Assembly: GCA_964611335.1 (NCBI GenBank)
Contig: CAZSXR010000002.1
Coordinates: 134,354-198,353 of the forward strand
From: an uncultured Pseudobdellovibrionaceae bacterium
Lineage (GTDB): Bacteria > Bdellovibrionota_B > Oligoflexia > Oligoflexales > Bog-1112
DNA: 64,000 nt
Direction of reading: 5' to 3'
Shown here: piece by piece, positions 1 through 64,000 of the stretch
Position numbering within the stretch: the first letter of the stretch is position 1
Layout: each line of letters opens with the position of its first letter
Notes under the pieces: generated by a model
Seen by the model: the letters and a program-made list of their open reading frames with translations, nothing else
Database searches by the model: none
What the model was told of the DNA's origin: nothing
Program-made: the position numbers and the translations under genes

Positions 1-135
1 GAGTTGGGTTTACATAACGGATTTTCTAAGGTTAGGGTTCGAACTATTGAAAGAATGGTAAGAACATCTCCCATATATAACTTGGAAGTCGAAGAAGATA
101 ATTCTTATGTTTGCCAAGGACTTGTTGTTCACAAT
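1..135 (+). other. C-terminal segment of an intein (Hint fold blocks F/G), ending ...VVHN with +1 Cys at 136-138
   Basis: SPIYNLEVEEDNSYVCQGLVVHN|C is the canonical intein C-terminal splicing signature: a beta-strand pair, then penultimate His, terminal Asn and +1 Cys. It is followed directly by deaminase active-site motifs. Confidence 0.8.
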
Positions 136-369
136 TGCCTACATTCGGAAGAAAATGCAGTGATCAACTGTGATTCTCCTCGTTCTATGCCTAAAATTGT
201 TTTTGTAACGCATAGACCTTGTGTGAGCTGCGCGAAAAGACTGATCAATCTTGGAAATGTTCGTAAAGTTTATTATGCGAAAGAATACAGGTCGACTGAG
301 TCTAAAGATCTTTTCGCTTTGGTGGGGATTGATCTGGAACAAATAGAGCTGAGAGATCAGGTTCAGTAA
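1..369 (+). CDS. dCMP/cytidine-family deaminase, 3' part. The gene is interrupted by an intein whose C-terminal end lies in the window. The 5' end is upstream of the window.
   Basis: Frame 1 is open from base 1. After the junction the extein reads C-LHSEENAV ... PCVSCAKRLINLG, matching the H[AS]E..NA and PCxxC zinc-ligand motifs of the cytidine/dCMP deaminase fold. Stop TAA at 367-369. Confidence 0.8.
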   Translation, partial: ELGLHNGFSKVRVRTIERMVRTSPIYNLEVEEDNSYVCQGLVVHNCLHSEENAVINCDSPRSMPKIVFVTHRPCVSCAKRLINLGNVRKVYYAKEYRSTESKDLFALVGIDLEQIELRDQVQ

Positions 370-383
370 GGTGGCACCAATCT

Positions 384-866
384 CTATTTCGACATGTTTA
401 GTTCAGTCACAGAACCGAGATCTTTGATGCCTGAAACTTTCTTCTTATGAAGCTCATCAATACCAACGAAGTTAGAAGTATCTTGTTGAAGCATTTTGAT
501 CTGACCGTTGAATTTTGCACCTTGCTGAATGGTGAGAGAAGGCGTTTCTAAGTCTCCATCAAAGACAGCACTTTCACTTAATTCAATTTTCGAACTTACA
601 ACGAATGTACCCGTGCATTTTCCATGAAGGATGACGTCTTCTGCTTTGACATCCGCTTCGATAACCGCACTTTCTTCCAATATCAATGTACCTTCTGAAA
701 TAATCTCCCCTTCAATTCTTCCGCCAATGCGACTGGAACCTTTGCAATACAATTTTCCATTGAAATGACATCCTGATGTCAAAATTGTAACTGCAGATTC
801 ATCGGAAATGCTTCGGCGTATAGAGTTGAGAGTTCCTGCTCGTTTATTTTTACTAAAAAACATCAT
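384..866 (-). CDS. bactofilin-family polymer-forming cytoskeletal protein
   Basis: Repetitive beta-helix-like pattern (G.L.C.GS.RIGGRIEGEI.SEG.L.L.ES..IEADVKAEDV.L.G...G) typical of bactofilin/DUF583. The first ATG pair at 866/863 is preferred over the TTG-extended ORF start at 941. Confidence 0.8.
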   Translation of the reverse strand: MMFFSKNKRAGTLNSIRRSISDESAVTILTSGCHFNGKLYCKGSSRIGGRIEGEIISEGTLILEESAVIEADVKAEDVILHGKCTGTFVVSSKIELSESAVFDGDLETPSLTIQQGAKFNGQIKMLQQDTSNFVGIDELHKKKVSGIKDLGSVTELNMSK

Positions 867-926
867 ATTAAACCTCTTCCTGACAAGGGTATCCTTAAAA
901 CCATTATACCACAAAGAACATAGACG

Positions 927-966
927 CAAAAAAAGCCACATTTCGATAAGAAATGTGGCTTTTTTG
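927..966. terminator. bidirectional rho-independent terminator downstream of rpsI
   Basis: Perfect 9-bp stem GCCACATTT (935-943) / AAATGTGGC (951-959) with a 7-nt loop, flanked by an A-run (927-934) and a T-run (960-965). Confidence 0.8.
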
Positions 967-985
967 TTTTGCTTCTAAAACAGTT

Positions 986-1387
986 CTAACGTTTAGAGAA
1001 CTGGAAGCGCTTACGAGCACCAGGCTGACCTGGAAGTTTACGCTCTTTCTTACGAGCATCGCGTGTCAAGAGACCCGCTCTTTTCAAAATCTTGTGATGT
1101 GCTTCATCAAGCTTGGAGAGCGCTCTTGCAATCGCATGGCGAATTGCACCAGCTTGTCCTGAAAGACCTCCGCCTAACACGTTAATGTTGGCGTCATACT
1201 TACCTACGTTGTTTGTCAACTCAAATGGCTGCATAACGAGAACGCGGGATGTTGGTCTAATCAAATAAGCATCAACATTGCGACCGTTGATCGTAATTTT
1301 ACCATCGCCCTTTTTCAAGTTGAGACGCGCAACCGCAGTTTTGCGTTTGCCAATTGTACTTTGTATATATTTGGTAGCCATAAGCAT
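986..1387 (-). CDS. rpsI: 30S ribosomal protein S9
   Basis: Translation carries S9 hallmarks (GGGLSGQAGAIRHAIARAL ... RKKERKLPGQPGARKRFQFSKR). Confidence 0.97.
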   Translation of the reverse strand: MLMATKYIQSTIGKRKTAVARLNLKKGDGKITINGRNVDAYLIRPTSRVLVMQPFELTNNVGKYDANINVLGGGLSGQAGAIRHAIARALSKLDEAHHKILKRAGLLTRDARKKERKLPGQPGARKRFQFSKR

Positions 1388-1833
1388 TAAACTCCGTTTG
1401 CTATTCTCGGTTGTAGTGGGGTCGCTTTCTGAGCGCTATGAGGATGGTTGGCATCCTTGTAAACTTTCAGCTTTCTTAAGAAACGCTTACGCAATTTGTT
1501 CTTTGGAAGCATCCCCAAAACAGCAAAACGGATAAGACGGTCTGGGTAGGTCTTTTTCATTTCTTGCGCTGAAGTTGTCTTCAACCCGCCTGGGAATTGG
1601 CTATGATTGTAGTATTCTTTTTGGTTCCATTTATCGCCAGTCATCTCGATTTTATCTGCGTTTGTAACGATAACGAAATCGCCGCAGTCCATATAAGGGA
1701 CAAAATACGGCTTGTGTTTCCCGCGCAACACATCTGCAACCTGTGACGCCAAACGGCCTAATGTTTTTCCAGCGGCGTCTACGACTATCCAGTCTCTCTT
1801 AACGCTTGCCGGACTGATACTTGTGGTCCTCAT
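1387..1833 (-). CDS. rplM: 50S ribosomal protein L13
   Basis: MRTTSISPASVKRDWIVVDAAGKTLGRLASQVADVLRGKHKP... is classic L13. It abuts rpsI as in the conserved rplM-rpsI operon. The ATG at 1833 is preferred to the ORF start at 1851. Confidence 0.96.
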   Translation of the reverse strand: MRTTSISPASVKRDWIVVDAAGKTLGRLASQVADVLRGKHKPYFVPYMDCGDFVIVTNADKIEMTGDKWNQKEYYNHSQFPGGLKTTSAQEMKKTYPDRLIRFAVLGMLPKNKLRKRFLRKLKVYKDANHPHSAQKATPLQPRIANGV

Positions 1834-1957
1834 CCATGCTCTCCAAAACAATCGAGTTGTTGCACAACTCTAATATCTATACTGGCCATTTTCCAGCATT
1901 TTTCCCTATTTCATACGGTCTAGGAACGGCGAAATATATCCTGAACTCCAGGTAAAA

Positions 1958-3127
1958 TCAACACTTGTCTTGTACTTCGAGCCTTGGAATTTTCTTCCAT
2001 CCTGAATAGGAAACGAGGTCACCATAATACACTTGGTGGTAAATTGCCAAGATCTTACGCACTACACGTTCCCAAGTAAATTTTTTCACTCGCTCATAAC
2101 CCTTCCGAATGAGGGTCTCTCTCAAGATAGGATTATTCAAAAGCTGATACATAGCTTCCGTCAGCTCCCTCGCATCATAAGCATCGACGGTCAACGCCGC
2201 ATCCCCTACGACTTCGGGCAAAGAAGAGCTGTGAGAGGTCACAACAGGAGTTCCGCTTGCCATAGCCTCAAGGGGTGGAAATCCGAAGCCCTCATATAAA
2301 CTTGGGTACACTACGAACTTTGCCTCTCTGTAGTAGTTCCTCAAATTTTCTTCATCTACAAATCCTGCGAGAATGATGTCTTCCTTGAACTCAAGAATGC
2401 TCAATGAAAATTCAGCAAAAAGAGGACTCTCTCCTCCAATGAGTATGAGTTGTGTTTTAATTTCAGGATTTTTCTTTCGGAGTATTCCGTAGGCTTCTAC
2501 GAGAAGTTTGATATTTTTTCGGGGCTCTAAGGAACCAACATAAAGAATGTAATCTTTGCGTGGCCTGTCGATTGGATCTAAACTTTCTTTCTGCATAAAG
2601 AAATCATCAACAGCCCAATACACTAAAGAGATGTTGTCCAAACCTACTTTGCAATATTGCAATAAGTCATTTCGTGAATTGTTGCTGTTTGTAACAACAC
2701 GTGTTGCTTTTTTTACAATGCGTGGGATGACAAAGCGATACCAATTACGGAAAGCGACACTGTACCATTGTGGGTTTACAATAAAGCAAAGATCATGAAC
2801 GTGAACAATAGATTTACCTTTGTAAAACAAAGGAGCCATATTCGCAGGAGAGTGAAGAATATCGACTTTATACTGTCTTGCAAGTCGAGGAAGAACAAAC
2901 TGTTCCCAAAGTACATTGCGAAAAGTGTCTCCTGTCCTAAGATTAGACATCACAATTTTAACATTTGGATAATTCCATTCCTGCTGCTTCAATTCGCTCT
3001 GACCTGCAAAAAGAATGTATTCGTTCTCTCTATCGAAACGAAGAAGCGTAAGAACCATGTTCATTGCAGCACGTTGAACACCGGTTTGTTTGGTCATGAG
3101 AAAACGTCCGTTTATACCGATTCTCAT
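1958..3127 (-). CDS. GT-B fold glycosyltransferase (family 4-like)
   Basis: C-terminal EGFGFPPLEAMASGTPVVTSHSSSLPEVVGDAA is the GT4/GT1 E-x7-E region. Start MRIGINGRFL at 3127. Confidence 0.85.
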   Translation of the reverse strand: MRIGINGRFLMTKQTGVQRAAMNMVLTLLRFDRENEYILFAGQSELKQQEWNYPNVKIVMSNLRTGDTFRNVLWEQFVLPRLARQYKVDILHSPANMAPLFYKGKSIVHVHDLCFIVNPQWYSVAFRNWYRFVIPRIVKKATRVVTNSNNSRNDLLQYCKVGLDNISLVYWAVDDFFMQKESLDPIDRPRKDYILYVGSLEPRKNIKLLVEAYGILRKKNPEIKTQLILIGGESPLFAEFSLSILEFKEDIILAGFVDEENLRNYYREAKFVVYPSLYEGFGFPPLEAMASGTPVVTSHSSSLPEVVGDAALTVDAYDARELTEAMYQLLNNPILRETLIRKGYERVKKFTWERVVRKILAIYHQVYYGDLVSYSGWKKIPRLEVQDKC

Positions 3128-3131
3128 GCAT

Positions 3132-4229
3132 TTACTCGACACAGGAATTGTATAAAGCAAGAGTCTTCTCTGCCATGCCAGACCATGTAAATTTTTTGGA
3201 ATGTTCTATTCCTCTTTCACGAAGAGGGTTGTCTTTTGATCCTAGATTCAACATGAGGTCTCTTAAAACACCTCCGAAATTTTCTATATCTGTAGGATCT
3301 ACAAAGATTGCATTTTCTCCTACCACTTCTGGAAGACTTGAAGAACGGCTTACAACTACAGGAGCACCGCATGCAAGAGCTTCCAAGGGAGGAAGTCCGA
3401 AGCCTTCGTATCCCGACGGATATACAAAAAGTTTACATAAAGAATAAACAGCAGGCAGATGTTCTTCTTCTATAAAGCGGATAAAGTAGATCTGATGTTT
3501 TTTCCCATGGGTTTCCGCAAGAGTGATTAAGCTATTATCCGCGGGCCCTACAAGAACCAGAGGGTTTTCTAAATCCGATTGCACATAGGCACTGACCAGT
3601 TGGAAAACATTTTTATGAGGTTTGTTATTGGACAAGCAAAAAATAAAGGAATCAGGAAGTTCATACAATTCCTGAACGTATTCTAGAAAGCCAGGATCTT
3701 CCACTGGCTTGTAATGCTCAGACACACCGTTATAGGTTACGAAAATTTTATTTCTTTGAACCCCTAGGTACTTCACCATTTCATTTTTTGAAAATTCAGA
3801 AACTGTAAGCACACATTCACTTCTGCGCATCGCATAACGCACAAGTGTTTTGTAATAAAACTGATGCATGAATGTATAGTATTGAGGAAGCATAATATGG
3901 TTTAAATCATGAATGGTCATAATCATCTTCGATGGACAAAGAAAGGGTGCAACGAAAGAAGGAGAATGGAAGAGGTCTATACGAAGTTTTCTCAAAAGTC
4001 TAGGGATTGCCCACTGCTCTCGAAAACTAATCCACCTCGCATTCGTAGGAATCAATGTGATGTGATCTGGCCATTTAAGTTGAAAGAGCGGGCTGTTTTC
4101 AAAAACTATTAGAAAAAATTGATGTTCTGTTTTCATTGTTGACAAACAGCTTATCAATTCAAAGACATAACGGGCGATTCCATGCATGGAGCGCGGTTGA
4201 ATCATGCGACCATCGATGGCAACTCTCAT
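3132..4229 (-). CDS. GT-B fold glycosyltransferase (family 4-like), tandem paralogue of the downstream gene
   Basis: EGFGLPPLEALACGAPVVVSRSSSLPEVVGENA. Start MRVAIDGRMI at 4229. A 4-nt gap separates it from the next GT gene. Confidence 0.85.
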   Translation of the reverse strand: MRVAIDGRMIQPRSMHGIARYVFELISCLSTMKTEHQFFLIVFENSPLFQLKWPDHITLIPTNARWISFREQWAIPRLLRKLRIDLFHSPSFVAPFLCPSKMIMTIHDLNHIMLPQYYTFMHQFYYKTLVRYAMRRSECVLTVSEFSKNEMVKYLGVQRNKIFVTYNGVSEHYKPVEDPGFLEYVQELYELPDSFIFCLSNNKPHKNVFQLVSAYVQSDLENPLVLVGPADNSLITLAETHGKKHQIYFIRFIEEEHLPAVYSLCKLFVYPSGYEGFGLPPLEALACGAPVVVSRSSSLPEVVGENAIFVDPTDIENFGGVLRDLMLNLGSKDNPLRERGIEHSKKFTWSGMAEKTLALYNSCVE

Positions 4230-4236
4230 TGATTTG

Positions 4237-4893
4237 TTAAAATGCCCAACCAATTTCTAATCCTATTTGAAAAGATTTCGCCAATGTCTGTTCTAAATAA
4301 GTTTTGTCATGTGCACCAAATGCCCTACGAGTGTGTTGATCTGAAGAAATCTCTGTGATTTGACTTAGAAAATATTTGGCGCCCACAAAGGTGCCTATTA
4401 GAAAGCCGATATCTTTGCCCACAAATCTGTAGCCTGCGCGAGCTCGCATTGTAGGTCCTCGCGCTTTTGCGAAATAACGTTCTTCGGTGGGGGTTTTTTG
4501 TTTGGTCCAATCAATGTCTTCAGCGCGATATCCAAGACCCATTGCGTAATTGAATCCGCTCATATGAAGCGAGTCGCTATATTGAGCAAACATGAGACCC
4601 AATTCTCTCCCCTTCGTAAGCAGCGAAGCACCCTGGCTATTACGGATCTGAGAACGCGTGAGTTCTTCTTTTTGCCCCTCAGAGCCCACCCACTGAGTCC
4701 AATCCAGCGCAATGCTTTCTCTATTGAAAAAATTGTACTCTACTCGAAGGACTCCTTCTCTTCCAAGAGTGAGTGCTGGCAGTGTAATTGCAAAGGTCTT
4801 TTCTTCTGCAAATGCTGCATTGCTAAAAAAAGATGCACACACAAGAGTGAAACTTGTATTACGGATTTTTGAACGCCTTAGATTTAAGCACAT
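4237..4893 (-). CDS. small secreted protein, probable outer-membrane beta-barrel
   Basis: N-terminal signal-like segment (...FFSNAAFA|EE), alternating hydrophobic pattern and a C-terminal aromatic residue (...IGLEIGWAF). No family recognised. Confidence 0.5.
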   Translation of the reverse strand: MCLNLRRSKIRNTSFTLVCASFFSNAAFAEEKTFAITLPALTLGREGVLRVEYNFFNRESIALDWTQWVGSEGQKEELTRSQIRNSQGASLLTKGRELGLMFAQYSDSLHMSGFNYAMGLGYRAEDIDWTKQKTPTEERYFAKARGPTMRARAGYRFVGKDIGFLIGTFVGAKYFLSQITEISSDQHTRRAFGAHDKTYLEQTLAKSFQIGLEIGWAF

Positions 4894-4984
4894 AGCTAGC
4901 CTTCCCTGTATAAAAAGGACCTTGCTAGACTATTATATCACTCGTGGTTTTTTCCCGAACTCTTCCACTTCACGAAAGGTTTTT

Positions 4985-5884
4985 ATGAACGAAACAAAAT
5001 CTCAACGAGGCGAATGGAAAATCAAAACACTAGAGATTCCCCATAGCATCAAAATCCGTTATGGAATTTATTCGCGAGAAGAAGAGATAGAACAGTACAT
5101 CCTCTTTCTCAATGGTCATGGTGAATTTATTGAAAAGTATGATTACTTGCCTGACGATTTAGAACTTCCACCCCATTATGCGTTTCTTACTTGGGATCAC
5201 CGAGGGCAAGGCGCTTCGGGTGGTGAACCTCGTTTGCATATTGAAAACTATGAAGAGATGGCAAAAGATGCACAGTTTGTCGTGAAAACCCTCGTTGGAA
5301 ATAAACCTTACAAAGTGATCGCACATTCTATGGGAGGGCTCATCGCTTTGTATTCCACAATGAAAGGTTATCTAGCACCCGAGAGATTGATTATGAGTGC
5401 GCCTTTGTTTGGAATACAACATCCGATTCCTGAAGTTGTCGGGAAGGGGCTCGCAAATCTTGCGACACAAGTCGGAATAGGAAAGTGGTATTTTCAAAAA
5501 CACCTCCAGAGTAAAATTAAATTTGAAAATAATATTTTTACTCATTCTTTAGAACGTTTTGAAAAACGTTTTAAAAGTCCTTACATGATTGAAGGCATTA
5601 CTTTCGGTTGGATCAAAGCTACTTTCGATGCCATTGATTATGTAACAGACACAAAACATCTAAAATCTTTTAAAACTCCTACTAAAATTCTTTACGGTGA
5701 TGACGAACGTCTTGTGGATATAAACGCGATTGAAGAATGGGTGAAAAAAGCTAAAAAAGTGAGTTCTGCAAAAATTACCTGTGAGAAAATCAATAAAACA
5801 CGTCATGAAATTTTTGCGGAAGCCCCACCAGCTTACACTCAAGTTTTGGATAGAACTCGCAATTTTGTTTTTTCCCCTTCATAA
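4985..5884 (+). CDS. alpha/beta hydrolase (lysophospholipase / monoacylglycerol-lipase-like)
   Basis: Nucleophile elbow AHSMGG and an oxyanion region FLNGHGE. The ATG at 4985 avoids the overlap that the ORF-track start (4712) makes with the opposite-strand gene. Confidence 0.8.
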   Translation: MNETKSQRGEWKIKTLEIPHSIKIRYGIYSREEEIEQYILFLNGHGEFIEKYDYLPDDLELPPHYAFLTWDHRGQGASGGEPRLHIENYEEMAKDAQFVVKTLVGNKPYKVIAHSMGGLIALYSTMKGYLAPERLIMSAPLFGIQHPIPEVVGKGLANLATQVGIGKWYFQKHLQSKIKFENNIFTHSLERFEKRFKSPYMIEGITFGWIKATFDAIDYVTDTKHLKSFKTPTKILYGDDERLVDINAIEEWVKKAKKVSSAKITCEKINKTRHEIFAEAPPAYTQVLDRTRNFVFSPS

Positions 5885-5940
5885 AATTCCTCTCTTTCCG
5901 ATAGTCCTTGAGTCGGTTTTAAAAACTTAAGGATATCGTT

Positions 5941-7833
5941 ATGCTTAGTCTAAAAAAATTGCATGCAAAGCAAATTCTCCTTCTTTCATTCCTAATTTTA
6001 GGGTCTTGCAAAAAGTCTTCACACGAAGGTGGAAGTTCGAATGCGGCATTAGTGGGAACTTCCGCTCAAAAGCAAACCCAAACTTCAAGCCTTTATGCAA
6101 CCGGTATTGCATTGGGAGTTGCAGACTTTGTAGTGCTTAGAGATTGTGATGCTTCAAACAAATGCACCAACGATATTCTGACCTCTCAGGATGACCTGAT
6201 CGGGGACACCGAGATGATGAGTATTTCTATAAAAGGAGCAAACGATCCTGGTTCTATGCAAGTGATTGCATGTGAACAGAAAGCAAAGTTTCAACCGAGT
6301 CATGTAACGATCCCTCCTTCTGGAGTTACACAAATCACCACGGATGTGACACTTCAGAACACAGTTTATACATGCTTGTTGCAGAAGTATCCGAAGAGCC
6401 GTTTACTAAGTGGTTCTGAAAGTTCACAGTCCACTGCTTTAGCTCTTGCAGAAAATGTATCTACGAATTCGAAAACAAGTTCCCGTTTGAGTTCTACTCA
6501 AACAGCTCTCATCGGAGCTGCTGCAGGTTGGGCTGTTGGGTCTTTTGCTGTTATGGCAATGTATGCTGTTCCTACGACAGTAGATATTATGAATTATCGA
6601 AATATTTTGAATAAAATAACAGGAACACCTCCTACTGGAGGACGCACTTACGATAAAATTTTCATGACTGATTTTGATGGAACCCTAGGAATGGGAGATT
6701 TTGAGCCTCATAAGTATGGAAGTGTTGATGTTCTCAATGAACATGTCAATACACTCGGTCAAAAAGGACACTTAAATCAAAGTGAATGGGAAGATTTTTG
6801 TAAACGTAAGATAGGTGGAACACAAGGAATGAAGGAGTTTAAGAAAAAATTTGCAGTCGATGGCTATATTACTGTCGATGGAGAAAAAATCTCTGTTGAT
6901 AAAATTACAGCTACTCAAATTGTTGAAGCTGGACTGATTCCTGAGCTTCAACAATTAAAGGGATATAGTAAAAATAACTTGCCTAACTTTCAATTCCTCG
7001 CAGCGAATGGACATATGGTGATCCACGATGGCCACTATTACAACGCTCCAACGTGGTTGGAAGGAGCAACTGAAAGCCTTCGCGGACACATCGACGCAGG
7101 TCACCTTGTAATGTTTAACTCCACAAACCCTCGTCCTGAAGTAGCTTCTCTTATCGAAGCAAGTTTAGCGCAAAAAATCGGTGAAAACAAAGCGCCCCGT
7201 TACGAAGCAGGAAAAAGGGGAAGCAGTACACTTACTCGTTGGGAGAATGTTTTTATCGGAACAGCAGCTGCAATTGGTGTTCACCCTACGGAGAATGCCA
7301 TTGTCGGAGGGACCTCGGTTATTGCGAATGGTGACAAAACTGCTATTGCCCAAAAGATGCTTAAAGATGCCTATGAAGCGAGAGCAAGACTCTCAGAGAA
7401 CCCTCGAATGATTTGTCTCGACGACAAGCCCGACAAAGATCCTAAGTTCGATGCATTTGCGGAAGATATTCGTGCTAGAAATGTAGTGATCAGATCGAGA
7501 GCTGTTTCTGTAATAGACTCAAACAGCAAGGTTACTAACACGGATCATATAGCAGCATCCAATAGTAGTGCTTTTGAAGAAGCTAAATTTCAAGGAATAA
7601 CACCAGGACATAGCTATGTAATAGAAGACGCTTCGATAATAAGAACAAACTCCAATACACCATTTCACGACAGTACATTGGGATCCAAAAAATATTCTTC
7701 CCCCTTCAAAGGCGCGCTTCCGAAAGGAGTTCTCCCCTCGCATTTAGCAAAAGGTGGATTCGGAGCTGCGCTTTTGGGAGGAGTGCTCGCAGGTGTTGGA
7801 GCGGCAGTCGGGTCCTCCTTCGGTCATGAGTAA
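5941..7833 (+). CDS. 630-aa lipoprotein of unknown function with a HAD-like DxDGT motif and Gly/Ala-rich hydrophobic segments
   Basis: Lipobox LILGSC, internal hydrophobic ALIGAAAGWAVGSFAVMAMYAV, FMTDFDGTLG (HAD motif I-like), and C-terminal GGFGAALLGGVLAGVGAAVGSSFG. Confidence 0.6.
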   Translation: MLSLKKLHAKQILLLSFLILGSCKKSSHEGGSSNAALVGTSAQKQTQTSSLYATGIALGVADFVVLRDCDASNKCTNDILTSQDDLIGDTEMMSISIKGANDPGSMQVIACEQKAKFQPSHVTIPPSGVTQITTDVTLQNTVYTCLLQKYPKSRLLSGSESSQSTALALAENVSTNSKTSSRLSSTQTALIGAAAGWAVGSFAVMAMYAVPTTVDIMNYRNILNKITGTPPTGGRTYDKIFMTDFDGTLGMGDFEPHKYGSVDVLNEHVNTLGQKGHLNQSEWEDFCKRKIGGTQGMKEFKKKFAVDGYITVDGEKISVDKITATQIVEAGLIPELQQLKGYSKNNLPNFQFLAANGHMVIHDGHYYNAPTWLEGATESLRGHIDAGHLVMFNSTNPRPEVASLIEASLAQKIGENKAPRYEAGKRGSSTLTRWENVFIGTAAAIGVHPTENAIVGGTSVIANGDKTAIAQKMLKDAYEARARLSENPRMICLDDKPDKDPKFDAFAEDIRARNVVIRSRAVSVIDSNSKVTNTDHIAASNSSAFEEAKFQGITPGHSYVIEDASIIRTNSNTPFHDSTLGSKKYSSPFKGALPKGVLPSHLAKGGFGAALLGGVLAGVGAAVGSSFGHE

Positions 7834-7895
7834 ACAACAGGACTTTTTTCCTCCTCTACGCTACAACAAATCCCATACACACCGAGAGGACGTCC

Positions 7896-8939
7896 TTGGA
7901 ATACTGCAAGCATTGGCGAGAGCTTCGCCACGACATTAAATCCCGCGCCTATCCCCTTCTAGATTTAAGAAGTCCGAAGGAATTTGAATTGGGGCATATC
8001 CCCAATGCATTCAACCTCCCCTTACTCAACAATGAAGAACGCCACCAAGTTGGCAAGCTCTACAAAGAAGCAGGCAAGTCAGAAGCTGTTGCGCGGGGTC
8101 TTGAAATCTTTGCAGCGAAAGCTTCGAACTTTCTTGCGGAGATTGAAAAACTGGCACCGAACAAAAAACTAGCTGTGCATTGTTGGCGTGGAGGTATGCG
8201 TTCTTATCTTGTGGGTTATTGGTTGAGCCTTGCAGGTTTTGAAGTACGCATACTGAAGGGCGGATATAAAAGTTTTCGCAAAGATGTTCTTGAGGGGATA
8301 GACCGTCTCGCACAGCATCCGAAAATAGTGCTCAACGGAAGAACAGGAAGCGGCAAAACTCTTTTCATAGAAGATCTCATCAAACGCGGTTGTGCTGCCA
8401 TCAATCTCGAAGCTTTGGCACATCATCGCGGTTCTACTTTTGGAGGACTCGCACAGAAAGAAAAATCTCCCACTCAGCAAAATTTTGAAAACCAACTTTA
8501 CGATGTCTATTTGGATTTTGAAAAAGCTCCACGCATACTTTTAGAAATTGAAAACTTCATAGGTCCCGTGTGTGTTCCTCAACATATCCGAGAGTCGCTA
8601 CAATCCTCTCCGATGATTTTTATCTCGCGTAATTTCGAAGACAGAGTTGCGATTCTTGAAAAAACCTACTGTGAAGAGTGGAGCGCGGAAGCGGAAGCAG
8701 AATTTACATGCAATATTGTTTTGCTTAGAAAATATCTTTCGCAGGAAGAAGAAATAAAAATCGTTCAAGCCATCCAACGAAAAGACTTCAGCTACGCAAT
8801 TTCCCAACTTCTTACACTGCGTTATGACAAGGTTTATGATAAAAGTTTGAGGCGGCACCAGCAACAGGCACTCGCACACTTCAATCTTTCGAGTGAAGAG
8901 GACGCTGCTAAAGACTTTGTGCAGAAAGCACTGACATAG
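7896..8939 (+). CDS. selU: tRNA 2-selenouridine synthase
   Basis: Rhodanese active-site loop HCWRGGMRS followed by P-loop GRTGSGKT, and overall collinearity with E. coli SelU/YbbB as I remember it. TTG start at 7896. Confidence 0.9.
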   Translation: MEYCKHWRELRHDIKSRAYPLLDLRSPKEFELGHIPNAFNLPLLNNEERHQVGKLYKEAGKSEAVARGLEIFAAKASNFLAEIEKLAPNKKLAVHCWRGGMRSYLVGYWLSLAGFEVRILKGGYKSFRKDVLEGIDRLAQHPKIVLNGRTGSGKTLFIEDLIKRGCAAINLEALAHHRGSTFGGLAQKEKSPTQQNFENQLYDVYLDFEKAPRILLEIENFIGPVCVPQHIRESLQSSPMIFISRNFEDRVAILEKTYCEEWSAEAEAEFTCNIVLLRKYLSQEEEIKIVQAIQRKDFSYAISQLLTLRYDKVYDKSLRRHQQQALAHFNLSSEEDAAKDFVQKALT

Positions 8940-9168
8940 GAAAGTTCTTCCTAAGGTGAAAGTGAGAACTTCAAAGAGGGTGGGAAAACTTTCCTAGTCA
9001 GTCTCCTAAATACTCGAGAAAGTAGGTGCTGGGACTTTTCTGCCGAGACTGCTCTTGAGAACAGTCTCTATTAGTAGGACCATTTAAGAGGAAAGACAGC
9101 TGTAACCGCCACTACGTTTATGAATCCTTAGAAGGAATTAAGGATACAGAATAGGCAAAGGAAGAGCG

Positions 9169-10425
9169 ATGGCTATCGATGTAAAGGTACCGGGTGTAGG
9201 TGAGTCCGTTCAAGAAGGAATGATCGCTTCGTGGTCAAAGAAAAACGGAGAATGGGTCACCCAAGATGAAGTTCTTTGTGAGCTAGAGACGGATAAAGCA
9301 ACCGTCGAGATCGTTGCTGAAAGTTCAGGCAAAGTTCAGATACTTGTGGAAGCTGGAAAGGTTGTAAAAGTCGGACAGCTTATTGCACGCATAGATGAAA
9401 CCGCAAAAGTAGAAAAAACAGAAAAAATTTCAGAAATAAAAAAAGAAGCTGTTGCTTCTGTTCCTAAGACAGTTCCTCCCGTCTCCGTTACGACAGAAAA
9501 ATCCTCGACGAAAAAAGAAAATGGACCTGCGGTAAGACGTATGGTTTCAGAAATGGGAGTAGATTTAAAAACTGTCGAAGCTCATGGCAAAGATGGAAGA
9601 ACTACAAAAGCAGATATTATTTCTTCTCTCTCAAAAAATCCTGAAGCAAAACAAAAAGCTCCTGAGCAAAAATTTTCTGAAGCAAAAATTTCTGAAACTA
9701 AAACTCCTACTTTATCCAATCCTCGAGCTGAAACACGCGAACCCATGTCGATGCTTCGCAGAAAAATTGCAAAGAGACTTGTCGAATCTCAGCATACAGC
9801 TGCAACGTTAACGACGTTTAACGAAGTAGATATGTCGAAAGTCATTGCTTTGCGTAACACCTACAAAGATACCTTTGAAAAACGACACGGTGTTAAACTT
9901 GGTTTTATGGGTTTTTTCTTGAAAGCCAGTGTTTGGGCTCTGCAAGAATTTCCAAGAGTCAATGCTTCCATCGAAAATGATGAAATCATCTATCACCACT
10001 ACTGTGATATTGGCGTCGCTGTTTCTACAGAAAAAGGTTTGATTGTTCCTATTTTAAAAAATGTGGAGCAGATGTCTTTGAAAGAGATTGAAGAAGCCAT
10101 TGCAAATTTCTCAATCAAAGCACGGAACAATAAAATTTCTATCGATGATATTTCCGGTGGAACTTTTACGGTTTCTAACGGTGGAATTTTCGGCTCTTTA
10201 ATGTCTACACCTATTCTGAATCCACCGCAGACAGGTATTTTGGGAATGCATAAGATTCAGCAAAGACCTGTTGTTTTGGAAGATGGACGTATCGAAGCGC
10301 GTCCTATGATGTACATAGCTTTGTCTTATGATCACAGATTGATTGATGGAAAAGAAGCTGTTCAGTTTTTAGTGAGAGTGAAAGAGAGTATTGAAGATCC
10401 GAGTCGTCTCTTGTTAGGGGTATAG
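9169..10425 (+). CDS. sucB: dihydrolipoyllysine-residue succinyltransferase (E2 of 2-oxoglutarate dehydrogenase)
   Basis: Single lipoyl domain ([11 protein letters not shown]), a subunit-binding domain and the catalytic DHRLIDG motif. Confidence 0.93.
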
Positions 10426-10426
10426 T

Positions 10427-11830
10427 ATGAGTGGAGATTCATTCGATCTTATCATTATAGGATCGGGTCCTGGGGGTTATGTCTGTGCCATCCGTGCTGC
10501 GCAATTGGGTTTAAAAACAGCCTGTGTGGAAGTTCGAGAAACACTTGGTGGTACATGTTTGAATGTGGGCTGCATTCCTAGCAAAGCTTTGTTGGAATCC
10601 ACACACCATTATCAGCAACTTCAAAAAGAATTTGCTGAGCACGGAATTATAGTCGATAAAATTTCTCTCGATTTAAAAAAGATGCAAGAACGCAAATCGG
10701 GTGTTGTGAAATCCATCACAAGCGGTGTTGAGTTTTTATTTAAGAAAAACAAGATTACTTGGCTTCAAGGTTGGGGAACTGTTCAGAGTGCAAATAAAGT
10801 TTCTGTGAAAGATAAAAGCGGAAAGAGCACTGTATACACAACACGCCATATAGTGATTGCAACGGGAAGTGAACCTATTGAGTTGCCTTTCGCAAAGTTC
10901 GATCACAAATATGTGATCGACTCTACCGATGCTCTCACTTTGGAAAGTGTCCCCAAACATCTTATCGTAGTGGGTGCAGGTGTTATTGGTTTGGAACTCG
11001 GAAGTGTATGGGGTCGGCTCGGTGCAAAAGTTACGTTTATAGAAGCCCTTCCCAATATTCTAGGCATGACAGATCTTGAAGTTTCTAGCGCTATGCAAAA
11101 GATTATGCAAAAACAGGGGATGACTTTTCATCTCAATACAAGTTTGCAGTCTGTAGAGGTCAAAGCAAACACTGTCAGTGCTGTTTGTAAAAGTCCTAAC
11201 GAAACGATTCGTTTGGAAGGTGACAAGATTCTCATGTCCATTGGGAGAAGACCTGCCAGTACGAATTTAGGTTTAGAAGCTTTAGGTGTGAAGAAAGAAA
11301 AGAACGGCTCCATTATTGTGAATGAGCGTTTTGAAAGTTCTCTCCCTTCTCTCTATGCCATTGGAGATACAGTTCGCGGACCTATGCTTGCACACAAAGC
11401 AGAAGAAGAAGGAATTGCTCTTGCAGAAATTCTTGCAGGCAAAGCGGGACATGTGAATTACGAATCGGTACCGAGTGTCATCTACACATGGCCTGAACTT
11501 GCTTCCGTGGGGATGAGTGAAGAAGAAGCGAAGAAAAAAGGTTTAGATTACAAAGTTGGAAAGTTTAATTTCCGCGCGAATGGTCGCTCCAAAGCAATGG
11601 GTAACGTCGATGGTTTTGTAAAAGTCATTGCAGATGCAAAAACGGATCGACTGTTAGGAGTCCATATTTTGGGCCCTATGGCTTCGGAAAACATCGGTGA
11701 GATTGCAGTAGCTTTCGAATATGGAGCGAGCGCTGAAGATTTAGCAAGGTCTGTGCATGCACATCCAACTCTTGCAGAAGCTGTCAAAGAAGCAGCTTTG
11801 GATGTTTCAAAACAGGCCATTCATGCTTGA
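10427..11830 (+). CDS. lpdA: dihydrolipoyl dehydrogenase (E3)
   Basis: GSGPGGY FAD-binding motif, redox-active GGTCLNVGCIPSK and C-terminal HAHPTL. Confidence 0.96.
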   Translation: MSGDSFDLIIIGSGPGGYVCAIRAAQLGLKTACVEVRETLGGTCLNVGCIPSKALLESTHHYQQLQKEFAEHGIIVDKISLDLKKMQERKSGVVKSITSGVEFLFKKNKITWLQGWGTVQSANKVSVKDKSGKSTVYTTRHIVIATGSEPIELPFAKFDHKYVIDSTDALTLESVPKHLIVVGAGVIGLELGSVWGRLGAKVTFIEALPNILGMTDLEVSSAMQKIMQKQGMTFHLNTSLQSVEVKANTVSAVCKSPNETIRLEGDKILMSIGRRPASTNLGLEALGVKKEKNGSIIVNERFESSLPSLYAIGDTVRGPMLAHKAEEEGIALAEILAGKAGHVNYESVPSVIYTWPELASVGMSEEEAKKKGLDYKVGKFNFRANGRSKAMGNVDGFVKVIADAKTDRLLGVHILGPMASENIGEIAVAFEYGASAEDLARSVHAHPTLAEAVKEAALDVSKQAIHA

Positions 11831-11843
11831 TAGGAGTTCTGAA

Positions 11844-14609
11844 ATGGGTCACGATAGATATACATTTGCCTCGGGAACCAATGCTGAGTTTATAGAAAGC
11901 CTTTACGAAGAATACCGTAAAGACCCTCAAAGTGTGGATGAATCCTGGCAGAAGTTTTTTGAAGGTTATGAATTCGGTCTTAACTCATCCAACACACCAG
12001 GAGGAGAGCGACGAGACGATGCAAAAGTCGAAGCCTATATCAACGCCTATCGACGTTTAGGTTATCTTGCTGCTCATTTAAATCCTCTCGAAAACAAACC
12101 TGAAATACCAGAGAATTTAAAAGCGGAATATCATGGTCTGTCAGAAGTCGAAGATTCTCGCAAATTTCTCCCTACAAATTTTGGTGAAGGAGAAATGACT
12201 CTTGCAGAAATCACAAGCAAATTACAGGCAACTTACTGTGGAAGTGTGGGACCAGACTTCCGCGACTCCAACGATGTAGAGGCTGTAGTCTGGCTTCAGA
12301 AAACGATGGAATCCTGCAACAACAAACCTGCTGTATCTTCCGATTCTAAAAAAAGAATACTTTACAAACTTGCAGAAGCTGAATCTTTCGAACATTTCTT
12401 ACAAACACGTTATTTAGGACAAAAACGTTTTTCCGCAGAAGGTCTGGAATCACTGATTCCGCTACTCGATACACTTATGGATGAAGCAGGAAACAACGGT
12501 GTCGAAGAGATCACCATGGGAATGGCTCATCGCGGCAGACTCAATGTTCTTTCCAATATTTTACAAAAACCCTATGAGAAAATTTTTATCGAATTCGAAG
12601 GAAGTCATTTTAATCCTTACGACATTGAAGGGGATGTAAAATACCATCTTGGTTTTACAAACGAAGTTGATTCCCTTTCTAAAAAGAAAATGCGACTTTA
12701 TGTTCCACAAAATCCAAGTCATCTAGAAGCCATCGATGCACCCCTCGAAGGATTTACACGAGCACGTCAAGAACAGATCGGTTCAAGAGAAGCTGTTCTT
12801 CCCGTCCTTTTGCATGGTGATGCTGCGTTTATAGGTCAGGGTGTAGTGGCAGAAGTCTTCAATCTTTCACAGCTAAATTATTACCAAACTGGTGGAACCA
12901 TCCATATTATCACCAACAATCAAATTGGTTTTACAACGAATCCTGAAGACGGAAAATCTTGTGTTTACAGCTCTGATCTTTCCAAAATGATTCGTACACC
13001 TGTTCTTCATGTGAATGCCGATGATCCAGAAGCTGTCATTTGGGTTACAAAAATAGCCGTCGCTTACAGAAAGAAATTTAAAAAAGATGTGGTAATCGAT
13101 CTTATTGGGTATCGTCGTTATGGGCATAACGAAACAGACGAGCCAGGATTTACACAACCACTGCTTTATCAAAAGATTGAAAAACATCCGACAGTCTTTC
13201 ATTTGTACAAAGACAAATTAGTTTCTGAAAATGTAATTACAAATGAAGAATGTGATGCCTATGTTGCATCTATTCGCAAAAAATTAGATGAAGCTTATAA
13301 AAAAGTTAAAGCAAAAGATTTTGTAAATGAGCCTCATAAAATTCCTGCTGCGTTTAAACACATATTAGCTTACAGGAAACCAGAACGCAGTGAAGTGATG
13401 GCTTCCGCTGTAACAAGAATTACAGAAGCAAAGTTGAAAAAGCTTGCTCAGAAAATTACACAAATTGAGGGTGCTTTTGTTCCCCATCCTAAAATTGCAC
13501 GTCTTATCGAACATCGCAGCAAGATGTTGGACGGAGCAGGCGCTGTCGACTGGGCCTTTGCAGAACTTCTTGCTTTCGCATCGCTTGCAGAAGAAGGGCA
13601 TCCTATCAGGTTGTCAGGTCAGGATTGCAAAAGAGGAACTTTCAGCAGCCGTCACGCGGTACTTTTCGATTACAAAACGGGTGCTGCATACGAAACACTT
13701 AAACACAAAGACTGGGCTCCTGTTGATATTATCAATAGCCCCCTGAGTGAGTTGGGTTGTCTGGGTTACGAGTTTGGTTATTCCGTAGCGACACCAAACG
13801 CGTTGGTTTTATGGGAAGCACAGTTCGGTGATTTTGTGAATGGGGCGCAGATTTTACTGGATCAGTTTTTAGTCGCATCCGAAGCGAAGTGGCAACAGAC
13901 AAGTGGACTCGTTCTCTTGTTACCACACGGCCATGAAGGGATGGGTCCCGAGCACACGAGTGCAAGGCCTGAACGTTTCTTACAAAGTTGCGGAAATTTA
14001 AATATTCAAGTTTGCAATCTTACAAGTCCTGCTCAGTTATTTCACGCACTGCGCAGACAACTTATACGTAAATTCCGCAAACCGCTGATTCTGATGACTC
14101 CCAAAAGTACTCTACGCCATCCTAAACTTATTTCTGAAACTAAAGATTTCACTAGTGCGACATTCAAAGAAATCTTAGAAGATTCCAGCGTCGTTGATGG
14201 GAAAAAAGCAGAGCGAGTTTTGTTCTGCAGCGGAAAGATGTATTACGAACTGGATGCACTTCGAGACACGCGCAAAGAATATGCGCAAGTTCCTATAGTG
14301 CGTTTGGAACAGATTTATCCGTTTCCATACGAAACGATGTCGGATCTCTTTCAAAAGAATTATCCTCTGGTGAAAGAGATTATTTGGGTTCAGGAAGAGC
14401 CTCAGAATATGGGTGCTTGGAATTTCGTACGCTCTCGTATTTCAAAAGCTTTGAAGTCTATTCAAAGCGTGATGTATGTGGGACGAAAGAGTTCAGGTTC
14501 GACGGCAGAAGGATCTTCGAAAGCACATGCTTTAGAGCAAACTCGGATCATCGAAGACGCTTTCTCATACGCGAAAACTGGAAAACCAAGTGTGGTGAAA
14601 AAAACGTGA
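11844..14609 (+). CDS. sucA: 2-oxoglutarate dehydrogenase E1 component
   Basis: 920-aa class protein with a typical N-terminus (FASGTNAEFIESLYEEYRKDP) and TPP region (GDAAF.GQGVV.E). The ATG at 11844 is preferred to the ORF-track start at 11757, which overlaps lpdA. Confidence 0.95.
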   Translation: MGHDRYTFASGTNAEFIESLYEEYRKDPQSVDESWQKFFEGYEFGLNSSNTPGGERRDDAKVEAYINAYRRLGYLAAHLNPLENKPEIPENLKAEYHGLSEVEDSRKFLPTNFGEGEMTLAEITSKLQATYCGSVGPDFRDSNDVEAVVWLQKTMESCNNKPAVSSDSKKRILYKLAEAESFEHFLQTRYLGQKRFSAEGLESLIPLLDTLMDEAGNNGVEEITMGMAHRGRLNVLSNILQKPYEKIFIEFEGSHFNPYDIEGDVKYHLGFTNEVDSLSKKKMRLYVPQNPSHLEAIDAPLEGFTRARQEQIGSREAVLPVLLHGDAAFIGQGVVAEVFNLSQLNYYQTGGTIHIITNNQIGFTTNPEDGKSCVYSSDLSKMIRTPVLHVNADDPEAVIWVTKIAVAYRKKFKKDVVIDLIGYRRYGHNETDEPGFTQPLLYQKIEKHPTVFHLYKDKLVSENVITNEECDAYVASIRKKLDEAYKKVKAKDFVNEPHKIPAAFKHILAYRKPERSEVMASAVTRITEAKLKKLAQKITQIEGAFVPHPKIARLIEHRSKMLDGAGAVDWAFAELLAFASLAEEGHPIRLSGQDCKRGTFSSRHAVLFDYKTGAAYETLKHKDWAPVDIINSPLSELGCLGYEFGYSVATPNALVLWEAQFGDFVNGAQILLDQFLVASEAKWQQTSGLVLLLPHGHEGMGPEHTSARPERFLQSCGNLNIQVCNLTSPAQLFHALRRQLIRKFRKPLILMTPKSTLRHPKLISETKDFTSATFKEILEDSSVVDGKKAERVLFCSGKMYYELDALRDTRKEYAQVPIVRLEQIYPFPYETMSDLFQKNYPLVKEIIWVQEEPQNMGAWNFVRSRISKALKSIQSVMYVGRKSSGSTAEGSSKAHALEQTRIIEDAFSYAKTGKPSVVKKT

Positions 14610-14625
14610 CGTAAAGAAGTTCATT

Positions 14626-16158
14626 TTGCTTGATATTCCTCACTACAAAAGTTTCTCAACATACGAACTAAGCTCTGAACAGGATTATGCAGTCCACCTT
14701 GCTTTGACTCGTCATGAGAATTTAAAAATTCATGCGCTTGCAGGGACCGGAAAAACTTCGACTCTGCGAGCTATTTCTGCAAATCTTGCTTCCAAGAAAA
14801 TACTCTATCTTGCTTTCAACAAAACGGTTCAGATGGAAGCAAGTTCGAGTTTTCCAAGGAACGTGAGTGCTCGCACTATACATAGCCTTGCTTACAGGTT
14901 TATGGGCATTTTCGATGGCGGGTGGCAGACAAAATTAGCTCGACGCTGGACTTTGAAAGACTACGCAAAATTTCTTGATAGGGACTTGAATTCTTCACGC
15001 ATGATGAAAGCTATTACGTGTTTAAAAGAAGCCTTGAAAGAATTTCAAAACTCCAGCGACCGTATCCCCTCTTCCAAACACATTCCTTCTGAAGAATGGC
15101 AAGGTATTCAGAGCCCTTTGGAAAAGCAATGGATTTGCAATCTTGTAGATATGCAGGCTCCTCGTCTTTGGGAAGCGATGATCGATTCGCATAATTTAGA
15201 ATGTCCAATCACTCACGATACCTACTTAAAACTTTGGCAACTTTCTAATCCTAAAATTACAGGTATAGATGTGATCATGTTGGATGAAGCACAAGATGCT
15301 AATCCTGTTATGGTCGATATATTAAAGCAGCAAAAATCCCGTCTTATTTTAGTGGGAGATACATGGCAGCAGATCTACTCTTTCAGAGGCGCTGTCAATG
15401 CAATGAAGAGCATGCATGCTCCGTTAACTAGTTTTCTCACTCAAAGTTTTCGCTTTGGTCAAGATATTGCAGATCTTGCAAACGAAGTTTTGAAATTACG
15501 TTCAGCAGAAAAGTTCTTGCGAGGTCATCCAAAAAAACTAAGCGCGTTAGGTCCCATCGATCTTGGGAAAAAACATACTGTAATTTTCAGAACCAATATT
15601 GAGTTACTGGAAGAGGCTGTAGATCTCGCAAGCAATCGCTTTCGCATTCATATAGTAGGATCTTTAGAACGTACTGCAGCATTGGTTTTAGATGTCTATG
15701 CTTTATTCTCCGGATCTAAGGTTAAAGATGCAAAATTACGCGTCTTTAAAACTTGGTCAGACTTGGAAGACAACATGGATATTATCGATGATTTGGAATT
15801 GAAAAAAAGCTTTCAATTTGTAAAACGCTATGCTTACGAAGTTCCTAAAATGATTCAGACTGTGAAAAAAGCAGACGCGATATCACCAGAAGCGAGTGAT
15901 ATCATTCTTACGACTGGCCACAAAAGCAAGGGTCAAGAGTGGGATTATGTGCGAGTATCGGAGGATTTCTATGAAGCTATTCGTAAAGGCGATGATGAGG
16001 AATGGAACCTGCTTTATGTAGCTTTCACACGAGCGATTGTGCAGCTTGAAGTTCCTCCTGTGATTTTAGAGTATCTAACTATGAAGCATAAGAAGAAGCC
16101 TACACCTGTTTATCATCTCTTAGACAAAGAAACTTTTTCTGAATTTTCAATCGACTGA
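14626..16158 (+). CDS. small superfamily-1 (UvrD/PcrA-like) DNA helicase
   Basis: Walker A AGTGKTS, Walker B MLDEAQD, motif III VGDTWQQIYSFRGA and C-terminal LLYVAFTRA. TTG start. Confidence 0.8.
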   Translation: MLDIPHYKSFSTYELSSEQDYAVHLALTRHENLKIHALAGTGKTSTLRAISANLASKKILYLAFNKTVQMEASSSFPRNVSARTIHSLAYRFMGIFDGGWQTKLARRWTLKDYAKFLDRDLNSSRMMKAITCLKEALKEFQNSSDRIPSSKHIPSEEWQGIQSPLEKQWICNLVDMQAPRLWEAMIDSHNLECPITHDTYLKLWQLSNPKITGIDVIMLDEAQDANPVMVDILKQQKSRLILVGDTWQQIYSFRGAVNAMKSMHAPLTSFLTQSFRFGQDIADLANEVLKLRSAEKFLRGHPKKLSALGPIDLGKKHTVIFRTNIELLEEAVDLASNRFRIHIVGSLERTAALVLDVYALFSGSKVKDAKLRVFKTWSDLEDNMDIIDDLELKKSFQFVKRYAYEVPKMIQTVKKADAISPEASDIILTTGHKSKGQEWDYVRVSEDFYEAIRKGDDEEWNLLYVAFTRAIVQLEVPPVILEYLTMKHKKKPTPVYHLLDKETFSEFSID

Positions 16159-17124
16159 GAAATACCGAGAAAGTTCTTTGTTTATACAGGCCCCTTCTTT
16201 TTCACTCGTCCAATTCCACGCACATCTATATTCAAATTGACAAAGTCTGCTGTCGAAAATGTTTTCGCACGAACGGTATTTTGAAAATTCACTTTCTTTT
16301 AAAATCTCATTCAAAGTCACGAGAATAGCATCGGTAGTATGCTGTTGAAAATAATGCTCGTGTGAGTTAGGAATTACAAATTCACGACCTACATAGGGTG
16401 AAGAATTTATCATTTTAGAAGTGATGAAATCACTTTCTAAGGAAATGACCGTTATATTTTTATAAGCGTCTTCTATAAGATCAGGATTTGAGTTTTTAAG
16501 ATTTTCCAACAGAAATTCAGAAATTTGAAGGCTGTTAAAAATATAAGCTCTCTTATTATTTTTCAAAGCGACATATTGGGCAACACCACCACCTAAAGAA
16601 GATCCCGTGAAGGTGATTTCGTGGTCTGGATAGATTTTTGTAAGATCTTGAAAGAGTCTATCTGCTTTGTAAAAATGGAGCGAGAACCCAAATATTTTTA
16701 AAAATGTGAGACTTAGAAGATTATTTTTTAACATAGAAACTTGGCTAAAAAATCGGGAAGGCGCAAAAACTATATTTTGAAAATTAACAACAGCCCCCAG
16801 CTCCGCTCCTTTAAAAGCAATAACAAGTTCTTTCGTGTCATTCTTCCTGAAAATAATAGCACTGAAAGAAAGAGCTCGATCATTCACAGAATGGTTGTTT
16901 TCCACATATTGCCTTTGCCATCTTACGGGGACTTCACTCTTTAGCAAAGGAGTATAGCCATCAAGGGCATACCCTTTATATCTGTAGGAAAGATCCGACA
17001 TCTGCGCATAAGGAAGAACCTCATATGCGATGTCTAAAATTGTGGGATTTTCTTTGCGTACATTTGCATAAGCAGACATTGTAAACATAAACAACGAAGA
17101 AAGTAGGAGACGAGAAATTTTCAT
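16147..17124 (-). CDS. secreted lipase-like alpha/beta hydrolase (class 3 lipase / DUF2974-like)
   Basis: Signal peptide (MKISRLLLSSLFMFTMSAYA) and nucleophile elbow FTGSSLGGGVAQYVA. Confidence 0.65.
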   Translation of the reverse strand: MKISRLLLSSLFMFTMSAYANVRKENPTILDIAYEVLPYAQMSDLSYRYKGYALDGYTPLLKSEVPVRWQRQYVENNHSVNDRALSFSAIIFRKNDTKELVIAFKGAELGAVVNFQNIVFAPSRFFSQVSMLKNNLLSLTFLKIFGFSLHFYKADRLFQDLTKIYPDHEITFTGSSLGGGVAQYVALKNNKRAYIFNSLQISEFLLENLKNSNPDLIEDAYKNITVISLESDFITSKMINSSPYVGREFVIPNSHEHYFQQHTTDAILVTLNEILKESEFSKYRSCENIFDSRLCQFEYRCAWNWTSEKEGACINKELSRYFSVD

Positions 17125-17152
17125 GAGAATCTTTCATTAACAAAAACTAAGT

Positions 17153-17947
17153 TTACTTAAGGTCTATGTAGCCCGCATCTTCTCCCGCCTTACGCAACTG
17201 ATCAAACAGTGTTTGTAATTTGAAAGGATCAGAATAGTGCTTACGATAGCGTGGATTGATCTCTACTAAATTTTTGTAAGACTGCATATCTTGAATTGCA
17301 GAGGGTCGTATATTCATCCCCTTAGGATAAAATTTGATGAGATCGCTGATGTTTGTAACAAAGAAAATTCCACCTGGGTTTACCAGTTGTCCATTTTGAA
17401 CATTTGGTCCAAAGATTGTGATGACGCCAAGACGTCTTTGTTGGCTATCCGTAATGTAAGCGGAAAGAACAAGGCCAGCTGGAAAATGCTGATCGATATA
17501 GCCCAATTCCAAAGCGGCACCCACGTACATATTGTTTGAGTTCATTCCCAAATAGGCATCCGTACTTACCATACTGGATTCTGTGAAATGCAGTCTTGCA
17601 AGATTATCTATTACATATGTTGGCATAGACTGCCCATTAGGAAGCTGATTGGTTCTTGAAATTGTAAGGAGGTGTTCATCGTTTACATAGTTCAAATTTA
17701 AAGAACCTCCGATGATAAAGCCTTTACCTGTTGCGGGTGGTGAAAGTGTTATGCTCCCATAATCTAATATTGGAAGTGTGAATGCTGTATTCAATTCTAC
17801 ATTTTGATTGAATTCTACGTCGAAACTCAAGATGTTGTTCAGAATATTATAGGAAAAAGATTTAACAACTTGCTGTTGATTGGCTCCGCAACTTGCAAGA
17901 AAGAGACCTGCAACGAGACCTATTTGGGATATTGTTTTGCGTATCAT
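17153..17947 (-). CDS. lipoprotein, unknown function
   Basis: MIRKTISQIGLVAGLFLASCG lipobox. No recognisable domain. Confidence 0.55.
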   Translation of the reverse strand: MIRKTISQIGLVAGLFLASCGANQQQVVKSFSYNILNNILSFDVEFNQNVELNTAFTLPILDYGSITLSPPATGKGFIIGGSLNLNYVNDEHLLTISRTNQLPNGQSMPTYVIDNLARLHFTESSMVSTDAYLGMNSNNMYVGAALELGYIDQHFPAGLVLSAYITDSQQRRLGVITIFGPNVQNGQLVNPGGIFFVTNISDLIKFYPKGMNIRPSAIQDMQSYKNLVEINPRYRKHYSDPFKLQTLFDQLRKAGEDAGYIDLK

Positions 17948-18113
17948 ATGTGCTCCTTGAGTGAGGGCTCCCACAAAGGGGGGCGGGCTAAGTTGTCTAG
18001 GATTCGGTATTTTTTGGAAGAACTTTAGTTAATTTTAAGTGTTTTTAACGATTGGACAAAGTGTTGACCTTTTCCCTAAAAGCAGGGATAAAAGGGCTTC
18101 TTTTCAATAAGCA

Positions 18114-19274
18114 ATGGATTCCATGAGCACTCAAAAGAAAACACTAGGTCTCTATATACACATCCCTTTTTGCAGTTTTATGTGTCACTACTGTGATTTT
18201 GCAAAAACTGCGAATTGGGATGCGACCCTTATTTCCGAATACATGGAAGGTCTAAAAAAACAGCTTGAATTTTGGTTAACTGAGTATGTCGAAAAACAAA
18301 ATTATACTATCGATACTTTGTTTTTAGGAGGAGGCACACCTGGTCTTTTAGATAGAGAATACGAAGGTCTTTTTGAAGTCTTTTCAAAATATAATATTCA
18401 ATTTCAAGAAGCGACAATCGAAGTCAATCCTGAAAACATCACCGATGAAAAATTAAAAATATGGAAATCTTTAGGTTTCAGTCGTCTTTCGATGGGTGTG
18501 CAATCCTTTCAAGAAAAAGGCTTGAAAGCACTCACCCGACAACACAGTCGCGAACAACTTTTTTCTGCATTAGAAAAAGCACAGAGTGTTTTTGACAATG
18601 TAAACTGTGATTTGATCTATGCATGGCCTGGACAGACTTTAGAAGACTGGAAAGCAGATTTAGAGATTGCAGAAAGTTTAGATCTTTCGCATCTGAGTTT
18701 GTATTGCCTCACACTCGAAGAAAAAACCCCTTTCGGTCGTGCACATTCCAGAGGTGTATTCGCATCCAAGAACGATGAGTTCCAAGAGCAGTGCTACGAG
18801 TATGCACGTAAGTTTCTTCAAAAACAAAGTTGGGAACACTATGAGTGTTCCAACTGGTCCAGAAAAGGAAAGAACTGTGTTCACAACGCAAAATACTGGC
18901 AGGACCAGTGTTTTATAGGTGTCGGAGCAGGCGCCTGTGGTTACGTTCCCGAAGGGAACATAGGTATGCGTTATGCTTATACAAGAAAGGAACGCTTGTT
19001 TACAAAGAATGAGGCTTCTTTCGAAGTGGATCCACGTGATGCTCAAGATTGGCTTACAGAATATGTTGGATGTGGACTGCGATATAAAGAGGGACTGGAT
19101 TTGGATCGGATTGCTTCGAAGACGGGATTGGAGTTTAGGGCAGAAGGGCTTGTGAAGAAGGGACTGGAAGAAGGGAAGCTTCGTTTAGAAGCTTCCCGTT
19201 TGTATTTGGATACAAACGAGTGGTTTAGAGAAACACGCTGGTGTCTTGAGCTGTTGAGGTGTTTTTACCCTTAA
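18114..19274 (+). CDS. hemW: radical SAM heme chaperone HemW / oxygen-independent coproporphyrinogen-III oxidase-like
   Basis: YIHIPFCSFMCHYCDF (CxxxCxxC) followed by LFLGGGTP. Confidence 0.9.
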   Translation: MDSMSTQKKTLGLYIHIPFCSFMCHYCDFAKTANWDATLISEYMEGLKKQLEFWLTEYVEKQNYTIDTLFLGGGTPGLLDREYEGLFEVFSKYNIQFQEATIEVNPENITDEKLKIWKSLGFSRLSMGVQSFQEKGLKALTRQHSREQLFSALEKAQSVFDNVNCDLIYAWPGQTLEDWKADLEIAESLDLSHLSLYCLTLEEKTPFGRAHSRGVFASKNDEFQEQCYEYARKFLQKQSWEHYECSNWSRKGKNCVHNAKYWQDQCFIGVGAGACGYVPEGNIGMRYAYTRKERLFTKNEASFEVDPRDAQDWLTEYVGCGLRYKEGLDLDRIASKTGLEFRAEGLVKKGLEEGKLRLEASRLYLDTNEWFRETRWCLELLRCFYP

Positions 19275-19303
19275 TTTTTTTAAATTACTTCCGACAAGGA
19301 AGC

Positions 19304-20518
19304 ATGTTTAAGAAGTTTCGGAGCAAAACTTTCTACCGTTTTCTACTTGCAATCTTGCTTGTATGTTTTGCAGCAAGAATGGTTTCTATTTTTAAAACTC
19401 ATAGATTTGTAAGTTTGACAGAAGGTTGTGCCGATCACATCACACACATATATTCAGGAATTGCTTTCTGGGATAACGGTTTCGATGTTTACAAAATAAA
19501 GACGCAAAAGCTATTAAACCTCTACTCTGGCCCTGATCGTGATGAATTGATCGAAAGCATGTCCTGGAACCCCAACGAAGTTTTTGCACGCACGAATCAT
19601 CCTGAGACCCCTCTTTTTATAGGATGGGGCATGAATCCGCGCTCCTCTCCCTTTGGCAACTACATCCTGCATGCACCTGCATCTATTGCAGTTCTTTATA
19701 AGATTGCAGATCCGAAAACTATCTATGCTCTCATGATTTTCATATATTTTATTTTTACAATCCTTGCAGGAATTGAAATTTCCAAACAGATTTTTTTCAT
19801 AAATCAAAAACAAGGTAGATTTCTTTTTTTAACAAAACTTGTCATTGTCTTTTTTTTAATAGTCCAACTTATACACTGGTCTTTAGAAGGTTTCTACGAT
19901 CCTGTTGCGATCTATCTCCTCATCAAATCTGTTAGGCATTATGTTGATAGGAAATGGGACAAATCTCTGCTGTTTTTTGGTCTATCTTGGATTATTCATT
20001 TCCGAACTTTATGGTATCTACCACTTGCTATTGCCTGTATATGGCAGCAATCCAAAGAGATTCAGACTCGAAAGCAAATTTTCCGAAGTGCTTTAGGCCT
20101 TTTCCTTGCAAGTTTAGCCTTTGCAAATTTCGTATATTTTAAGTGGCATCTTGATGGCTGGTTTACAAATAACTATTTTTACATGCTCGACAAACACTGG
20201 CCGTTGCAGCTTTCAAAAGGACACTACATTATTTTTCTGAGCAGTTTTCTTGCAGTTTCTATCGAAGCTTATAGAAGGCAATTTCTTCCTGTAAGTCTAT
20301 TGTTGATGATGACTATCTTATGGATGCTGATTCCTCATATGTGTCCATGGCATAGCCTTTTTATGATGCCACTGGTCTTATTGCTTTTCAGAAAAGGACA
20401 GATTTTTGATCTTTGTTTGGGTTTTGTGTTTTATGGGGTCATTGCTAAAACCCTGTTCTTGAATTGGTATATTTTGGATTTTTCTACAGTGAGAAGGTTG
20501 TTTACTTTTTTATTCTAG
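19304..20518 (+). CDS. polytopic membrane protein (GT-C-like topology), unknown function
   Basis: More than 8 hydrophobic segments rich in aromatic residues. ATG at 19304 (MFKKFRSK...). Confidence 0.55.
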   Translation: MFKKFRSKTFYRFLLAILLVCFAARMVSIFKTHRFVSLTEGCADHITHIYSGIAFWDNGFDVYKIKTQKLLNLYSGPDRDELIESMSWNPNEVFARTNHPETPLFIGWGMNPRSSPFGNYILHAPASIAVLYKIADPKTIYALMIFIYFIFTILAGIEISKQIFFINQKQGRFLFLTKLVIVFFLIVQLIHWSLEGFYDPVAIYLLIKSVRHYVDRKWDKSLLFFGLSWIIHFRTLWYLPLAIACIWQQSKEIQTRKQIFRSALGLFLASLAFANFVYFKWHLDGWFTNNYFYMLDKHWPLQLSKGHYIIFLSSFLAVSIEAYRRQFLPVSLLLMMTILWMLIPHMCPWHSLFMMPLVLLLFRKGQIFDLCLGFVFYGVIAKTLFLNWYILDFSTVRRLFTFLF

Positions 20519-20551
20519 CTATCAACTCTAAATAAATTTTGGAAAAAATTC

Positions 20552-21889
20552 GTGAAAAGAATGATACTCACATACATTTGGTTTTGTAGTCTTGCAGTTG
20601 TCTTAGAACTTTTTATGTATTGGGATTGGGATTACGGGATATATCGTGGGCTGCTTATGTTAGCGTTAGGTCTGATCAGTCTTGTCCCTACAGTTTTTTC
20701 ACAAAAACCTCCCAATCTTCCAATTTCCATCTTATATAGGCAGTTATCTTGGTTATTTTTTGCTTTCCTTCTCGGAAATTTTTTATTTTGTTCATTCAAA
20801 AATTATCAAAATGCAAGCAAAGCAGGGGATTTATCCTTTGATCAAGGTCAAAATTCTTATAGAGCTTGGCTTATGTTGAAAAAAGGACATAATCCATATG
20901 GAAAAGATGCAATTCTTGATTCAGTTGAGTTTCATAATCTACTTTCGCAAATTAAAAATAAGAAAGAATGCCTACAACATCTAAATCTAAATCAAATTGA
21001 AAGTTCATTTGATGCCTATTGGAAATCTGTTAGCCCTGAATTACTCAGAAAACTGCGCATAGACATGAAATTAGAAGCAAGTTGTGCTGAGTTCAATCCT
21101 ATCTCAGAGAGTTTAGGGTTTAAGTATGGGCCTGCTCTCATAGGTTTCTATGGTCTATTTATTGATTTTTTTGGACCGGCGGGAATTTTTATAACGCATA
21201 TTTTCTTTTTTATATTCTTTTTAGCTATTGTATTCCTATCTTTCAGAAAAAATTTTTTCTTTTCACCTACTGCTGTTATTGCTTTTTCGATTCTATTGTT
21301 TGTACCAGATGCCTTTCGTACAAATGGTTTTGTAAATTCCGCTTCAGATTCCATACCAACCCTTCTTGCCTGTTCAAGTTTTCTACTCTTAAGTCAGAAG
21401 CAATCCCCTTTATTATCAGCTTTTCTTTTAGCTTTAAGCCTCAGCTCTAAAACTTTTCCAGGACTCCTTTATTTACCAGTCATTGCCTATTTGAATCGAA
21501 AATCCTTTATTTTTTGTATGCTTTTAACTCTCATTTTCCATCTACAATTTATGTTATGGGATATTTCAGGATTTTTTAATGATCTTATTTTCTTCAATTT
21601 AACTCGAACTACAGACTCCACTGCATTCTTACACTTCCTATCTCCAGCACTCCAAAAAACAACCGCATTCTTCTCAACTTTATGCATCTTTCTTGTCATT
21701 GTATACTACTGGAAAAAGTCATATCCTGTATGGAATAGTTGGAGAATTCTTATTATAAGTCATGTGCTAACACTTTTTTCTGCTAAGACTTTTCACAACA
21801 ATTATTTATCCTGGATTCAAGTACTTTTAGCTTTGTGGACTCTTTATTTATTAAGGAGTAATTCATCATTTCGAGATAACATTCTATAA
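20552..21889 (+). CDS. polytopic membrane protein (GT-C / DUF2029-like topology), unknown function
   Basis: 445 aa with many TM segments and a soluble loop of about 100 aa after TM3. Confidence 0.55.
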   Translation: MKRMILTYIWFCSLAVVLELFMYWDWDYGIYRGLLMLALGLISLVPTVFSQKPPNLPISILYRQLSWLFFAFLLGNFLFCSFKNYQNASKAGDLSFDQGQNSYRAWLMLKKGHNPYGKDAILDSVEFHNLLSQIKNKKECLQHLNLNQIESSFDAYWKSVSPELLRKLRIDMKLEASCAEFNPISESLGFKYGPALIGFYGLFIDFFGPAGIFITHIFFFIFFLAIVFLSFRKNFFFSPTAVIAFSILLFVPDAFRTNGFVNSASDSIPTLLACSSFLLLSQKQSPLLSAFLLALSLSSKTFPGLLYLPVIAYLNRKSFIFCMLLTLIFHLQFMLWDISGFFNDLIFFNLTRTTDSTAFLHFLSPALQKTTAFFSTLCIFLVIVYYWKKSYPVWNSWRILIISHVLTLFSAKTFHNNYLSWIQVLLALWTLYLLRSNSSFRDNIL

Positions 21890-21973
21890 AGAAAATAATC
21901 AAAACCACCACAGCTTTGACTGCCGTGATGACAAAATAATTGTTTTAAAAAAGATCTTGCTCTCAAACTTCTC

Positions 21974-22002
21974 TTAAAGTACTGTTAGCTACGGTACTTT
22001 AA
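21974..22002. promoter_or_regulatory. inverted repeat (candidate TA operator) directly upstream of the toxin RBS
   Basis: TTAAAGTAC (21974-21982), an 11-nt spacer, then GTACTTTAA (21994-22002): perfect 9-bp arms. GGAGG at 22006-22010 and TTG at 22016 follow. Confidence 0.5.
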
Positions 22003-22015
22003 TTCGGAGGAGAAT

Positions 22016-22299
22016 TTGAAAAAATCGCTGGTATTTCTTTCGAAAAAAGCGGAAAAACAAGTAAACAGCTTCCTCAATACATAAAGGAAGCTGTTTACTT
22101 GTGGTCAAGGACTGTTGAAAAAATTGGCATTCAAGAAGCAAGAAAGTGTCCAGGGTACCACGATGAACCTTTAAAGGGCGATCTCGCTGGACAAAGGTCT
22201 GTTAGATTAAATAAAGCTTATAGACTTTTTTACGAAGAAACGAATAAACAAATAGAAATTACTATACTGGTAATAGAGGTTAATAAACATGACTACTAA
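22016..22299 (+). pseudogene. RelE/HigB-family type II toxin, frameshifted
   Basis: GGAGG-N5-TTG opens LKKSLVFLSKKAEKQVN..., which stops at 22082-22084. The rest of the family-typical sequence (KQLPQYIKEAVYLWSRTVEKIG...VRLNKAYRLFYEE...VIEVNKHDY) continues in the -1 frame with no canonical start before 22099. The shift lies at about 22053-22066, within A-runs. Confidence 0.7.
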
Positions 22300-22594
22300 A
22301 AAAAGAGCAGTCACTGAACTTTCAAAATCTGTAGGTCCTCTTAGCTTTGGAATGTTTTTGCGCATTGCAAGAACATCCTTGGATTTAACTCAAAGTGAAA
22401 TGGCTTTCATTCTAGACATTTCAAAATCCAACCTTTGCGATATAGAAAAAGGAAGACAACTTGTAAGTCCCGAGTTTGCCAAAAAAGTTGCCAAAAAAGC
22501 TGGACTGTCACAAGAACTTGCCGTGCAAGCCTGCTTACAAGACCAGCTTAAAAAAGCAAAACTTAAATACCAAGTAAGCCTAAGCGCTTCCTGA
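22289..22594 (+). CDS. XRE-family HTH antitoxin (HigA-like)
   Basis: LTQSEMAFILDISKSNLCDIEKGRQ helix-turn-helix. It overlaps the toxin 3' end by 11 nt, giving the toxin-first HigBA-type order. Confidence 0.8.
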   Translation: MTTKKRAVTELSKSVGPLSFGMFLRIARTSLDLTQSEMAFILDISKSNLCDIEKGRQLVSPEFAKKVAKKAGLSQELAVQACLQDQLKKAKLKYQVSLSAS

Positions 22595-22596
22595 AG

Positions 22597-23799
22597 CTAA
22601 CCCAGATAATAAACAGACACTAAATAGTGACTGTAAAAAGTCACTGCAAGTAAAACCACCATAAATATCGCAAACAGTTTCCTCGAAAAAATCCCACTCA
22701 GTCTATCTATGGCAAAAGCGCTCAAAACATTGCCCATGCAAACTGCAAATATAATCATGCGACCAGGCGTTCGCATATGTTGAAAAATCAAAGCTGACTT
22801 CATAAACAAAGTATACGGAGCCCACGGAGCAAAAGGGCCTAGCGCACAAAGAATGCTGAATACAAAGACAATACTCATTGCATAAATTGCCTGAGGTGTT
22901 TCTTTCTTCGAAAGAAAGTTACTCAAAAGAGCAATAACAATCAAAATTAGCATCGTTGAACCAAGATACCCTTCGGCATTCGGATTTAAAACATCTTTCA
23001 TTTTCATAGAAAAATTTAAATTATCGGAAATAGAATAGGAGTTACGTACAGAGAAACGCCCCGTTTTAATAAGCAAAGGAAAGGAAACTAAAAAAGCCGC
23101 AGAAAGACCTGTGATCAACGACACGACGTAGCGTTTTCTAAAGACAACTCTGTAATCTCTTGCCAAAATATAAAGAGGAAGCATAACCATCATAAAGATA
23201 GAAAAATGCTCATTTGATAAAAGCAAAAGACCTAAAGCAAGTCCCAAACTCACACTGCGTTTGAAAGAAGGTCCATATTTGAAAATATTTTCTGTAAGTA
23301 GAAAAATAAGTGGTATCCAAAAAATTTGGATCTGATTTCCGTGACCATGCAACATGTGGTGAATAAGAAAGGCACTAGAACTGTACATGAATGCAGCGTA
23401 GAGGCACCCAATTGTATTTTTACTGAAACAACGCGCAAACTTATACATGCACAAACCTGCAAGGATGACGGAAAGGAAAAGCATAAGGTTGTGAGCAACT
23501 AGGGGACTGGAAAAAAAAGAAAGCAAAGTTGCGAGACTTAAATAAGTGAAGGAGGGAGAAAAACGAGGATTCAGTATAGCTTCCTGGAAGACAAAGATAT
23601 GATTATGAAAATTATTCAGTACAGTTTGAATAGAACTCAGAAAGCTCTGCACGTCACTGGCATTTAAAAAACCTTCATCACGAATACGGATCCAAGGTTG
23701 GTCGAGATGCAACATAAGTGGAAAGGTAATAACAAGAGGAGAGAGCAAGATCAGAGTAAGAACTAGAAATTGATTCCATACCTTTCTTTGAACTCGCAT
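22597..23799 (-). CDS. polytopic membrane protein, unknown function
   Basis: 400 aa with 10 or more hydrophobic segments. No motif recognised. Confidence 0.5.
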   Translation of the reverse strand: MRVQRKVWNQFLVLTLILLSPLVITFPLMLHLDQPWIRIRDEGFLNASDVQSFLSSIQTVLNNFHNHIFVFQEAILNPRFSPSFTYLSLATLLSFFSSPLVAHNLMLFLSVILAGLCMYKFARCFSKNTIGCLYAAFMYSSSAFLIHHMLHGHGNQIQIFWIPLIFLLTENIFKYGPSFKRSVSLGLALGLLLLSNEHFSIFMMVMLPLYILARDYRVVFRKRYVVSLITGLSAAFLVSFPLLIKTGRFSVRNSYSISDNLNFSMKMKDVLNPNAEGYLGSTMLILIVIALLSNFLSKKETPQAIYAMSIVFVFSILCALGPFAPWAPYTLFMKSALIFQHMRTPGRMIIFAVCMGNVLSAFAIDRLSGIFSRKLFAIFMVVLLAVTFYSHYLVSVYYLG

Positions 23800-23942
23800 A
23801 TCTCGCGCCTCTCTTGGAAAATTTAAGCTTTAAATCGCCAAAGTTCTCGCACAGAACGATTTTTATCTAGACTTCGTTCGCATCTTGAGTACATAAAATG
23901 TTTCATGCCATAATAGCTCGAACACAAAACAAAGGGTGTATC

Positions 23943-24623
23943 ATGTCAAAAATTCTATTCTCTCTATTTATGAGTTTATCTCTTGTCTCCTGCAATTGCG
24001 AAAAAAATCCAAGTTCCACTACAAATTCCACTGATAAAGACAAGATTATTTACACAATTGGTCAGATGTATGCTCGACGTATAGACTACCTCCGACTCGA
24101 TAAAAACGAAGTCGAAACACTGATCAAAGGCGCACAAGACTGGCTTAAAAACCAAAAATCCGATGTCGACTTTGAAAAAACTCGCCCGCTGGTTCAGAAC
24201 TTCATTGAAACCCGAATGAGCGAAGGAGCTAAAGTAGAAAAAGAGAAAGGAAAGAAATACCTCGAAGAATTCCTTAAAAAAGGTGGAAAACTGACTTCTT
24301 CAGGTCTTGCATACGAGATTGTCAAACCAGGCTCCAATGTTAAACCAGGTCCTAACGATACCGTTGAGGTCCACTATCACGGTACCTTCATCGATGGCAC
24401 CGTCTTTGACTCTTCCGTAGATCGTAAAGAAAAAGCAAACTTTCCTCTCGATGTCGTCATCAAAGGGTGGCAGGAAGGTATGCAGTTGATTGGAGAGGGT
24501 GGAGAAATCAAATTGGTTGTACCTTCAGACCTCGCTTATGGAGACCGTGGGTCCAGTCCAAAAATCCCAGGTGGCGCTACACTCCTCTTCGATGTAACCC
24601 TATTCAAGATTACGAAGCGCTAA
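23943..24623 (+). CDS. FKBP-type peptidyl-prolyl cis-trans isomerase lipoprotein (FkpA/Mip-like)
   Basis: Lipobox SLSLVSC. C-terminal FKBP domain VEVHYHGTFIDGTVFDSS ... IPGGATLLFDVTL. Confidence 0.9.
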   Translation: MSKILFSLFMSLSLVSCNCEKNPSSTTNSTDKDKIIYTIGQMYARRIDYLRLDKNEVETLIKGAQDWLKNQKSDVDFEKTRPLVQNFIETRMSEGAKVEKEKGKKYLEEFLKKGGKLTSSGLAYEIVKPGSNVKPGPNDTVEVHYHGTFIDGTVFDSSVDRKEKANFPLDVVIKGWQEGMQLIGEGGEIKLVVPSDLAYGDRGSSPKIPGGATLLFDVTLFKITKR

Positions 24624-26432
24624 AAGCAATTTCTCTGCAATAACTTTCGATACTTTTGCAGACTTCATCCACTCTTCTACCGAATAAGACTTAGCCGTAT
24701 CCCCCTCTTTTAAAAGAACTAGGATACGTTTTTTTGTTTCCGGACCAATTCCTTGAATATCATCGACAAAGGATTTAAGGGAAAGTTTTCCTCTACGTTT
24801 ACGATGATGTGTAATCGCAAAGCGATGAGCTTCATCACGGAGCTGTGTGAGGATCTGGTATTCGGAGCTGCCTTCTTTTAAAACGAAGTGCTCACTTTTA
24901 CCGGGAAAAAAGACCCTTTCTTCCGTTTGCAAACGTTTGTCATCTCCCTCGTGAGATACATGATTTTTTGCAAGAGACCTGATGTCAAAATCAAATTCGG
25001 GAAATTCTTTTGCAACAGCTAAAACTGAAGAGAGTTGTCCTTTGCCTCCGTCGATAACCAAGAGATCAGGAAGTTCCTGTGAATGCTGCAAAGATTTAAA
25101 GTATCGTTTCATCACATGACGTATAGAGCCATAGTCATCAGGACTCTCTCTGTAATCTTCAATGTTGTACAACTTGTAATGATCTTTTGCTGCTTTAGCT
25201 CCTATAAAGCAAACTTGTGAAGCTACAATCGCAGTCCCCTGTATGTTGGAAATGTCAAAACAATCGATACGGAAAGGAAATTTTTCAAGTTGAAGTTTAT
25301 CTTTCAGATTCTCTAGAATGATTTTCTCTTTAGCTTTCTTAGTAAGAGATTCTTCCAAATGATAACGTGAATTGGTTGTGGATAAATCCACTAGACTTTT
25401 TTTCTGTCCTCTTTGTGGACAAAGTATTTTCAACGTTTTGTATTCGGAAATAGAAGATAAATAAGTTTCCAGTGTTTTATCTTTCAAATCTAAAGGAATG
25501 TAAATTTCAGGAGGAAGCATTTTCTTTTCATAATATTGGAGAAGAAAATCACTCAGTGCTTTTTCCAAATCGGAAAGACGCATCGGAGTTATAAAATTAT
25601 CTCGTCCTGTAATTTTTCCTTCCCGAATATTTAAAACATGGAAAGAGATGTGATCCTGATCTTGGGAGAACCCAATGGCATCACAGTCCTGTATACTTTT
25701 AGTAACAACGTTTTGTGCTTGAGTGATAACTTTCAAAGCAAGGATTTGATCGCGATAACGTGCTGCAAGTTCATAGCGTTCTTCTTCGGCTGCCTGACCC
25801 ATCTGTTCTTTAATTTTGCGTAAAACACTTTTGTCTTTGCCTTGCAAAAAATCTATAGCGTTCTGCATCATAGATTTGTACATGGTATTATCAACAGGCA
25901 ATGTGCAAGGACCTAAGCAACGTTTCATTGCATAGTAATTGCAGGGTCTTGTTACCGTTTTGAATGTGTATTCATTGCATCGAATCAGTGGAAATATTCT
26001 GTAGGTTAATTCTAAAATAGTATTTAAATGACCTACATGGGAGAAGGGACCCAAATAAACCGCACCGTCTGCTTTTCTCTTTCTCACTTTTTTTATACGA
26101 GGCCATTTATTTTGCATGTCGATTTTCAAATATGGGTACTCTTTATCGTCCCGCAAAATAATGTTGAAGTCTGGTTTGTGCTCCTTGATGAGATTGCGTT
26201 CGAGAAGCAGAGCTTCGACTTCGTTTGTAAGTAAAATGACTTCAAAATCCGCAATGACGTGTACAAGTATCTGTGTTTTCGGATCTTCTATTTTTCTTAG
26301 AAAGTAGGAACTCAATCTCGATTTTAAGTTCTTTGCTTTTCCTACGTAGAGAACTTTGCCTTTGCTATCTTTCATAAGATAGACACCGAAGGTTTCAGGC
26401 ACGCGTTTTAATTTGTCCTTTATCTCACTCAT
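24600..26432 (-). CDS. uvrC: excinuclease ABC subunit C
   Basis: GIY-YIG N-terminus (GVYLMKD..GKVLYVGKAKNL), UVR domain, RNase-H-like endonuclease region and C-terminal HhH. Confidence 0.96.
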   Translation of the reverse strand: MSEIKDKLKRVPETFGVYLMKDSKGKVLYVGKAKNLKSRLSSYFLRKIEDPKTQILVHVIADFEVILLTNEVEALLLERNLIKEHKPDFNIILRDDKEYPYLKIDMQNKWPRIKKVRKRKADGAVYLGPFSHVGHLNTILELTYRIFPLIRCNEYTFKTVTRPCNYYAMKRCLGPCTLPVDNTMYKSMMQNAIDFLQGKDKSVLRKIKEQMGQAAEEERYELAARYRDQILALKVITQAQNVVTKSIQDCDAIGFSQDQDHISFHVLNIREGKITGRDNFITPMRLSDLEKALSDFLLQYYEKKMLPPEIYIPLDLKDKTLETYLSSISEYKTLKILCPQRGQKKSLVDLSTTNSRYHLEESLTKKAKEKIILENLKDKLQLEKFPFRIDCFDISNIQGTAIVASQVCFIGAKAAKDHYKLYNIEDYRESPDDYGSIRHVMKRYFKSLQHSQELPDLLVIDGGKGQLSSVLAVAKEFPEFDFDIRSLAKNHVSHEGDDKRLQTEERVFFPGKSEHFVLKEGSSEYQILTQLRDEAHRFAITHHRKRRGKLSLKSFVDDIQGIGPETKKRILVLLKEGDTAKSYSVEEWMKSAKVSKVIAEKLLLALRNLE

Positions 26433-28458
26433 TCATTTCGCTCCCATAAACCAGAAGCAAAGCTTTCATCTGACGGATTTCATCACGAAGTTCTGCAGCT
26501 TTTTCAAATTCCATACGTGTTGCATAAGACTTCATAACTTTAGACTGTCTACGAATTGCTTTTTCAAGTTCTGCAACAGTCTTATACTGCGTTCTTAAAT
26601 GATCAAAATTCTCTGTTGTTTTTTCATCATCCACTTCTTCTTTCTCTGCAAGCCCATACATTGCACGAAGGTCTTTGGGCAGTTCCTTCATAATTGTTTG
26701 CGGGTGAATATTATGAAGAATGTTGTACTCTATCTGTTTCTGTCTACGACGACTAGTTTCACCCATAGCAGAACTCATAGAATCGGTGATACGGTCAGCA
26801 TAGAAAATAACACGAGACTGATGATTTCTGGCAGCTCTACCGACGATCTGAATCAATGAGGTATGAGATCTTAAAAATCCTTCTTTATCTGCATCCATAA
26901 CCGCAACAAGATTGACTTCGGGTAAATCCAAACCTTCTCTGAGCAAATTGATTCCTACAAGAATGTCAAAATCACCTTTTCGTAGAGAACGTAAAAGATT
27001 AGCTCTCTCCAAAGTGTCTATGTCGGAATGCAGATATTTTATTTTGAATCCCAAATCTGAGTAATATTCTGTTAAATCTTCCGCCATCTTTTTAGTTAGG
27101 GTCGTAATCAAAACTCGTCCTTTGAGATCCGTCGCTCGTTTCATTTCTACGAGTAAGTCATCCACCTGATGTTTTGCAGGACGAACGATAATTTCGGGAT
27201 CGACAAGACCTGTAGGTCGTATGATCTGCTCCGAAATTTTCCCCTGAGAAAAATAAAGTTCCTCGTCACTAGGCGTTGCGGAAACATAAAGAATCTGGTT
27301 ATTTCGAGCAAGAAACTCCTCGAAATTCAAAGGTCTGTTATCCAACGCTGATGGTAAACGGAATCCGTATTCAACGAGAGTTGTTTTACGAGCACGGTCT
27401 CCACGATACATTCCGTGGAGCTGAGGAAGTGTAATGTGACTCTCATCTATAATGGTAATGAAGTCGGGTGGAAAATAGTCGAGTAAGCAAGGAGGTGGCT
27501 CTCCAGGTTTTTTTCCTGAAAGGTAACGAGAATAGTTTTCAATACCGGGACAGAAACCAAGCTGTTCAAGAGTTTCAATGTCATGCATGGTTCTTTGTTC
27601 AAGACGTTGCTGTTCTAATAAGCGGTTCTGCTCTTTGAACTGACGAAGGCGGGTTCCTAGATCCTCTAAAATAGAACGGATCACATCTTTCAAATTTTTC
27701 TGATCGGTAACGTAATGACTGTTGGGATACAAAGTTAAGGTATCGAGACTTTCTTTTTTAATCCCTGTTATGGAATCGATAAGATCGAGCCTTTCAATCT
27801 TATCCTGATCGAAATAGATACGAAGCGCGGTGTCGTTTTCATTAGACGGGAGCACATCGATAACATCTCCCCGAACTCTAAAATGTCCGCGGACTAAGTT
27901 TTGATCATTTCTTTCATATTGAATGTCGATGAGGGAACGCATGAATGCGTTACGACTAACCTCTTCTCCAACTGCAATACGAACCGCTCTTTGTGAGTAC
28001 GCATCAGGAGCACCGAGACCGTAAATACAACTGACACTTGCAACGATGATCACTGCTTTTTCTTCGAAAAGCATTTGTGTGGCATTATGACGCATCTTGT
28101 CGATGTCATCATTGATGGCACTATCTTTAGCAATGTAGGTATCGGTTGAAGGAACGTAAGCTTCAGGTTGGTAGTAATCGTAGTAACTGATGAAAAAACC
28201 AACAGCATTATTGGGAAATAAGTTTTTTAATTCCATATAAAGCTGCGCTGCTAAAGTTTTATTGGGAGCGATAATAAGTGCAGAGCGATTTAATTCTGCA
28301 ATCACGTGTGCCATTGTGAATGTTTTACCGGAACCCGTGACGCCGAGAAGGGTGTGATGCTTATCTCCACGTTGAAAAGCGCTCACAATATTTTTTATTG
28401 CTTGCGGTTGGTCACCAGATGGTTGAAAAAGAGATTGGATGTTGAATATTTTTTCCAT
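26425..28458 (-). CDS. uvrB: excinuclease ABC subunit B
   Basis: GVTGSGKTFTMA P-loop, DESH box, helicase C motifs and a C-terminal UVR domain (MEFEKAAELRDEI). It overlaps the uvrC start by 8 nt. Confidence 0.97.
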   Translation of the reverse strand: MEKIFNIQSLFQPSGDQPQAIKNIVSAFQRGDKHHTLLGVTGSGKTFTMAHVIAELNRSALIIAPNKTLAAQLYMELKNLFPNNAVGFFISYYDYYQPEAYVPSTDTYIAKDSAINDDIDKMRHNATQMLFEEKAVIIVASVSCIYGLGAPDAYSQRAVRIAVGEEVSRNAFMRSLIDIQYERNDQNLVRGHFRVRGDVIDVLPSNENDTALRIYFDQDKIERLDLIDSITGIKKESLDTLTLYPNSHYVTDQKNLKDVIRSILEDLGTRLRQFKEQNRLLEQQRLEQRTMHDIETLEQLGFCPGIENYSRYLSGKKPGEPPPCLLDYFPPDFITIIDESHITLPQLHGMYRGDRARKTTLVEYGFRLPSALDNRPLNFEEFLARNNQILYVSATPSDEELYFSQGKISEQIIRPTGLVDPEIIVRPAKHQVDDLLVEMKRATDLKGRVLITTLTKKMAEDLTEYYSDLGFKIKYLHSDIDTLERANLLRSLRKGDFDILVGINLLREGLDLPEVNLVAVMDADKEGFLRSHTSLIQIVGRAARNHQSRVIFYADRITDSMSSAMGETSRRRQKQIEYNILHNIHPQTIMKELPKDLRAMYGLAEKEEVDDEKTTENFDHLRTQYKTVAELEKAIRRQSKVMKSYATRMEFEKAAELRDEIRQMKALLLVYGSEMNE

Positions 28459-28587
28459 TAATCACTGCCCTTGAGAAGATGTAGAAACTGATTCACATCT
28501 ATGTAAAAATCTTGTCCGACGAAGCAATCTTGTGTTAGTTCATTTATCTGTTGAGTTGTTTGCATCGTTTCTCTTTTTGAAGTTCCG

Positions 28588-29280
28588 TTGCTAGAGTTCT
28601 TTTGGGGAGGCTTGCTCTTGTATTTCATACGACCCTTTTTTGCACTCTGTTGGTTTCTTAGTCTGTCCTCAACAGCTTACTCTAGGTGGATGTCCACATC
28701 GGGAGAACCTGTTGGCAAACCCTCCAAACCTTTCAATACAAATTGGTGGACCTATACCCCAGGAGATTCTGTAGATAATTCTACACAATCGATCTTTGTA
28801 AAGGGATACCATCCTGATCAACCCATCCCCTTTAACCATAGAAGACACGTCACAGAACGTGGCATGCAGTGTGAGTATTGTCACTCCGCAGCTCGTCGTT
28901 CTACCTCAGCGGGAATACCGCCCCTTAACACGTGTGTGGGCTGCCACAAAATTGTGAGCCCCGAACTTCCTGCGATTAAAAAACTCATGGAAGCCTACAA
29001 TAACAACACACCTATTCAGTGGACCAAAGTTCATGATTTACCTGATTATGTGCGCTTTAGCCATAAGGTGCATGTACTCGCGAAAGATCTTTCTGGCAAG
29101 CCTCTCTTAGAATGTCAGAGCTGTCATGGTCAGGTTCAGGGGATGCTCACTGTCGAGCAGTACGCTCCTTTACAGATGGGTTGGTGTGTCGAATGTCATA
29201 ACCGGGTAAAAATACCTGCCCAAAATGGGAAAGCGGCAGTTACCAATGCACCTGTTTCTTGCAACACATGTCATTTTTAG
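28588..29280 (+). CDS. actA: alternative complex III subunit ActA (pentaheme cytochrome c)
   Basis: Five CxxCH motifs (CEYCH, CVGCH, CQSCH, CVECH, CNTCH) after an N-terminal hydrophobic anchor. The start (TTG 28588) is uncertain. Confidence 0.85.
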   Translation: MLEFFWGGLLLYFIRPFFALCWFLSLSSTAYSRWMSTSGEPVGKPSKPFNTNWWTYTPGDSVDNSTQSIFVKGYHPDQPIPFNHRRHVTERGMQCEYCHSAARRSTSAGIPPLNTCVGCHKIVSPELPAIKKLMEAYNNNTPIQWTKVHDLPDYVRFSHKVHVLAKDLSGKPLLECQSCHGQVQGMLTVEQYAPLQMGWCVECHNRVKIPAQNGKAAVTNAPVSCNTCHF

Positions 29281-29325
29281 AGGCGTTCGTTTTTGTCATT
29301 CATTGAGTATTGAGATGGTTTTAAC

Positions 29326-32300
29326 ATGAGAACTGCAATAGAAAATTTGGGATCGGTAGAAGGCTCTGCATCGCAAACGCCGTCATTATATACCTCTGCT
29401 GAAGAACGGATTCCAGACCTCAGGGAACCCAACGCTCCTGACGAAGAAGAATTGGAAGAATCTTCCAAGGGTTTTTTATCCGTTCATCGTCGAGACTTCA
29501 TGAGAATCTTCGGACTAACAGCTGCCGCTGGAGCCGCAAGTTCCTGCGTTCGCAGACCTGTAGAAAAAGCAGTTCCTTATGTAAACCAACCTGTAGATCA
29601 GGCACCAGGTATTGCTGTTCATTATGCATCAACCTGTAGCGCATGCCCTTCTGCTTGCGGAACTCTGGTGAAAACCCGAGAAGGAAGGCCTACTAAAATC
29701 GAAGGAAATGCAGAACACCCTGTGAATCAAGGGGGTTTATGCGCTGCTGGCCAAGCTGAAATTCAGGGACTTTATCATCCTGAACGATTCGAAGTACCAC
29801 AGGTTCGTGTATCAGGAAATTGGCAGAATGCGACATGGGAAAGCATGATGCCTCAGATTGTTGAAAAAGTGCGTGCTGCTAAAAAAGTGGGTATTTTTAC
29901 CCGCGGAGCAACAGGAAATCGTCATAAGTTTTTCGAAGACGTTTTGACGAGATTGGGTTCCAGCAATAACGAGCTGTATACTTGGGAAAGTAATTCTCTT
30001 TTCTCAACAATGTCTGAAGCACACAAATTAGCATTTGGTATTGGCGATCTACCACGAATTGAATTTAGCAAAGCACGTTATATATTGAGCATTGGAAGTG
30101 ATTTCCAAGTTACAGGTCTTTCTCCAGTCTTTTACTCTAAAGGTTTTTCAGAAGGAAGATCTGTTCGTTCAGGAAAGCGGTCAAAATTTGTTGCATTTGA
30201 AAGTCATCTTTCTATTACAGGTGCCAATGCAGACGTACGTCACGTCATTCCACCTACTTATGAAACGATTGTTGCACTCTTATTAGTCAAAGCACTTTAT
30301 GAAAACTCGACTTCAAAAGGAAGCGCACATGAACGCGCGGAAATTCACAAAGTTTTAAAGAACAAAGAATCTATTCTTGAAAATGCCTATAAAGATGTGG
30401 GTATTGCTCGCGATGTATTCGATGAAATTGCCAAAGAACTGATTGAACAAAGTTCTGTTGTAGTTAGCGGAAGCGGTGCAAGTTTTGATGAAAATGCAAC
30501 ACTCCTACAGATTGCAACCATTATGGCGAATACTTTGTGTGGTGCTTATGGGAACACACTTATATTCCACGAAGGATGGGCGAGATCACCGGTTCGTAAC
30601 GGAGATCTCGAACGATTTATGAAGGAGGGTTCACAGTTAGATGTGCTCTTCATCATAGATGCGGATCCTGTTTTTACAGTACCAGAAAGTTGGCAAATCG
30701 GAGATGTACTCTCTAAAATACCAACTGTTGTTTCCATGCAATATTTTCCAACGGAAAGTGATCGTTACGCACAATTTATAGTTCCAGTTCATCATAGTTT
30801 AGAATCTTGGGGAGATGAGAGTTCTATTGCAGGATTCTGGTCTATGCGACAACCCGTTGTGCGCCCTATCAAAGCAACTAGCCAAGCAGAAGATACCTTG
30901 CTTTGGATTCTTGCAAGCGTTGACAAACATTTGCCGTACAAAGACTACCGCTCCTATTTGAAAAAACAATGGGAAGCTGTGTATAGGTTGATGGCACCTT
31001 CTGTAACTTACGAAACTTTTTTCAAAGCTGTCATTCGCAGAGGATTTATTGGAAAACTGGAAGTGCGTTCTCCTGTTTTCGTACAAAGTGTTGTTCAACA
31101 TTTCCAATTTTTAAAAGCTCCTGTTTCCGACGGATTTGTTTTAGCAAGCACACTCGATCACCGACTTCTCGATGGACGAAGTGCGCACTTACCTGTTCTA
31201 CAAGAAATTGGAGATTCTCTAACGAGTGTTGCGTGGGATACATGGGTTGCTATGAACCCTCATACAATGAAAGAGAAAGGTCTTCATCGCAACAGTCTAG
31301 TGAAGATATCCGCAGCAGGTCAGAGTATAGAAGTCGCTGCTTATCCTCTTCCAGGATTGCATCCGAGGGCTGTGGTTATCCCGAGAGGGAATGGTCACGA
31401 AGATAATCGTAGTCGCATAAGTTACAAAAACGGAGTGAATCCTCTTAAAGTTTTTGCAAAAGCGATGGACCCTCTTTCACGTCAACCTGTCACAAGTGGA
31501 GTGACCGTTGAAATTTTAGACATGAAAAAGTTTTATCGTTTAGCTGCGATGCAGAAAGCTATAGATCTCGATGGTCGCACAGATATTGTGAAGACCATCT
31601 CTTTAGAAGATGCTTTGAAAAAGAAAAATCTTCAAAAAAGTTTGGATGAAGCTCCTGATCTATTCCCGAAATTAGAAGACAATGCACACCGTTGGGGACT
31701 TTCCATAGATTTGGATCGTTGCAATGGGTGCGGCGCGTGTATGGCTGCGTGTGCAGTTGAGAACAATGTTCCTCAAGCGGGAAGAGAACAGGTTCTTATG
31801 CACAGAGAAATGCATTGGATTCGATTGGATCGTTATTTCGAAGGAAATTTAGACAATCCTAAAGTGAGTATACAACCTGTCATGTGTCAGCATTGCAACA
31901 ATGCACCGTGTGAGGGTGTCTGTCCTGTTTTTGCGACGACGCATGATGCGGAAGGCATGAATTCGATGACCTACAATCGATGTGTAGGAACTCGTTATTG
32001 CGCGAACGCATGTCCATACAAAGTACGACGCTTCAACTGGTGGACTCACAAGTGGGGGGAAATCGGAGAACGTTTACAAGATAGAAACCCACGTCCTACG
32101 AATCCTGATGTCACCGTTCGTACACGTGGTGTGATGGAGAAATGTTCTCTTTGTGTGCAGCGTATTCGAGATGTGAAGCACAGAGCTAAAGAATTGAATA
32201 GACCTGTTCTCGATGGAGAATTTGTAACGGCCTGTGCTCAAACCTGTCCAAGCAATGCGATTGTTTCTGGAAATTTAAAAGATGCAGCAAGTCAGGTTTC

Positions 32301-32451
32301 AAGACTTCGTCAAGAAGGACGAGCGTATCTCATGTTGGGAGGGGCTCCAGAACATGATCATTTTGGACTCAGAACTCTTCCCAATGTTAGTTATTTGGCA
32401 GAAGTTTCTTTGGATGCAAAAGAGACATCGAAATCAGCTCACGAAAGTTGA
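29326..32451 (+). CDS. actB: alternative complex III subunit ActB (molybdopterin-oxidoreductase-like plus 4Fe-4S ferredoxin-like fusion)
   Basis: Twin-arginine motif HRRDFMRIFGL. The N-terminal half resembles the complex iron-sulfur molybdoenzyme family. The C-terminal half carries cysteine clusters (CNGCGACMAAC, CQHCNNAPC, CVGTRYCANACP, CSLCVQR). Confidence 0.9.
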   Translation: MRTAIENLGSVEGSASQTPSLYTSAEERIPDLREPNAPDEEELEESSKGFLSVHRRDFMRIFGLTAAAGAASSCVRRPVEKAVPYVNQPVDQAPGIAVHYASTCSACPSACGTLVKTREGRPTKIEGNAEHPVNQGGLCAAGQAEIQGLYHPERFEVPQVRVSGNWQNATWESMMPQIVEKVRAAKKVGIFTRGATGNRHKFFEDVLTRLGSSNNELYTWESNSLFSTMSEAHKLAFGIGDLPRIEFSKARYILSIGSDFQVTGLSPVFYSKGFSEGRSVRSGKRSKFVAFESHLSITGANADVRHVIPPTYETIVALLLVKALYENSTSKGSAHERAEIHKVLKNKESILENAYKDVGIARDVFDEIAKELIEQSSVVVSGSGASFDENATLLQIATIMANTLCGAYGNTLIFHEGWARSPVRNGDLERFMKEGSQLDVLFIIDADPVFTVPESWQIGDVLSKIPTVVSMQYFPTESDRYAQFIVPVHHSLESWGDESSIAGFWSMRQPVVRPIKATSQAEDTLLWILASVDKHLPYKDYRSYLKKQWEAVYRLMAPSVTYETFFKAVIRRGFIGKLEVRSPVFVQSVVQHFQFLKAPVSDGFVLASTLDHRLLDGRSAHLPVLQEIGDSLTSVAWDTWVAMNPHTMKEKGLHRNSLVKISAAGQSIEVAAYPLPGLHPRAVVIPRGNGHEDNRSRISYKNGVNPLKVFAKAMDPLSRQPVTSGVTVEILDMKKFYRLAAMQKAIDLDGRTDIVKTISLEDALKKKNLQKSLDEAPDLFPKLEDNAHRWGLSIDLDRCNGCGACMAACAVENNVPQAGREQVLMHREMHWIRLDRYFEGNLDNPKVSIQPVMCQHCNNAPCEGVCPVFATTHDAEGMNSMTYNRCVGTRYCANACPYKVRRFNWWTHKWGEIGERLQDRNPRPTNPDVTVRTRGVMEKCSLCVQRIRDVKHRAKELNRPVLDGEFVTACAQTCPSNAIVSGNLKDAASQVSRLRQEGRAYLMLGGAPEHDHFGLRTLPNVSYLAEVSLDAKETSKSAHES

Positions 32452-32511
32452 TCGAGGGATTCTTAGCTTGTTTTTAAAGATAATGAACACAGACGTGAAG
32501 TGGGGCGTGAG

Positions 32512-33885
32512 ATGAGTGAAGAAATCGAATGGAAGCGAACGGTGTCGGAAGTCAACGACGGGATTCTGATCGGTATCGATAAACCTGCTCGTTCGTACTA
32601 TGTCGCCCTCACCTTAGCGCTCATTTGTACTGCGATTGGAGCTTACTCTTGGATTAAGCTGATCAATGAAGGTGTGGGGATATGGGGTTTGAACAGTCCT
32701 GTTTATTGGGCTGTGGATATTACAAACTTCGTATTCTGGGTCGGTATAGGTCATGCGGGAACTTTGATTTCTGCAATCTTATTTTTGTTTCGCGCAAAAT
32801 GGCGGAATAGCATTAACCGCAGCGCAGAAGCGATGACAGTTTTTGCTGTGATTACAGCAGGACTGTTTCCCATGATTCACATGGGACGTTTTTGGGTAGG
32901 TTTTTATTGGATGCTACCTCTTCCCAATTCAAACAACCTTTGGTTGAACTTTCGCTCACCATTGATTTGGGACGTCTTTGCAATTTCAACGTATTTAACA
33001 GTGTCTCTTCTCTTTTGGTACATGGGTTTGGTTCCCGATCTTGCTTCAATTAGAGACCGCGTTAAAGGCTTTAGACGACTTGTTTATGGGTTGATGTCTT
33101 TCGGTTGGACAGGAACAGCGAGACAGTGGCATCACTATGAAACGGGTTATGGATTTTTAGCTGCTCTCGCAACACCCCTTGTTCTTTCTGTTCACTCCAT
33201 CGTTTCTTGGGACTTTGCGATGTCAATGCAACCAGGATGGCATACAACTATTTTTCCTCCTTACTTCGTCGCAGGCGCAATTTTATCGGGTTGTGCGATG
33301 GTTTACACCTTGGTGGTTCCTCTTCGTAAAATGTTTCAGTTGGAAGAGTTTATTCGTAAAGAACATCTGGAAGCTTTGATCAAGTTGACTTTGCTGACCT
33401 CTACCATCGTGTTTTATGCCTACGGAGTTGAGTTTTTCGTAGCATGGTTAAGTGGCAATGAATACGAGTGGGCTATATTTAGAAAAAGAGCAACAGGGCC
33501 TTATGCCTTTTATTTTTGGGTGATGGTTTCTTGCAACTGTTTTTTCCCTCTCGTGTTTTGGTCCAAAAGGGTGCGTAACAACATCACACTTTCCTTCATA
33601 GTCTGTGTGCTTGTGAATGTGGGTATGTGGTTTGAACGTTACAACATTATCGTTTCCAGTCTTGTGGAAGATTTTGTTCCAGGATCTTGGGCGCACTACG
33701 AACCCACCATTTGGGAAATAGCGGTGACACTTGGAAGTTTTGGATGGTTCTTCACTTGGATGTTGATCTTCTCAAGATTCTTCCCACTTGTTTCGATTTC
33801 AGAATTGAAACTGATTATGCCTAAACCTCTCCGCAAAAAGGCACATGCGACAATGATACAAGAAGGAGAAGCACATGGTTCATAA
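32512..33885 (+). CDS. actC: alternative complex III subunit ActC (NrfD/PsrC-like quinol-binding membrane subunit)
   Basis: Polytopic membrane protein of NrfD-like size and pattern, placed immediately after actB. Confidence 0.85.
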   Translation: MSEEIEWKRTVSEVNDGILIGIDKPARSYYVALTLALICTAIGAYSWIKLINEGVGIWGLNSPVYWAVDITNFVFWVGIGHAGTLISAILFLFRAKWRNSINRSAEAMTVFAVITAGLFPMIHMGRFWVGFYWMLPLPNSNNLWLNFRSPLIWDVFAISTYLTVSLLFWYMGLVPDLASIRDRVKGFRRLVYGLMSFGWTGTARQWHHYETGYGFLAALATPLVLSVHSIVSWDFAMSMQPGWHTTIFPPYFVAGAILSGCAMVYTLVVPLRKMFQLEEFIRKEHLEALIKLTLLTSTIVFYAYGVEFFVAWLSGNEYEWAIFRKRATGPYAFYFWVMVSCNCFFPLVFWSKRVRNNITLSFIVCVLVNVGMWFERYNIIVSSLVEDFVPGSWAHYEPTIWEIAVTLGSFGWFFTWMLIFSRFFPLVSISELKLIMPKPLRKKAHATMIQEGEAHGS

Positions 33886-34402
33886 AACTGAAAAACCAGG
33901 TGTCATGGCAATCTTCCAGTACTTCGATCAGTTCACAGAAGTTTTGGAAAAAATTCAGACCGAGAAAAAATTTGCGGGCCATGAAATCTACTCGCCTGTG
34001 TCCTATCACGAGTTGATGGATCATGCTGAGAAACTCTACGGACCCAGTGAGGTACGTTGGTTTACCTTAGTCGGAGCGCTTACAGGTATAGCCTCAGGAT
34101 TCGCACTTCCTTTGGGAATGGATTGGGATTGGCCTATTGTTGTAGGTGGAAAAACCGCAGGGATATATTCTATGCCTGCTTATTTTATTTTTGTGTTTGA
34201 GTTGATGGTTCTCTTCGGTGCTATAGCAACGATTATGGGCATGCTTGTTTTAGGACGCATTCCTAACCCTGAAGCAAAGATTCGTGACAAACGTTTAAGT
34301 GATGATCGCTTTGGGATTTTTGTTCCAGGTGTTTCTGTGGATAGTGAGCAGGCACAGATGTTGAAGCAGTGGGGAGCGGAAGACGTTTACGCTTCTACTT
34401 AA
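33875..34402 (+). CDS. actD: alternative complex III subunit ActD (DUF3341-like)
   Basis: 175 aa with a soluble N-terminal domain plus 2 TM segments. It overlaps actC by 11 nt and sits in the conserved position. Confidence 0.8.
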   Translation: MVHKTEKPGVMAIFQYFDQFTEVLEKIQTEKKFAGHEIYSPVSYHELMDHAEKLYGPSEVRWFTLVGALTGIASGFALPLGMDWDWPIVVGGKTAGIYSMPAYFIFVFELMVLFGAIATIMGMLVLGRIPNPEAKIRDKRLSDDRFGIFVPGVSVDSEQAQMLKQWGAEDVYAST

Positions 34403-34440
34403 CTCGCACCGAATATTTGAATGAAGACATATTGAGGATC

Positions 34441-35010
34441 ATGATGCGGAGCACATTCAAAAACATAATCCTAGCAGGAATGCTTCTTGGGACACTCAGT
34501 TCATGCACAGAGGATCCTAACGAAACAAAGATGCAGTATTTCCCGGACATGGCGGATTCTCCTGCAATAAAAACACAGGGGAATTACATAGATCCACCTG
34601 AAGGTTCTATAGCACGCACTGCTATTCTCTATCCTGATACTCCTGATGAAGCTGAAAAAATATTTTTCAATCCTCTTAAAGGACAAGCGAATGAAGCCAT
34701 GCATAAGGAAAACGGAAAACGTCTTTTCTTAATATATTGTGAGGTATGTCACGGTATTGATGCAAAAGGTGATAAAGGTCGTATTCAAGATAAATACCCT
34801 AGACCCGTTGATTTGACTCTCGACATGTATAAAAAACGAGGAGATGGATTTTTCTTCCATCGTATTACACACGGTTCTGCTGTGATGCCAAAATATGGAC
34901 ATTCAACGACACCGGATGAGCGATGGGAAATCATCATGCACTTACGTGATTTGCAAAATCAAGTTCCTGCTCCTTCATCTGAACCTTCTATAAACGGTGA
35001 AAAAAAATGA
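34441..35010 (+). CDS. actE: alternative complex III subunit ActE (monoheme cytochrome c lipoprotein)
   Basis: Lipobox LGTLSSC, a single CEVCHG heme site and a distal Met region (SAVMPKYG). Confidence 0.85.
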   Translation: MMRSTFKNIILAGMLLGTLSSCTEDPNETKMQYFPDMADSPAIKTQGNYIDPPEGSIARTAILYPDTPDEAEKIFFNPLKGQANEAMHKENGKRLFLIYCEVCHGIDAKGDKGRIQDKYPRPVDLTLDMYKKRGDGFFFHRITHGSAVMPKYGHSTTPDERWEIIMHLRDLQNQVPAPSSEPSINGEKK

Positions 35011-36254
35011 AAATAAAAGAGCTCTATCAACAACGAGATCATTTTTTTCTTGAAATTTCTCCCACCACACGTGGGGGACTTATCTTTCTCATCGCTCTTG
35101 GTTTTGCAACATTTGTTTGTGGGATGGTATGCGGTGAGCACACGCGGACCTGGGGTTCTTTGATTTTCAATGGAATGTTTTTCTTCTCCCTCGCCTTAGG
35201 TGGTGTTGCGCTATCCAATATGCAAGACGTAATAGGAGCAACCTGGGGACGTCCTATACGTCGTATCCATGAAAACTTCTCCTCGTTTTTACCTATTTCT
35301 GTAGTTCTTTTTCTAGCTTTGTTTGTGTGTATCAAATGGGACCTTCTGCAAGCTGGAAAAATATATAAATGGATTGCAGATCCTTCTATAGTTGAACATC
35401 TCTTTGGAAAAAATGTTTGGCTGCAACCAAATTTTATGATGATTCGTGATACACTTGCTTTGCTTCTGATTCTGTTTTTTTCAAGATGGCATTACAAGTT
35501 GACAACGGCAGCTGACAAAGCGTTTTTATCCAATCAATATGAAAAAGGTGTACACCTTGGTGAACATGCACGCAAAACACTGAGAAAGTGGTCTGCACCT
35601 GTGCTGATTCTCTATTCAGTTTTGTATTCGATTCTTGCTTTTGATTTGATGATGTCTCTTGCTCCAACATGGGTTTCCACTTTGTGGGCAGGATGGCAGT
35701 TCTCTGTGATGATGCAAACTCTTTTTGCAACGATTTTACTTCTACTCTTCTATTTGAAAAAAACTCCCGTCGGGCATTTCATAGGTCGCCAGCAGTTTCA
35801 CGATATTGGAAAATTGCTCTTTGGTTTTACAGCATTCTATGCCTATTTAACTTATGCTCACGTGCTTACTTACTGGTATACAAATATGCCTGAAGAAACA
35901 TCGTATTTTATCACAAGACTTCAGGGTCCATGGTTAGGATATATCATTGCTGCTCCTTTCATAAGTTTCTTGGTTCCTTTCGTTCTGATGGTTCCCAAAG
36001 CTGCAAAATGGACAAGTTATATTGCCATTCCAGTTTGCATTCTAGTTTTGGGTTCTCAGTGGTTGAACATGATGTTGGTTGTGATCCCTGAAACAGCAGA
36101 TGCCGCACACTGGCATTTTCCTTGGATTGAATTAGGACTCATGCTTGGTTTCACGGGGGCTTTTGCACTTAGCTTTTTGAGACGTGCAAAAAAACTGCCT
36201 CTCTTGAGTCTTGGTGATCCTCTTCTCTATCAGTCTTTGTCTGGAAAGCACTAA
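35007..36254 (+). CDS. actF: alternative complex III subunit ActF (second NrfD-like membrane subunit)
   Basis: 415-aa polytopic protein that overlaps the actE stop by 4 nt. Confidence 0.8.
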   Translation: MKIKELYQQRDHFFLEISPTTRGGLIFLIALGFATFVCGMVCGEHTRTWGSLIFNGMFFFSLALGGVALSNMQDVIGATWGRPIRRIHENFSSFLPISVVLFLALFVCIKWDLLQAGKIYKWIADPSIVEHLFGKNVWLQPNFMMIRDTLALLLILFFSRWHYKLTTAADKAFLSNQYEKGVHLGEHARKTLRKWSAPVLILYSVLYSILAFDLMMSLAPTWVSTLWAGWQFSVMMQTLFATILLLLFYLKKTPVGHFIGRQQFHDIGKLLFGFTAFYAYLTYAHVLTYWYTNMPEETSYFITRLQGPWLGYIIAAPFISFLVPFVLMVPKAAKWTSYIAIPVCILVLGSQWLNMMLVVIPETADAAHWHFPWIELGLMLGFTGAFALSFLRRAKKLPLLSLGDPLLYQSLSGKH

Positions 36255-36256
36255 AA

Positions 36257-36964
36257 TCAAGGATACCCAGCACAACCATTCACACCCTGATCTTCACATT
36301 CCGGCACTTCAATATCGTAAGCTTTTAAAAGATCTTTAACTTGCCCATAGTGTTGTGGTCTGGTTTTGTAATGTCCAGACCCATCTGTCATACAAATTAA
36401 TTTTCCATTCTTGATTACGAAATAACCTGCAGATAGAATTCTTTTCCCACGCGTTAATGCACTGTGACTCCATCTAAGCGATTTTTCACCTAAATTGTTA
36501 AATTTCTTGAGATAGAGACAACCATTTTTTTTAAGGACCATCTTGCCACAAATTGACTTTATAAGCTGCCCCTGCGCATCAAAGAAACTTTGATCTTTTA
36601 TGGTCACTATATATTGTCTTGCATCTTCCTCCGAGAGATAGGACTTTGGGTCTTCTGTCCAGTATTCTTCTTTTTTAAATCTAAGATAAACTGGTTTTCT
36701 TTTGTAATTTGTAGGCCAACAATTTATATCGCTCAAAGCTTCTTCATACCCAACATAACGAGACTCCAATAGAGATGCAAAGGAATTATATTCTTCGGAT
36801 CTCACCCAGTTAAGAAGCACAGTCGTCTGAGGCACTTTAAATTGAGAATATATTTCAATAAGGGATTGAAATACTCCTTGAATACAATCCTCGTTACAGG
36901 ACAAAGCAGGACTTTCTATAAACTTAGGAACAATGATATAATCCACTCCACTTAAATTAAGCAT
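36257..36964 (-). CDS. hypothetical cytoplasmic or effector-like protein (235 aa)
   Basis: Long ORF without a signal peptide. It overlaps the upstream secreted-protein gene by 8 nt. C-terminal motif WSHSALTRGKRILSAGYF...DGSGHYKTRP. No family recognised. Confidence 0.5.
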   Translation of the reverse strand: MLNLSGVDYIIVPKFIESPALSCNEDCIQGVFQSLIEIYSQFKVPQTTVLLNWVRSEEYNSFASLLESRYVGYEEALSDINCWPTNYKRKPVYLRFKKEEYWTEDPKSYLSEEDARQYIVTIKDQSFFDAQGQLIKSICGKMVLKKNGCLYLKKFNNLGEKSLRWSHSALTRGKRILSAGYFVIKNGKLICMTDGSGHYKTRPQHYGQVKDLLKAYDIEVPECEDQGVNGCAGYP

Positions 36965-37475
36965 AAATTTCTTCTAAATTTTTGGATAAAAATTTTGATC
37001 TGTCTAAATATCCACCCGCTTCTGAGAATTTTAATACGAGTATTTTTATATGCGTTGAGTCTTCTTTCAGTTCGAACTCACTTCCTAACTGAGTTTTTCT
37101 TTTAGGTTTTTTAAAATCCACACCTCGCTTGGCATAGGAAATAAAAAACTTTTCAATACCCTCTGTTTTGGGTTCAAATAGAAGAACTAAAAAATTTTTT
37201 CCTTTCAAACCGACCGTCGCTTCTTCCCAAGTGTAGTTTTTAAAATTATCGAAAGGATTTATATTCCGAAAGACAAAACTCTCCTCAGTGGTATTTTGTT
37301 GAAATTTTTCAATTTCAACTTGTGGTACCTTTTCAATCATGGATTGAAGGCTCATGTCTTCTCGGTTTTCTAGTTCTTCAACGAGATCTCTAGACTGGAC
37401 TTTATTCTTTGAATGTTGACAAAATACTGACGAAAAAATCATAAAAACAAATAGAATGCACTTCTTCAAATCCAA
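36957..37475 (-). CDS. small secreted protein, unknown function
   Basis: TTG start and a signal-like N-terminus (LKKCILFVFMIFSSVFC). Confidence 0.45.
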   Translation of the reverse strand: MDLKKCILFVFMIFSSVFCQHSKNKVQSRDLVEELENREDMSLQSMIEKVPQVEIEKFQQNTTEESFVFRNINPFDNFKNYTWEEATVGLKGKNFLVLLFEPKTEGIEKFFISYAKRGVDFKKPKRKTQLGSEFELKEDSTHIKILVLKFSEAGGYLDRSKFLSKNLEEIYA

Positions 37476-37549
37476 AGCAGCTCCCTATGTTTTAATTGAA
37501 TGAATGTCTTATGAATAAGTCTAGCAAAGGAGAATGAATTTGTTAAAAA

Positions 37550-38929
37550 CTATTTCTGAACATCCCACAAAACAGCACCAACGTTACCTGTATAAGGTCT
37601 CGAACTCGATGGAGTGATATCGGGACCATCAGGATTGTAAGTGAAATAAGTATCATGCATATAAACTGTCAATATTTTTCCGTTTGGTAATTGAACGGAG
37701 TGAGGAGAGTGCATCGCTGTATTATTTTGTCTTGTAATGATGTATCGATGATTCCAGTCCCATGTATTCCCATTGTCATGACTCACAACGGCTTCAACAC
37801 CATGAAAAACTTGACCATCCAGCTGTCCCACACGGACACCATAGGTCATCAAAATATCTCCATTGTGTAGCAAGAGCAGACTAGAATGCATTCTTCCGTA
37901 AAGAAAATGTTGAACAGGTAATGACCATGTTTTTCCATTATCTTTCGAAACTGTTGTTGCAAGACCCATAAAATGATCACTTGGAATAGGAGTCCCCACA
38001 AGTTGGGTTCGAAAGGCTGCTACAAGATTATGATTTCTTGCACGTATAATAGAGCCCTCATTGAGTCCCCATGCTCTATTTAAAAGAACAGGTTCTTCCC
38101 ATTTTTTCGTATCTCTATGAAAAGTAAGGATACCCCCTTGAGTGAATAAATGCTCCTCAAATTTTGAAGGAGGGGTATCGAGTAAAAACCAACATGCTAA
38201 CTTAATGGTATCTTTTTCAATAAGGTGACTATAGGCAACATCGGTATTACAAGTTTTACTTCCCCATCGTGGAAGCGCAGTTTCCGAATGCCAATCAGGA
38301 ATTCCATGAGGCCAAGGCCATGATGACAAAATAAAATGAGAATTAGGAAGAAGAACAAACAACTGATTCCCTGCATTCATGGGAGTTCCTCTATACCAAC
38401 TCGTCCGTAACGGCTTCGTCCACTTCAATCCATCTTTAGAAGTTAAAATATATCCTACTCTTGTATTTTCTTTCTCATCCATAGCAGAAATTGTGAGTAC
38501 AATAGTCCCATCATCCATAATCGTTAAACTTGGGAACTTAGGATTGTTCAACAAGAAACTATAACCGAGATCTTCAAAGTAACGTTTATGATGCCCTTCG
38601 ATTTGAGTTACAACGACATGCGAAATAGGAGTCGTTAAACGATCACGTAAATAAAATGCATAATCATTCTGTTGGTCAAGTTTAAGGATAGTCTTATAAT
38701 CTAAACGGTCAATTTTCGCAGAGATTGGATCTAGATTTTTATTTACTGGAGAATGCCCAGGAGGAAGGTGACCTCTTGTATGAATCTCAACATCAAAGGA
38801 CGCTTTCACTTCTTGCTTCGATGAAATGTTTTCTTTCACCATATCCTCGTCCCGTCGAGATGTAGATTTACATTCCGATAAAAAAAATAGGGTAAGCAGC
38901 AGCAGAATTTTATTCTTATAAGAACCCAT
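37550..38929 (-). CDS. BNR/Asp-box repeat glycosidase (sialidase-like), secreted or lipoprotein
   Basis: Three Asp-boxes: TSKDGLKWT, VSKDNGKTWS and VSHDNGNTWD. N-terminal LLLLTLFFLSEC. Confidence 0.75.
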   Translation of the reverse strand: MGSYKNKILLLLTLFFLSECKSTSRRDEDMVKENISSKQEVKASFDVEIHTRGHLPPGHSPVNKNLDPISAKIDRLDYKTILKLDQQNDYAFYLRDRLTTPISHVVVTQIEGHHKRYFEDLGYSFLLNNPKFPSLTIMDDGTIVLTISAMDEKENTRVGYILTSKDGLKWTKPLRTSWYRGTPMNAGNQLFVLLPNSHFILSSWPWPHGIPDWHSETALPRWGSKTCNTDVAYSHLIEKDTIKLACWFLLDTPPSKFEEHLFTQGGILTFHRDTKKWEEPVLLNRAWGLNEGSIIRARNHNLVAAFRTQLVGTPIPSDHFMGLATTVSKDNGKTWSLPVQHFLYGRMHSSLLLLHNGDILMTYGVRVGQLDGQVFHGVEAVVSHDNGNTWDWNHRYIITRQNNTAMHSPHSVQLPNGKILTVYMHDTYFTYNPDGPDITPSSSRPYTGNVGAVLWDVQK

Positions 38930-39064
38930 AACTCCACTTCCTTATTTGTTAAACAAAACAAGAAGCACCATGACCGACCGAGCCTTCTATCGGAAAGCGC
39001 ACCCCAGTTATTGAAATGGAGCTATAATATGTTGTAGATATTGGATTATATGGGTCTTGCAGGA

Positions 39065-40882
39065 TCAGTATTTTTTACAGTCGGGGACGCTCGCAGAGGT
39101 CATCTCTTCTTTAAGTCCACGAGCATAAGCTTCCGCTTGAATGGCGCAAGCATTGGTTCCTTTATGAAGAATTTTGTCAGCTTCCATAAGAGACTGCACA
39201 AGGTCTGGGAAACCTGCAGATATGGGAAAAAACTCAATAGCTTTTAAAGTGTCTCTTGCTGCGGTATCGAGACCAATTTTTTTACCTATACTCCAGAGCA
39301 TCCCAGAAATGAATTGAGATTGCTGATGAGGTTCCGTTGGCATGTTAGGATCTAGAAAAGACCAGTTGTTATTTGAAGAACGCAGACACTGAGCAGAGAT
39401 GCACAAAGTTCCACCACGAGGGCAAATGAGATTTCCCAAACAAGGACTCTTTGTTCGTGCCATAACGAAAAAATCTGCGAGACCTTCGTGGATTATGAGT
39501 GAATCACCTGAAGTTGTTTTTAAAGTTTGATAAACAACATGGTGTCCTGCTTCATGTGAAACTGCATCCGAATCGATTTGAAGATTTTGCAATATGACAC
39601 CGTCTCCGTTGCCCAATTTTATATAAGGTCCTGCTCCGGTATTTTTATCAGGCGGTATATATACTGCAGAATTATTGACACCCATATTTGTATAGTCCAA
39701 CTTTAATTGCACGCGAGGACTAGGCCAAGATTTTAAAATTCCACTACCTTCTTGAAGAAACCAATTTGAGTGCAATGTCGCGTTTGTAAAGACGGAAGCC
39801 TGATTGAAATGATAATCATTAGGCTTAAAATTAAATTCTGCATTATTTACAGTTGCAACATTGAGGGATGTATTTGTAGGGGGATTATCCACTACTATTC
39901 TAAAACGTGTGCTACACAACGAACCTCCTTTGCTGAGTCCATTCAACTTTAAATTTGTAAGAACGAGGTTAGTACTACTCAGAGGAACCTTTTGATAAGT
40001 AGTCGTGATTGCTGGAGCTGTTGTATCTGAAAAATAGGAAGGAGCTGCTTTGTAAATAATTTGATTATCAGGATTTTCAGGAGTTGGATTGTAAACAACA
40101 AGCCCATAGTAAGGTAAATTGTTATAATTAAAACGCACTTCCCATGCTGCAAGAAGTTTTGTTTTATCCACATTTGGATCATAAAAAAGGCATTTATTTT
40201 CATAAACGTTGGTGCTTGTGCTTGAAATGGAGCCATTGCCAACAGAGATAGTTGTAGTTTCTGTTTCTACATTTTGATTTGTGGGTATTGTATCAACATT
40301 AGTTGCAATTTGATTTGAAGTACTTACAAAACTTTTTGACCCTATTATTTTCTCAAGAGAATCTAAGGAAGAACCTCCACCGAGCGCAAGGATTTTTGCA
40401 ATCTCGTCGATACGATTATCTGTTAATTTATCACTTTTATCCCACACTGTTTGGTCAATGGTGTTTGTAGGAATATTTGTGGGAATCAATCCCTTTACCA
40501 GAGTTCTTTCTGAAGACACACTGACTCTTGCATAAAACTGACATAAAGAAGTTCCACCAATTGAAAAATTAAAATTAGCATGGTCCCAGTGAGGCCCATG
40601 AAGATAGGAATCAGGATCTACTTGTGATTCAATAGGTGTTTTAATGAGGTCATTAATAACAGCTTGAGCTTTTTCTACGAAGTAAGGAGCCTCAGGTCCT
40701 GCTAGAGAAAGACCTGTAGCATTGGATAAGTTCTCAGATGCAAGCGTCGGACAGATGTTATCGACCGCCATTGCATTACTTGAATTTTTTGATGTGGGAG
40801 TAGGATTGATACATTGAATATTTAGAAAGCAGAAAACCACTGAAAAAAATAAGAATAAACCCGTTTTTTGAAAAATGACCAC
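39065..40882 (-). CDS. secreted zinc metalloprotease (gluzincin, HExxH...E)
   Basis: Signal peptide, then AVSHEAGHHVVY followed 18 aa later by IHEGLADFF (third-ligand Glu context). Confidence 0.75.
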   Translation of the reverse strand: MVIFQKTGLFLFFSVVFCFLNIQCINPTPTSKNSSNAMAVDNICPTLASENLSNATGLSLAGPEAPYFVEKAQAVINDLIKTPIESQVDPDSYLHGPHWDHANFNFSIGGTSLCQFYARVSVSSERTLVKGLIPTNIPTNTIDQTVWDKSDKLTDNRIDEIAKILALGGGSSLDSLEKIIGSKSFVSTSNQIATNVDTIPTNQNVETETTTISVGNGSISSTSTNVYENKCLFYDPNVDKTKLLAAWEVRFNYNNLPYYGLVVYNPTPENPDNQIIYKAAPSYFSDTTAPAITTTYQKVPLSSTNLVLTNLKLNGLSKGGSLCSTRFRIVVDNPPTNTSLNVATVNNAEFNFKPNDYHFNQASVFTNATLHSNWFLQEGSGILKSWPSPRVQLKLDYTNMGVNNSAVYIPPDKNTGAGPYIKLGNGDGVILQNLQIDSDAVSHEAGHHVVYQTLKTTSGDSLIIHEGLADFFVMARTKSPCLGNLICPRGGTLCISAQCLRSSNNNWSFLDPNMPTEPHQQSQFISGMLWSIGKKIGLDTAARDTLKAIEFFPISAGFPDLVQSLMEADKILHKGTNACAIQAEAYARGLKEEMTSASVPDCKKY

Positions 40883-40926
40883 AAGACCCCCGATTTCTGT
40901 GAAAAATCTGAGTATCTTTCGGCAGT

Positions 40927-42165
40927 TTAGGAAATTTCTTGAATGAGATTGGAGGAAAATACCTTTGCAAGACTGATATCTGCATATCTTAGAAATGCTT
41001 CTTGTGACAATTTTTTTCTGAAAGTTTCACGATCGAGAACTTTTCCTAATTCTTGAACATGAGCTTCTATCACACGCACTATATCTTTGAGATCTGCCTC
41101 TTGGAAAATGCACGTTTCATCCGCAATGACATGAGGAATAGCACCCGAGTTAGATCCTAATACCCTGACGCCACACGCCTGAGCTTCCACAATCACACGG
41201 CCGAACTGTTCTTTCCAATGAGGCGCTGTTCGACTCGGTATAAGTAAAATATCCGATTCATGATAATAATTTTTTATTTGATCAGAAGATAAAGCCCCTA
41301 GAAATTGAATATCAAATCCATCTTTTTCTAATTCTGCACATCTTTTCTCAATCTCACCTTGCAAAGGCCCTCTTCCAACAAAACGAAACTCACAATTTTC
41401 CTTTGTAGAAGAAGAAAGAAATTTCATGGCATCTAAAATATCGAGAACACCTTTTTCTACAAAGAGAGAGCCCGCGTAGGAAATTCGAATTTTCTCATTC
41501 TTTCTAGAAATATTTTCATAGCGGAACAGTTTCGAATCAAACCACAGAGGATAATCCATTATCTTCCCTTTGTATCCATGCTGTCTTAGAATTTCACTTT
41601 GTTCAGTACCTAAACTTAAAATGGCATAAGAATGTTTGAACAAAAAATTCTGAATAAATCTCAAAGGCCAAGGATATTTTTTATAAATATTTTGCAGAGC
41701 AAAAAGCATGAAATGAAAATCTTTTCCGAGATACAAACGAGCTACACACCACGAAAAAAAAGCCGTAACGGAATAAGGATCTGCAAGACAGATAAAATAT
41801 CGCGTTTCATTTTTATTATTATTAAAAAATTTTTTTAAAGCTTTTCCTAAGCCCCAATAGATCACGATTTGAACATGGAGGTTCCAAGATTTGAGTAAAA
41901 AGAAAGGATAATTCGGATCGTCTTTGGCAAAAGGTTTTTGAAAATCTTCTGCTTGAATTTCTTGTGAACCAAGCTCTCGAAATTTTTGAGGAGCTGCACA
42001 TGCAACACGCCATGAAGGATTCTGTGTCAAGTATTCAAAGAAACTTCTATATGCTTTGACTACTAAACTTTGCCAAAGGACAAATACCGCAATATTCTTA
42101 TTTTCTGAATTCACTTGCTGACTATTCCTAATCATATTGATAACCTTATCCATTAGGAGATTCAC
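40927..42165 (-). CDS. GT-B fold glycosyltransferase (family 4-like)
   Basis: C-terminal half is GT4-like (ISYAGSLFVEKG..., EQFGRVIVEAQACGVRVLGSNSGAIPHVI). The start codon is uncertain (GTG 42165 or the ATG 12 nt downstream). Confidence 0.8.
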   Translation of the reverse strand: MNLLMDKVINMIRNSQQVNSENKNIAVFVLWQSLVVKAYRSFFEYLTQNPSWRVACAAPQKFRELGSQEIQAEDFQKPFAKDDPNYPFFLLKSWNLHVQIVIYWGLGKALKKFFNNNKNETRYFICLADPYSVTAFFSWCVARLYLGKDFHFMLFALQNIYKKYPWPLRFIQNFLFKHSYAILSLGTEQSEILRQHGYKGKIMDYPLWFDSKLFRYENISRKNEKIRISYAGSLFVEKGVLDILDAMKFLSSSTKENCEFRFVGRGPLQGEIEKRCAELEKDGFDIQFLGALSSDQIKNYYHESDILLIPSRTAPHWKEQFGRVIVEAQACGVRVLGSNSGAIPHVIADETCIFQEADLKDIVRVIEAHVQELGKVLDRETFRKKLSQEAFLRYADISLAKVFSSNLIQEIS

Positions 42166-42198
42166 TTTCCGTTAATGACCTGTTGCAAAGCGTTATAA

Positions 42199-42318
42199 CT
42201 AAACTTCGTCAGTCTTTATATTCAATAGATGATTTCTGAGGTTTATTTGTTGCCAAAAATCCTCGTTATCTCCATCTAACTCATCAATAAAAAAGGCAAA
42301 AACCATCATCGCCATCAT
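42199..42318 (-). CDS. possible 39-aa small ORF (MMAMMVFAFFIDELDGDNEDFWQQINLRNHLLNIKTDEV)
   Basis: Hand translation of the 233-nt gap downstream of the immunity-like gene. It is below the ORF-track size cut-off and there is no other support. Confidence 0.2.
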   Translation of the reverse strand: MMAMMVFAFFIDELDGDNEDFWQQINLRNHLLNIKTDEV

Positions 42319-42398
42319 ATTGAGATATCTGCAAAGTGTAGGGACGCGTTATTTCTTGTCCTCCCACAAAAATCCTTAGGAATTTAAGTATCGACGAT

Positions 42399-42716
42399 TT
42401 ACGTACTTTCAATTGTGCGCTGCGCAATTTTAACCCAATGACAACATTTCTTTATAGACTCTTTTAAAACTAGATCAATTCCCGGGAATGATTTACCTTC
42501 AATAAAACAGCAATTTACGGATTCCATATCCATTATGGCATTATTCAGTGGAATAAAAAATTCTAGAGGAAAACAATCTACAGCATCTCTCAAAAACTCC
42601 AGTTCACCAATTAAAGTCTGCAAATCAAGCAACTCACAATTATACTGTTCTATAGCATTTTCCATGCGAGCTATGTGACGAAGATTGATATCTTCAATAT
42701 CATCTACTTTTTTCAT
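42399..42716 (-). CDS. candidate immunity protein for the upstream Hint-domain toxin
   Basis: 105-aa acidic, Cys-rich protein with no signal peptide. Its start lies 4 nt after the toxin stop. Assignment is by position only. Confidence 0.5.
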   Translation of the reverse strand: MKKVDDIEDINLRHIARMENAIEQYNCELLDLQTLIGELEFLRDAVDCFPLEFFIPLNNAIMDMESVNCCFIEGKSFPGIDLVLKESIKKCCHWVKIAQRTIEST

Positions 42717-42720
42717 AATC

Positions 42721-44049
42721 TTATCGTTTTCCCAGTATTGTAGTTATGACTCGTCCTGTTGCTTCATCTGTCACAATAGTAATATCATTCTGTGGAGAGT
42801 AGTATCTAATACGGTCAGGACTTGGGTCAGCAGATTTAACACCATTTTTAATTGTATCTTCAACTACTGTAGGCGTAAGCCCACGATTTTGCATTTGATC
42901 TAAAGCATGTCCAGAATATTCGCGATCACCTATTTTTTCTGGTGTGTTTCTATTGGGTTGAAATTTTGGTTGTCGTAATTCAAACGCTTCACTCTTTGGT
43001 ATACCTAGTTCCTTATTTTCAGATATACCCCTTCGTCCCTTAAAACCAGTTTCTCCTTCAGACGTTATTTGAGAAGTCCCTTGTCCTTCGTGATTAAAAA
43101 TTGTCTCTACTATGACATTTGCACCATGCCCGGCTAAAGCAGCACTAGCTCCTACGACAGCAACTCCAGCAGGAGCTGCTGCGCAGGCAGTGCCTACACA
43201 AGATGCAGCAACTTCCGAGGCTCCTGCTAAGATTCCAGTGGTCCCTACTGCAACCTGTGCTGTTCCACCCAATGTTTGACCTGTAGCTCGTCCTATTTCG
43301 AAAGCATCTGATCCCTGAGGAGGATGCTGGGAAGCTCCAGGCATACTTTCGCTAAGCCCTACAGCAAAACCTTTTCCGAATTCCTTAGCACCATTACAGT
43401 TATGTACTAACGCCGCACTTGCTAAACACTGTCCATTTCCAACTACAAAATAATTGTGCGTCGTATCCACTCTAATGTCATAGACTTCAATCGGCTCTTC
43501 AAAAGTGCGACGAAGCAGGGATTCAATTCTCAGAGACCCTGTAGTTCCTTTAACCAAATCACCTTTTTTCAAAGCCCATGCACTAACCCACTCTCCACCG
43601 ACAAAGAAAGGATGATCATCTGTAGCTTCTATAAGCTGACCATTGTCTAAGCGAATCTCTATGAGAGAATTTGTTAGAATTCTAAAAACTTCTTCGACTT
43701 TTTTCGAAACAAAAGAGTCGGAAACTTCGTCATATGAGAGAACGCTTTCACCTACTTGAATATCCTGGATCTCTTTGCACTCAGGTTGCTCTTGTGAAAG
43801 AAGAACGTAGGTTCCCTTGGTAAAACACGCTTGCTTAAATTTTAATGCAAAATCATTTGGTACAGAAGCTTTGAGCTTTCTATCCCACTGCGCTACTCTT
43901 TCGTCAGATTCAAGAGCTTGAAGTTGAGACTGAATTTCCGCTTCTGCCGCTGCAAATTGTCTTGCTTCAGCGTCACTGAGCTGTTTTTGCATAGCAAAAA
44001 CATTGAGGGATACTATTCCTAATAGGAATACTAAGACTTTTGTTTTCAT
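42721..44049 (-). CDS. secreted polymorphic-toxin-like protein: signal peptide, coiled coil, Hint (intein-like) domain, Gly/Ala-rich hydrophobic segment, and a C-terminal domain of about 90 aa
   Basis: MKTKVLVFLLGIVSLNVFA signal peptide. Hint domain Cys75...TDDHPFF...VYDIRVDTTHNYFVVG...LVHN217-C218. Hydrophobic GGTAQVAVGTTGILAGASEVAASCVGTACAAAPAGVAVVGASAALAG. C-terminus EYSGHALDQMQNRGLTPTVVEDTIKNG...ITIVTDEATGRVITT. Confidence 0.75.
   Translation of the reverse strand: MKTKVLVFLLGIVSLNVFAMQKQLSDAEARQFAAAEAEIQSQLQALESDERVAQWDRKLKASVPNDFALKFKQACFTKGTYVLLSQEQPECKEIQDIQVGESVLSYDEVSDSFVSKKVEEVFRILTNSLIEIRLDNGQLIEATDDHPFFVGGEWVSAWALKKGDLVKGTTGSLRIESLLRRTFEEPIEVYDIRVDTTHNYFVVGNGQCLASAALVHNCNGAKEFGKGFAVGLSESMPGASQHPPQGSDAFEIGRATGQTLGGTAQVAVGTTGILAGASEVAASCVGTACAAAPAGVAVVGASAALAGHGANVIVETIFNHEGQGTSQITSEGETGFKGRRGISENKELGIPKSEAFELRQPKFQPNRNTPEKIGDREYSGHALDQMQNRGLTPTVVEDTIKNGVKSADPSPDRIRYYSPQNDITIVTDEATGRVITTILGKR
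43399..43827 (-). other. Hint domain (143 aa mini-intein / BIL-like, no endonuclease insert) inside the toxin gene
   Basis: Contains block A Cys (ACFTKGT), block B TxxH (TDDHPFF) and blocks F/G (VYDIRVDTTHNYFVVG...ALVHN) followed by Cys. Confidence 0.8.
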
Positions 44050-44069
44050 TTTCTAACCTTTCTTAAATT

Positions 44070-45635
44070 TTATAATTCGTCTTTAGAACTCTCAACATCA
44101 AAGTAATCTTGCACTGTTTTTGCAGCTACAAAAAAACCTTTCCAAAAATTAAGGTCGTCAGGACTTTTAGACATGAAGGCAAAACTCTCTCCTTTTTCCT
44201 GTATAAGGTTTACATAAGCTGCGGTTGGGAAAAGCACTGTGTCTGGTTTGTACTTATAGTATTCAGTCAATTCTTGATCTTGAATGAAAGAAATCAAATT
44301 TGAAAAACCTGAAAAAATTCCTACGTTTATTAAAAGATTCGAAGACCATGGAAGGAAAAGAGAAGCAATCATTTTTCGGATATTGATCTCCTGCTCAAAG
44401 GAAAGATCAACTATATTTGTTTCTTTAGTCACCATTGCTGTAAATTTGTTTATTACCTCTCTAGCTAAAGAGATATGCAAGAAAAAAGGATAAAATAACA
44501 CCTGATAGTCTTCTTCGTCTTTATATTTCTCATAGAGTTGGAAAATGTTTTCTTCAAATCCTTGCGGCAACTCTAAATATTGCAATCTGAGAACAAATGT
44601 TGAAGCTCCTCCTTCCTTGTTATTATTAATGACGTCATAAGCTCTTTTCTTATTTAAACTTACGAGATCCAAAACTACCTGATAAGGAATGGAAATGTAT
44701 TCAAAAGAGGTATCATCCCAAGTACCCTTCAAAATAAATCCACCAGATGTGTTGTATCCATAATTTTTATAAAGAGTATCGTCGAAACCTACTAATGCCA
44801 AAGCATGGCCGTCATCTCCATCATGGCTATATTCTACAAGTTCTTGGTAAAACTTATCCCACACAGTTTTTGAAATTTCACGAGTGATTATGTGCTCCTC
44901 AGGAACATTAAGAACCTTTCTTTCAAACAAAGTTCCTTTACTAAAAGAAGGATCAGCAAACAAAGCAAATGATGGATTTGAAAAACTAAAGATCGCAGGT
45001 TTACCATTGAGAATAGTTTCTTTTCATACTCTGATTGGATCTTTGTCCTTCCCAAGAAACATATCAAAGCCAGGTAAATTGTGTGAAAGTATATGAGTTC
45101 GAATGATAGGCCAGCCAGACTTATATTCTGCAGGAACATTCGCCAATCTTGGAGGAATCAAATGTTGTGCTCCACGATTAGGCGCTGTGAAATGCGGACT
45201 TGTCATTCTATGTTCTTCGGGGTGCATGTAATAAGGCAAAACAGAGCCATGTTTTTCTAGAAAATCTGTACTTTGCTCATCGAAAAAAACATCAGAGTAT
45301 ACTAATGCTTCAGTATTTAAGTGTCTCGATTTGTCTATAATCAAACGTAAGGAGTATAGGAAGTGTAGTAAACTCAACCTTACAGGTTTTCCAATTTTTT
45401 GAAAATGGTGTTCGAGAGCGCTTAGAAATGCTGCCGCATGACAGGTCGCTCCCATTTGCTGAATTCCCTCAGGACGTAGAATAGGTTTTGTAGGAATAAA
45501 TTTGGATGCTAGTTCTGCTGCGTGTGCAATTTGAAATGAAAAAGAAAGCAACAAACAAAATGTCGCTACTATTTTTACAGAATTTTTCACAGGGTCTCCT
45601 AAAACTGAAGAGGAGAGTGTGACTACACCTTTCAC
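44070..45635 (-). pseudogene. secreted papain-fold (clan CA, C1-like) cysteine peptidase interrupted by a single in-frame TGA at 45024-45026
   Basis: ORFs 45635-45024 and 44963-44070 are in the same frame. The upstream part has a signal-like segment and Q-x5-C (IQQMGATCHAAAFLSALE). The downstream part has DGDDGHALALVGFDD and GGFILKGTWDD (His and N-S-W-like regions). The 20 codons between the TGA and the TTG are open. Confidence 0.7.
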
Positions 45636-45671
45636 TGAGATGTGTCAAAACTTTATGTTACGAGTTTGCAA

Positions 45672-45690
45672 AATGTCATCGCATGACATT
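45672..45690. promoter_or_regulatory. perfect palindrome upstream of the peptidase/toxin cassette
   Basis: AATGTCAT cgc ATGACATT, 37-55 nt upstream of the peptidase start codon (45635, minus strand). Confidence 0.3.
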
Positions 45691-45916
45691 ATCTTCGGTA
45701 GTTGAATCACCAGACTGAACTTTGCTCGTTCTCTTCCACTGCGCTTGGTTCTATTGCTTTCGCAAAGACCTCATTTTTTATCCGTTTTGAAACTAGCACC
45801 CTTTTCAGCAGAAGAGAAAACAGTTGACATGTGTAGGCAATTGTTTCAAATTTTCTCACTGTAATTTTTCTGGTAGAAAAATGGAATTGTCTTGTTATGC
45901 TCGAAAATAAGGACTT

Positions 45917-46078
45917 TCATGTAAACCTGTTTGGCAACCTTGAAAGCAAGGGAAATTTTTTGCGATTAGAAATGTTTTTAAATTCTTCTACATGAGTTTC
46001 AATGACACTACTGAGATCTTCAATATTTCCTTCTTGAAAAAGACTTCTTTTTAAACACTTTTCACGAGCTATATGAAC
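45917..46078 (-). pseudogene. remnant of the C-terminus of a GT4 glycosyltransferase paralogue
   Basis: Hand translation gives VHIAREKCLKRSLFQEGNIEDLSSVIETHVEEFKNISNRKKF...*. It aligns with the C-terminus of the 40927-42165 GT (VIADETCIFQEADLKDIVRVIEAHVQELGKVLDRETFRKK). It is bounded upstream by TAA and has no start. Confidence 0.55.
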
Positions 46079-46080
46079 TT

Positions 46081-46668
46081 ATGTTAGATCCCAAACTCCC
46101 CATACTAGGCTCAACCTCCAAGGAATGGGCACTACACGTCATCGCCCATTTTGATCTTTTCCTCATAGACCATGCATCTTGCGAACGCAAAGCCGCGGCA
46201 CTTGCCATGTCTCTTATCGCAAAATATCCAGATAGAAAATTTCTCATAGAACCCATGGTAAGCCTTGCTCGCGAAGAACTAGAACACTTCGCACAAGTTT
46301 ACCGCCTACTCACCAAAAGAGGGATCTCACACCTTCCTCCTGATGAACGAGATCCTTATGTGCATTCTATACTCCAACGCTTACGTACAGGTCGCGAAGA
46401 ACATTTCCTCGACCGTCTTGTGACTTCCGGTATGATTGAAGCACGTGGATGGGAGCGTTTTTCCGTACTAGCTGAGAATCTCGAAGACGATACCCTCAAG
46501 ACTTTCTATATGGATCTTGCAAAGCGAGAAAGAGGTCATTATAGAATTTTTATTAACATTGCAGAGAAATATTTTTCTAAAGAAGATGTGGAAGAAGCGA
46601 TCACTCGTATAGCAGAATATGAATACGAAGCCATGACACAAGCACCCTTGAAAGCCCGAGTACATTAG
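46081..46668 (+). CDS. miaE: tRNA-(ms2io6A37)-hydroxylase, diiron ferritin-like
   Basis: FLIDHASCERKAAALAMSLI ... LAREELEHF ... LAKRERGHY matches the MiaE pattern and its two ExxH diiron motifs. Confidence 0.85.
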   Translation: MLDPKLPILGSTSKEWALHVIAHFDLFLIDHASCERKAAALAMSLIAKYPDRKFLIEPMVSLAREELEHFAQVYRLLTKRGISHLPPDERDPYVHSILQRLRTGREEHFLDRLVTSGMIEARGWERFSVLAENLEDDTLKTFYMDLAKRERGHYRIFINIAEKYFSKEDVEEAITRIAEYEYEAMTQAPLKARVH

Positions 46669-46678
46669 AGGAGCTACT

Positions 46679-47983
46679 ATGCTTTTACAATTAGGAACTC
46701 ATTATTTAACCGAAAACATTCTTCAAGACATCAATGCAATTAAACCTGAAGCCTATACAAAATTGAACTCTCTGAAAGAAAAAAACTGTGTAGATGCACA
46801 AAACACGGGATGGTGGAATTGGCCTGAAGAATCGGGATTCCAAGACCTTCGTCACATTCGTGAAGTGCTTCTGAATTTAGATATTGCTTATGATATCGTT
46901 GTCGTCATTGGAATAGGAGGTTCCTATGCAGGAACTAAAGCTCTTTCAGAAGCAATGCGTCACCAATTTGCGGATCAACTTGTCAATGAAGATCGTTATG
47001 TGCCTGTAGTCTACCTAGGAAACAACCTCTCTGAACGTGCCTTTCTCGAAGTTCTTGAACTGCTTGAGCAACGTGAACCTATTGTCAATGTCATCAGCAA
47101 ATCGGGAAATACTCTAGAACCAAACATTGCTTTTAGAGTACTTGAAGAAGTCTTAATCAAACGTTTTGGAAAAGAGGCTCAAAAACGAATTTTTGTAAGC
47201 ACACAGACTGAAAAAAGCAGTCTTTTTGAACTTGCTCAATTCCGCAACTACCGAGTTTTTCCCATCCCTTCTAACGTAGGCGGACGCTACTCCGTTTTAA
47301 CAACAGTGGGATTGCTTCCTCTCTCACTTGCTGGTTACGATACGGAACAACTTCTAGCTGGCGCAGACAGACTCTTCGAAGAATTGCGTGGAGATGTGAG
47401 TAAAGATCATCCAGTACTGACATACGCAGCTTTTAGAAAATATGCATGGAATGAAGGCAAAGCCCTTGAAGTTCTTTCTTATAGAGAACCTAAACTTGCT
47501 TCACTGATTGAATGGTGGAAGCAACTCTTTGCAGAATCAGAAGGAAAAGAAGGCAAAGGGCTCATGCCTATGGGAATGGGTTACACAACGGATTTGCATT
47601 CCCTTGGTCAGTATTTGCAGGAAGGCCCTTCTAATATGATTGAAACTTTCTTAAACATAGGTCCCGCTAAGAGCCTAGTAGAAAAAAGATTGAAAATTCC
47701 TGTCGATGAAATCGGTGCCAACAAGCATTTGAATTCTCTCTATGGACGTTATGTCAACGACATCGATTATGCAGCTTGGGAAGCCTCTCAGAAAGCACAC
47801 TCACAAAGAGGTGTACCATGTTTAGAGATGAAAGTCTCCCATCTCGATGAATACCATCTAGGTTACCTCTTTGCATTTTTTGAATGCGCTTGCGCTATCA
47901 GTGCTTTGCTTCTAGATGTCAATCCTTTCGATCAACCTGGCGTGGAAGTTTACAAAAGAGAATTGATGAACCTTGTAGGTTAG
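46679..47983 (+). CDS. pgi: glucose-6-phosphate isomerase (short bacterial type)
   Basis: GIGGSYAGTKA, ISKSGNTLEP, GGRYSVLT and FAESEGKEGKG motifs. Confidence 0.93.
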   Translation: MLLQLGTHYLTENILQDINAIKPEAYTKLNSLKEKNCVDAQNTGWWNWPEESGFQDLRHIREVLLNLDIAYDIVVVIGIGGSYAGTKALSEAMRHQFADQLVNEDRYVPVVYLGNNLSERAFLEVLELLEQREPIVNVISKSGNTLEPNIAFRVLEEVLIKRFGKEAQKRIFVSTQTEKSSLFELAQFRNYRVFPIPSNVGGRYSVLTTVGLLPLSLAGYDTEQLLAGADRLFEELRGDVSKDHPVLTYAAFRKYAWNEGKALEVLSYREPKLASLIEWWKQLFAESEGKEGKGLMPMGMGYTTDLHSLGQYLQEGPSNMIETFLNIGPAKSLVEKRLKIPVDEIGANKHLNSLYGRYVNDIDYAAWEASQKAHSQRGVPCLEMKVSHLDEYHLGYLFAFFECACAISALLLDVNPFDQPGVEVYKRELMNLVG

Positions 47984-50052
47984 AATCTATGCAAATAAGA
48001 CAAGCCTGAATAAAAGTAAGCTTTCTGAGCACGAAGAATTTCATTTTTCACTGCATCCTCAAGAGATGGATCCGTAACTTTTTGAAGCCTTCTATCCTTC
48101 AAAGCAAATAGATCTCTATCCACAAGACAGTACTCATCTTTGCAATCGATATAGAAGTTCAGATTCATATCTCTTTTCTGTTCTGAAAATAAATCCATTC
48201 CCCAAGTGTCCATAAGAATATTTTTATCACTGATCAGTGAAATAATACTCGGAGCAATATCGAGGTGATTAGACATCTTTGTAAAATGCTTTCCCTTCCA
48301 TGTTGGCCTAATCAGCTCCGGTGCGTAGAAAAGAAGAGGAACATTCGACATTGCAAAATAATCTTCCGCATTTTTGTGAAGCCCATAAAAAGGATGGTCT
48401 CCGGTAATGATGAAAAGAGTATCCTTGAAAAATTCTTCCTTCCTAGCTTCCTTCATAAAATTGGCTAATGCGCGATCTGCATATTTAAAGCAGAGCATAC
48501 GCATACGAAATTCCTCTGCATCTGTGGTTATAATTTTTTGAATATGTTCGGGAACGCGCACATCTTTCGAGTCGAAATGCTCAGGTATTCTATAAGGTGG
48601 ATGATTGGACTGAGTCATAACGAAGGTGAAACTGTTTTCTTTCTTAGATTTCAAAGACAATAGAACCTGCTGATATAAATCTTCATCATGCAATCCAAAA
48701 TCATGATGAGGAATATCTGGAAAAGAACCTTCTGAAAAGAAATGATCATAGCCTATACGAGGAACAAACTCATAAAGACGATGCCAATTGGAAAAACCTC
48801 CGTAGAAAAACTGTGTGCTGTAGTTTTGGTTTTTAATCAGGTTGGGAAGTTTGGAATCGAAATTTTTAAAACTTTCAGGTCTGTAAGAGAGAGAGGGATT
48901 AAAATCAGGAGGCAGTGGGAATCCATAATTTACAGCTCCAATATTTTTTAAAGTACCATCCGCTGCAGAAAAATGATTCTCAAAATAAATACTATCTGGG
49001 ATGAGAGATCGCATCCCTTCTGTAAGCTCCTTACTAAAACCCTCATCTCTATCAAATAAAGGCCATGAAGAATAACTTTCCAAAAACAATATAACGATGT
49101 GTTTTGGTTTCTTTGTAAGTATCTGACCTAAACGCCCTTTGACGTCATACTGAATCTTATGAAGTTGTTTCTTCTCATCATATTGAAGGGAAGAACCCAC
49201 CTGATTTTTTTTCAATTCAGAATAAATAGAATCGATTTCTGAAGGTTTTTTTGCAAGTAACGTTTCAAGATTCATCAAAGATTCTTTTTCCATATAACTG
49301 TTGTAGAGAGGGAAAATAGGATTACGATGAGCAATGTTTAGAAACGTATGAGCTGTGATATCGACACGACGATCTTGTATTGTCAGAGGCTTCCCAAAAG
49401 TAGATCTACATAGAAAAGCAAGAAGAAAAAGCGTTCCGATAAAAGTGAATAAGGGTTGAGAATGTATTCGTCTCAATTCAAGAGAAAATAAAATATTTCT
49501 TAGAAAAGTTCGAATTTTTAAAAAAACAAAACAACCTAATATTAAAGTTAAGGAAATTTTCAAAACAGGAAACTCATTCCAAACACTTGCTACAACAAGT
49601 TTTGCATTAGATGCGTTGTTCCAAAACTCCCAGAAGAAGGTATTGAAATGATCTCCATAATAGTTATAGAAGGAATAATCACATACCACCAAAACCCACA
49701 GACAGACGATCGTTAGAAAGCTATAGATACGTTTTCCAAAAGCAACGAAGCGACCTTGAAGAAAAAGAAAAATTACAAAGTAAAAAGCAGCGAAATACGC
49801 ACTGATCGCGGAATCGTAGCGGCTTCCGTAGAAAAAAACGCGGGCTATATCAAAAATGCTGTAATCCTGAGTTCCCAAGCGGTCAAGATGCTGCAGCAGA
49901 AAAAGGCTACGGCCGGAAAGAAATAAAAGGATGATAGAAAGGTAGAAAGAAAGTGAATCAAGACAGTGCCTTGTCAATTTATGAGACATAGTGCCAACCC
50001 AAAAAAGTTGATTAGATAAGCCATTACAAGCCGCTTCCATCGGTTCTATCAT
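47980..50052 (-). CDS. LTA-synthase / phosphoglycerol-transferase-family sulfatase-fold membrane protein
   Basis: N-terminal polytopic region followed by an alkaline-phosphatase/sulfatase-like domain (IVILFLESYS ..., NHPPY, ITGDH). A more likely start is the ATG at 49989. Confidence 0.8.
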   Translation of the reverse strand: MIEPMEAACNGLSNQLFWVGTMSHKLTRHCLDSLSFYLSIILLFLSGRSLFLLQHLDRLGTQDYSIFDIARVFFYGSRYDSAISAYFAAFYFVIFLFLQGRFVAFGKRIYSFLTIVCLWVLVVCDYSFYNYYGDHFNTFFWEFWNNASNAKLVVASVWNEFPVLKISLTLILGCFVFLKIRTFLRNILFSLELRRIHSQPLFTFIGTLFLLAFLCRSTFGKPLTIQDRRVDITAHTFLNIAHRNPIFPLYNSYMEKESLMNLETLLAKKPSEIDSIYSELKKNQVGSSLQYDEKKQLHKIQYDVKGRLGQILTKKPKHIVILFLESYSSWPLFDRDEGFSKELTEGMRSLIPDSIYFENHFSAADGTLKNIGAVNYGFPLPPDFNPSLSYRPESFKNFDSKLPNLIKNQNYSTQFFYGGFSNWHRLYEFVPRIGYDHFFSEGSFPDIPHHDFGLHDEDLYQQVLLSLKSKKENSFTFVMTQSNHPPYRIPEHFDSKDVRVPEHIQKIITTDAEEFRMRMLCFKYADRALANFMKEARKEEFFKDTLFIITGDHPFYGLHKNAEDYFAMSNVPLLFYAPELIRPTWKGKHFTKMSNHLDIAPSIISLISDKNILMDTWGMDLFSEQKRDMNLNFYIDCKDEYCLVDRDLFALKDRRLQKVTDPSLEDAVKNEILRAQKAYFYSGLSYLHRF

Positions 50053-50103
50053 CTTTTTATGAGTATTCTCGATAGCTTTCTTAATTTCACGCGGGATAAC
50101 AAC

Positions 50104-50748
50104 TTAGAGTTTTCGAATCACATTCAAACCATCTCTGACGGAAAGCAATACGTTCTCTACACGTTCATCGCGAGAAACCAACTCGTTTGTTTCAGCAATA
50201 GCCATCGTCTCTTTGTCATGCAAGTAAGGATTCAAAACCTTCCCACTCCAAAAACAATTATCTATTACAATAACTCCGCCTCTACGAACTTTAGGAAGCA
50301 CCGCTTCGTAGTAATGTTTGTAATTTTCTTTATCTGCATCGATGAAAACAAAATCTACAGTTTTATGTAGTGAGTAAATCGTTTCAATTGCGGGACCCAT
50401 CTTCAAAGTAATCTTAGAACCATGCGGACTTTTAGCAAAATATTTTTGTGCAATAGCAGTACATTCTTCATCGATATCACATGTAAAGAGGTGACCATCA
50501 TCTGGTAGACCTTCCGCAATAGACAATGCGGAATAACCGGTAAAAGTTCCGATTTCGAGGGCAAATCGCGCACCAATAAGCTGCACTAGCATTTTTAGCA
50601 TACGCCCTTCTACATGACCGCTTAGCATCGTAGGAGACTTTGTCCTCTTATGTGTTTCTTCCCTTAGTTGGTGAAGTAGAGAAGATTCAGTATGAGTCAT
50701 TTTGTCACAGTAATCTGTAAGTTCTTTGGAAATAAAGTTACCGTACAT
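50104..50748 (-). CDS. class I SAM-dependent O-methyltransferase (family 3, caffeoyl-CoA OMT-like)
   Basis: ALEIGTFTGYSAL SAM motif and DFVFIDADKENY. The ATG at 50748 is preferred to 50784. Confidence 0.88.
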   Translation of the reverse strand: MYGNFISKELTDYCDKMTHTESSLLHQLREETHKRTKSPTMLSGHVEGRMLKMLVQLIGARFALEIGTFTGYSALSIAEGLPDDGHLFTCDIDEECTAIAQKYFAKSPHGSKITLKMGPAIETIYSLHKTVDFVFIDADKENYKHYYEAVLPKVRRGGVIVIDNCFWSGKVLNPYLHDKETMAIAETNELVSRDERVENVLLSVRDGLNVIRKL

Positions 50749-50780
50749 TTCAAAATCTCCATAAAAGAAATTAATGCTTG

Positions 50781-51074
50781 TCAAGGAAGTGTTCCTACAA
50801 CATGCTTCTTCCTATATCCACCGCGTTGCGTCCAAGAATAAAATATACTGCTTAAAAATAGAAGTCCGGAATAGCGCGCTGAACTATAAATTTTTAATTT
50901 AACATCTCCTTTTAATTTTACCGTATCCAATTTACTTGTAATCATTGCAATGATGTAAAGTTGAAGGTGGACTGAAAAATCAATTCGACCTAGAACAAGT
51001 CCAGGTCGTTTTTTTGTGCTTTCTAAATTAGAAAAATGGAATTTAACCAGCACAACATCTCCAAATGAAATCAT
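50781..51074 (-). CDS. MazF/PemK-family type II toxin (possibly C-terminally short)
   Basis: FGDVVLVKFHFSNLESTKKRPGLVLG ... IIAMITSK is the MazF/PemK N-terminal signature. At 97 aa it is slightly shorter than typical family members. Confidence 0.65.
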   Translation of the reverse strand: MISFGDVVLVKFHFSNLESTKKRPGLVLGRIDFSVHLQLYIIAMITSKLDTVKLKGDVKLKIYSSARYSGLLFLSSIFYSWTQRGGYRKKHVVGTLP

Positions 51075-51083
51075 AGTTAACTC

Positions 51084-51335
51084 CTACAACTTGTCATAGT
51101 CAGAATCTAAAGGATCATTCCACTCCGTAAAAACAGATTCATTTGCTTTCTGTAAAGCTTTCAATTCTAGTCTATGAAAAAAATAACTTTGTAAGACTCT
51201 GACAACGACATCTTTTAATGAAGAATGTGTCTCTTGGGCTTCTAACTTCAAGAGTTTGATCAATCGGGGATCACCAAGATCGGTTGTAATTCTTGTATTG
51301 ACTCTCATAAGCACTCCTTTTTTTGACATTCGCAT
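51084..51335 (-). CDS. antitoxin-like small protein (RHH-like) upstream of the MazF-like toxin
   Basis: MRVNTRITTDLGDPRLIKLLKLEAQETHSSLKDVV resembles a ribbon-helix-helix N-terminus. A 9-nt gap separates it from the toxin. The real start may be the ATG at 51308. Confidence 0.55.
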   Translation of the reverse strand: MRMSKKGVLMRVNTRITTDLGDPRLIKLLKLEAQETHSSLKDVVVRVLQSYFFHRLELKALQKANESVFTEWNDPLDSDYDKL

Positions 51336-51473
51336 ATTACTGCTTTTATGCGTGTCAAAGCGTGATTGAAATCCATACTTTTAATAGCGTAACGGTAAAC
51401 GCATACAACCACATCTTGGTGTCATGCTGAAATTTTAAAAGTTACTTGTATCAAGGGATTTATTTGAAAAACG

Positions 51474-51488
51474 TTGATGCTCGAGGCC
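51474..51488. repeat. 14/15-nt direct copy of the 3' end of tRNA-Leu (candidate distal att site)
   Basis: TTGATGCTCGAGGCC here versus TTGGTGCTCGAGGCC at 52949-52963, same orientation. Confidence 0.45.
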
Positions 51489-51594
51489 GTTCTCTACACC
51501 AAATTTGATCGAAACGGAATGTCAGCCACCGGCAAATTAATCCCGCGAAAGCTTAAACATTGACCACTCTCTAACACAGATGTTAGGAGCGTGA

Positions 51595-52236
51595 GTGTTT
51601 TCTAGTCACCTCTACTATGCGGGAATACTTTATGAAATCAAAACTCGGGGTGTCAAAGTTTTACTTCTTCTATCCCTCTGCATCAGGGGAACGGAAAGTC
51701 ATGCTCATTTTCTTAGTGATGCTACCGAAGCAGTTAGAAAAGTTGGCAGAGATATTGTTCAGGCTACTAAAAATGCTGGAGAAGAAATCTCAAATACAGC
51801 TAAGGAAATAGGCAATGATCTTGCTCAGGAAACTAAAAAAATTGCTGGAGATATTGAAAGAGAAACAAAAAAAGCTGGTGGAGACATCGCTAGAGAATGG
51901 AAAAACCTACCTCCAGAAGTACAAGTTGGACTTATCGTTGTAGCTGCTACTGCAGGCGGTTACTTCCTTGCACCTGTCATCGGAGCTGAGTTTGTTGCAG
52001 GTATTGCCCTTGATATGGGAGCAGGAAACGTCATTGCACTTCCCCTTATCACAACTGCAACTACAGGTGCCGTTATAACTGGTGTCGGAGCTGGAGCTGC
52101 TTACACAGCAACTCTCAAAAAAGAGAAGGAGGAAGAAAAGAAAGAAGACGAAGAAACAAAAGTCTCTGAACTATCACAAGACACCCCTTCTGATTCCAAA
52201 ACAAAAACTAAAACAAAACCTGAAGCAAAAAAATAA
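51595..52236 (+). CDS. secreted or membrane protein with five 11-residue amphipathic repeats, a Gly/Ala-rich hydrophobic core and a Lys/Glu-rich tail. Probably the detached 5' part of the decayed Hint gene.
   Basis: Repeats are EAVRKVGRDIV, QATKNAGEEIS, NTAKEIGNDLA, QETKKIAGDIE and RETKKAGGDIA. Then comes VGLIVVAATAGGYFLAPVIGAEFVAGIALDMGAGNVIALPLITTATTGAVITGVGAGAA. The ORF ends at a TAA right after an A7 run (52227-52233). Confidence 0.55.
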   Translation: MFSSHLYYAGILYEIKTRGVKVLLLLSLCIRGTESHAHFLSDATEAVRKVGRDIVQATKNAGEEISNTAKEIGNDLAQETKKIAGDIERETKKAGGDIAREWKNLPPEVQVGLIVVAATAGGYFLAPVIGAEFVAGIALDMGAGNVIALPLITTATTGAVITGVGAGAAYTATLKKEKEEEKKEDEETKVSELSQDTPSDSKTKTKTKPEAKK

Positions 52237-52608
52237 AGAGCAAACCTGAAATTGCTGAAAATATAAAACCTGTTATAGATACTATTCCTTCAACGTCGTT
52301 GGATCTTTTTAACGAAGAACAACAAACTCCTACTGAAGTACCTGATTCAAAAAACATTCGTGAAAAACTTCAGGAATTGGTTCAACATTATTGTTTCGCA
52401 GCAGGAACACGGGTGAGAACCCCTAAAGGACATCTTGCTATTGAAAAACTGAAAGTGGGGGATCTTGTAGTCAGTTGTGATTTTGTTTGAAGAAGTTATC
52501 GGCGCTAGCGAAGGGAATCCAAGTAGGTGGATTAGGGTGGAATTTAGTTCAGGGACAATTCATGGTCATCCAATCTCTCTTCAAGAATATAGAAAGTTAA
52601 CAAAATGA
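52224..52608 (+). pseudogene. decayed Hint-domain (polymorphic-toxin-like) gene fragment with at least two frameshifts and no C-terminal half
   Basis: The frame open from 52224 reads ...HYCFAAGTRVRTPKGHLAIEKLKVGDLVVS and stops at 52488-52490. The +1 frame continues FEEVIGASEGNPSRWIRVEFSSGTIHGHPISL (block-B-like HP) and stops at 52606-52608. Confidence 0.65.
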
Positions 52609-52615
52609 ATTTTCT

Positions 52616-52660
52616 AAATAAAATAAAATAAAATAAAATAAAATAAAATAAAATAAAATT
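52616..52660. repeat. pentanucleotide microsatellite (AAATA)x8 plus one imperfect unit
   Basis: Read directly from the sequence: aaata repeated from 52616 to 52655, then aaatt. Confidence 0.95.
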
Positions 52661-52736
52661 TGAACATGGGAAAATTAATTTCGATGATCTATCGAAATTA
52701 TCTGAAAACCTCAAGATAGAGGATCAATTAGATAAT

Positions 52737-52946
52737 TTGAAAGAAGATTTATTGCAGGTTGAATATCCAAATTCTATTCTTCTTGATGTAGGTTGGTACC
52801 CTTCTTTTAACATCAAAGGCTGCTTTAGAATTGTTGTTATTAAAGATTACAATTGGGAATCCCCCATTTTCAAATCAGAAGCCAAATCTTTTTTCCAATT
52901 AGAGGAGGCCCTTTGTAAAGCTACCATAGAAATTGAGAATTTATAA
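52737..52946 (+). CDS. small ORF (69 aa from TTG), candidate orphan immunity protein
   Basis: The frame is open from just after the microsatellite (…FEHGKINFDDLSKLSENLKIEDQLDNL-KEDLLQVEYPNSILLDVGWYPSF…). There is no canonical ATG. Its position downstream of the decayed Hint gene is the only functional hint. Confidence 0.35.
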   Translation: MKEDLLQVEYPNSILLDVGWYPSFNIKGCFRIVVIKDYNWESPIFKSEAKSFFQLEEALCKATIEIENL

Positions 52947-52949
52947 ACT

Positions 52950-53036
52950 TGGTGCTCGAGGCCAGACTTGAACTGGCACGGGGTTACCCCCACAGGATTT
53001 TAAGTCCTGTGTGTCTACCGATTTCACCACTCGAGC
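52950..53036 (-). tRNA. tRNA-Leu (anticodon UAA), 87 nt, CCA encoded
   Basis: The reverse complement folds by hand as GCTCGAG-TG-GTG-AAATCGGTAGA-CAC-A-CAGGA-CTTAAAA-TCCTG-[TGGGGGTAACCCCGT]-GCCAG-TTCAAGT-CTGGC-CTCGAGC-A-CCA, with the long variable arm typical of Leu. Confidence 0.93.
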
Positions 53037-53104
53037 TTAGCGAGGGTCTCCGAAACTACAAAGAAATGACCCTGCTGTCAATAGATCGCATAAATGGCTG
53101 CAAC

Positions 53105-53899
53105 TTAGACCGCGACAGGAGCTTTGATGTGGGGATCAGGATTGTAATCATGAATGACAAAATCTTCGATCTCGTATTCAAAAATACTCGCGGGCTTTCT
53201 CAAGATTTCCAATCGAGGCAACGCATGTGGAGTGCGTTGAAGCTGCTCTGACACCTGTTCCATATGGTTGGTATACAAGTGTGTATCACCGCCGGTCCAA
53301 ATAAAGTCTCCGACCTCTAAGTCACATTGCTGCGCAATCATATGAGTAAGCAAAGAATACGAGGCTATGTTGAAAGGAAGCCCCAGAAAGACATCACAGG
53401 ATCTCTGATAAAGCTGACAGGATAGTTTTCCATCCGCAACGTAGAACTGAAATAAACAGTGGCACGGAGGTAAAGCCATCTTTGGTATATCTGAAGGATT
53501 CCATGCACAGATCACATGCCTGCGGGCCTCCGGTTGTGTTCGAAGCCTCTCTATCAATTCCGAGATCTGGTCTATACTCTCCCCACCGGTTGTCGACCAA
53601 GAACGCCACTGCTTACCGTATACAGGACCTAAATCACCATTTGCATCAGCCCATTCATTCCAAATGCGACAACCGTGTTCTTGCAGCCATTTTATATTGG
53701 TATCACCGCGTAAAAACCACAGAAGTTCTGCAATAACAGAACGCATGTGGATTTTCTTCGTCGTCACAAGAGGGAAACCCCCTTGCAAATTAAAACGCAT
53801 CTGATGTCCAAACACACTGTAAGTTCCCGTCCCTGTGCGATCGGATTGTAAAACACCCTTCTCACGAATGTGCTGCATTAGTTCCAAATACTGTTTCAT
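53105..53899 (-). CDS. thyA: thymidylate synthase (ThyA type)
   Basis: [11 protein letters not shown]...[20 protein letters not shown] (catalytic Cys) and a 264-aa length. Confidence 0.97.
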
Positions 53900-53986
53900 G
53901 TCTCATCCCAAAAATTCGCGGCAGAAAAGAATTGCCATTTTTATTCAATTTGCTAGGCTTCGCATGATTTTGTTCTTACATCATCT

Positions 53987-54062
53987 GGTCCCATCGATTA
54001 AGAGGATAAATCACTCGTTTCCTAAATGAGAGCTCCAGGTTCGACTCCTGGTGGGACCGCCA
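53987..54062 (+). tRNA. tRNA-Arg (anticodon CCU), 76 nt, CCA encoded
   Basis: Hand fold: GGTCCCA-TC-GATT-AAGAGGATA-AATC-A-CTCGT-TTCCTAA-ATGAG-AGCT-CCAGG-TTCGACT-CCTGG-TGGGACC-G-CCA. Confidence 0.9.
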
Positions 54063-54072
54063 CTTTATATAT

Positions 54073-55347
54073 CTAAGTGGAACTGCTCTTCTTTCTATAT
54101 TCTTCGAAAATTTTTGTAAGACGTTCAACTTCCTCATTGAATCGCATGCGAAATTTTGGTTCTACGGAATCTTTACGAGGAAAGCGTTTGCCTAAGGGGT
54201 CTACATATCGCCCGTCTTCATAAAATTCAAAATGCAAATGGGGACCTGTTGCAAGCCCTGTTTGCCCAACATACCCTATGATTTGTCCCTGTTCTATTTT
54301 AGAACCACGACGTACACCTGAACCAATTTTCGAAAGATGTTTGTATGCAGTCATATAACGGCTGTCATGTCGGATTTTTACCATAATGCCCGAACCTCCA
54401 TTGCGCCCCGCTTCCAATACAACACCATCACCCACAGAACGGATCGGAGTTCCTGTGGGAGCTGATAAGTCCACACCGTGATGTGGACGTCTCGCTTTTA
54501 AAATGGGATGAAAGCGTGCACGTTGAAAACGTGAGGTCACTTTGTTGTATCTCAAAGGACTTTTCAAAAACTTACCACGAGCATTTTGCCCTTCTTCATC
54601 ATAATAACGAGAACGTCCCTCTACTACAAACCTGTAGGCTTTTAAATTCTCACCATGCTTTGAAATCTCTGCTGCAAGTATATCTCCAAAACCTACTTGC
54701 TGATCTGCCACCATTTGTTTTTCTACAAGAATTCCCCACTGATCTCCCACATTCAACTCACGAGTAAAATCAACTTGTGAAGCAAAAATCTCTGATAAAT
54801 CTGAAATCAATTCAACGGGCATCCCTGCATTTACAGCAGAATCCCATAAGGTCGATGTGATCTCCCCAAAAAATGCAGTCAGTTCAACTTTCACTTCATG
54901 TTGAATCAGAGAAGCTTCCCAATCTCCCTCTTGATCCGAATTCACCTGAAGCTCTTCTTTTCCAGAAATAAGAACACGAAGCTCATTCAACCTCTCACGA
55001 CTCCACGAAAGAACTAAACGTGTTCCTGGTGCAAGTTCACTGAGGTCAAATTCTTGCTCTGCAGCTTTTGTAATTTGAAGCACGGTCTGTGGAGAAATCT
55101 GCTCATTGACAAGCGTAGTATAAAAAGAGGAGTGATTCGGGATATCGATTTCTCGACTGGTAATAGCATTAGGATTTGCTTTAGGAGTTTCCTCCCTTTT
55201 TTTGAGAAGTGGGGGAGCTGTGTTTATAAGAGCTTGTTCCTTCATTTTAGTTTGCGAAAAGCTTTTAATAAAAATAAAAACAAGGGCAACAAAGATCCAC
55301 AAAACACTAAAATATAAATATTTCTTTTTCATCATGAACGTGGCCAA
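54073..55347 (-). CDS. M23-family peptidoglycan metalloendopeptidase, membrane anchored
   Basis: HHGVDLSAPTGTPI and GLATGPHLHFE zinc-ligand motifs, with an N-terminal TM segment. Confidence 0.9.
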   Translation of the reverse strand: MATFMMKKKYLYFSVLWIFVALVFIFIKSFSQTKMKEQALINTAPPLLKKREETPKANPNAITSREIDIPNHSSFYTTLVNEQISPQTVLQITKAAEQEFDLSELAPGTRLVLSWSRERLNELRVLISGKEELQVNSDQEGDWEASLIQHEVKVELTAFFGEITSTLWDSAVNAGMPVELISDLSEIFASQVDFTRELNVGDQWGILVEKQMVADQQVGFGDILAAEISKHGENLKAYRFVVEGRSRYYDEEGQNARGKFLKSPLRYNKVTSRFQRARFHPILKARRPHHGVDLSAPTGTPIRSVGDGVVLEAGRNGGSGIMVKIRHDSRYMTAYKHLSKIGSGVRRGSKIEQGQIIGYVGQTGLATGPHLHFEFYEDGRYVDPLGKRFPRKDSVEPKFRMRFNEEVERLTKIFEEYRKKSSST

Positions 55348-56462
55348 TCAAGGAATTTCATAGCTGCTCCACTTTTAGAAGCTTTCAATCCTTCGTGAAT
55401 ACAAAGATCTTTACCCTTCACCACACCATCTTGGAAAATCTTTGCATTGCAAGTTCTGCGTGTGCTTCTTGCAGTATGCAATCGCGGATGCCGTGATTTG
55501 AGATAGTCATCAAGTCGCTTTTGTTCCAATCTTACAAGGCTCTTTTCATTAGAAGCAAGCGTTATCTGTTCTGTACGTTCTTTTTTGGAATTTTGCATCT
55601 TATTGTCAAACCCTTTGAGTACGCCCAAGTAGTAGGTGTTTTTTGCCGCGACACCTTGAACATTCGTCCTTTCCTTATACTGCTTCCAAAGAACCTTCAG
55701 CGTGTTGTACAAAAACCAATAGACGTATTCAGCAAGCTGTACACTTTCAGGACGCCCTAATATCTCGATGATTTTATGTGAAGACTGTGTATCTTTGTCA
55801 TAGAGAGAACTGAAAACAACATGTACGGAAAAATAATTTATAAGTATAGAAGCCAACGATCCGTGAAAGGAAGCTAATCTTCGAACTTTGTGATCAATAA
55901 TGTGTGTCTTAAATTCATCGGAGCTTTCCAAGCTTAATTGTGAAATCTTATATTTTTCATGAAGTTCAGAAACTTTATTCATTGCTGCAAGAGCTTCATG
56001 CTCATTTGTAGATTGAGATAGCGCTAGAAGACGTTCAATACGTCTGAGAAGAGCCTCTTCTTCAGGACTTTTAGATGGATGACTCAAATCTGCTAACAAG
56101 ACAGAACTATGAATTTCGGACTTCTGCGCCCATTTTTCAACTCCAAGAATTTCACATGCTTGTTTAAAAGAGGGACCATGTGGATCTTCCTGTATAGCTA
56201 TAATTTCATCGACATATTGATGTGCAATCTCATGTTTAAAAACTTGAAGTACAGTGCTCCATGAATAATCAGTGATCAATCGTGTAGCAATGCTGAGTGT
56301 TCGGGTTTGAGATTCCCAAGACCCCCAGCGTGATTTCAAATCCACAATGTGAATAAATGGAATTTTCAAAGGCACACGAAAATGAAAGCAAATCTCTTCA
56401 AACTCACGACGCAGTTGTAAAGTCCATTCTTTTTTTGTGTTCTCAAAATCGAAAGAGTTCAT
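55332..56462 (-). CDS. SprT-like zinc-metalloprotease domain fused to a DUF2786-like helical domain
   Basis: VFKHEIAHQYV...DPHGPSFKQACEILGV (SprT-like HExxH plus HG..F), then LLRRIERLLALSQSTNEHEALAAMNKVSELHEKYKI (DUF2786-like). It overlaps the M23 gene by 16 nt. Confidence 0.65.
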   Translation of the reverse strand: MNSFDFENTKKEWTLQLRREFEEICFHFRVPLKIPFIHIVDLKSRWGSWESQTRTLSIATRLITDYSWSTVLQVFKHEIAHQYVDEIIAIQEDPHGPSFKQACEILGVEKWAQKSEIHSSVLLADLSHPSKSPEEEALLRRIERLLALSQSTNEHEALAAMNKVSELHEKYKISQLSLESSDEFKTHIIDHKVRRLASFHGSLASILINYFSVHVVFSSLYDKDTQSSHKIIEILGRPESVQLAEYVYWFLYNTLKVLWKQYKERTNVQGVAAKNTYYLGVLKGFDNKMQNSKKERTEQITLASNEKSLVRLEQKRLDDYLKSRHPRLHTARSTRRTCNAKIFQDGVVKGKDLCIHEGLKASKSGAAMKFLDWPRS

Positions 56463-56606
56463 TGAATATCCTCTTCAAACTCATCTTCTTTTCATGAATT
56501 AATATGGAAACGGATTGAAATTCTAACAAGAAATTGAAAAATTGGCTAGATGACATGAAGTCTAAATGATAACACTGGATATCCAACAACTTGGGAGTAC
56601 GTAAAT

Positions 56607-57521
56607 ATGAGAATTGGCAGTCGGCGTTTTTATAAACCATCGCTTTGTTTATTTCTCTTAAGTGCGAGTTTTAGTTCTTACGCTTCACTTGTTCCTAAAC
56701 TCTCGGAGTATTTAAAAGAAAAGCAAGATATCATCCTTTCAATCCACGACTTTGAATTGATTGAAGAAGAGGATATTTTTTTCAAAGAAAAACCGGAAAT
56801 TTTAAGTGATCTCCATGTACAATTCAGTATCAAACTTCTAGAACCACAAGAGTATAAAGAAAAATATCGCATCTATGAAATTGATGGACTTTCAGATCAT
56901 ATACGTGATGTTGATCGCATACTTTTCTCAAAATCAGTAGCCGTTTTAAAAGGTGTACAAGCGGATCATTTCAACGCATCTTTAATAGCATCTCCAGACT
57001 ACGTCTATTACAGCATGGGAGACGCAAAAAAATCGCTTATAGATCCTGAGAAGTATATATTTGAACAGGAAAAAGATCTTCGTATTGCAACAGTCAAAGC
57101 ACTTGTTCATTGCTCTAGTTTTAATCTGAAAACACAACATGGTCAGATGATGGACGTTTTCATGGCTGAGCATCTCATGAAAACATTTCCTATACACAAG
57201 AATCCTATTGTTGTGACTTCCATGAAATCGGGTCCACAAGATATAAGTTTCGGATCGCACGGAGGAAGAACCGTTAATTTCTACTATGAAGTGAATGGAG
57301 AGGATACACTACTCATCTCCTACGAACTTTATACCATTAAAAGAGAAGCTCGTATGTTTGGCCCTATTTGGGATTTGGTTCAAACAGAAGCTTCGCGAAA
57401 ATTAAAAAGAGGCACTAAACATTCCATTCAGAAACTACGAGAATTTCTTCAAAAACGTTCTCACAAAAGAACAGAAAGCCCTGCGAACCTTTTGCAAATT
57501 GCAGGACAACCTGAAAGCTAA
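56607..57521 (+). CDS. secreted protein, unknown function
   Basis: Signal-like N-terminus (SLCLFLLSASFSSYA). No motif recognised. Confidence 0.5.
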   Translation: MRIGSRRFYKPSLCLFLLSASFSSYASLVPKLSEYLKEKQDIILSIHDFELIEEEDIFFKEKPEILSDLHVQFSIKLLEPQEYKEKYRIYEIDGLSDHIRDVDRILFSKSVAVLKGVQADHFNASLIASPDYVYYSMGDAKKSLIDPEKYIFEQEKDLRIATVKALVHCSSFNLKTQHGQMMDVFMAEHLMKTFPIHKNPIVVTSMKSGPQDISFGSHGGRTVNFYYEVNGEDTLLISYELYTIKREARMFGPIWDLVQTEASRKLKRGTKHSIQKLREFLQKRSHKRTESPANLLQIAGQPES

Positions 57522-57523
57522 CG

Positions 57524-59248
57524 CTAGAGCGAATCAAGAGGAACAGGAGTATATCCAGGACTTCTTGCACGGATCCAGTTGTCTACCTTGTGGGCAAACA
57601 AATGTTCATTTTCATGAGGTATCTCCATTGGATTCATTTCACGTTTGAGAATGAGTCGGTATGCAACATCTACCATTTCATCCGCTTTTTTTGCAGAGAA
57701 GCCTACTTGTTGCAACGCATTTATAAGATCTTGTCTATTGTGATTCATATGAGAGCGAAAGCCTGCTTCTACAAGATCTCTACGATGAATTTCGCGAATG
57801 AAGATTTCTTTATACGCGATACGTACAACAGATAAAGCAGTAGGGATAGGCGCCCACATCAAGGATAAGCCTACCATAAACGCCTCAATGATATTACGTT
57901 TTATACGTTCTGATCGAGGATTAAGGAAATTAACAACGTCATGAGGATGATGTCCGAAATATTTATTTTTTGTCAATGAGAAGATTTTTAAATCTTCCAA
58001 AGATCCATCGGAATTTTTTCTAACACCAAGAGCATAGTAACTGTGTGCAAATGGGTATACTGTGTAGTTGTGTGCTTTCAAATATCTCAGGGCATGAGAA
58101 CGTTTTTTCTCAATTTTTTGAAGATAATTATCAGAGACTGTCCATTTGCTTGCCACTCCTTGCTTGATCAGGTCTGATAAAATTGTAGAAGATCTTCTCA
58201 AGTACGTGATAGCATCATGCAGTTCCGATTCTGTAAGGACACCGTAAAAAGGTGAAGAAGGGTTGCCATCTAACGCTTCCATAACCATATTTAAAGCCAT
58301 TGCATGACGCGTAAGGTAAATAACTTCAACAAGGTTGAAAAATCTTTCTAGGATAGCGTAAGCAACTCCTGAAACTCCTGGAATCATCAAAGCATTTGCG
58401 AACTGTTTCGTAATCTGAGTCACAATCCCCCACCCTAAAGAGCGTCTGTAGGATGCAAAACGTCCGCGGAGATCTATAACTTTAATGGGGGCAAGCTCTT
58501 GGTGAGAATTGTGATTGAGAACAAGTTTGTAGTTTCCATTCGATTGTAAAACAAACTCTGAGTCGTCTATCAACTCTTTCATTCTTCGACTTTGCTCTTC
58601 TTTAGAAAGCTCATCTCCATGCAGTTCACAAGCTTTCAAATACAATTTTTCAAAAAGACTATAGGAAAGATTTTTATGACTAAATTCGAGATCGGAAAGA
58701 GCTATACGTGTGGGAGCAAGAACTGCAGATCCTGGATTTCTTCCTTCTTTCCATTTGAGAGATGGATTTTTCCACCAGTCATTTGGAAAGTCATGACCAT
58801 CATTATCAAAGAGAACTTTGTAAACATATTGTTGTGCACGTTTCTCTTTTTTGGCTTCGCTATGCTTTTCATATTCGTTGAAAAGATTTCCAAAATTCAA
58901 ATCGTTAATACCGATAGTACTCAGAAGAGTTTTTTTCCAGAATCCATCATAGATTGGATAAGTTTTATCGTAGACCGCGAAGGGAACGAGATCATCCGTA
59001 AGAGGATCTCGACCATAGCCTAAAACATATTGTCCACCTCTAAGATCTACCCATTTTTCAATATCAGCATGTCTGGTTTTTCTATAATCCCATTCTCGCT
59101 TGTCATGTTCTTGAGAGTGTTGATCAACTTCCGATGAATATTCTTTAAAACTTTCCGAGATGAAGGATTTCTGAGCTTGAACAATCGACGGGGTCAAAAG
59201 CGAAAGAAATAATAAGAAATACGAGAGACGACTGCGAACAATTTGCAT
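57524..59248 (-). CDS. secreted protein, unknown function (574 aa)
   Basis: Signal peptide MQIVRSRLSYFLLFLSLLTPSIVQA. No motif recognised. Confidence 0.55.
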   Translation of the reverse strand: MQIVRSRLSYFLLFLSLLTPSIVQAQKSFISESFKEYSSEVDQHSQEHDKREWDYRKTRHADIEKWVDLRGGQYVLGYGRDPLTDDLVPFAVYDKTYPIYDGFWKKTLLSTIGINDLNFGNLFNEYEKHSEAKKEKRAQQYVYKVLFDNDGHDFPNDWWKNPSLKWKEGRNPGSAVLAPTRIALSDLEFSHKNLSYSLFEKLYLKACELHGDELSKEEQSRRMKELIDDSEFVLQSNGNYKLVLNHNSHQELAPIKVIDLRGRFASYRRSLGWGIVTQITKQFANALMIPGVSGVAYAILERFFNLVEVIYLTRHAMALNMVMEALDGNPSSPFYGVLTESELHDAITYLRRSSTILSDLIKQGVASKWTVSDNYLQKIEKKRSHALRYLKAHNYTVYPFAHSYYALGVRKNSDGSLEDLKIFSLTKNKYFGHHPHDVVNFLNPRSERIKRNIIEAFMVGLSLMWAPIPTALSVVRIAYKEIFIREIHRRDLVEAGFRSHMNHNRQDLINALQQVGFSAKKADEMVDVAYRLILKREMNPMEIPHENEHLFAHKVDNWIRARSPGYTPVPLDSL

Positions 59249-59342
59249 AGTTTACTCCACAAACAATTGCCTACCACCATCGCAGACATTACGACTAAGA
59301 TGTAGAGATTACTAGTGAGTCAAATTTTATAGAAAGATGAAT

Positions 59343-59930
59343 TTACGGTGAAGAAACCGCTACTAGGTGCGCGAGTTCCTCGGTGGAAAGATGCCCAACA
59401 AGCATTCCTATGGTTTTCACATCGTGTTGCCAGACGATAACATTCACACTGTCCGAAAGATATGCTTGGTATTCCCAACGGTCTATACGCAGACGATTCG
59501 AAGGAGGAAGATCTTCCAGATGCCCTGCGAACATAAATAGAAAAAGAGAATTCTTGTCTTTATCTTGGTAACGGACAACAGCGAACTTAGACATTTCATA
59601 ATCTAAAATCGATGTACCAATGGGAGACCACTCTGAAATATTGAGAATAAAGGGTGTAAAATCGATATTGCTTTGCTTAGTAAAAAAATTTTGAAGCTCT
59701 GCGGAATCGGAACTGACAAAATCGAGGGCATCCGCTTCATCCTCTTCCATAATAAGAGCTTCATTAGGAAGCGCATGGAGAGGATCAAACCCCACATCCT
59801 TTCTAGCAAGGTAGGTGTAAAAAAATGCTGTTGTAAGAACCAGAAAAACAGCAGCTAAAGACCAGCGGTAAGATTCTAGCTTCCATAATTCTTTGATATT
59901 CATAGACACTCTATCACCATAAATATTCAC
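59343..59930 (-). CDS. single-pass membrane protein, unknown function
   Basis: One TM segment (WSLAAVFLVLTTAFFYTYL) followed by a soluble domain of about 140 aa. The start may be the ATG at 59903. Confidence 0.45.
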   Translation of the reverse strand: MNIYGDRVSMNIKELWKLESYRWSLAAVFLVLTTAFFYTYLARKDVGFDPLHALPNEALIMEEDEADALDFVSSDSAELQNFFTKQSNIDFTPFILNISEWSPIGTSILDYEMSKFAVVRYQDKDKNSLFLFMFAGHLEDLPPSNRLRIDRWEYQAYLSDSVNVIVWQHDVKTIGMLVGHLSTEELAHLVAVSSP

Positions 59931-60020
59931 TTTTTTTGAATTCCTTTTTTAAGTATAGCAGAATTTTTGCCTCCATAAAGAGTCGATCTTTCTGTGCCTT
60001 TAAAGAAAGTCTAGGTACAA

Positions 60021-63000
60021 TTGAAGAAACCGTTCTCCTTTCAAAAATGGGAAGAAGCAAAAATGTTAAAAAAGCTAAAAAAGCTTGCGATTCCGTTTTA
60101 CTTCTTGGTTCATGCAAGTGCCTCGTACAGTTTACCTATAGGCTTTGCGATGCCTCAAGCAGATCGGGTTTATAAGGAAACAACAAACCCAAACTTTCTT
60201 ATCTACCACGATTCCAAAGCGAGCCATGAGGCACGTATGATCCTGCATTCGCTAGAAGCCGCAAGACCTGTATTAAACGCATGGTTTGATAAATCACGTT
60301 CCAGTCCTCTACCTGTAATTTCTTCTGCAATGACTTCGAATGCTTCCTTTGCAAATTTTCTAACTGGCGCCATTGAGCTACAAACACTAGGTCAAGGTCA
60401 GAGAGATCTTTTCTGGCATGAATACGTTCATATGATGATGTTTATGCATTTGGAAAATTTTATGGGTCATGCAGGAGCTATTTTCCACGTGCCATGGATG
60501 CCCGCATGGTTCCTAGAAGGGCTTGCAGAAGCTATTTCCGTGTCTGTATCCTCTGAAAGGCAAGCAAGCATCGAACGCCGACAAGCTTTATACGACGAGT
60601 GGCCCAGTTATGATCGTTTACACAGCCTTTATTCAAATTCAGAATTTTTCGAACAGGGTTACGCAACATCAGGCGCATTCGTAGCTTGGCTGCTCCGAAA
60701 GGGCTATGAAGCAGATGAAAACTTTCTTCCCAATTTTTTAAGAAGCTTTTATAGATACACTCTTCCCGATTACTATCCTATTTCTTTGACGCCGATTAAC
60801 GATTTTCTTCCTATGGATGCCGCTCTGCGAGATTTTTTAGGGAAAAATGGGAGATCCCTTTATGAAGAATATAAATCCGATGCAAAAAAATATTGGGATG
60901 CACATCGCAATACAGCTCTCTTCGATCGCAAAGATCTTAATACAACTCTAGATAAATTTCCCTTTCCTAAAATTTTCGGTTCGGATGTTTACATTATCGA
61001 CAACACAAACACCCTATCAATTGAAAAAAAATTAAACTTTGATCCTAAAACAGGGCTATTCCATGATCAACAAGAGACAGGTCTAACTTTTGAATCAGGA
61101 ATTTATGACATCTCCTATCGAGGAGATCATAACATCGGTGTTCAAACTATTCCTGATTTGAAAACAGGACTTCCACGCTATCAAATACTCACTTTAAAAA
61201 AAGATAATAACACCTATAAAAAAGACACCGTCCTTGTACAAAGAGAAGGACAAATCAATAAAATAGGTGAAAGTTCTAAATATATTTTTTGGCATGAAAC
61301 CGCTTACGAGGTTTCAAGTATATGTTATTTAGAAAAATCGGAAATTGACACACAAGAACATCCGTTTTCACAGAGCTATATACAATGCCCCCTTTCTGAA
61401 ACTATGCCTCAATCTTTAGAAATCATTGGCATGACACATAAATTGTCAAAGGATAAATACTACAATGCTCAGATATGGTATGCAAAACACATGCAGACTC
61501 TACAAGGAGACACACACGAATTATGGGAATGGGATACTGAAACGAATCAGCAAAAAAAGATAACTTTTGACACAAATGCTTTCCCACTTGCTTTAACACA
61601 ATTAAACGAAAATTTGTGGATTCTCATCGCAGAGCGAAGTCATCGTTCTTTGATGAAGTTAGATGCAACAGGAACTTGTATAGGAATGCTTGCTCTTGAT
61701 GATGACATAGCTTCGATAAACTCCGATAAAAACAATTTAATTTTAACACTCAGTCTCAAAAAAGGTTTTGCTTTAAAAAGCATAGATCCCTCGCAATTGG
61801 CACTGACAACGTGTAAGCCGACTAAATCGCATATTTCACCGTTGGTCATTGCAATGCGTTCTTCCGAGATGGGTTTAAAAACCGCGCTTAACAAAGCATC
61901 TTTGTGGGAGACGGAAAAAACAGCAGATCAGACAACACCTCTTCGAACACCGCAAGAAGAAGCTTTTCCTATAGATCAAACAAAACCTTTAGGAAGCGAT
62001 CCTTCGCAAAATATAATTCACGAAAATGAATCTGCAGGATGGCGCCCAAGACCTATACTTGCACTTCCTTGGATTGGTACAAACGACGCATTGGGTTACC
62101 AACTGGGTGTCGTTTCTGTTCCTTTGATGGATCATATGCAGAATGAAACGCTCTATGCTGCAGTTTTATATGGGCTGGCAAGTCATTATCCCAACACAGA
62201 ATTATCACTCATTTCAACACGTTTTTGGCCCCACCTTTCTGTCTCCGCATATAGACGTCAAGTTTGGAATGGAACTTATGCCTCAGATAACGGTGATACT
62301 TTAAATTCGTTCATCGATGAAAAGGGAACTCGGTTTGCCACAACAATCTCTGCTTATTTTGAAAATTTAAATCTAAAATTTTCAACAGGACTTCTTGCTG
62401 CACATCGCAAACCTTTCTTAGGGCCCAAGAGTCCTGCAACGGAAGGGATGATGTTTCAACCGTTTGCTTTGCTCTCTCTTTCAGGTCGTGTAAAAAAATG
62501 GATGTGGGCACTTGGAATAGACTCTCAAGTAACCCCAGGATCATGGGATAGAAATTTTGATTTTAATAATTTAGGAGCTAAAGCTGAAGTCAAAAGACCT
62601 CTCCCCTTTTGGAATTCTCAATTCGGTTTACAACTCGAAGCGGCACGCACACGGGGGCGCGGAGACAAGACACCAAAACTTAAACAATTTTACACTTCTT
62701 TGAAAACCTATCTTCCTGGTACGAATTCCAATTACACAGCCAACAGCTTCCCAGTTTACGGATCTACTCTTTTAGCACCGCACTTCGGTGACACTAAGGC
62801 GAGAGCGGAATTGGATTGGAGCGCTCCCATCATTAAAGATTGGGATAAAATGCATTGGATTTTATACTTTTACGAACTTCGTTTTTCTGCCTTTGCAAAC
62901 TATGGAGGCGCATGGTATCAGGCTCAGGATGCACGTTCACATTTGAAATTTGCACATGGTTATAGTTTGGATATGCTTTTTGAGAACAAGGGTATTCATT

Positions 63001-63083
63001 TCAATCTCGGTTTAGGAGTGGGACAAGTTCATCCTGGACCTGGACAAGTTTATCTGAATGCAGGTTTCGATCTTATCATTTGA
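60021..63083 (+). CDS. large secreted protein: N-terminal peptidase-MA-like (HExxH...EGLAE) domain plus a long C-terminal region with beta-barrel-like periodicity
   Basis: WHEYVHMMMF ... WFLEGLAEAI. The likely start is the ATG at 60063, giving MLKKLKKLAIPFYFLVHASA. The last 350 aa or so alternate hydrophobic and polar residues and are rich in G/Y/W. Confidence 0.6.
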   Translation: MKKPFSFQKWEEAKMLKKLKKLAIPFYFLVHASASYSLPIGFAMPQADRVYKETTNPNFLIYHDSKASHEARMILHSLEAARPVLNAWFDKSRSSPLPVISSAMTSNASFANFLTGAIELQTLGQGQRDLFWHEYVHMMMFMHLENFMGHAGAIFHVPWMPAWFLEGLAEAISVSVSSERQASIERRQALYDEWPSYDRLHSLYSNSEFFEQGYATSGAFVAWLLRKGYEADENFLPNFLRSFYRYTLPDYYPISLTPINDFLPMDAALRDFLGKNGRSLYEEYKSDAKKYWDAHRNTALFDRKDLNTTLDKFPFPKIFGSDVYIIDNTNTLSIEKKLNFDPKTGLFHDQQETGLTFESGIYDISYRGDHNIGVQTIPDLKTGLPRYQILTLKKDNNTYKKDTVLVQREGQINKIGESSKYIFWHETAYEVSSICYLEKSEIDTQEHPFSQSYIQCPLSETMPQSLEIIGMTHKLSKDKYYNAQIWYAKHMQTLQGDTHELWEWDTETNQQKKITFDTNAFPLALTQLNENLWILIAERSHRSLMKLDATGTCIGMLALDDDIASINSDKNNLILTLSLKKGFALKSIDPSQLALTTCKPTKSHISPLVIAMRSSEMGLKTALNKASLWETEKTADQTTPLRTPQEEAFPIDQTKPLGSDPSQNIIHENESAGWRPRPILALPWIGTNDALGYQLGVVSVPLMDHMQNETLYAAVLYGLASHYPNTELSLISTRFWPHLSVSAYRRQVWNGTYASDNGDTLNSFIDEKGTRFATTISAYFENLNLKFSTGLLAAHRKPFLGPKSPATEGMMFQPFALLSLSGRVKKWMWALGIDSQVTPGSWDRNFDFNNLGAKAEVKRPLPFWNSQFGLQLEAARTRGRGDKTPKLKQFYTSLKTYLPGTNSNYTANSFPVYGSTLLAPHFGDTKARAELDWSAPIIKDWDKMHWILYFYELRFSAFANYGGAWYQAQDARSHLKFAHGYSLDMLFENKGIHFNLGLGVGQVHPGPGQVYLNAGFDLII

Positions 63084-63092
63084 AAGTAAGCA

Positions 63093-64000
63093 ATGCCTAA
63101 TACGTTTGGACACATATTTCGAGTGAGTACCTTTGGTGAATCCCATGGAGCCGGACTAGGTGCACTCATAGATGGATGTCCATCTGGAATTTCTCTCTCT
63201 TTAGAACGCGTTCAAGAAGCATTAGACAGACGAAAACCAGGACAAAGTGAGTGGACAACTGCACGTAAAGAAACAGACAGAGTGGAGTGCCTATCGGGTC
63301 TTGAAAACGGAGTCAGTTTAGGAACACCTATTTTACTTATGATTCGCAATGAAAACATACGAGCAAAAGATTACAGTCAACTGCAAAATATTTTTCGCCC
63401 TTCACATGCTGATTATACAACCCAAGTTAAATATGGAATCCGTTCTCAAAGTGGAGGCGGACGCAGTAGCGCACGCGAAACAGCTGCACGTGTTGCTGCT
63501 GCAGCGATTGCAGAACAGGTTCTTGAACATTTTCTTCCTGAACTTCGCATTGTTGCTTACGTATCGTCTGTAAAAACTTTAGAAGCAAAAGTGGTAGAAG
63601 ATCCTGTTTTCCTGACCCGTAATTTTATCGATCAAAATTTATTACGGTGTCCAGATTCAAAAATACTTTCTCAAATGGAAAATTTGATTCGTTCCACAAA
63701 ATTTTCAGGAGACAGTGTTGGTGGTTGTATAAGGTGTGTTGTTTTTGGATGTCCTCCAGGTTTGGGTGATCCTGTTTTTGACAAACTGCATGCAGATCTT
63801 GCAAAAGCACTTTTAAGTTTGCCTGCTGCAAAAGCTTTTGAAATTGGCTCGGGTTTTGAAAGCTGTATGAAATTTGGATCTGAAAACAATGATTCATTTA
63901 TAAGCACAGAAAAAGGTATAGCCACACTCACCAATCACAGCGGTGGTATCCAAGGTGGAATTTCCAACGGTGAGCCCTTGAGAATGAGAGTCGGATTCAA
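63093..64000 (+). CDS. aroC: chorismate synthase, 5' part (open to the window end; not in the supplied ORF track)
   Basis: Hand translation from the ATG at 63093: [32 protein letters not shown]...RRKPGQS...FRPSHADYT...[20 protein letters not shown]...GDSVGG...[16 protein letters not shown]. No stop before base 64000. Confidence 0.95.

Follow-up and report, generated by a model that had tools for sequence, protein, structure and literature searches.

A probable Sec-exported, HINT-containing polymorphic-toxin cassette with a peptidase-like upstream gene in an uncultured Pseudobdellovibrionaceae bacterium

Polymorphic toxins that combine a signal peptide with a HINT domain have been listed as a T2SS/Sec-dependent class (Zhang, Iyer, Aravind et al. 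2012, PMC3482391). In Neisseria, the mafA-mafB-mafI locus comprises a conserved upstream gene for a secreted accessory protein, a gene for a toxin with a signal peptide, and an immunity gene. Class 1 MafB proteins have an optional bacterial intein-like domain before their variable C-terminus, and MafB export is Sec-dependent and needs MafA (PMC4287609, PMC7738311). DUF4258 is one of the toxin types among Escherichia coli CdiA-CTs, annotated as “tRNase (?)” (PMC11630599).

The window analyzed here is a stretch of 64,000 nucleotides from an uncultured Pseudobdellovibrionaceae bacterium. Its minus strand, between positions 42399 and 45635, carries a peptidase gene, a toxin gene and a 105-aa ORF, in that order, and all features described below lie on this strand unless otherwise stated. 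The peptidase stop codon and the toxin ATG are separated by 20 nt, and the toxin stop codon and the ATG of the 105-aa ORF by 4 nt. A GAAAGG ribosome-binding site (44057-44062) lies 7 nt ahead of the toxin ATG. These positions are as the first-pass annotation of the sequence had given them. That annotation did not recognize Sec-only export, a HINT domain and a dedicated peptidase as a described combination; Sec export plus HINT is in fact the listed class mentioned above. Taken together, the features described below make it probable that this chromosomal locus holds a polymorphic-toxin cassette whose product is exported by Sec and processed by HINT.

A 19-nt palindrome, AATGTCAT-CGC-ATGACATT, occupies positions 45672-45690 (no strand assigned). 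It overlaps a weak −35-like ATGACA, and some 80 nt separate it from the downstream codon at which the peptidase gene probably starts. Its position had been given correctly, but it does not stand out as special. It occurs once in the window, and the motif is absent from the related loci that were checked, including the region upstream of the L001 homologue. The same 4 kb holds six further perfect inverted repeats, three of 8 nt and three of 9 nt, so a palindrome with 8-nt arms is not unusual here. An operator function is conceivable at most.

The toxin is a protein of 442 residues. Residues 1–19 (43993-44049) form a hydrophobic, signal-like segment of the Sec type, MKTKVLVFLLGIVSLNVFA, which is followed by MQKQ, and a junction of the form xNxFA-[LM]QKQ is found again in relatives. 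Residues 20–74 (43828-43992), the putative coiled coil of the initial description, are an Ala/Glu/Gln-rich linker that corresponds to the N-extein and, in the alignment of relatives, varies in both sequence and length. Residues 75–217 (43399-43827) are a complete HINT domain of the intein-like PT-HINT kind. The PT-HINT model PF07591 matches residues 92–217 with an E value of 4.5e-16 and 59.8 bits against a cut-off of 27.7. The intein models TIGR01445 (33.3 against 24.5) and TIGR01443 (18.6 against 15.6) also exceed their cut-offs, with the N-terminal intein block at residues 75–150 and the C-terminal block at 188–210. Cys75, T143-x-x-H146, the terminal H216-N217 and the +1 Cys218 are all present and are invariant in full-length relatives. 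The signal segment and the complete HINT domain proposed at first reading are thus both borne out. Bacterial intein-like and PT-HINT domains have the same Cys1, TxxH, terminal HN and +1 Cys, and likewise occur in secreted, hypervariable proteins; at the level of the domain, no difference from them was found.

The HINT domain is followed by a conserved Gly/Ala-rich pre-toxin module of approximately 95 residues (218–312; 43114-43398). Its first residue is the +1 Cys218, and its end is marked by a conserved H308-G309. Alanine makes up 23% of the module and glycine 19%, and it contains hydrophobic windows, in agreement with the initial description of this stretch. No Pfam family matches residues 218–335 at E ≤1, either in the window protein or in its relatives. 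A PT-TG domain was considered for the module and rejected: the Pfam model gives no match, and the GR.TG motif that is present proves nothing. Residues 313–336 (43042-43113) form an acidic, variable linker, which is also the recombination junction.

The C-terminal domain (residues 337–442; 42724-43041) has a pI of 9.3 and is predicted to be an RNase of the DUF4258 type with a BECR fold. DUF4258 (PF14076) is its best Pfam match, at 24.6 bits just below the cut-off of 25, and in the window toxin and six relatives Pfam matches nothing else at the C-terminus. One of these, P0004, passes the cut-off with 26.9, while the other five score below it. The conserved residues are R376, Y378, H381, D384, Q387, R389 and G390. 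In the structural model, whose core has a pLDDT of 85–90, a hairpin and two helices (model residues 57–66 and 70–79) accompany a four-stranded antiparallel sheet. A Foldseek search of the PDB places CdiA-CT of strain NC101 first (5i4q, 5i4r), with a borderline E value of 1.6e-3, probability 1.00 and TM 0.56–0.61, followed by RelE, CdiA-CT O32:H37 and colicin D; the domain is 18–19% identical to the toxins of known structure. The resemblance to DUF4258 and BECR RNases noted at first reading therefore agrees with both the Pfam match and the model. The 442-aa protein is very likely to be a polymorphic toxin that ends in an RNase domain of the BECR fold.

An exhaustive search recovered seven relatives with the full module and two N-terminal fragments, and all nine have the HINT part in common. 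Eight proteins, including that of the window, carry both HINT and the Gly/Ala module. Their alignment has an invariant LVHNC and GR.(T)G...HG, after which the sequences diverge into at least five unrelated C-terminal domains. Two of the eight are filamentous-haemagglutinin-type giants, so HINT and module are not confined to the Sec form. The first-pass remark that specialized delivery domains are lacking consequently holds for the window toxin, but not for the HINT-module unit, which also terminates these giants. P0013, which is short and has a signal peptide, ends in the same C-terminal domain as P0040, a haemagglutinin-type giant of 2031 aa, and the C-terminal domain of the window is found on three other N-terminal architectures. 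Judged by the alignment, the cassette is polymorphic in the accepted sense, with a conserved HINT and module part and swapped C-terminal domains. From locus to locus, both this domain and the ORF behind it vary, as is expected for polymorphic toxins.

The acidic 105-aa ORF (42399-42716; pI 4.6), predicted to be cytoplasmic, begins 4 nt past the toxin stop codon. A small acidic ORF lies behind the toxin in every locus and changes where the C-terminal domain changes. At each locus with a DUF4258-type toxin, this ORF encodes 92–105 aa and abuts the toxin gene or follows it by ≤14 nt, and three “B-type” DUF4258 toxins have one common family of such ORFs. The description of the window's ORF as immunity-like holds for its position, size and charge, but a homologue search found no relatives of it, and when it was aligned by hhalign with the family of immunity proteins that accompanies the related toxins, the match fell short of significance (E 0.016, probability 2.8%). 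On balance, it is fairly likely to be the immunity protein.

The gene upstream of the toxin is in two parts that lie in the same frame. The N-terminal part (45027-45590) contains the start and encodes a signal peptide, MKNSVKIVATFCLLLSFSFQIAHA; within QQMGATCHAAAF lie a Gln and a Cys, the putative oxyanion and catalytic residues. The more likely start is the GTG at 45590, with AGGAG at 45600-45596, rather than 45635, where the mechanical ORF call begins. An in-frame TGA (45024-45026) interrupts the gene at a position where three homologues have Leu codons (CTC, TTG and TTG). It was thus an error to treat the peptidase as a single intact ORF. The TGA divides it into ORFs of 203 and 297 aa, and the halves are separate protein records both in NCBI and in an independent Logan assembly. 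The C-terminal part (44070-45023), in which the called ORF begins at TTG 44963, contains the putative catalytic His in DGHALALVGFDD and an ILKGTWDD motif. The protease core is followed by a conserved, family-specific C-terminal region of approximately 200 aa.

Assignment of this protein to clan CA, as first proposed, rests on local similarity. The family profile best matches the C1A protease Cwp84 of Clostridioides difficile (PDB 4d59, 4ci7) with E values of 0.006–0.007, and only around the catalytic His and Trp; the weaker matches to Lpg2622 (E 0.29) and 3ois (E 0.77) are confined to the same region, and those to SERA5 have E values of about 1. Q, C65, H277 and W306 are conserved across the homologues, in which the Q..C and H motifs align. 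Against the assignment, Pfam, NCBIfam and PADLOC match neither of the two halves nor P0010 and P0011, homologues in which the gene is intact, and the papain catalytic Asn before S/T-W, kept in distant homologues as RNSW or RNTW, is replaced by Gly (KGTW) in the toxin-linked subfamily that includes the window protein. An AF2 model of P0010 was unusable (pLDDT 37.7). The motifs and profile matches weakly suggest that the product of the upstream gene is a C1-like cysteine peptidase of clan CA that is secreted.

A homologous secreted cysteine peptidase is encoded directly upstream of the signal-peptide-type toxin in five of the six informative loci, and those loci that could be assigned to a taxon belong to Bdellovibrionota. 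In L001, L005, L014 and L015, the homologues have 38–49% identity and overlap the toxin gene or end ≤29 nt away from it. No peptidase lies upstream of the HINT toxin relative at L018. Because the pair is kept in five of six loci, the concern raised at first pass that the genes might never be co-conserved does not apply to peptidase and toxin. As a triplet, the three genes are not kept together: the C-terminal domain and downstream ORF change. As far as gene neighborhoods indicate, toxins of this HINT family that have a signal peptide are conservedly partnered by the peptidase. There is about an even chance that it is functionally coupled to the toxin, and the narrower proposal that this coupling consists of proteolytic processing is more tentative.

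It is possible, though unlikely, that the peptidase instead works on its own, as a hydrolase or effector secreted by a predatory bacterium, and shares a transcript with the toxin without acting on it, so that the “system” would be only a toxin-immunity pair beside a protease gene. Distant homologues (21–27% identity) do sit in operons without a HINT toxin, next to genes for LRR and uncharacterized secreted proteins; the upstream copy is missing in one relative; the toxin gene of the window is intact though the peptidase gene is broken; and HINT is in principle self-sufficient for cleavage. However, the adjacency remains tight in five loci despite divergence to 38–51% identity and swapping of the downstream part. 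Moreover, the toxin-linked copies form a distinct subfamily, recognizable by TCHAAAF, KGTWDD and the loss of an insert of approximately 30 aa.

The nonsense codon means either that the toxin is used without the peptidase or that the cassette is beginning to decay. A cassette that is already a non-functional remnant in this genome would account for a stop codon in the first gene of the operon that is reproduced in two assemblies, and polarity from this codon could lower downstream expression. Such a remnant is nevertheless rather improbable, as the toxin and the 105-aa ORF are full length, all conserved residues of HINT and DUF4258 are intact, the codon usage matches that of neighboring genes (GC3 0.25–0.29), and a ribosome-binding site precedes the toxin gene.

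It is less probable still that the peptidase-like protein acts as a MafA-like export or anchoring partner at the outer membrane, with proteolysis secondary or absent. The gene order resembles mafA-mafB-mafI, in which MafA is required for MafB secretion, the linked subfamily is without the classical catalytic Asn, and the conserved region of approximately 200 aa behind the protease core could be accommodated by such a role. The protein, however, has no similarity to MafA, no lipobox and no β-barrel signature, and strict conservation of its Cys and His motifs speaks for catalysis. Finally, DUF4258 and RelE-like folds do occur in toxin-antitoxin systems, where DUF4258 is often so annotated in surveys, but it is very improbable that the C-terminal domain pairs with the 105-aa ORF as an intracellular type II system, given that a signal peptide, HINT and the pre-toxin module precede the domain in one polypeptide, that the small ORF lies downstream rather than upstream of the toxin, and that polymorphic toxins, CdiA-like ones among them, carry this domain at their C-terminus.

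If the locus is a Sec-exported, HINT-processed polymorphic-toxin cassette, its action may be pictured as follows. Sec would carry the toxin precursor over the inner membrane, and HINT would cut between HN and C by Asn cyclization, or splice itself out. Cleavage would release a fragment made up of the Gly/Ala module and the RNase. By analogy with CdiA-CT entry domains, the hydrophobic module may aid crossing of, or insertion into, the target membrane, and the BECR domain would then cleave tRNA or rRNA in the target cytoplasm. In the producer, the acidic 105-aa protein would bind and block the basic RNase domain. The peptidase would most likely contribute to toxin maturation, release or outer-membrane passage, with MafA/MafB and Cwp84/SlpA as possible parallels.

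A bolder proposal has two parts: that in predatory Bdellovibrionota the short HINT toxins exported by Sec cannot mature or leave the cell without the secreted C1-like peptidase, and that the Gly/Ala segment is a new membrane-translocation (“entry”) module common to short Sec-type and haemagglutinin-type toxins. It is doubtful that both hold together. If they did, two genes would be enough to deliver an RNase toxin without the known specialized secretion systems, perhaps against prey. Were the peptidase partnership and the Gly/Ala module functional, the repertoire of polymorphic toxins would gain an accessory factor and a pre-toxin translocation element, both new. It would also follow that bacteria of a predatory phylum have RNase toxins, with immunity proteins to match, whose delivery starts from simple export by Sec, and one would then have to ask whether such toxins are used in predation or in rivalry among predators. 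As things stand, the locus extends the PT-HINT and DUF4258/BECR families to a poorly sampled lineage, and together with its relatives it provides a small comparable set that can be used for experiments.

Cwp84 is a secreted C1 peptidase that matures the co-secreted S-layer precursor SlpA. The window peptidase resembles it weakly and over a short stretch, has a different C-terminal domain, and has only a putative substrate. The window toxin has its predicted BECR fold in common with CdiA-CT of NC101, and DUF4258 also serves as a CdiA-CT in E. coli (PMC11630599); relatives of the HINT, module and C-terminal cassette terminate haemagglutinin-repeat proteins. Unlike CdiA, the window protein has no TPS domain, FHA repeats, VENN motif or CdiB neighbor.

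The Maf system is a close architectural analogue of the cassette in gene order, and both are lineage-restricted. Where the Maf system has the MafA lipoprotein, the cassette has a C1-like peptidase whose accessory role is putative, and a search for Maf features gave no Pfam match to the MafA lipoprotein or DUF1020 and no sequence similarity. T2SS/Sec-dependent polymorphic toxins have the same signal peptide, HINT just before the variable toxin domain, an immunity gene immediately downstream (a putative one in the window), and C-terminal domains that swap between delivery architectures. The window toxin differs from this class in having neither repeats nor a large N-terminal domain, and in having the Gly/Ala module, for which there is no Pfam model, between HINT and toxin. 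In addition, its peptidase is separately encoded upstream, whereas the releasing peptidases of the survey are domains of the toxin polypeptide (PMC3482391). The kind of locus is therefore already known, and what is new is the partner protease and the conserved Gly/Ala segment.

The cassette on the minus strand of the window consists of four ORFs in the ORF listing, not three. These are a 203-aa ORF (45635–45024) and a 297-aa ORF (44963–44070), which make up the N-terminal and C-terminal parts of the peptidase, the 442-aa toxin (44049–42721), and a small ORF of 105 aa 3′ of the toxin gene (42716–42399). The sequence confirms the 20-nt and 4-nt gaps given in the first-pass annotation, as well as its GAAAGG site. 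The palindrome that it placed upstream is also present (45672–45690), and its motif occurs once in the window. Perfect inverted repeats of 8–9 nt are common within the same 4 kb, and L001, a related locus in other DNA, lacks the motif upstream of its homologous gene. The codon usage of the cassette is that of the adjoining genes (GC3 0.25–0.29).

The 203-aa and 297-aa ORFs lie in the same frame and are separated by a TGA at 45026–45024 alone, beyond which the codons run on unbroken. The related 510-aa protein P0010 is 44% identical over 93% of the merged peptidase sequence, and both it and a second relative, P0011, have Leu at the TGA position. The Leu codon is CTC in L001 and TTG in the related loci L015 and L005. 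Therefore, what had been read as an intact peptidase is indeed one gene, interrupted in frame by a nonsense mutation, and not one ORF. Selenocysteine or Trp recoding of the TGA was ruled out, because the homologues have Leu and table 11 gives a normal reading of every other long ORF in the window. Both halves are found as separate proteins in NCBI and in the independent Logan assembly, which argues against an assembly slip, though both may share the same reads. In sequence clusters, the exact proteins are singletons, from one 779-kb contig. The gene likely starts at a GTG at 45590, with AGGAG ahead of it, yielding a 24-aa signal peptide.

The toxin contains a PT-HINT domain at residues 92–217 (Pfam, 4.5e-16), together with N-terminal (75–150) and C-terminal (188–210) NCBIfam intein blocks. 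In the alignment of the toxin with its relatives, Cys75, T..H146, and LVHN217-C218 are invariant, and therefore all residues for the intein-type N- and C-terminal reactions are present. A homing intein was ruled out, because the sequence lacks a host-protein extein and fits the PT-HINT model best. Residues 218–312, which form the Gly/Ala-rich module, contain 23% Ala and 19% Gly; hydrophobic windows lie around 282–305.

The best C-terminal match of the toxin is DUF4258 at residues 378–412 (24.6 bits against a cut-off of 25), and there is a trace match to Colicin E5. DUF4258 is already an E. coli CdiA-CT type, labelled ‘tRNase (?)’ (PMC11630599). No sequence-level match for the C-terminal family profile was found among PDB sequences. 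A model of the last 119 residues, made with three homologues added, consists of a hairpin, two helices, and four strands, with a core pLDDT of 85–90. Its best PDB match is the CdiA-CT tRNase of E. coli NC101 (5i4q, 5i4r; E 1.6e-3, probability 1.00, TM 0.56–0.61 on target), and further best matches are RelE, CdiA-CT O32:H37, and colicin D. As these are all BECR-fold RNases, the likeness to DUF4258/BECR toxins that the first-pass annotation suggested is supported, with both the bit score and the E-value at the borderline.

A word-based search returned only three relatives of the toxin, whose common part is the last ~100 residues (42–46% identity). Their N-terminal parts are quite different from that of the toxin, and one has its own PT-HINT. 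An exhaustive HMMER search with toxin residues 1–335 as the query identified seven proteins with a HINT domain and Gly/Ala module (P0012, P0013, P0014, P0019, P0024, P0033, and P0040) and two N-terminal fragments besides (P0016 and P0146). Alignment shows the module to be conserved to the same degree as the HINT domain; among its invariant positions are G, E, G..FE.GR..G, Q...G, and an HG at its end. After this HG, conservation breaks off abruptly, and at least five unrelated C-termini follow among the toxin and its relatives: the DUF4258 type of the window toxin, a second DUF4258 type termed B-type (P0014, P0019, and P0024), one common to P0013 and P0040, and one each in P0012 and P0033. P0040 (2031 aa) has a signal peptide and haemagglutinin-like repeats. 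A 661-aa repeat ORF precedes P0024 and shares 8 nt with it (2005–2012); the two are probably one gene split by a frameshift. The HINT domain and module thus occur with unrelated C-termini and in both short and haemagglutinin-type forms, and therefore the cassette moves between delivery architectures. Such movement of a HINT-module-toxin cassette, as read from these alignments, is the defining behaviour of polymorphic toxins.

The toxin family is rare in current data, with ~ten loci, and no relative was found in JGI metagenome contigs with either the toxin alignment or the post-HINT module. A haemagglutinin-repeat protein at locus L017 (27–3735) ends, as P0040 does, in the same HINT domain and Gly/Ala module. 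The unnamed C-terminal domain found in P0040 and in the short signal-peptide toxin P0013 has the pattern …GPE.HP.R…H.GPV.H.PV. At locus L016, a HINT-module-DUF4258 gene (635–2043) has neither a signal peptide nor the first HINT Cys. It has a small ORF beside it and lies with this ORF downstream of a MepB-like gene, with a Fic gene nearby, and looks like an orphan toxin-immunity cassette.

At four loci besides the window, the gene immediately before a signal-peptide HINT toxin encodes a peptidase homologue (38–49% identity). The gap is 29 nt in L001, where the toxin is cut after 45 residues (N-terminus MKTLLSLLALLFSLNVFALQKQ), 22 nt in L015, and 15 nt in L005, where the C-terminal domain is different and a DUF6896 ORF lies downstream; in L014 the two genes overlap. 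The peptidase is absent from the 385 nt upstream of the toxin in L018 and from the orphan locus L016 and the haemagglutinin-type locus L017, and in L019 the sequence upstream is too short to judge. More distant homologues belong to different operons, alongside LRR proteins and unknown secreted proteins. With four further paired loci and others unpaired, the linkage therefore exists without being universal, and what the peptidase is linked to is the constant part of the toxin rather than the toxin domain or the immunity gene. The co-conservation proposed for all three genes thus holds for the peptidase and the signal-peptide HINT toxin, and the toxin domain and small ORF fall outside it. In Bdellovibrionales MAGs, a distant homologue is the last of a conserved four-gene set (L002, 6326–11497; L009, 6250–11560), following an LRR protein and two unknown secreted proteins. 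In L001 (508–1184) and L004 (526–1202), the peptidase homologue is closely preceded by an NTase_sub_bind and NTP_transf_2 pair (HEPN/MNT-like toxin-antitoxin).

The peptidase has no match in Pfam or NCBIfam. The merged sequence carries the motif QQMGATCHAAAF, in which a Gln lies five or six residues ahead of the Cys, as well as DGHALALVGFDD and ILKGTWDD. The classical ...RNSW or RNTW is present in distant homologues, and the toxin-linked subfamily is without the classical Asn. A profile of ten family members matches the C1A protease Cwp84 (E 0.006–0.007), as well as Lpg2622 and 3ois, around the His..Trp region; SERA5 also gave a weak match. An AF2 model from a 4-row alignment has a pLDDT of 37.7. 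The peptidase probably has a C1-like papain fold. All peptidase matches in the genome collection come from Bdellovibrionota MAGs (Pseudobdellovibrionaceae, Bacteriovoracaceae, Bdellovibrio, and Bdellovibrionales), which indirectly suggests a Bdellovibrionota origin for the window.

The 105-aa ORF has no family match in Pfam, NCBIfam, or PADLOC, a word-based homologue search returned only itself, and PDB sequences gave no relative, only noise. BLASTP and hhalign comparisons with ORFs downstream of related toxins were not significant, including a likeness to the B-type immunity-position family over 24 residues only (hhalign E 0.016, probability 2.8%). The ORF has no signal peptide and is acidic (pI 4.6, charge -8), and the toxin domain is basic (pI 9.3). 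At all readable DUF4258-type toxin loci, an acidic ORF of 92–105 aa abuts or overlaps the toxin gene or lies ≤14 nt downstream. From its position, size, and charge, the 105-aa ORF would thus be expected to act in immunity. The three B-type toxins have one small-ORF family in common, and the DUF4258-type toxins P0002 and P0004 have another; thus, one toxin domain family pairs with at least three immunity families. The small ORFs 3′ of P0002 and P0004 (L010, 1935–2213; L013, 960–1235) are mutually homologous (WDPIGV..PEA.DEYDSY) and unrelated to the 105-aa ORF. In L005, a DUF6896 protein (2789–3202; 7.5e-27) occupies the immunity position behind the HINT toxin with a different C-terminal domain, and DUF6896 may be an immunity family.

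The cassette is flanked by housekeeping genes (alternative complex III, PGI, MiaE, thymidylate synthase, and a glycosyltransferase). The flanks contain no secretion-system genes, PADLOC gave no defence-system match, and neither the toxin nor the peptidase nor the immunity gene has a paralogue elsewhere in the window. The alternative complex III operon (29326–35010, plus strand; molybdopterin/4Fe-4S subunit, NrfD, ActD, and cytochrome c) indicates that the window is ordinary chromosome. On the minus strand, a 605-aa protein (39065–40882) with a lipobox-like N-terminus and the zincin-type motif HEAGHH...EGLADF has no Pfam match and may be an unclassified secreted metalloprotease. A 459-aa ORF (37550–38929, minus strand) has a sub-threshold match to BNR_2, a sialidase-like repeat (5.1e-07, 29.8 bits against a cut-off of 31.4).

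The signal peptide suggests that the toxin would be exported via Sec. The conserved catalytic residues point to HINT self-cleavage at HN|C, where splicing or cleavage alone are both possible. The Gly/Ala module may mediate membrane translocation, as suggested by its composition, conservation, and position and by analogy with CdiA-CT entry domains, and the C-terminal domain, from its fold and family, would act as an RNase. For the peptidase, a role in maturation, release, or export of the toxin is favoured because of the MafA and Cwp84 analogies. In Neisseria, the mafA gene sits upstream of mafB, and MafB secretion requires MafA (PMC4287609, PMC7738311). A serious rival is that the peptidase is a mere co-regulated hydrolase. 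The nonsense codon implies that, in this genome, either the peptidase is dispensable for the toxin's action or decay of the cassette is setting in.

The first-pass annotation did not recognise its combination of Sec-only export, a Hint domain, and an upstream clan-CA peptidase as a described system. However, “signal peptide ... proteases: ... HINT” is already the T2SS/Sec-dependent class in Zhang et al. 2012 (PMC3482391), and therefore the Sec-only architecture is not new. Sec-exported PT-HINT polymorphic toxins are already known, as are toxin domains of the DUF4258/BECR type, and the Maf system is a known case of accessory genes lying upstream. What appears to be new in the searched literature is the conserved partnership with a C1-like peptidase encoded by its own gene, the Gly/Ala-rich module that follows HINT as a common pre-toxin element, and the presence of such a system in Bdellovibrionota.
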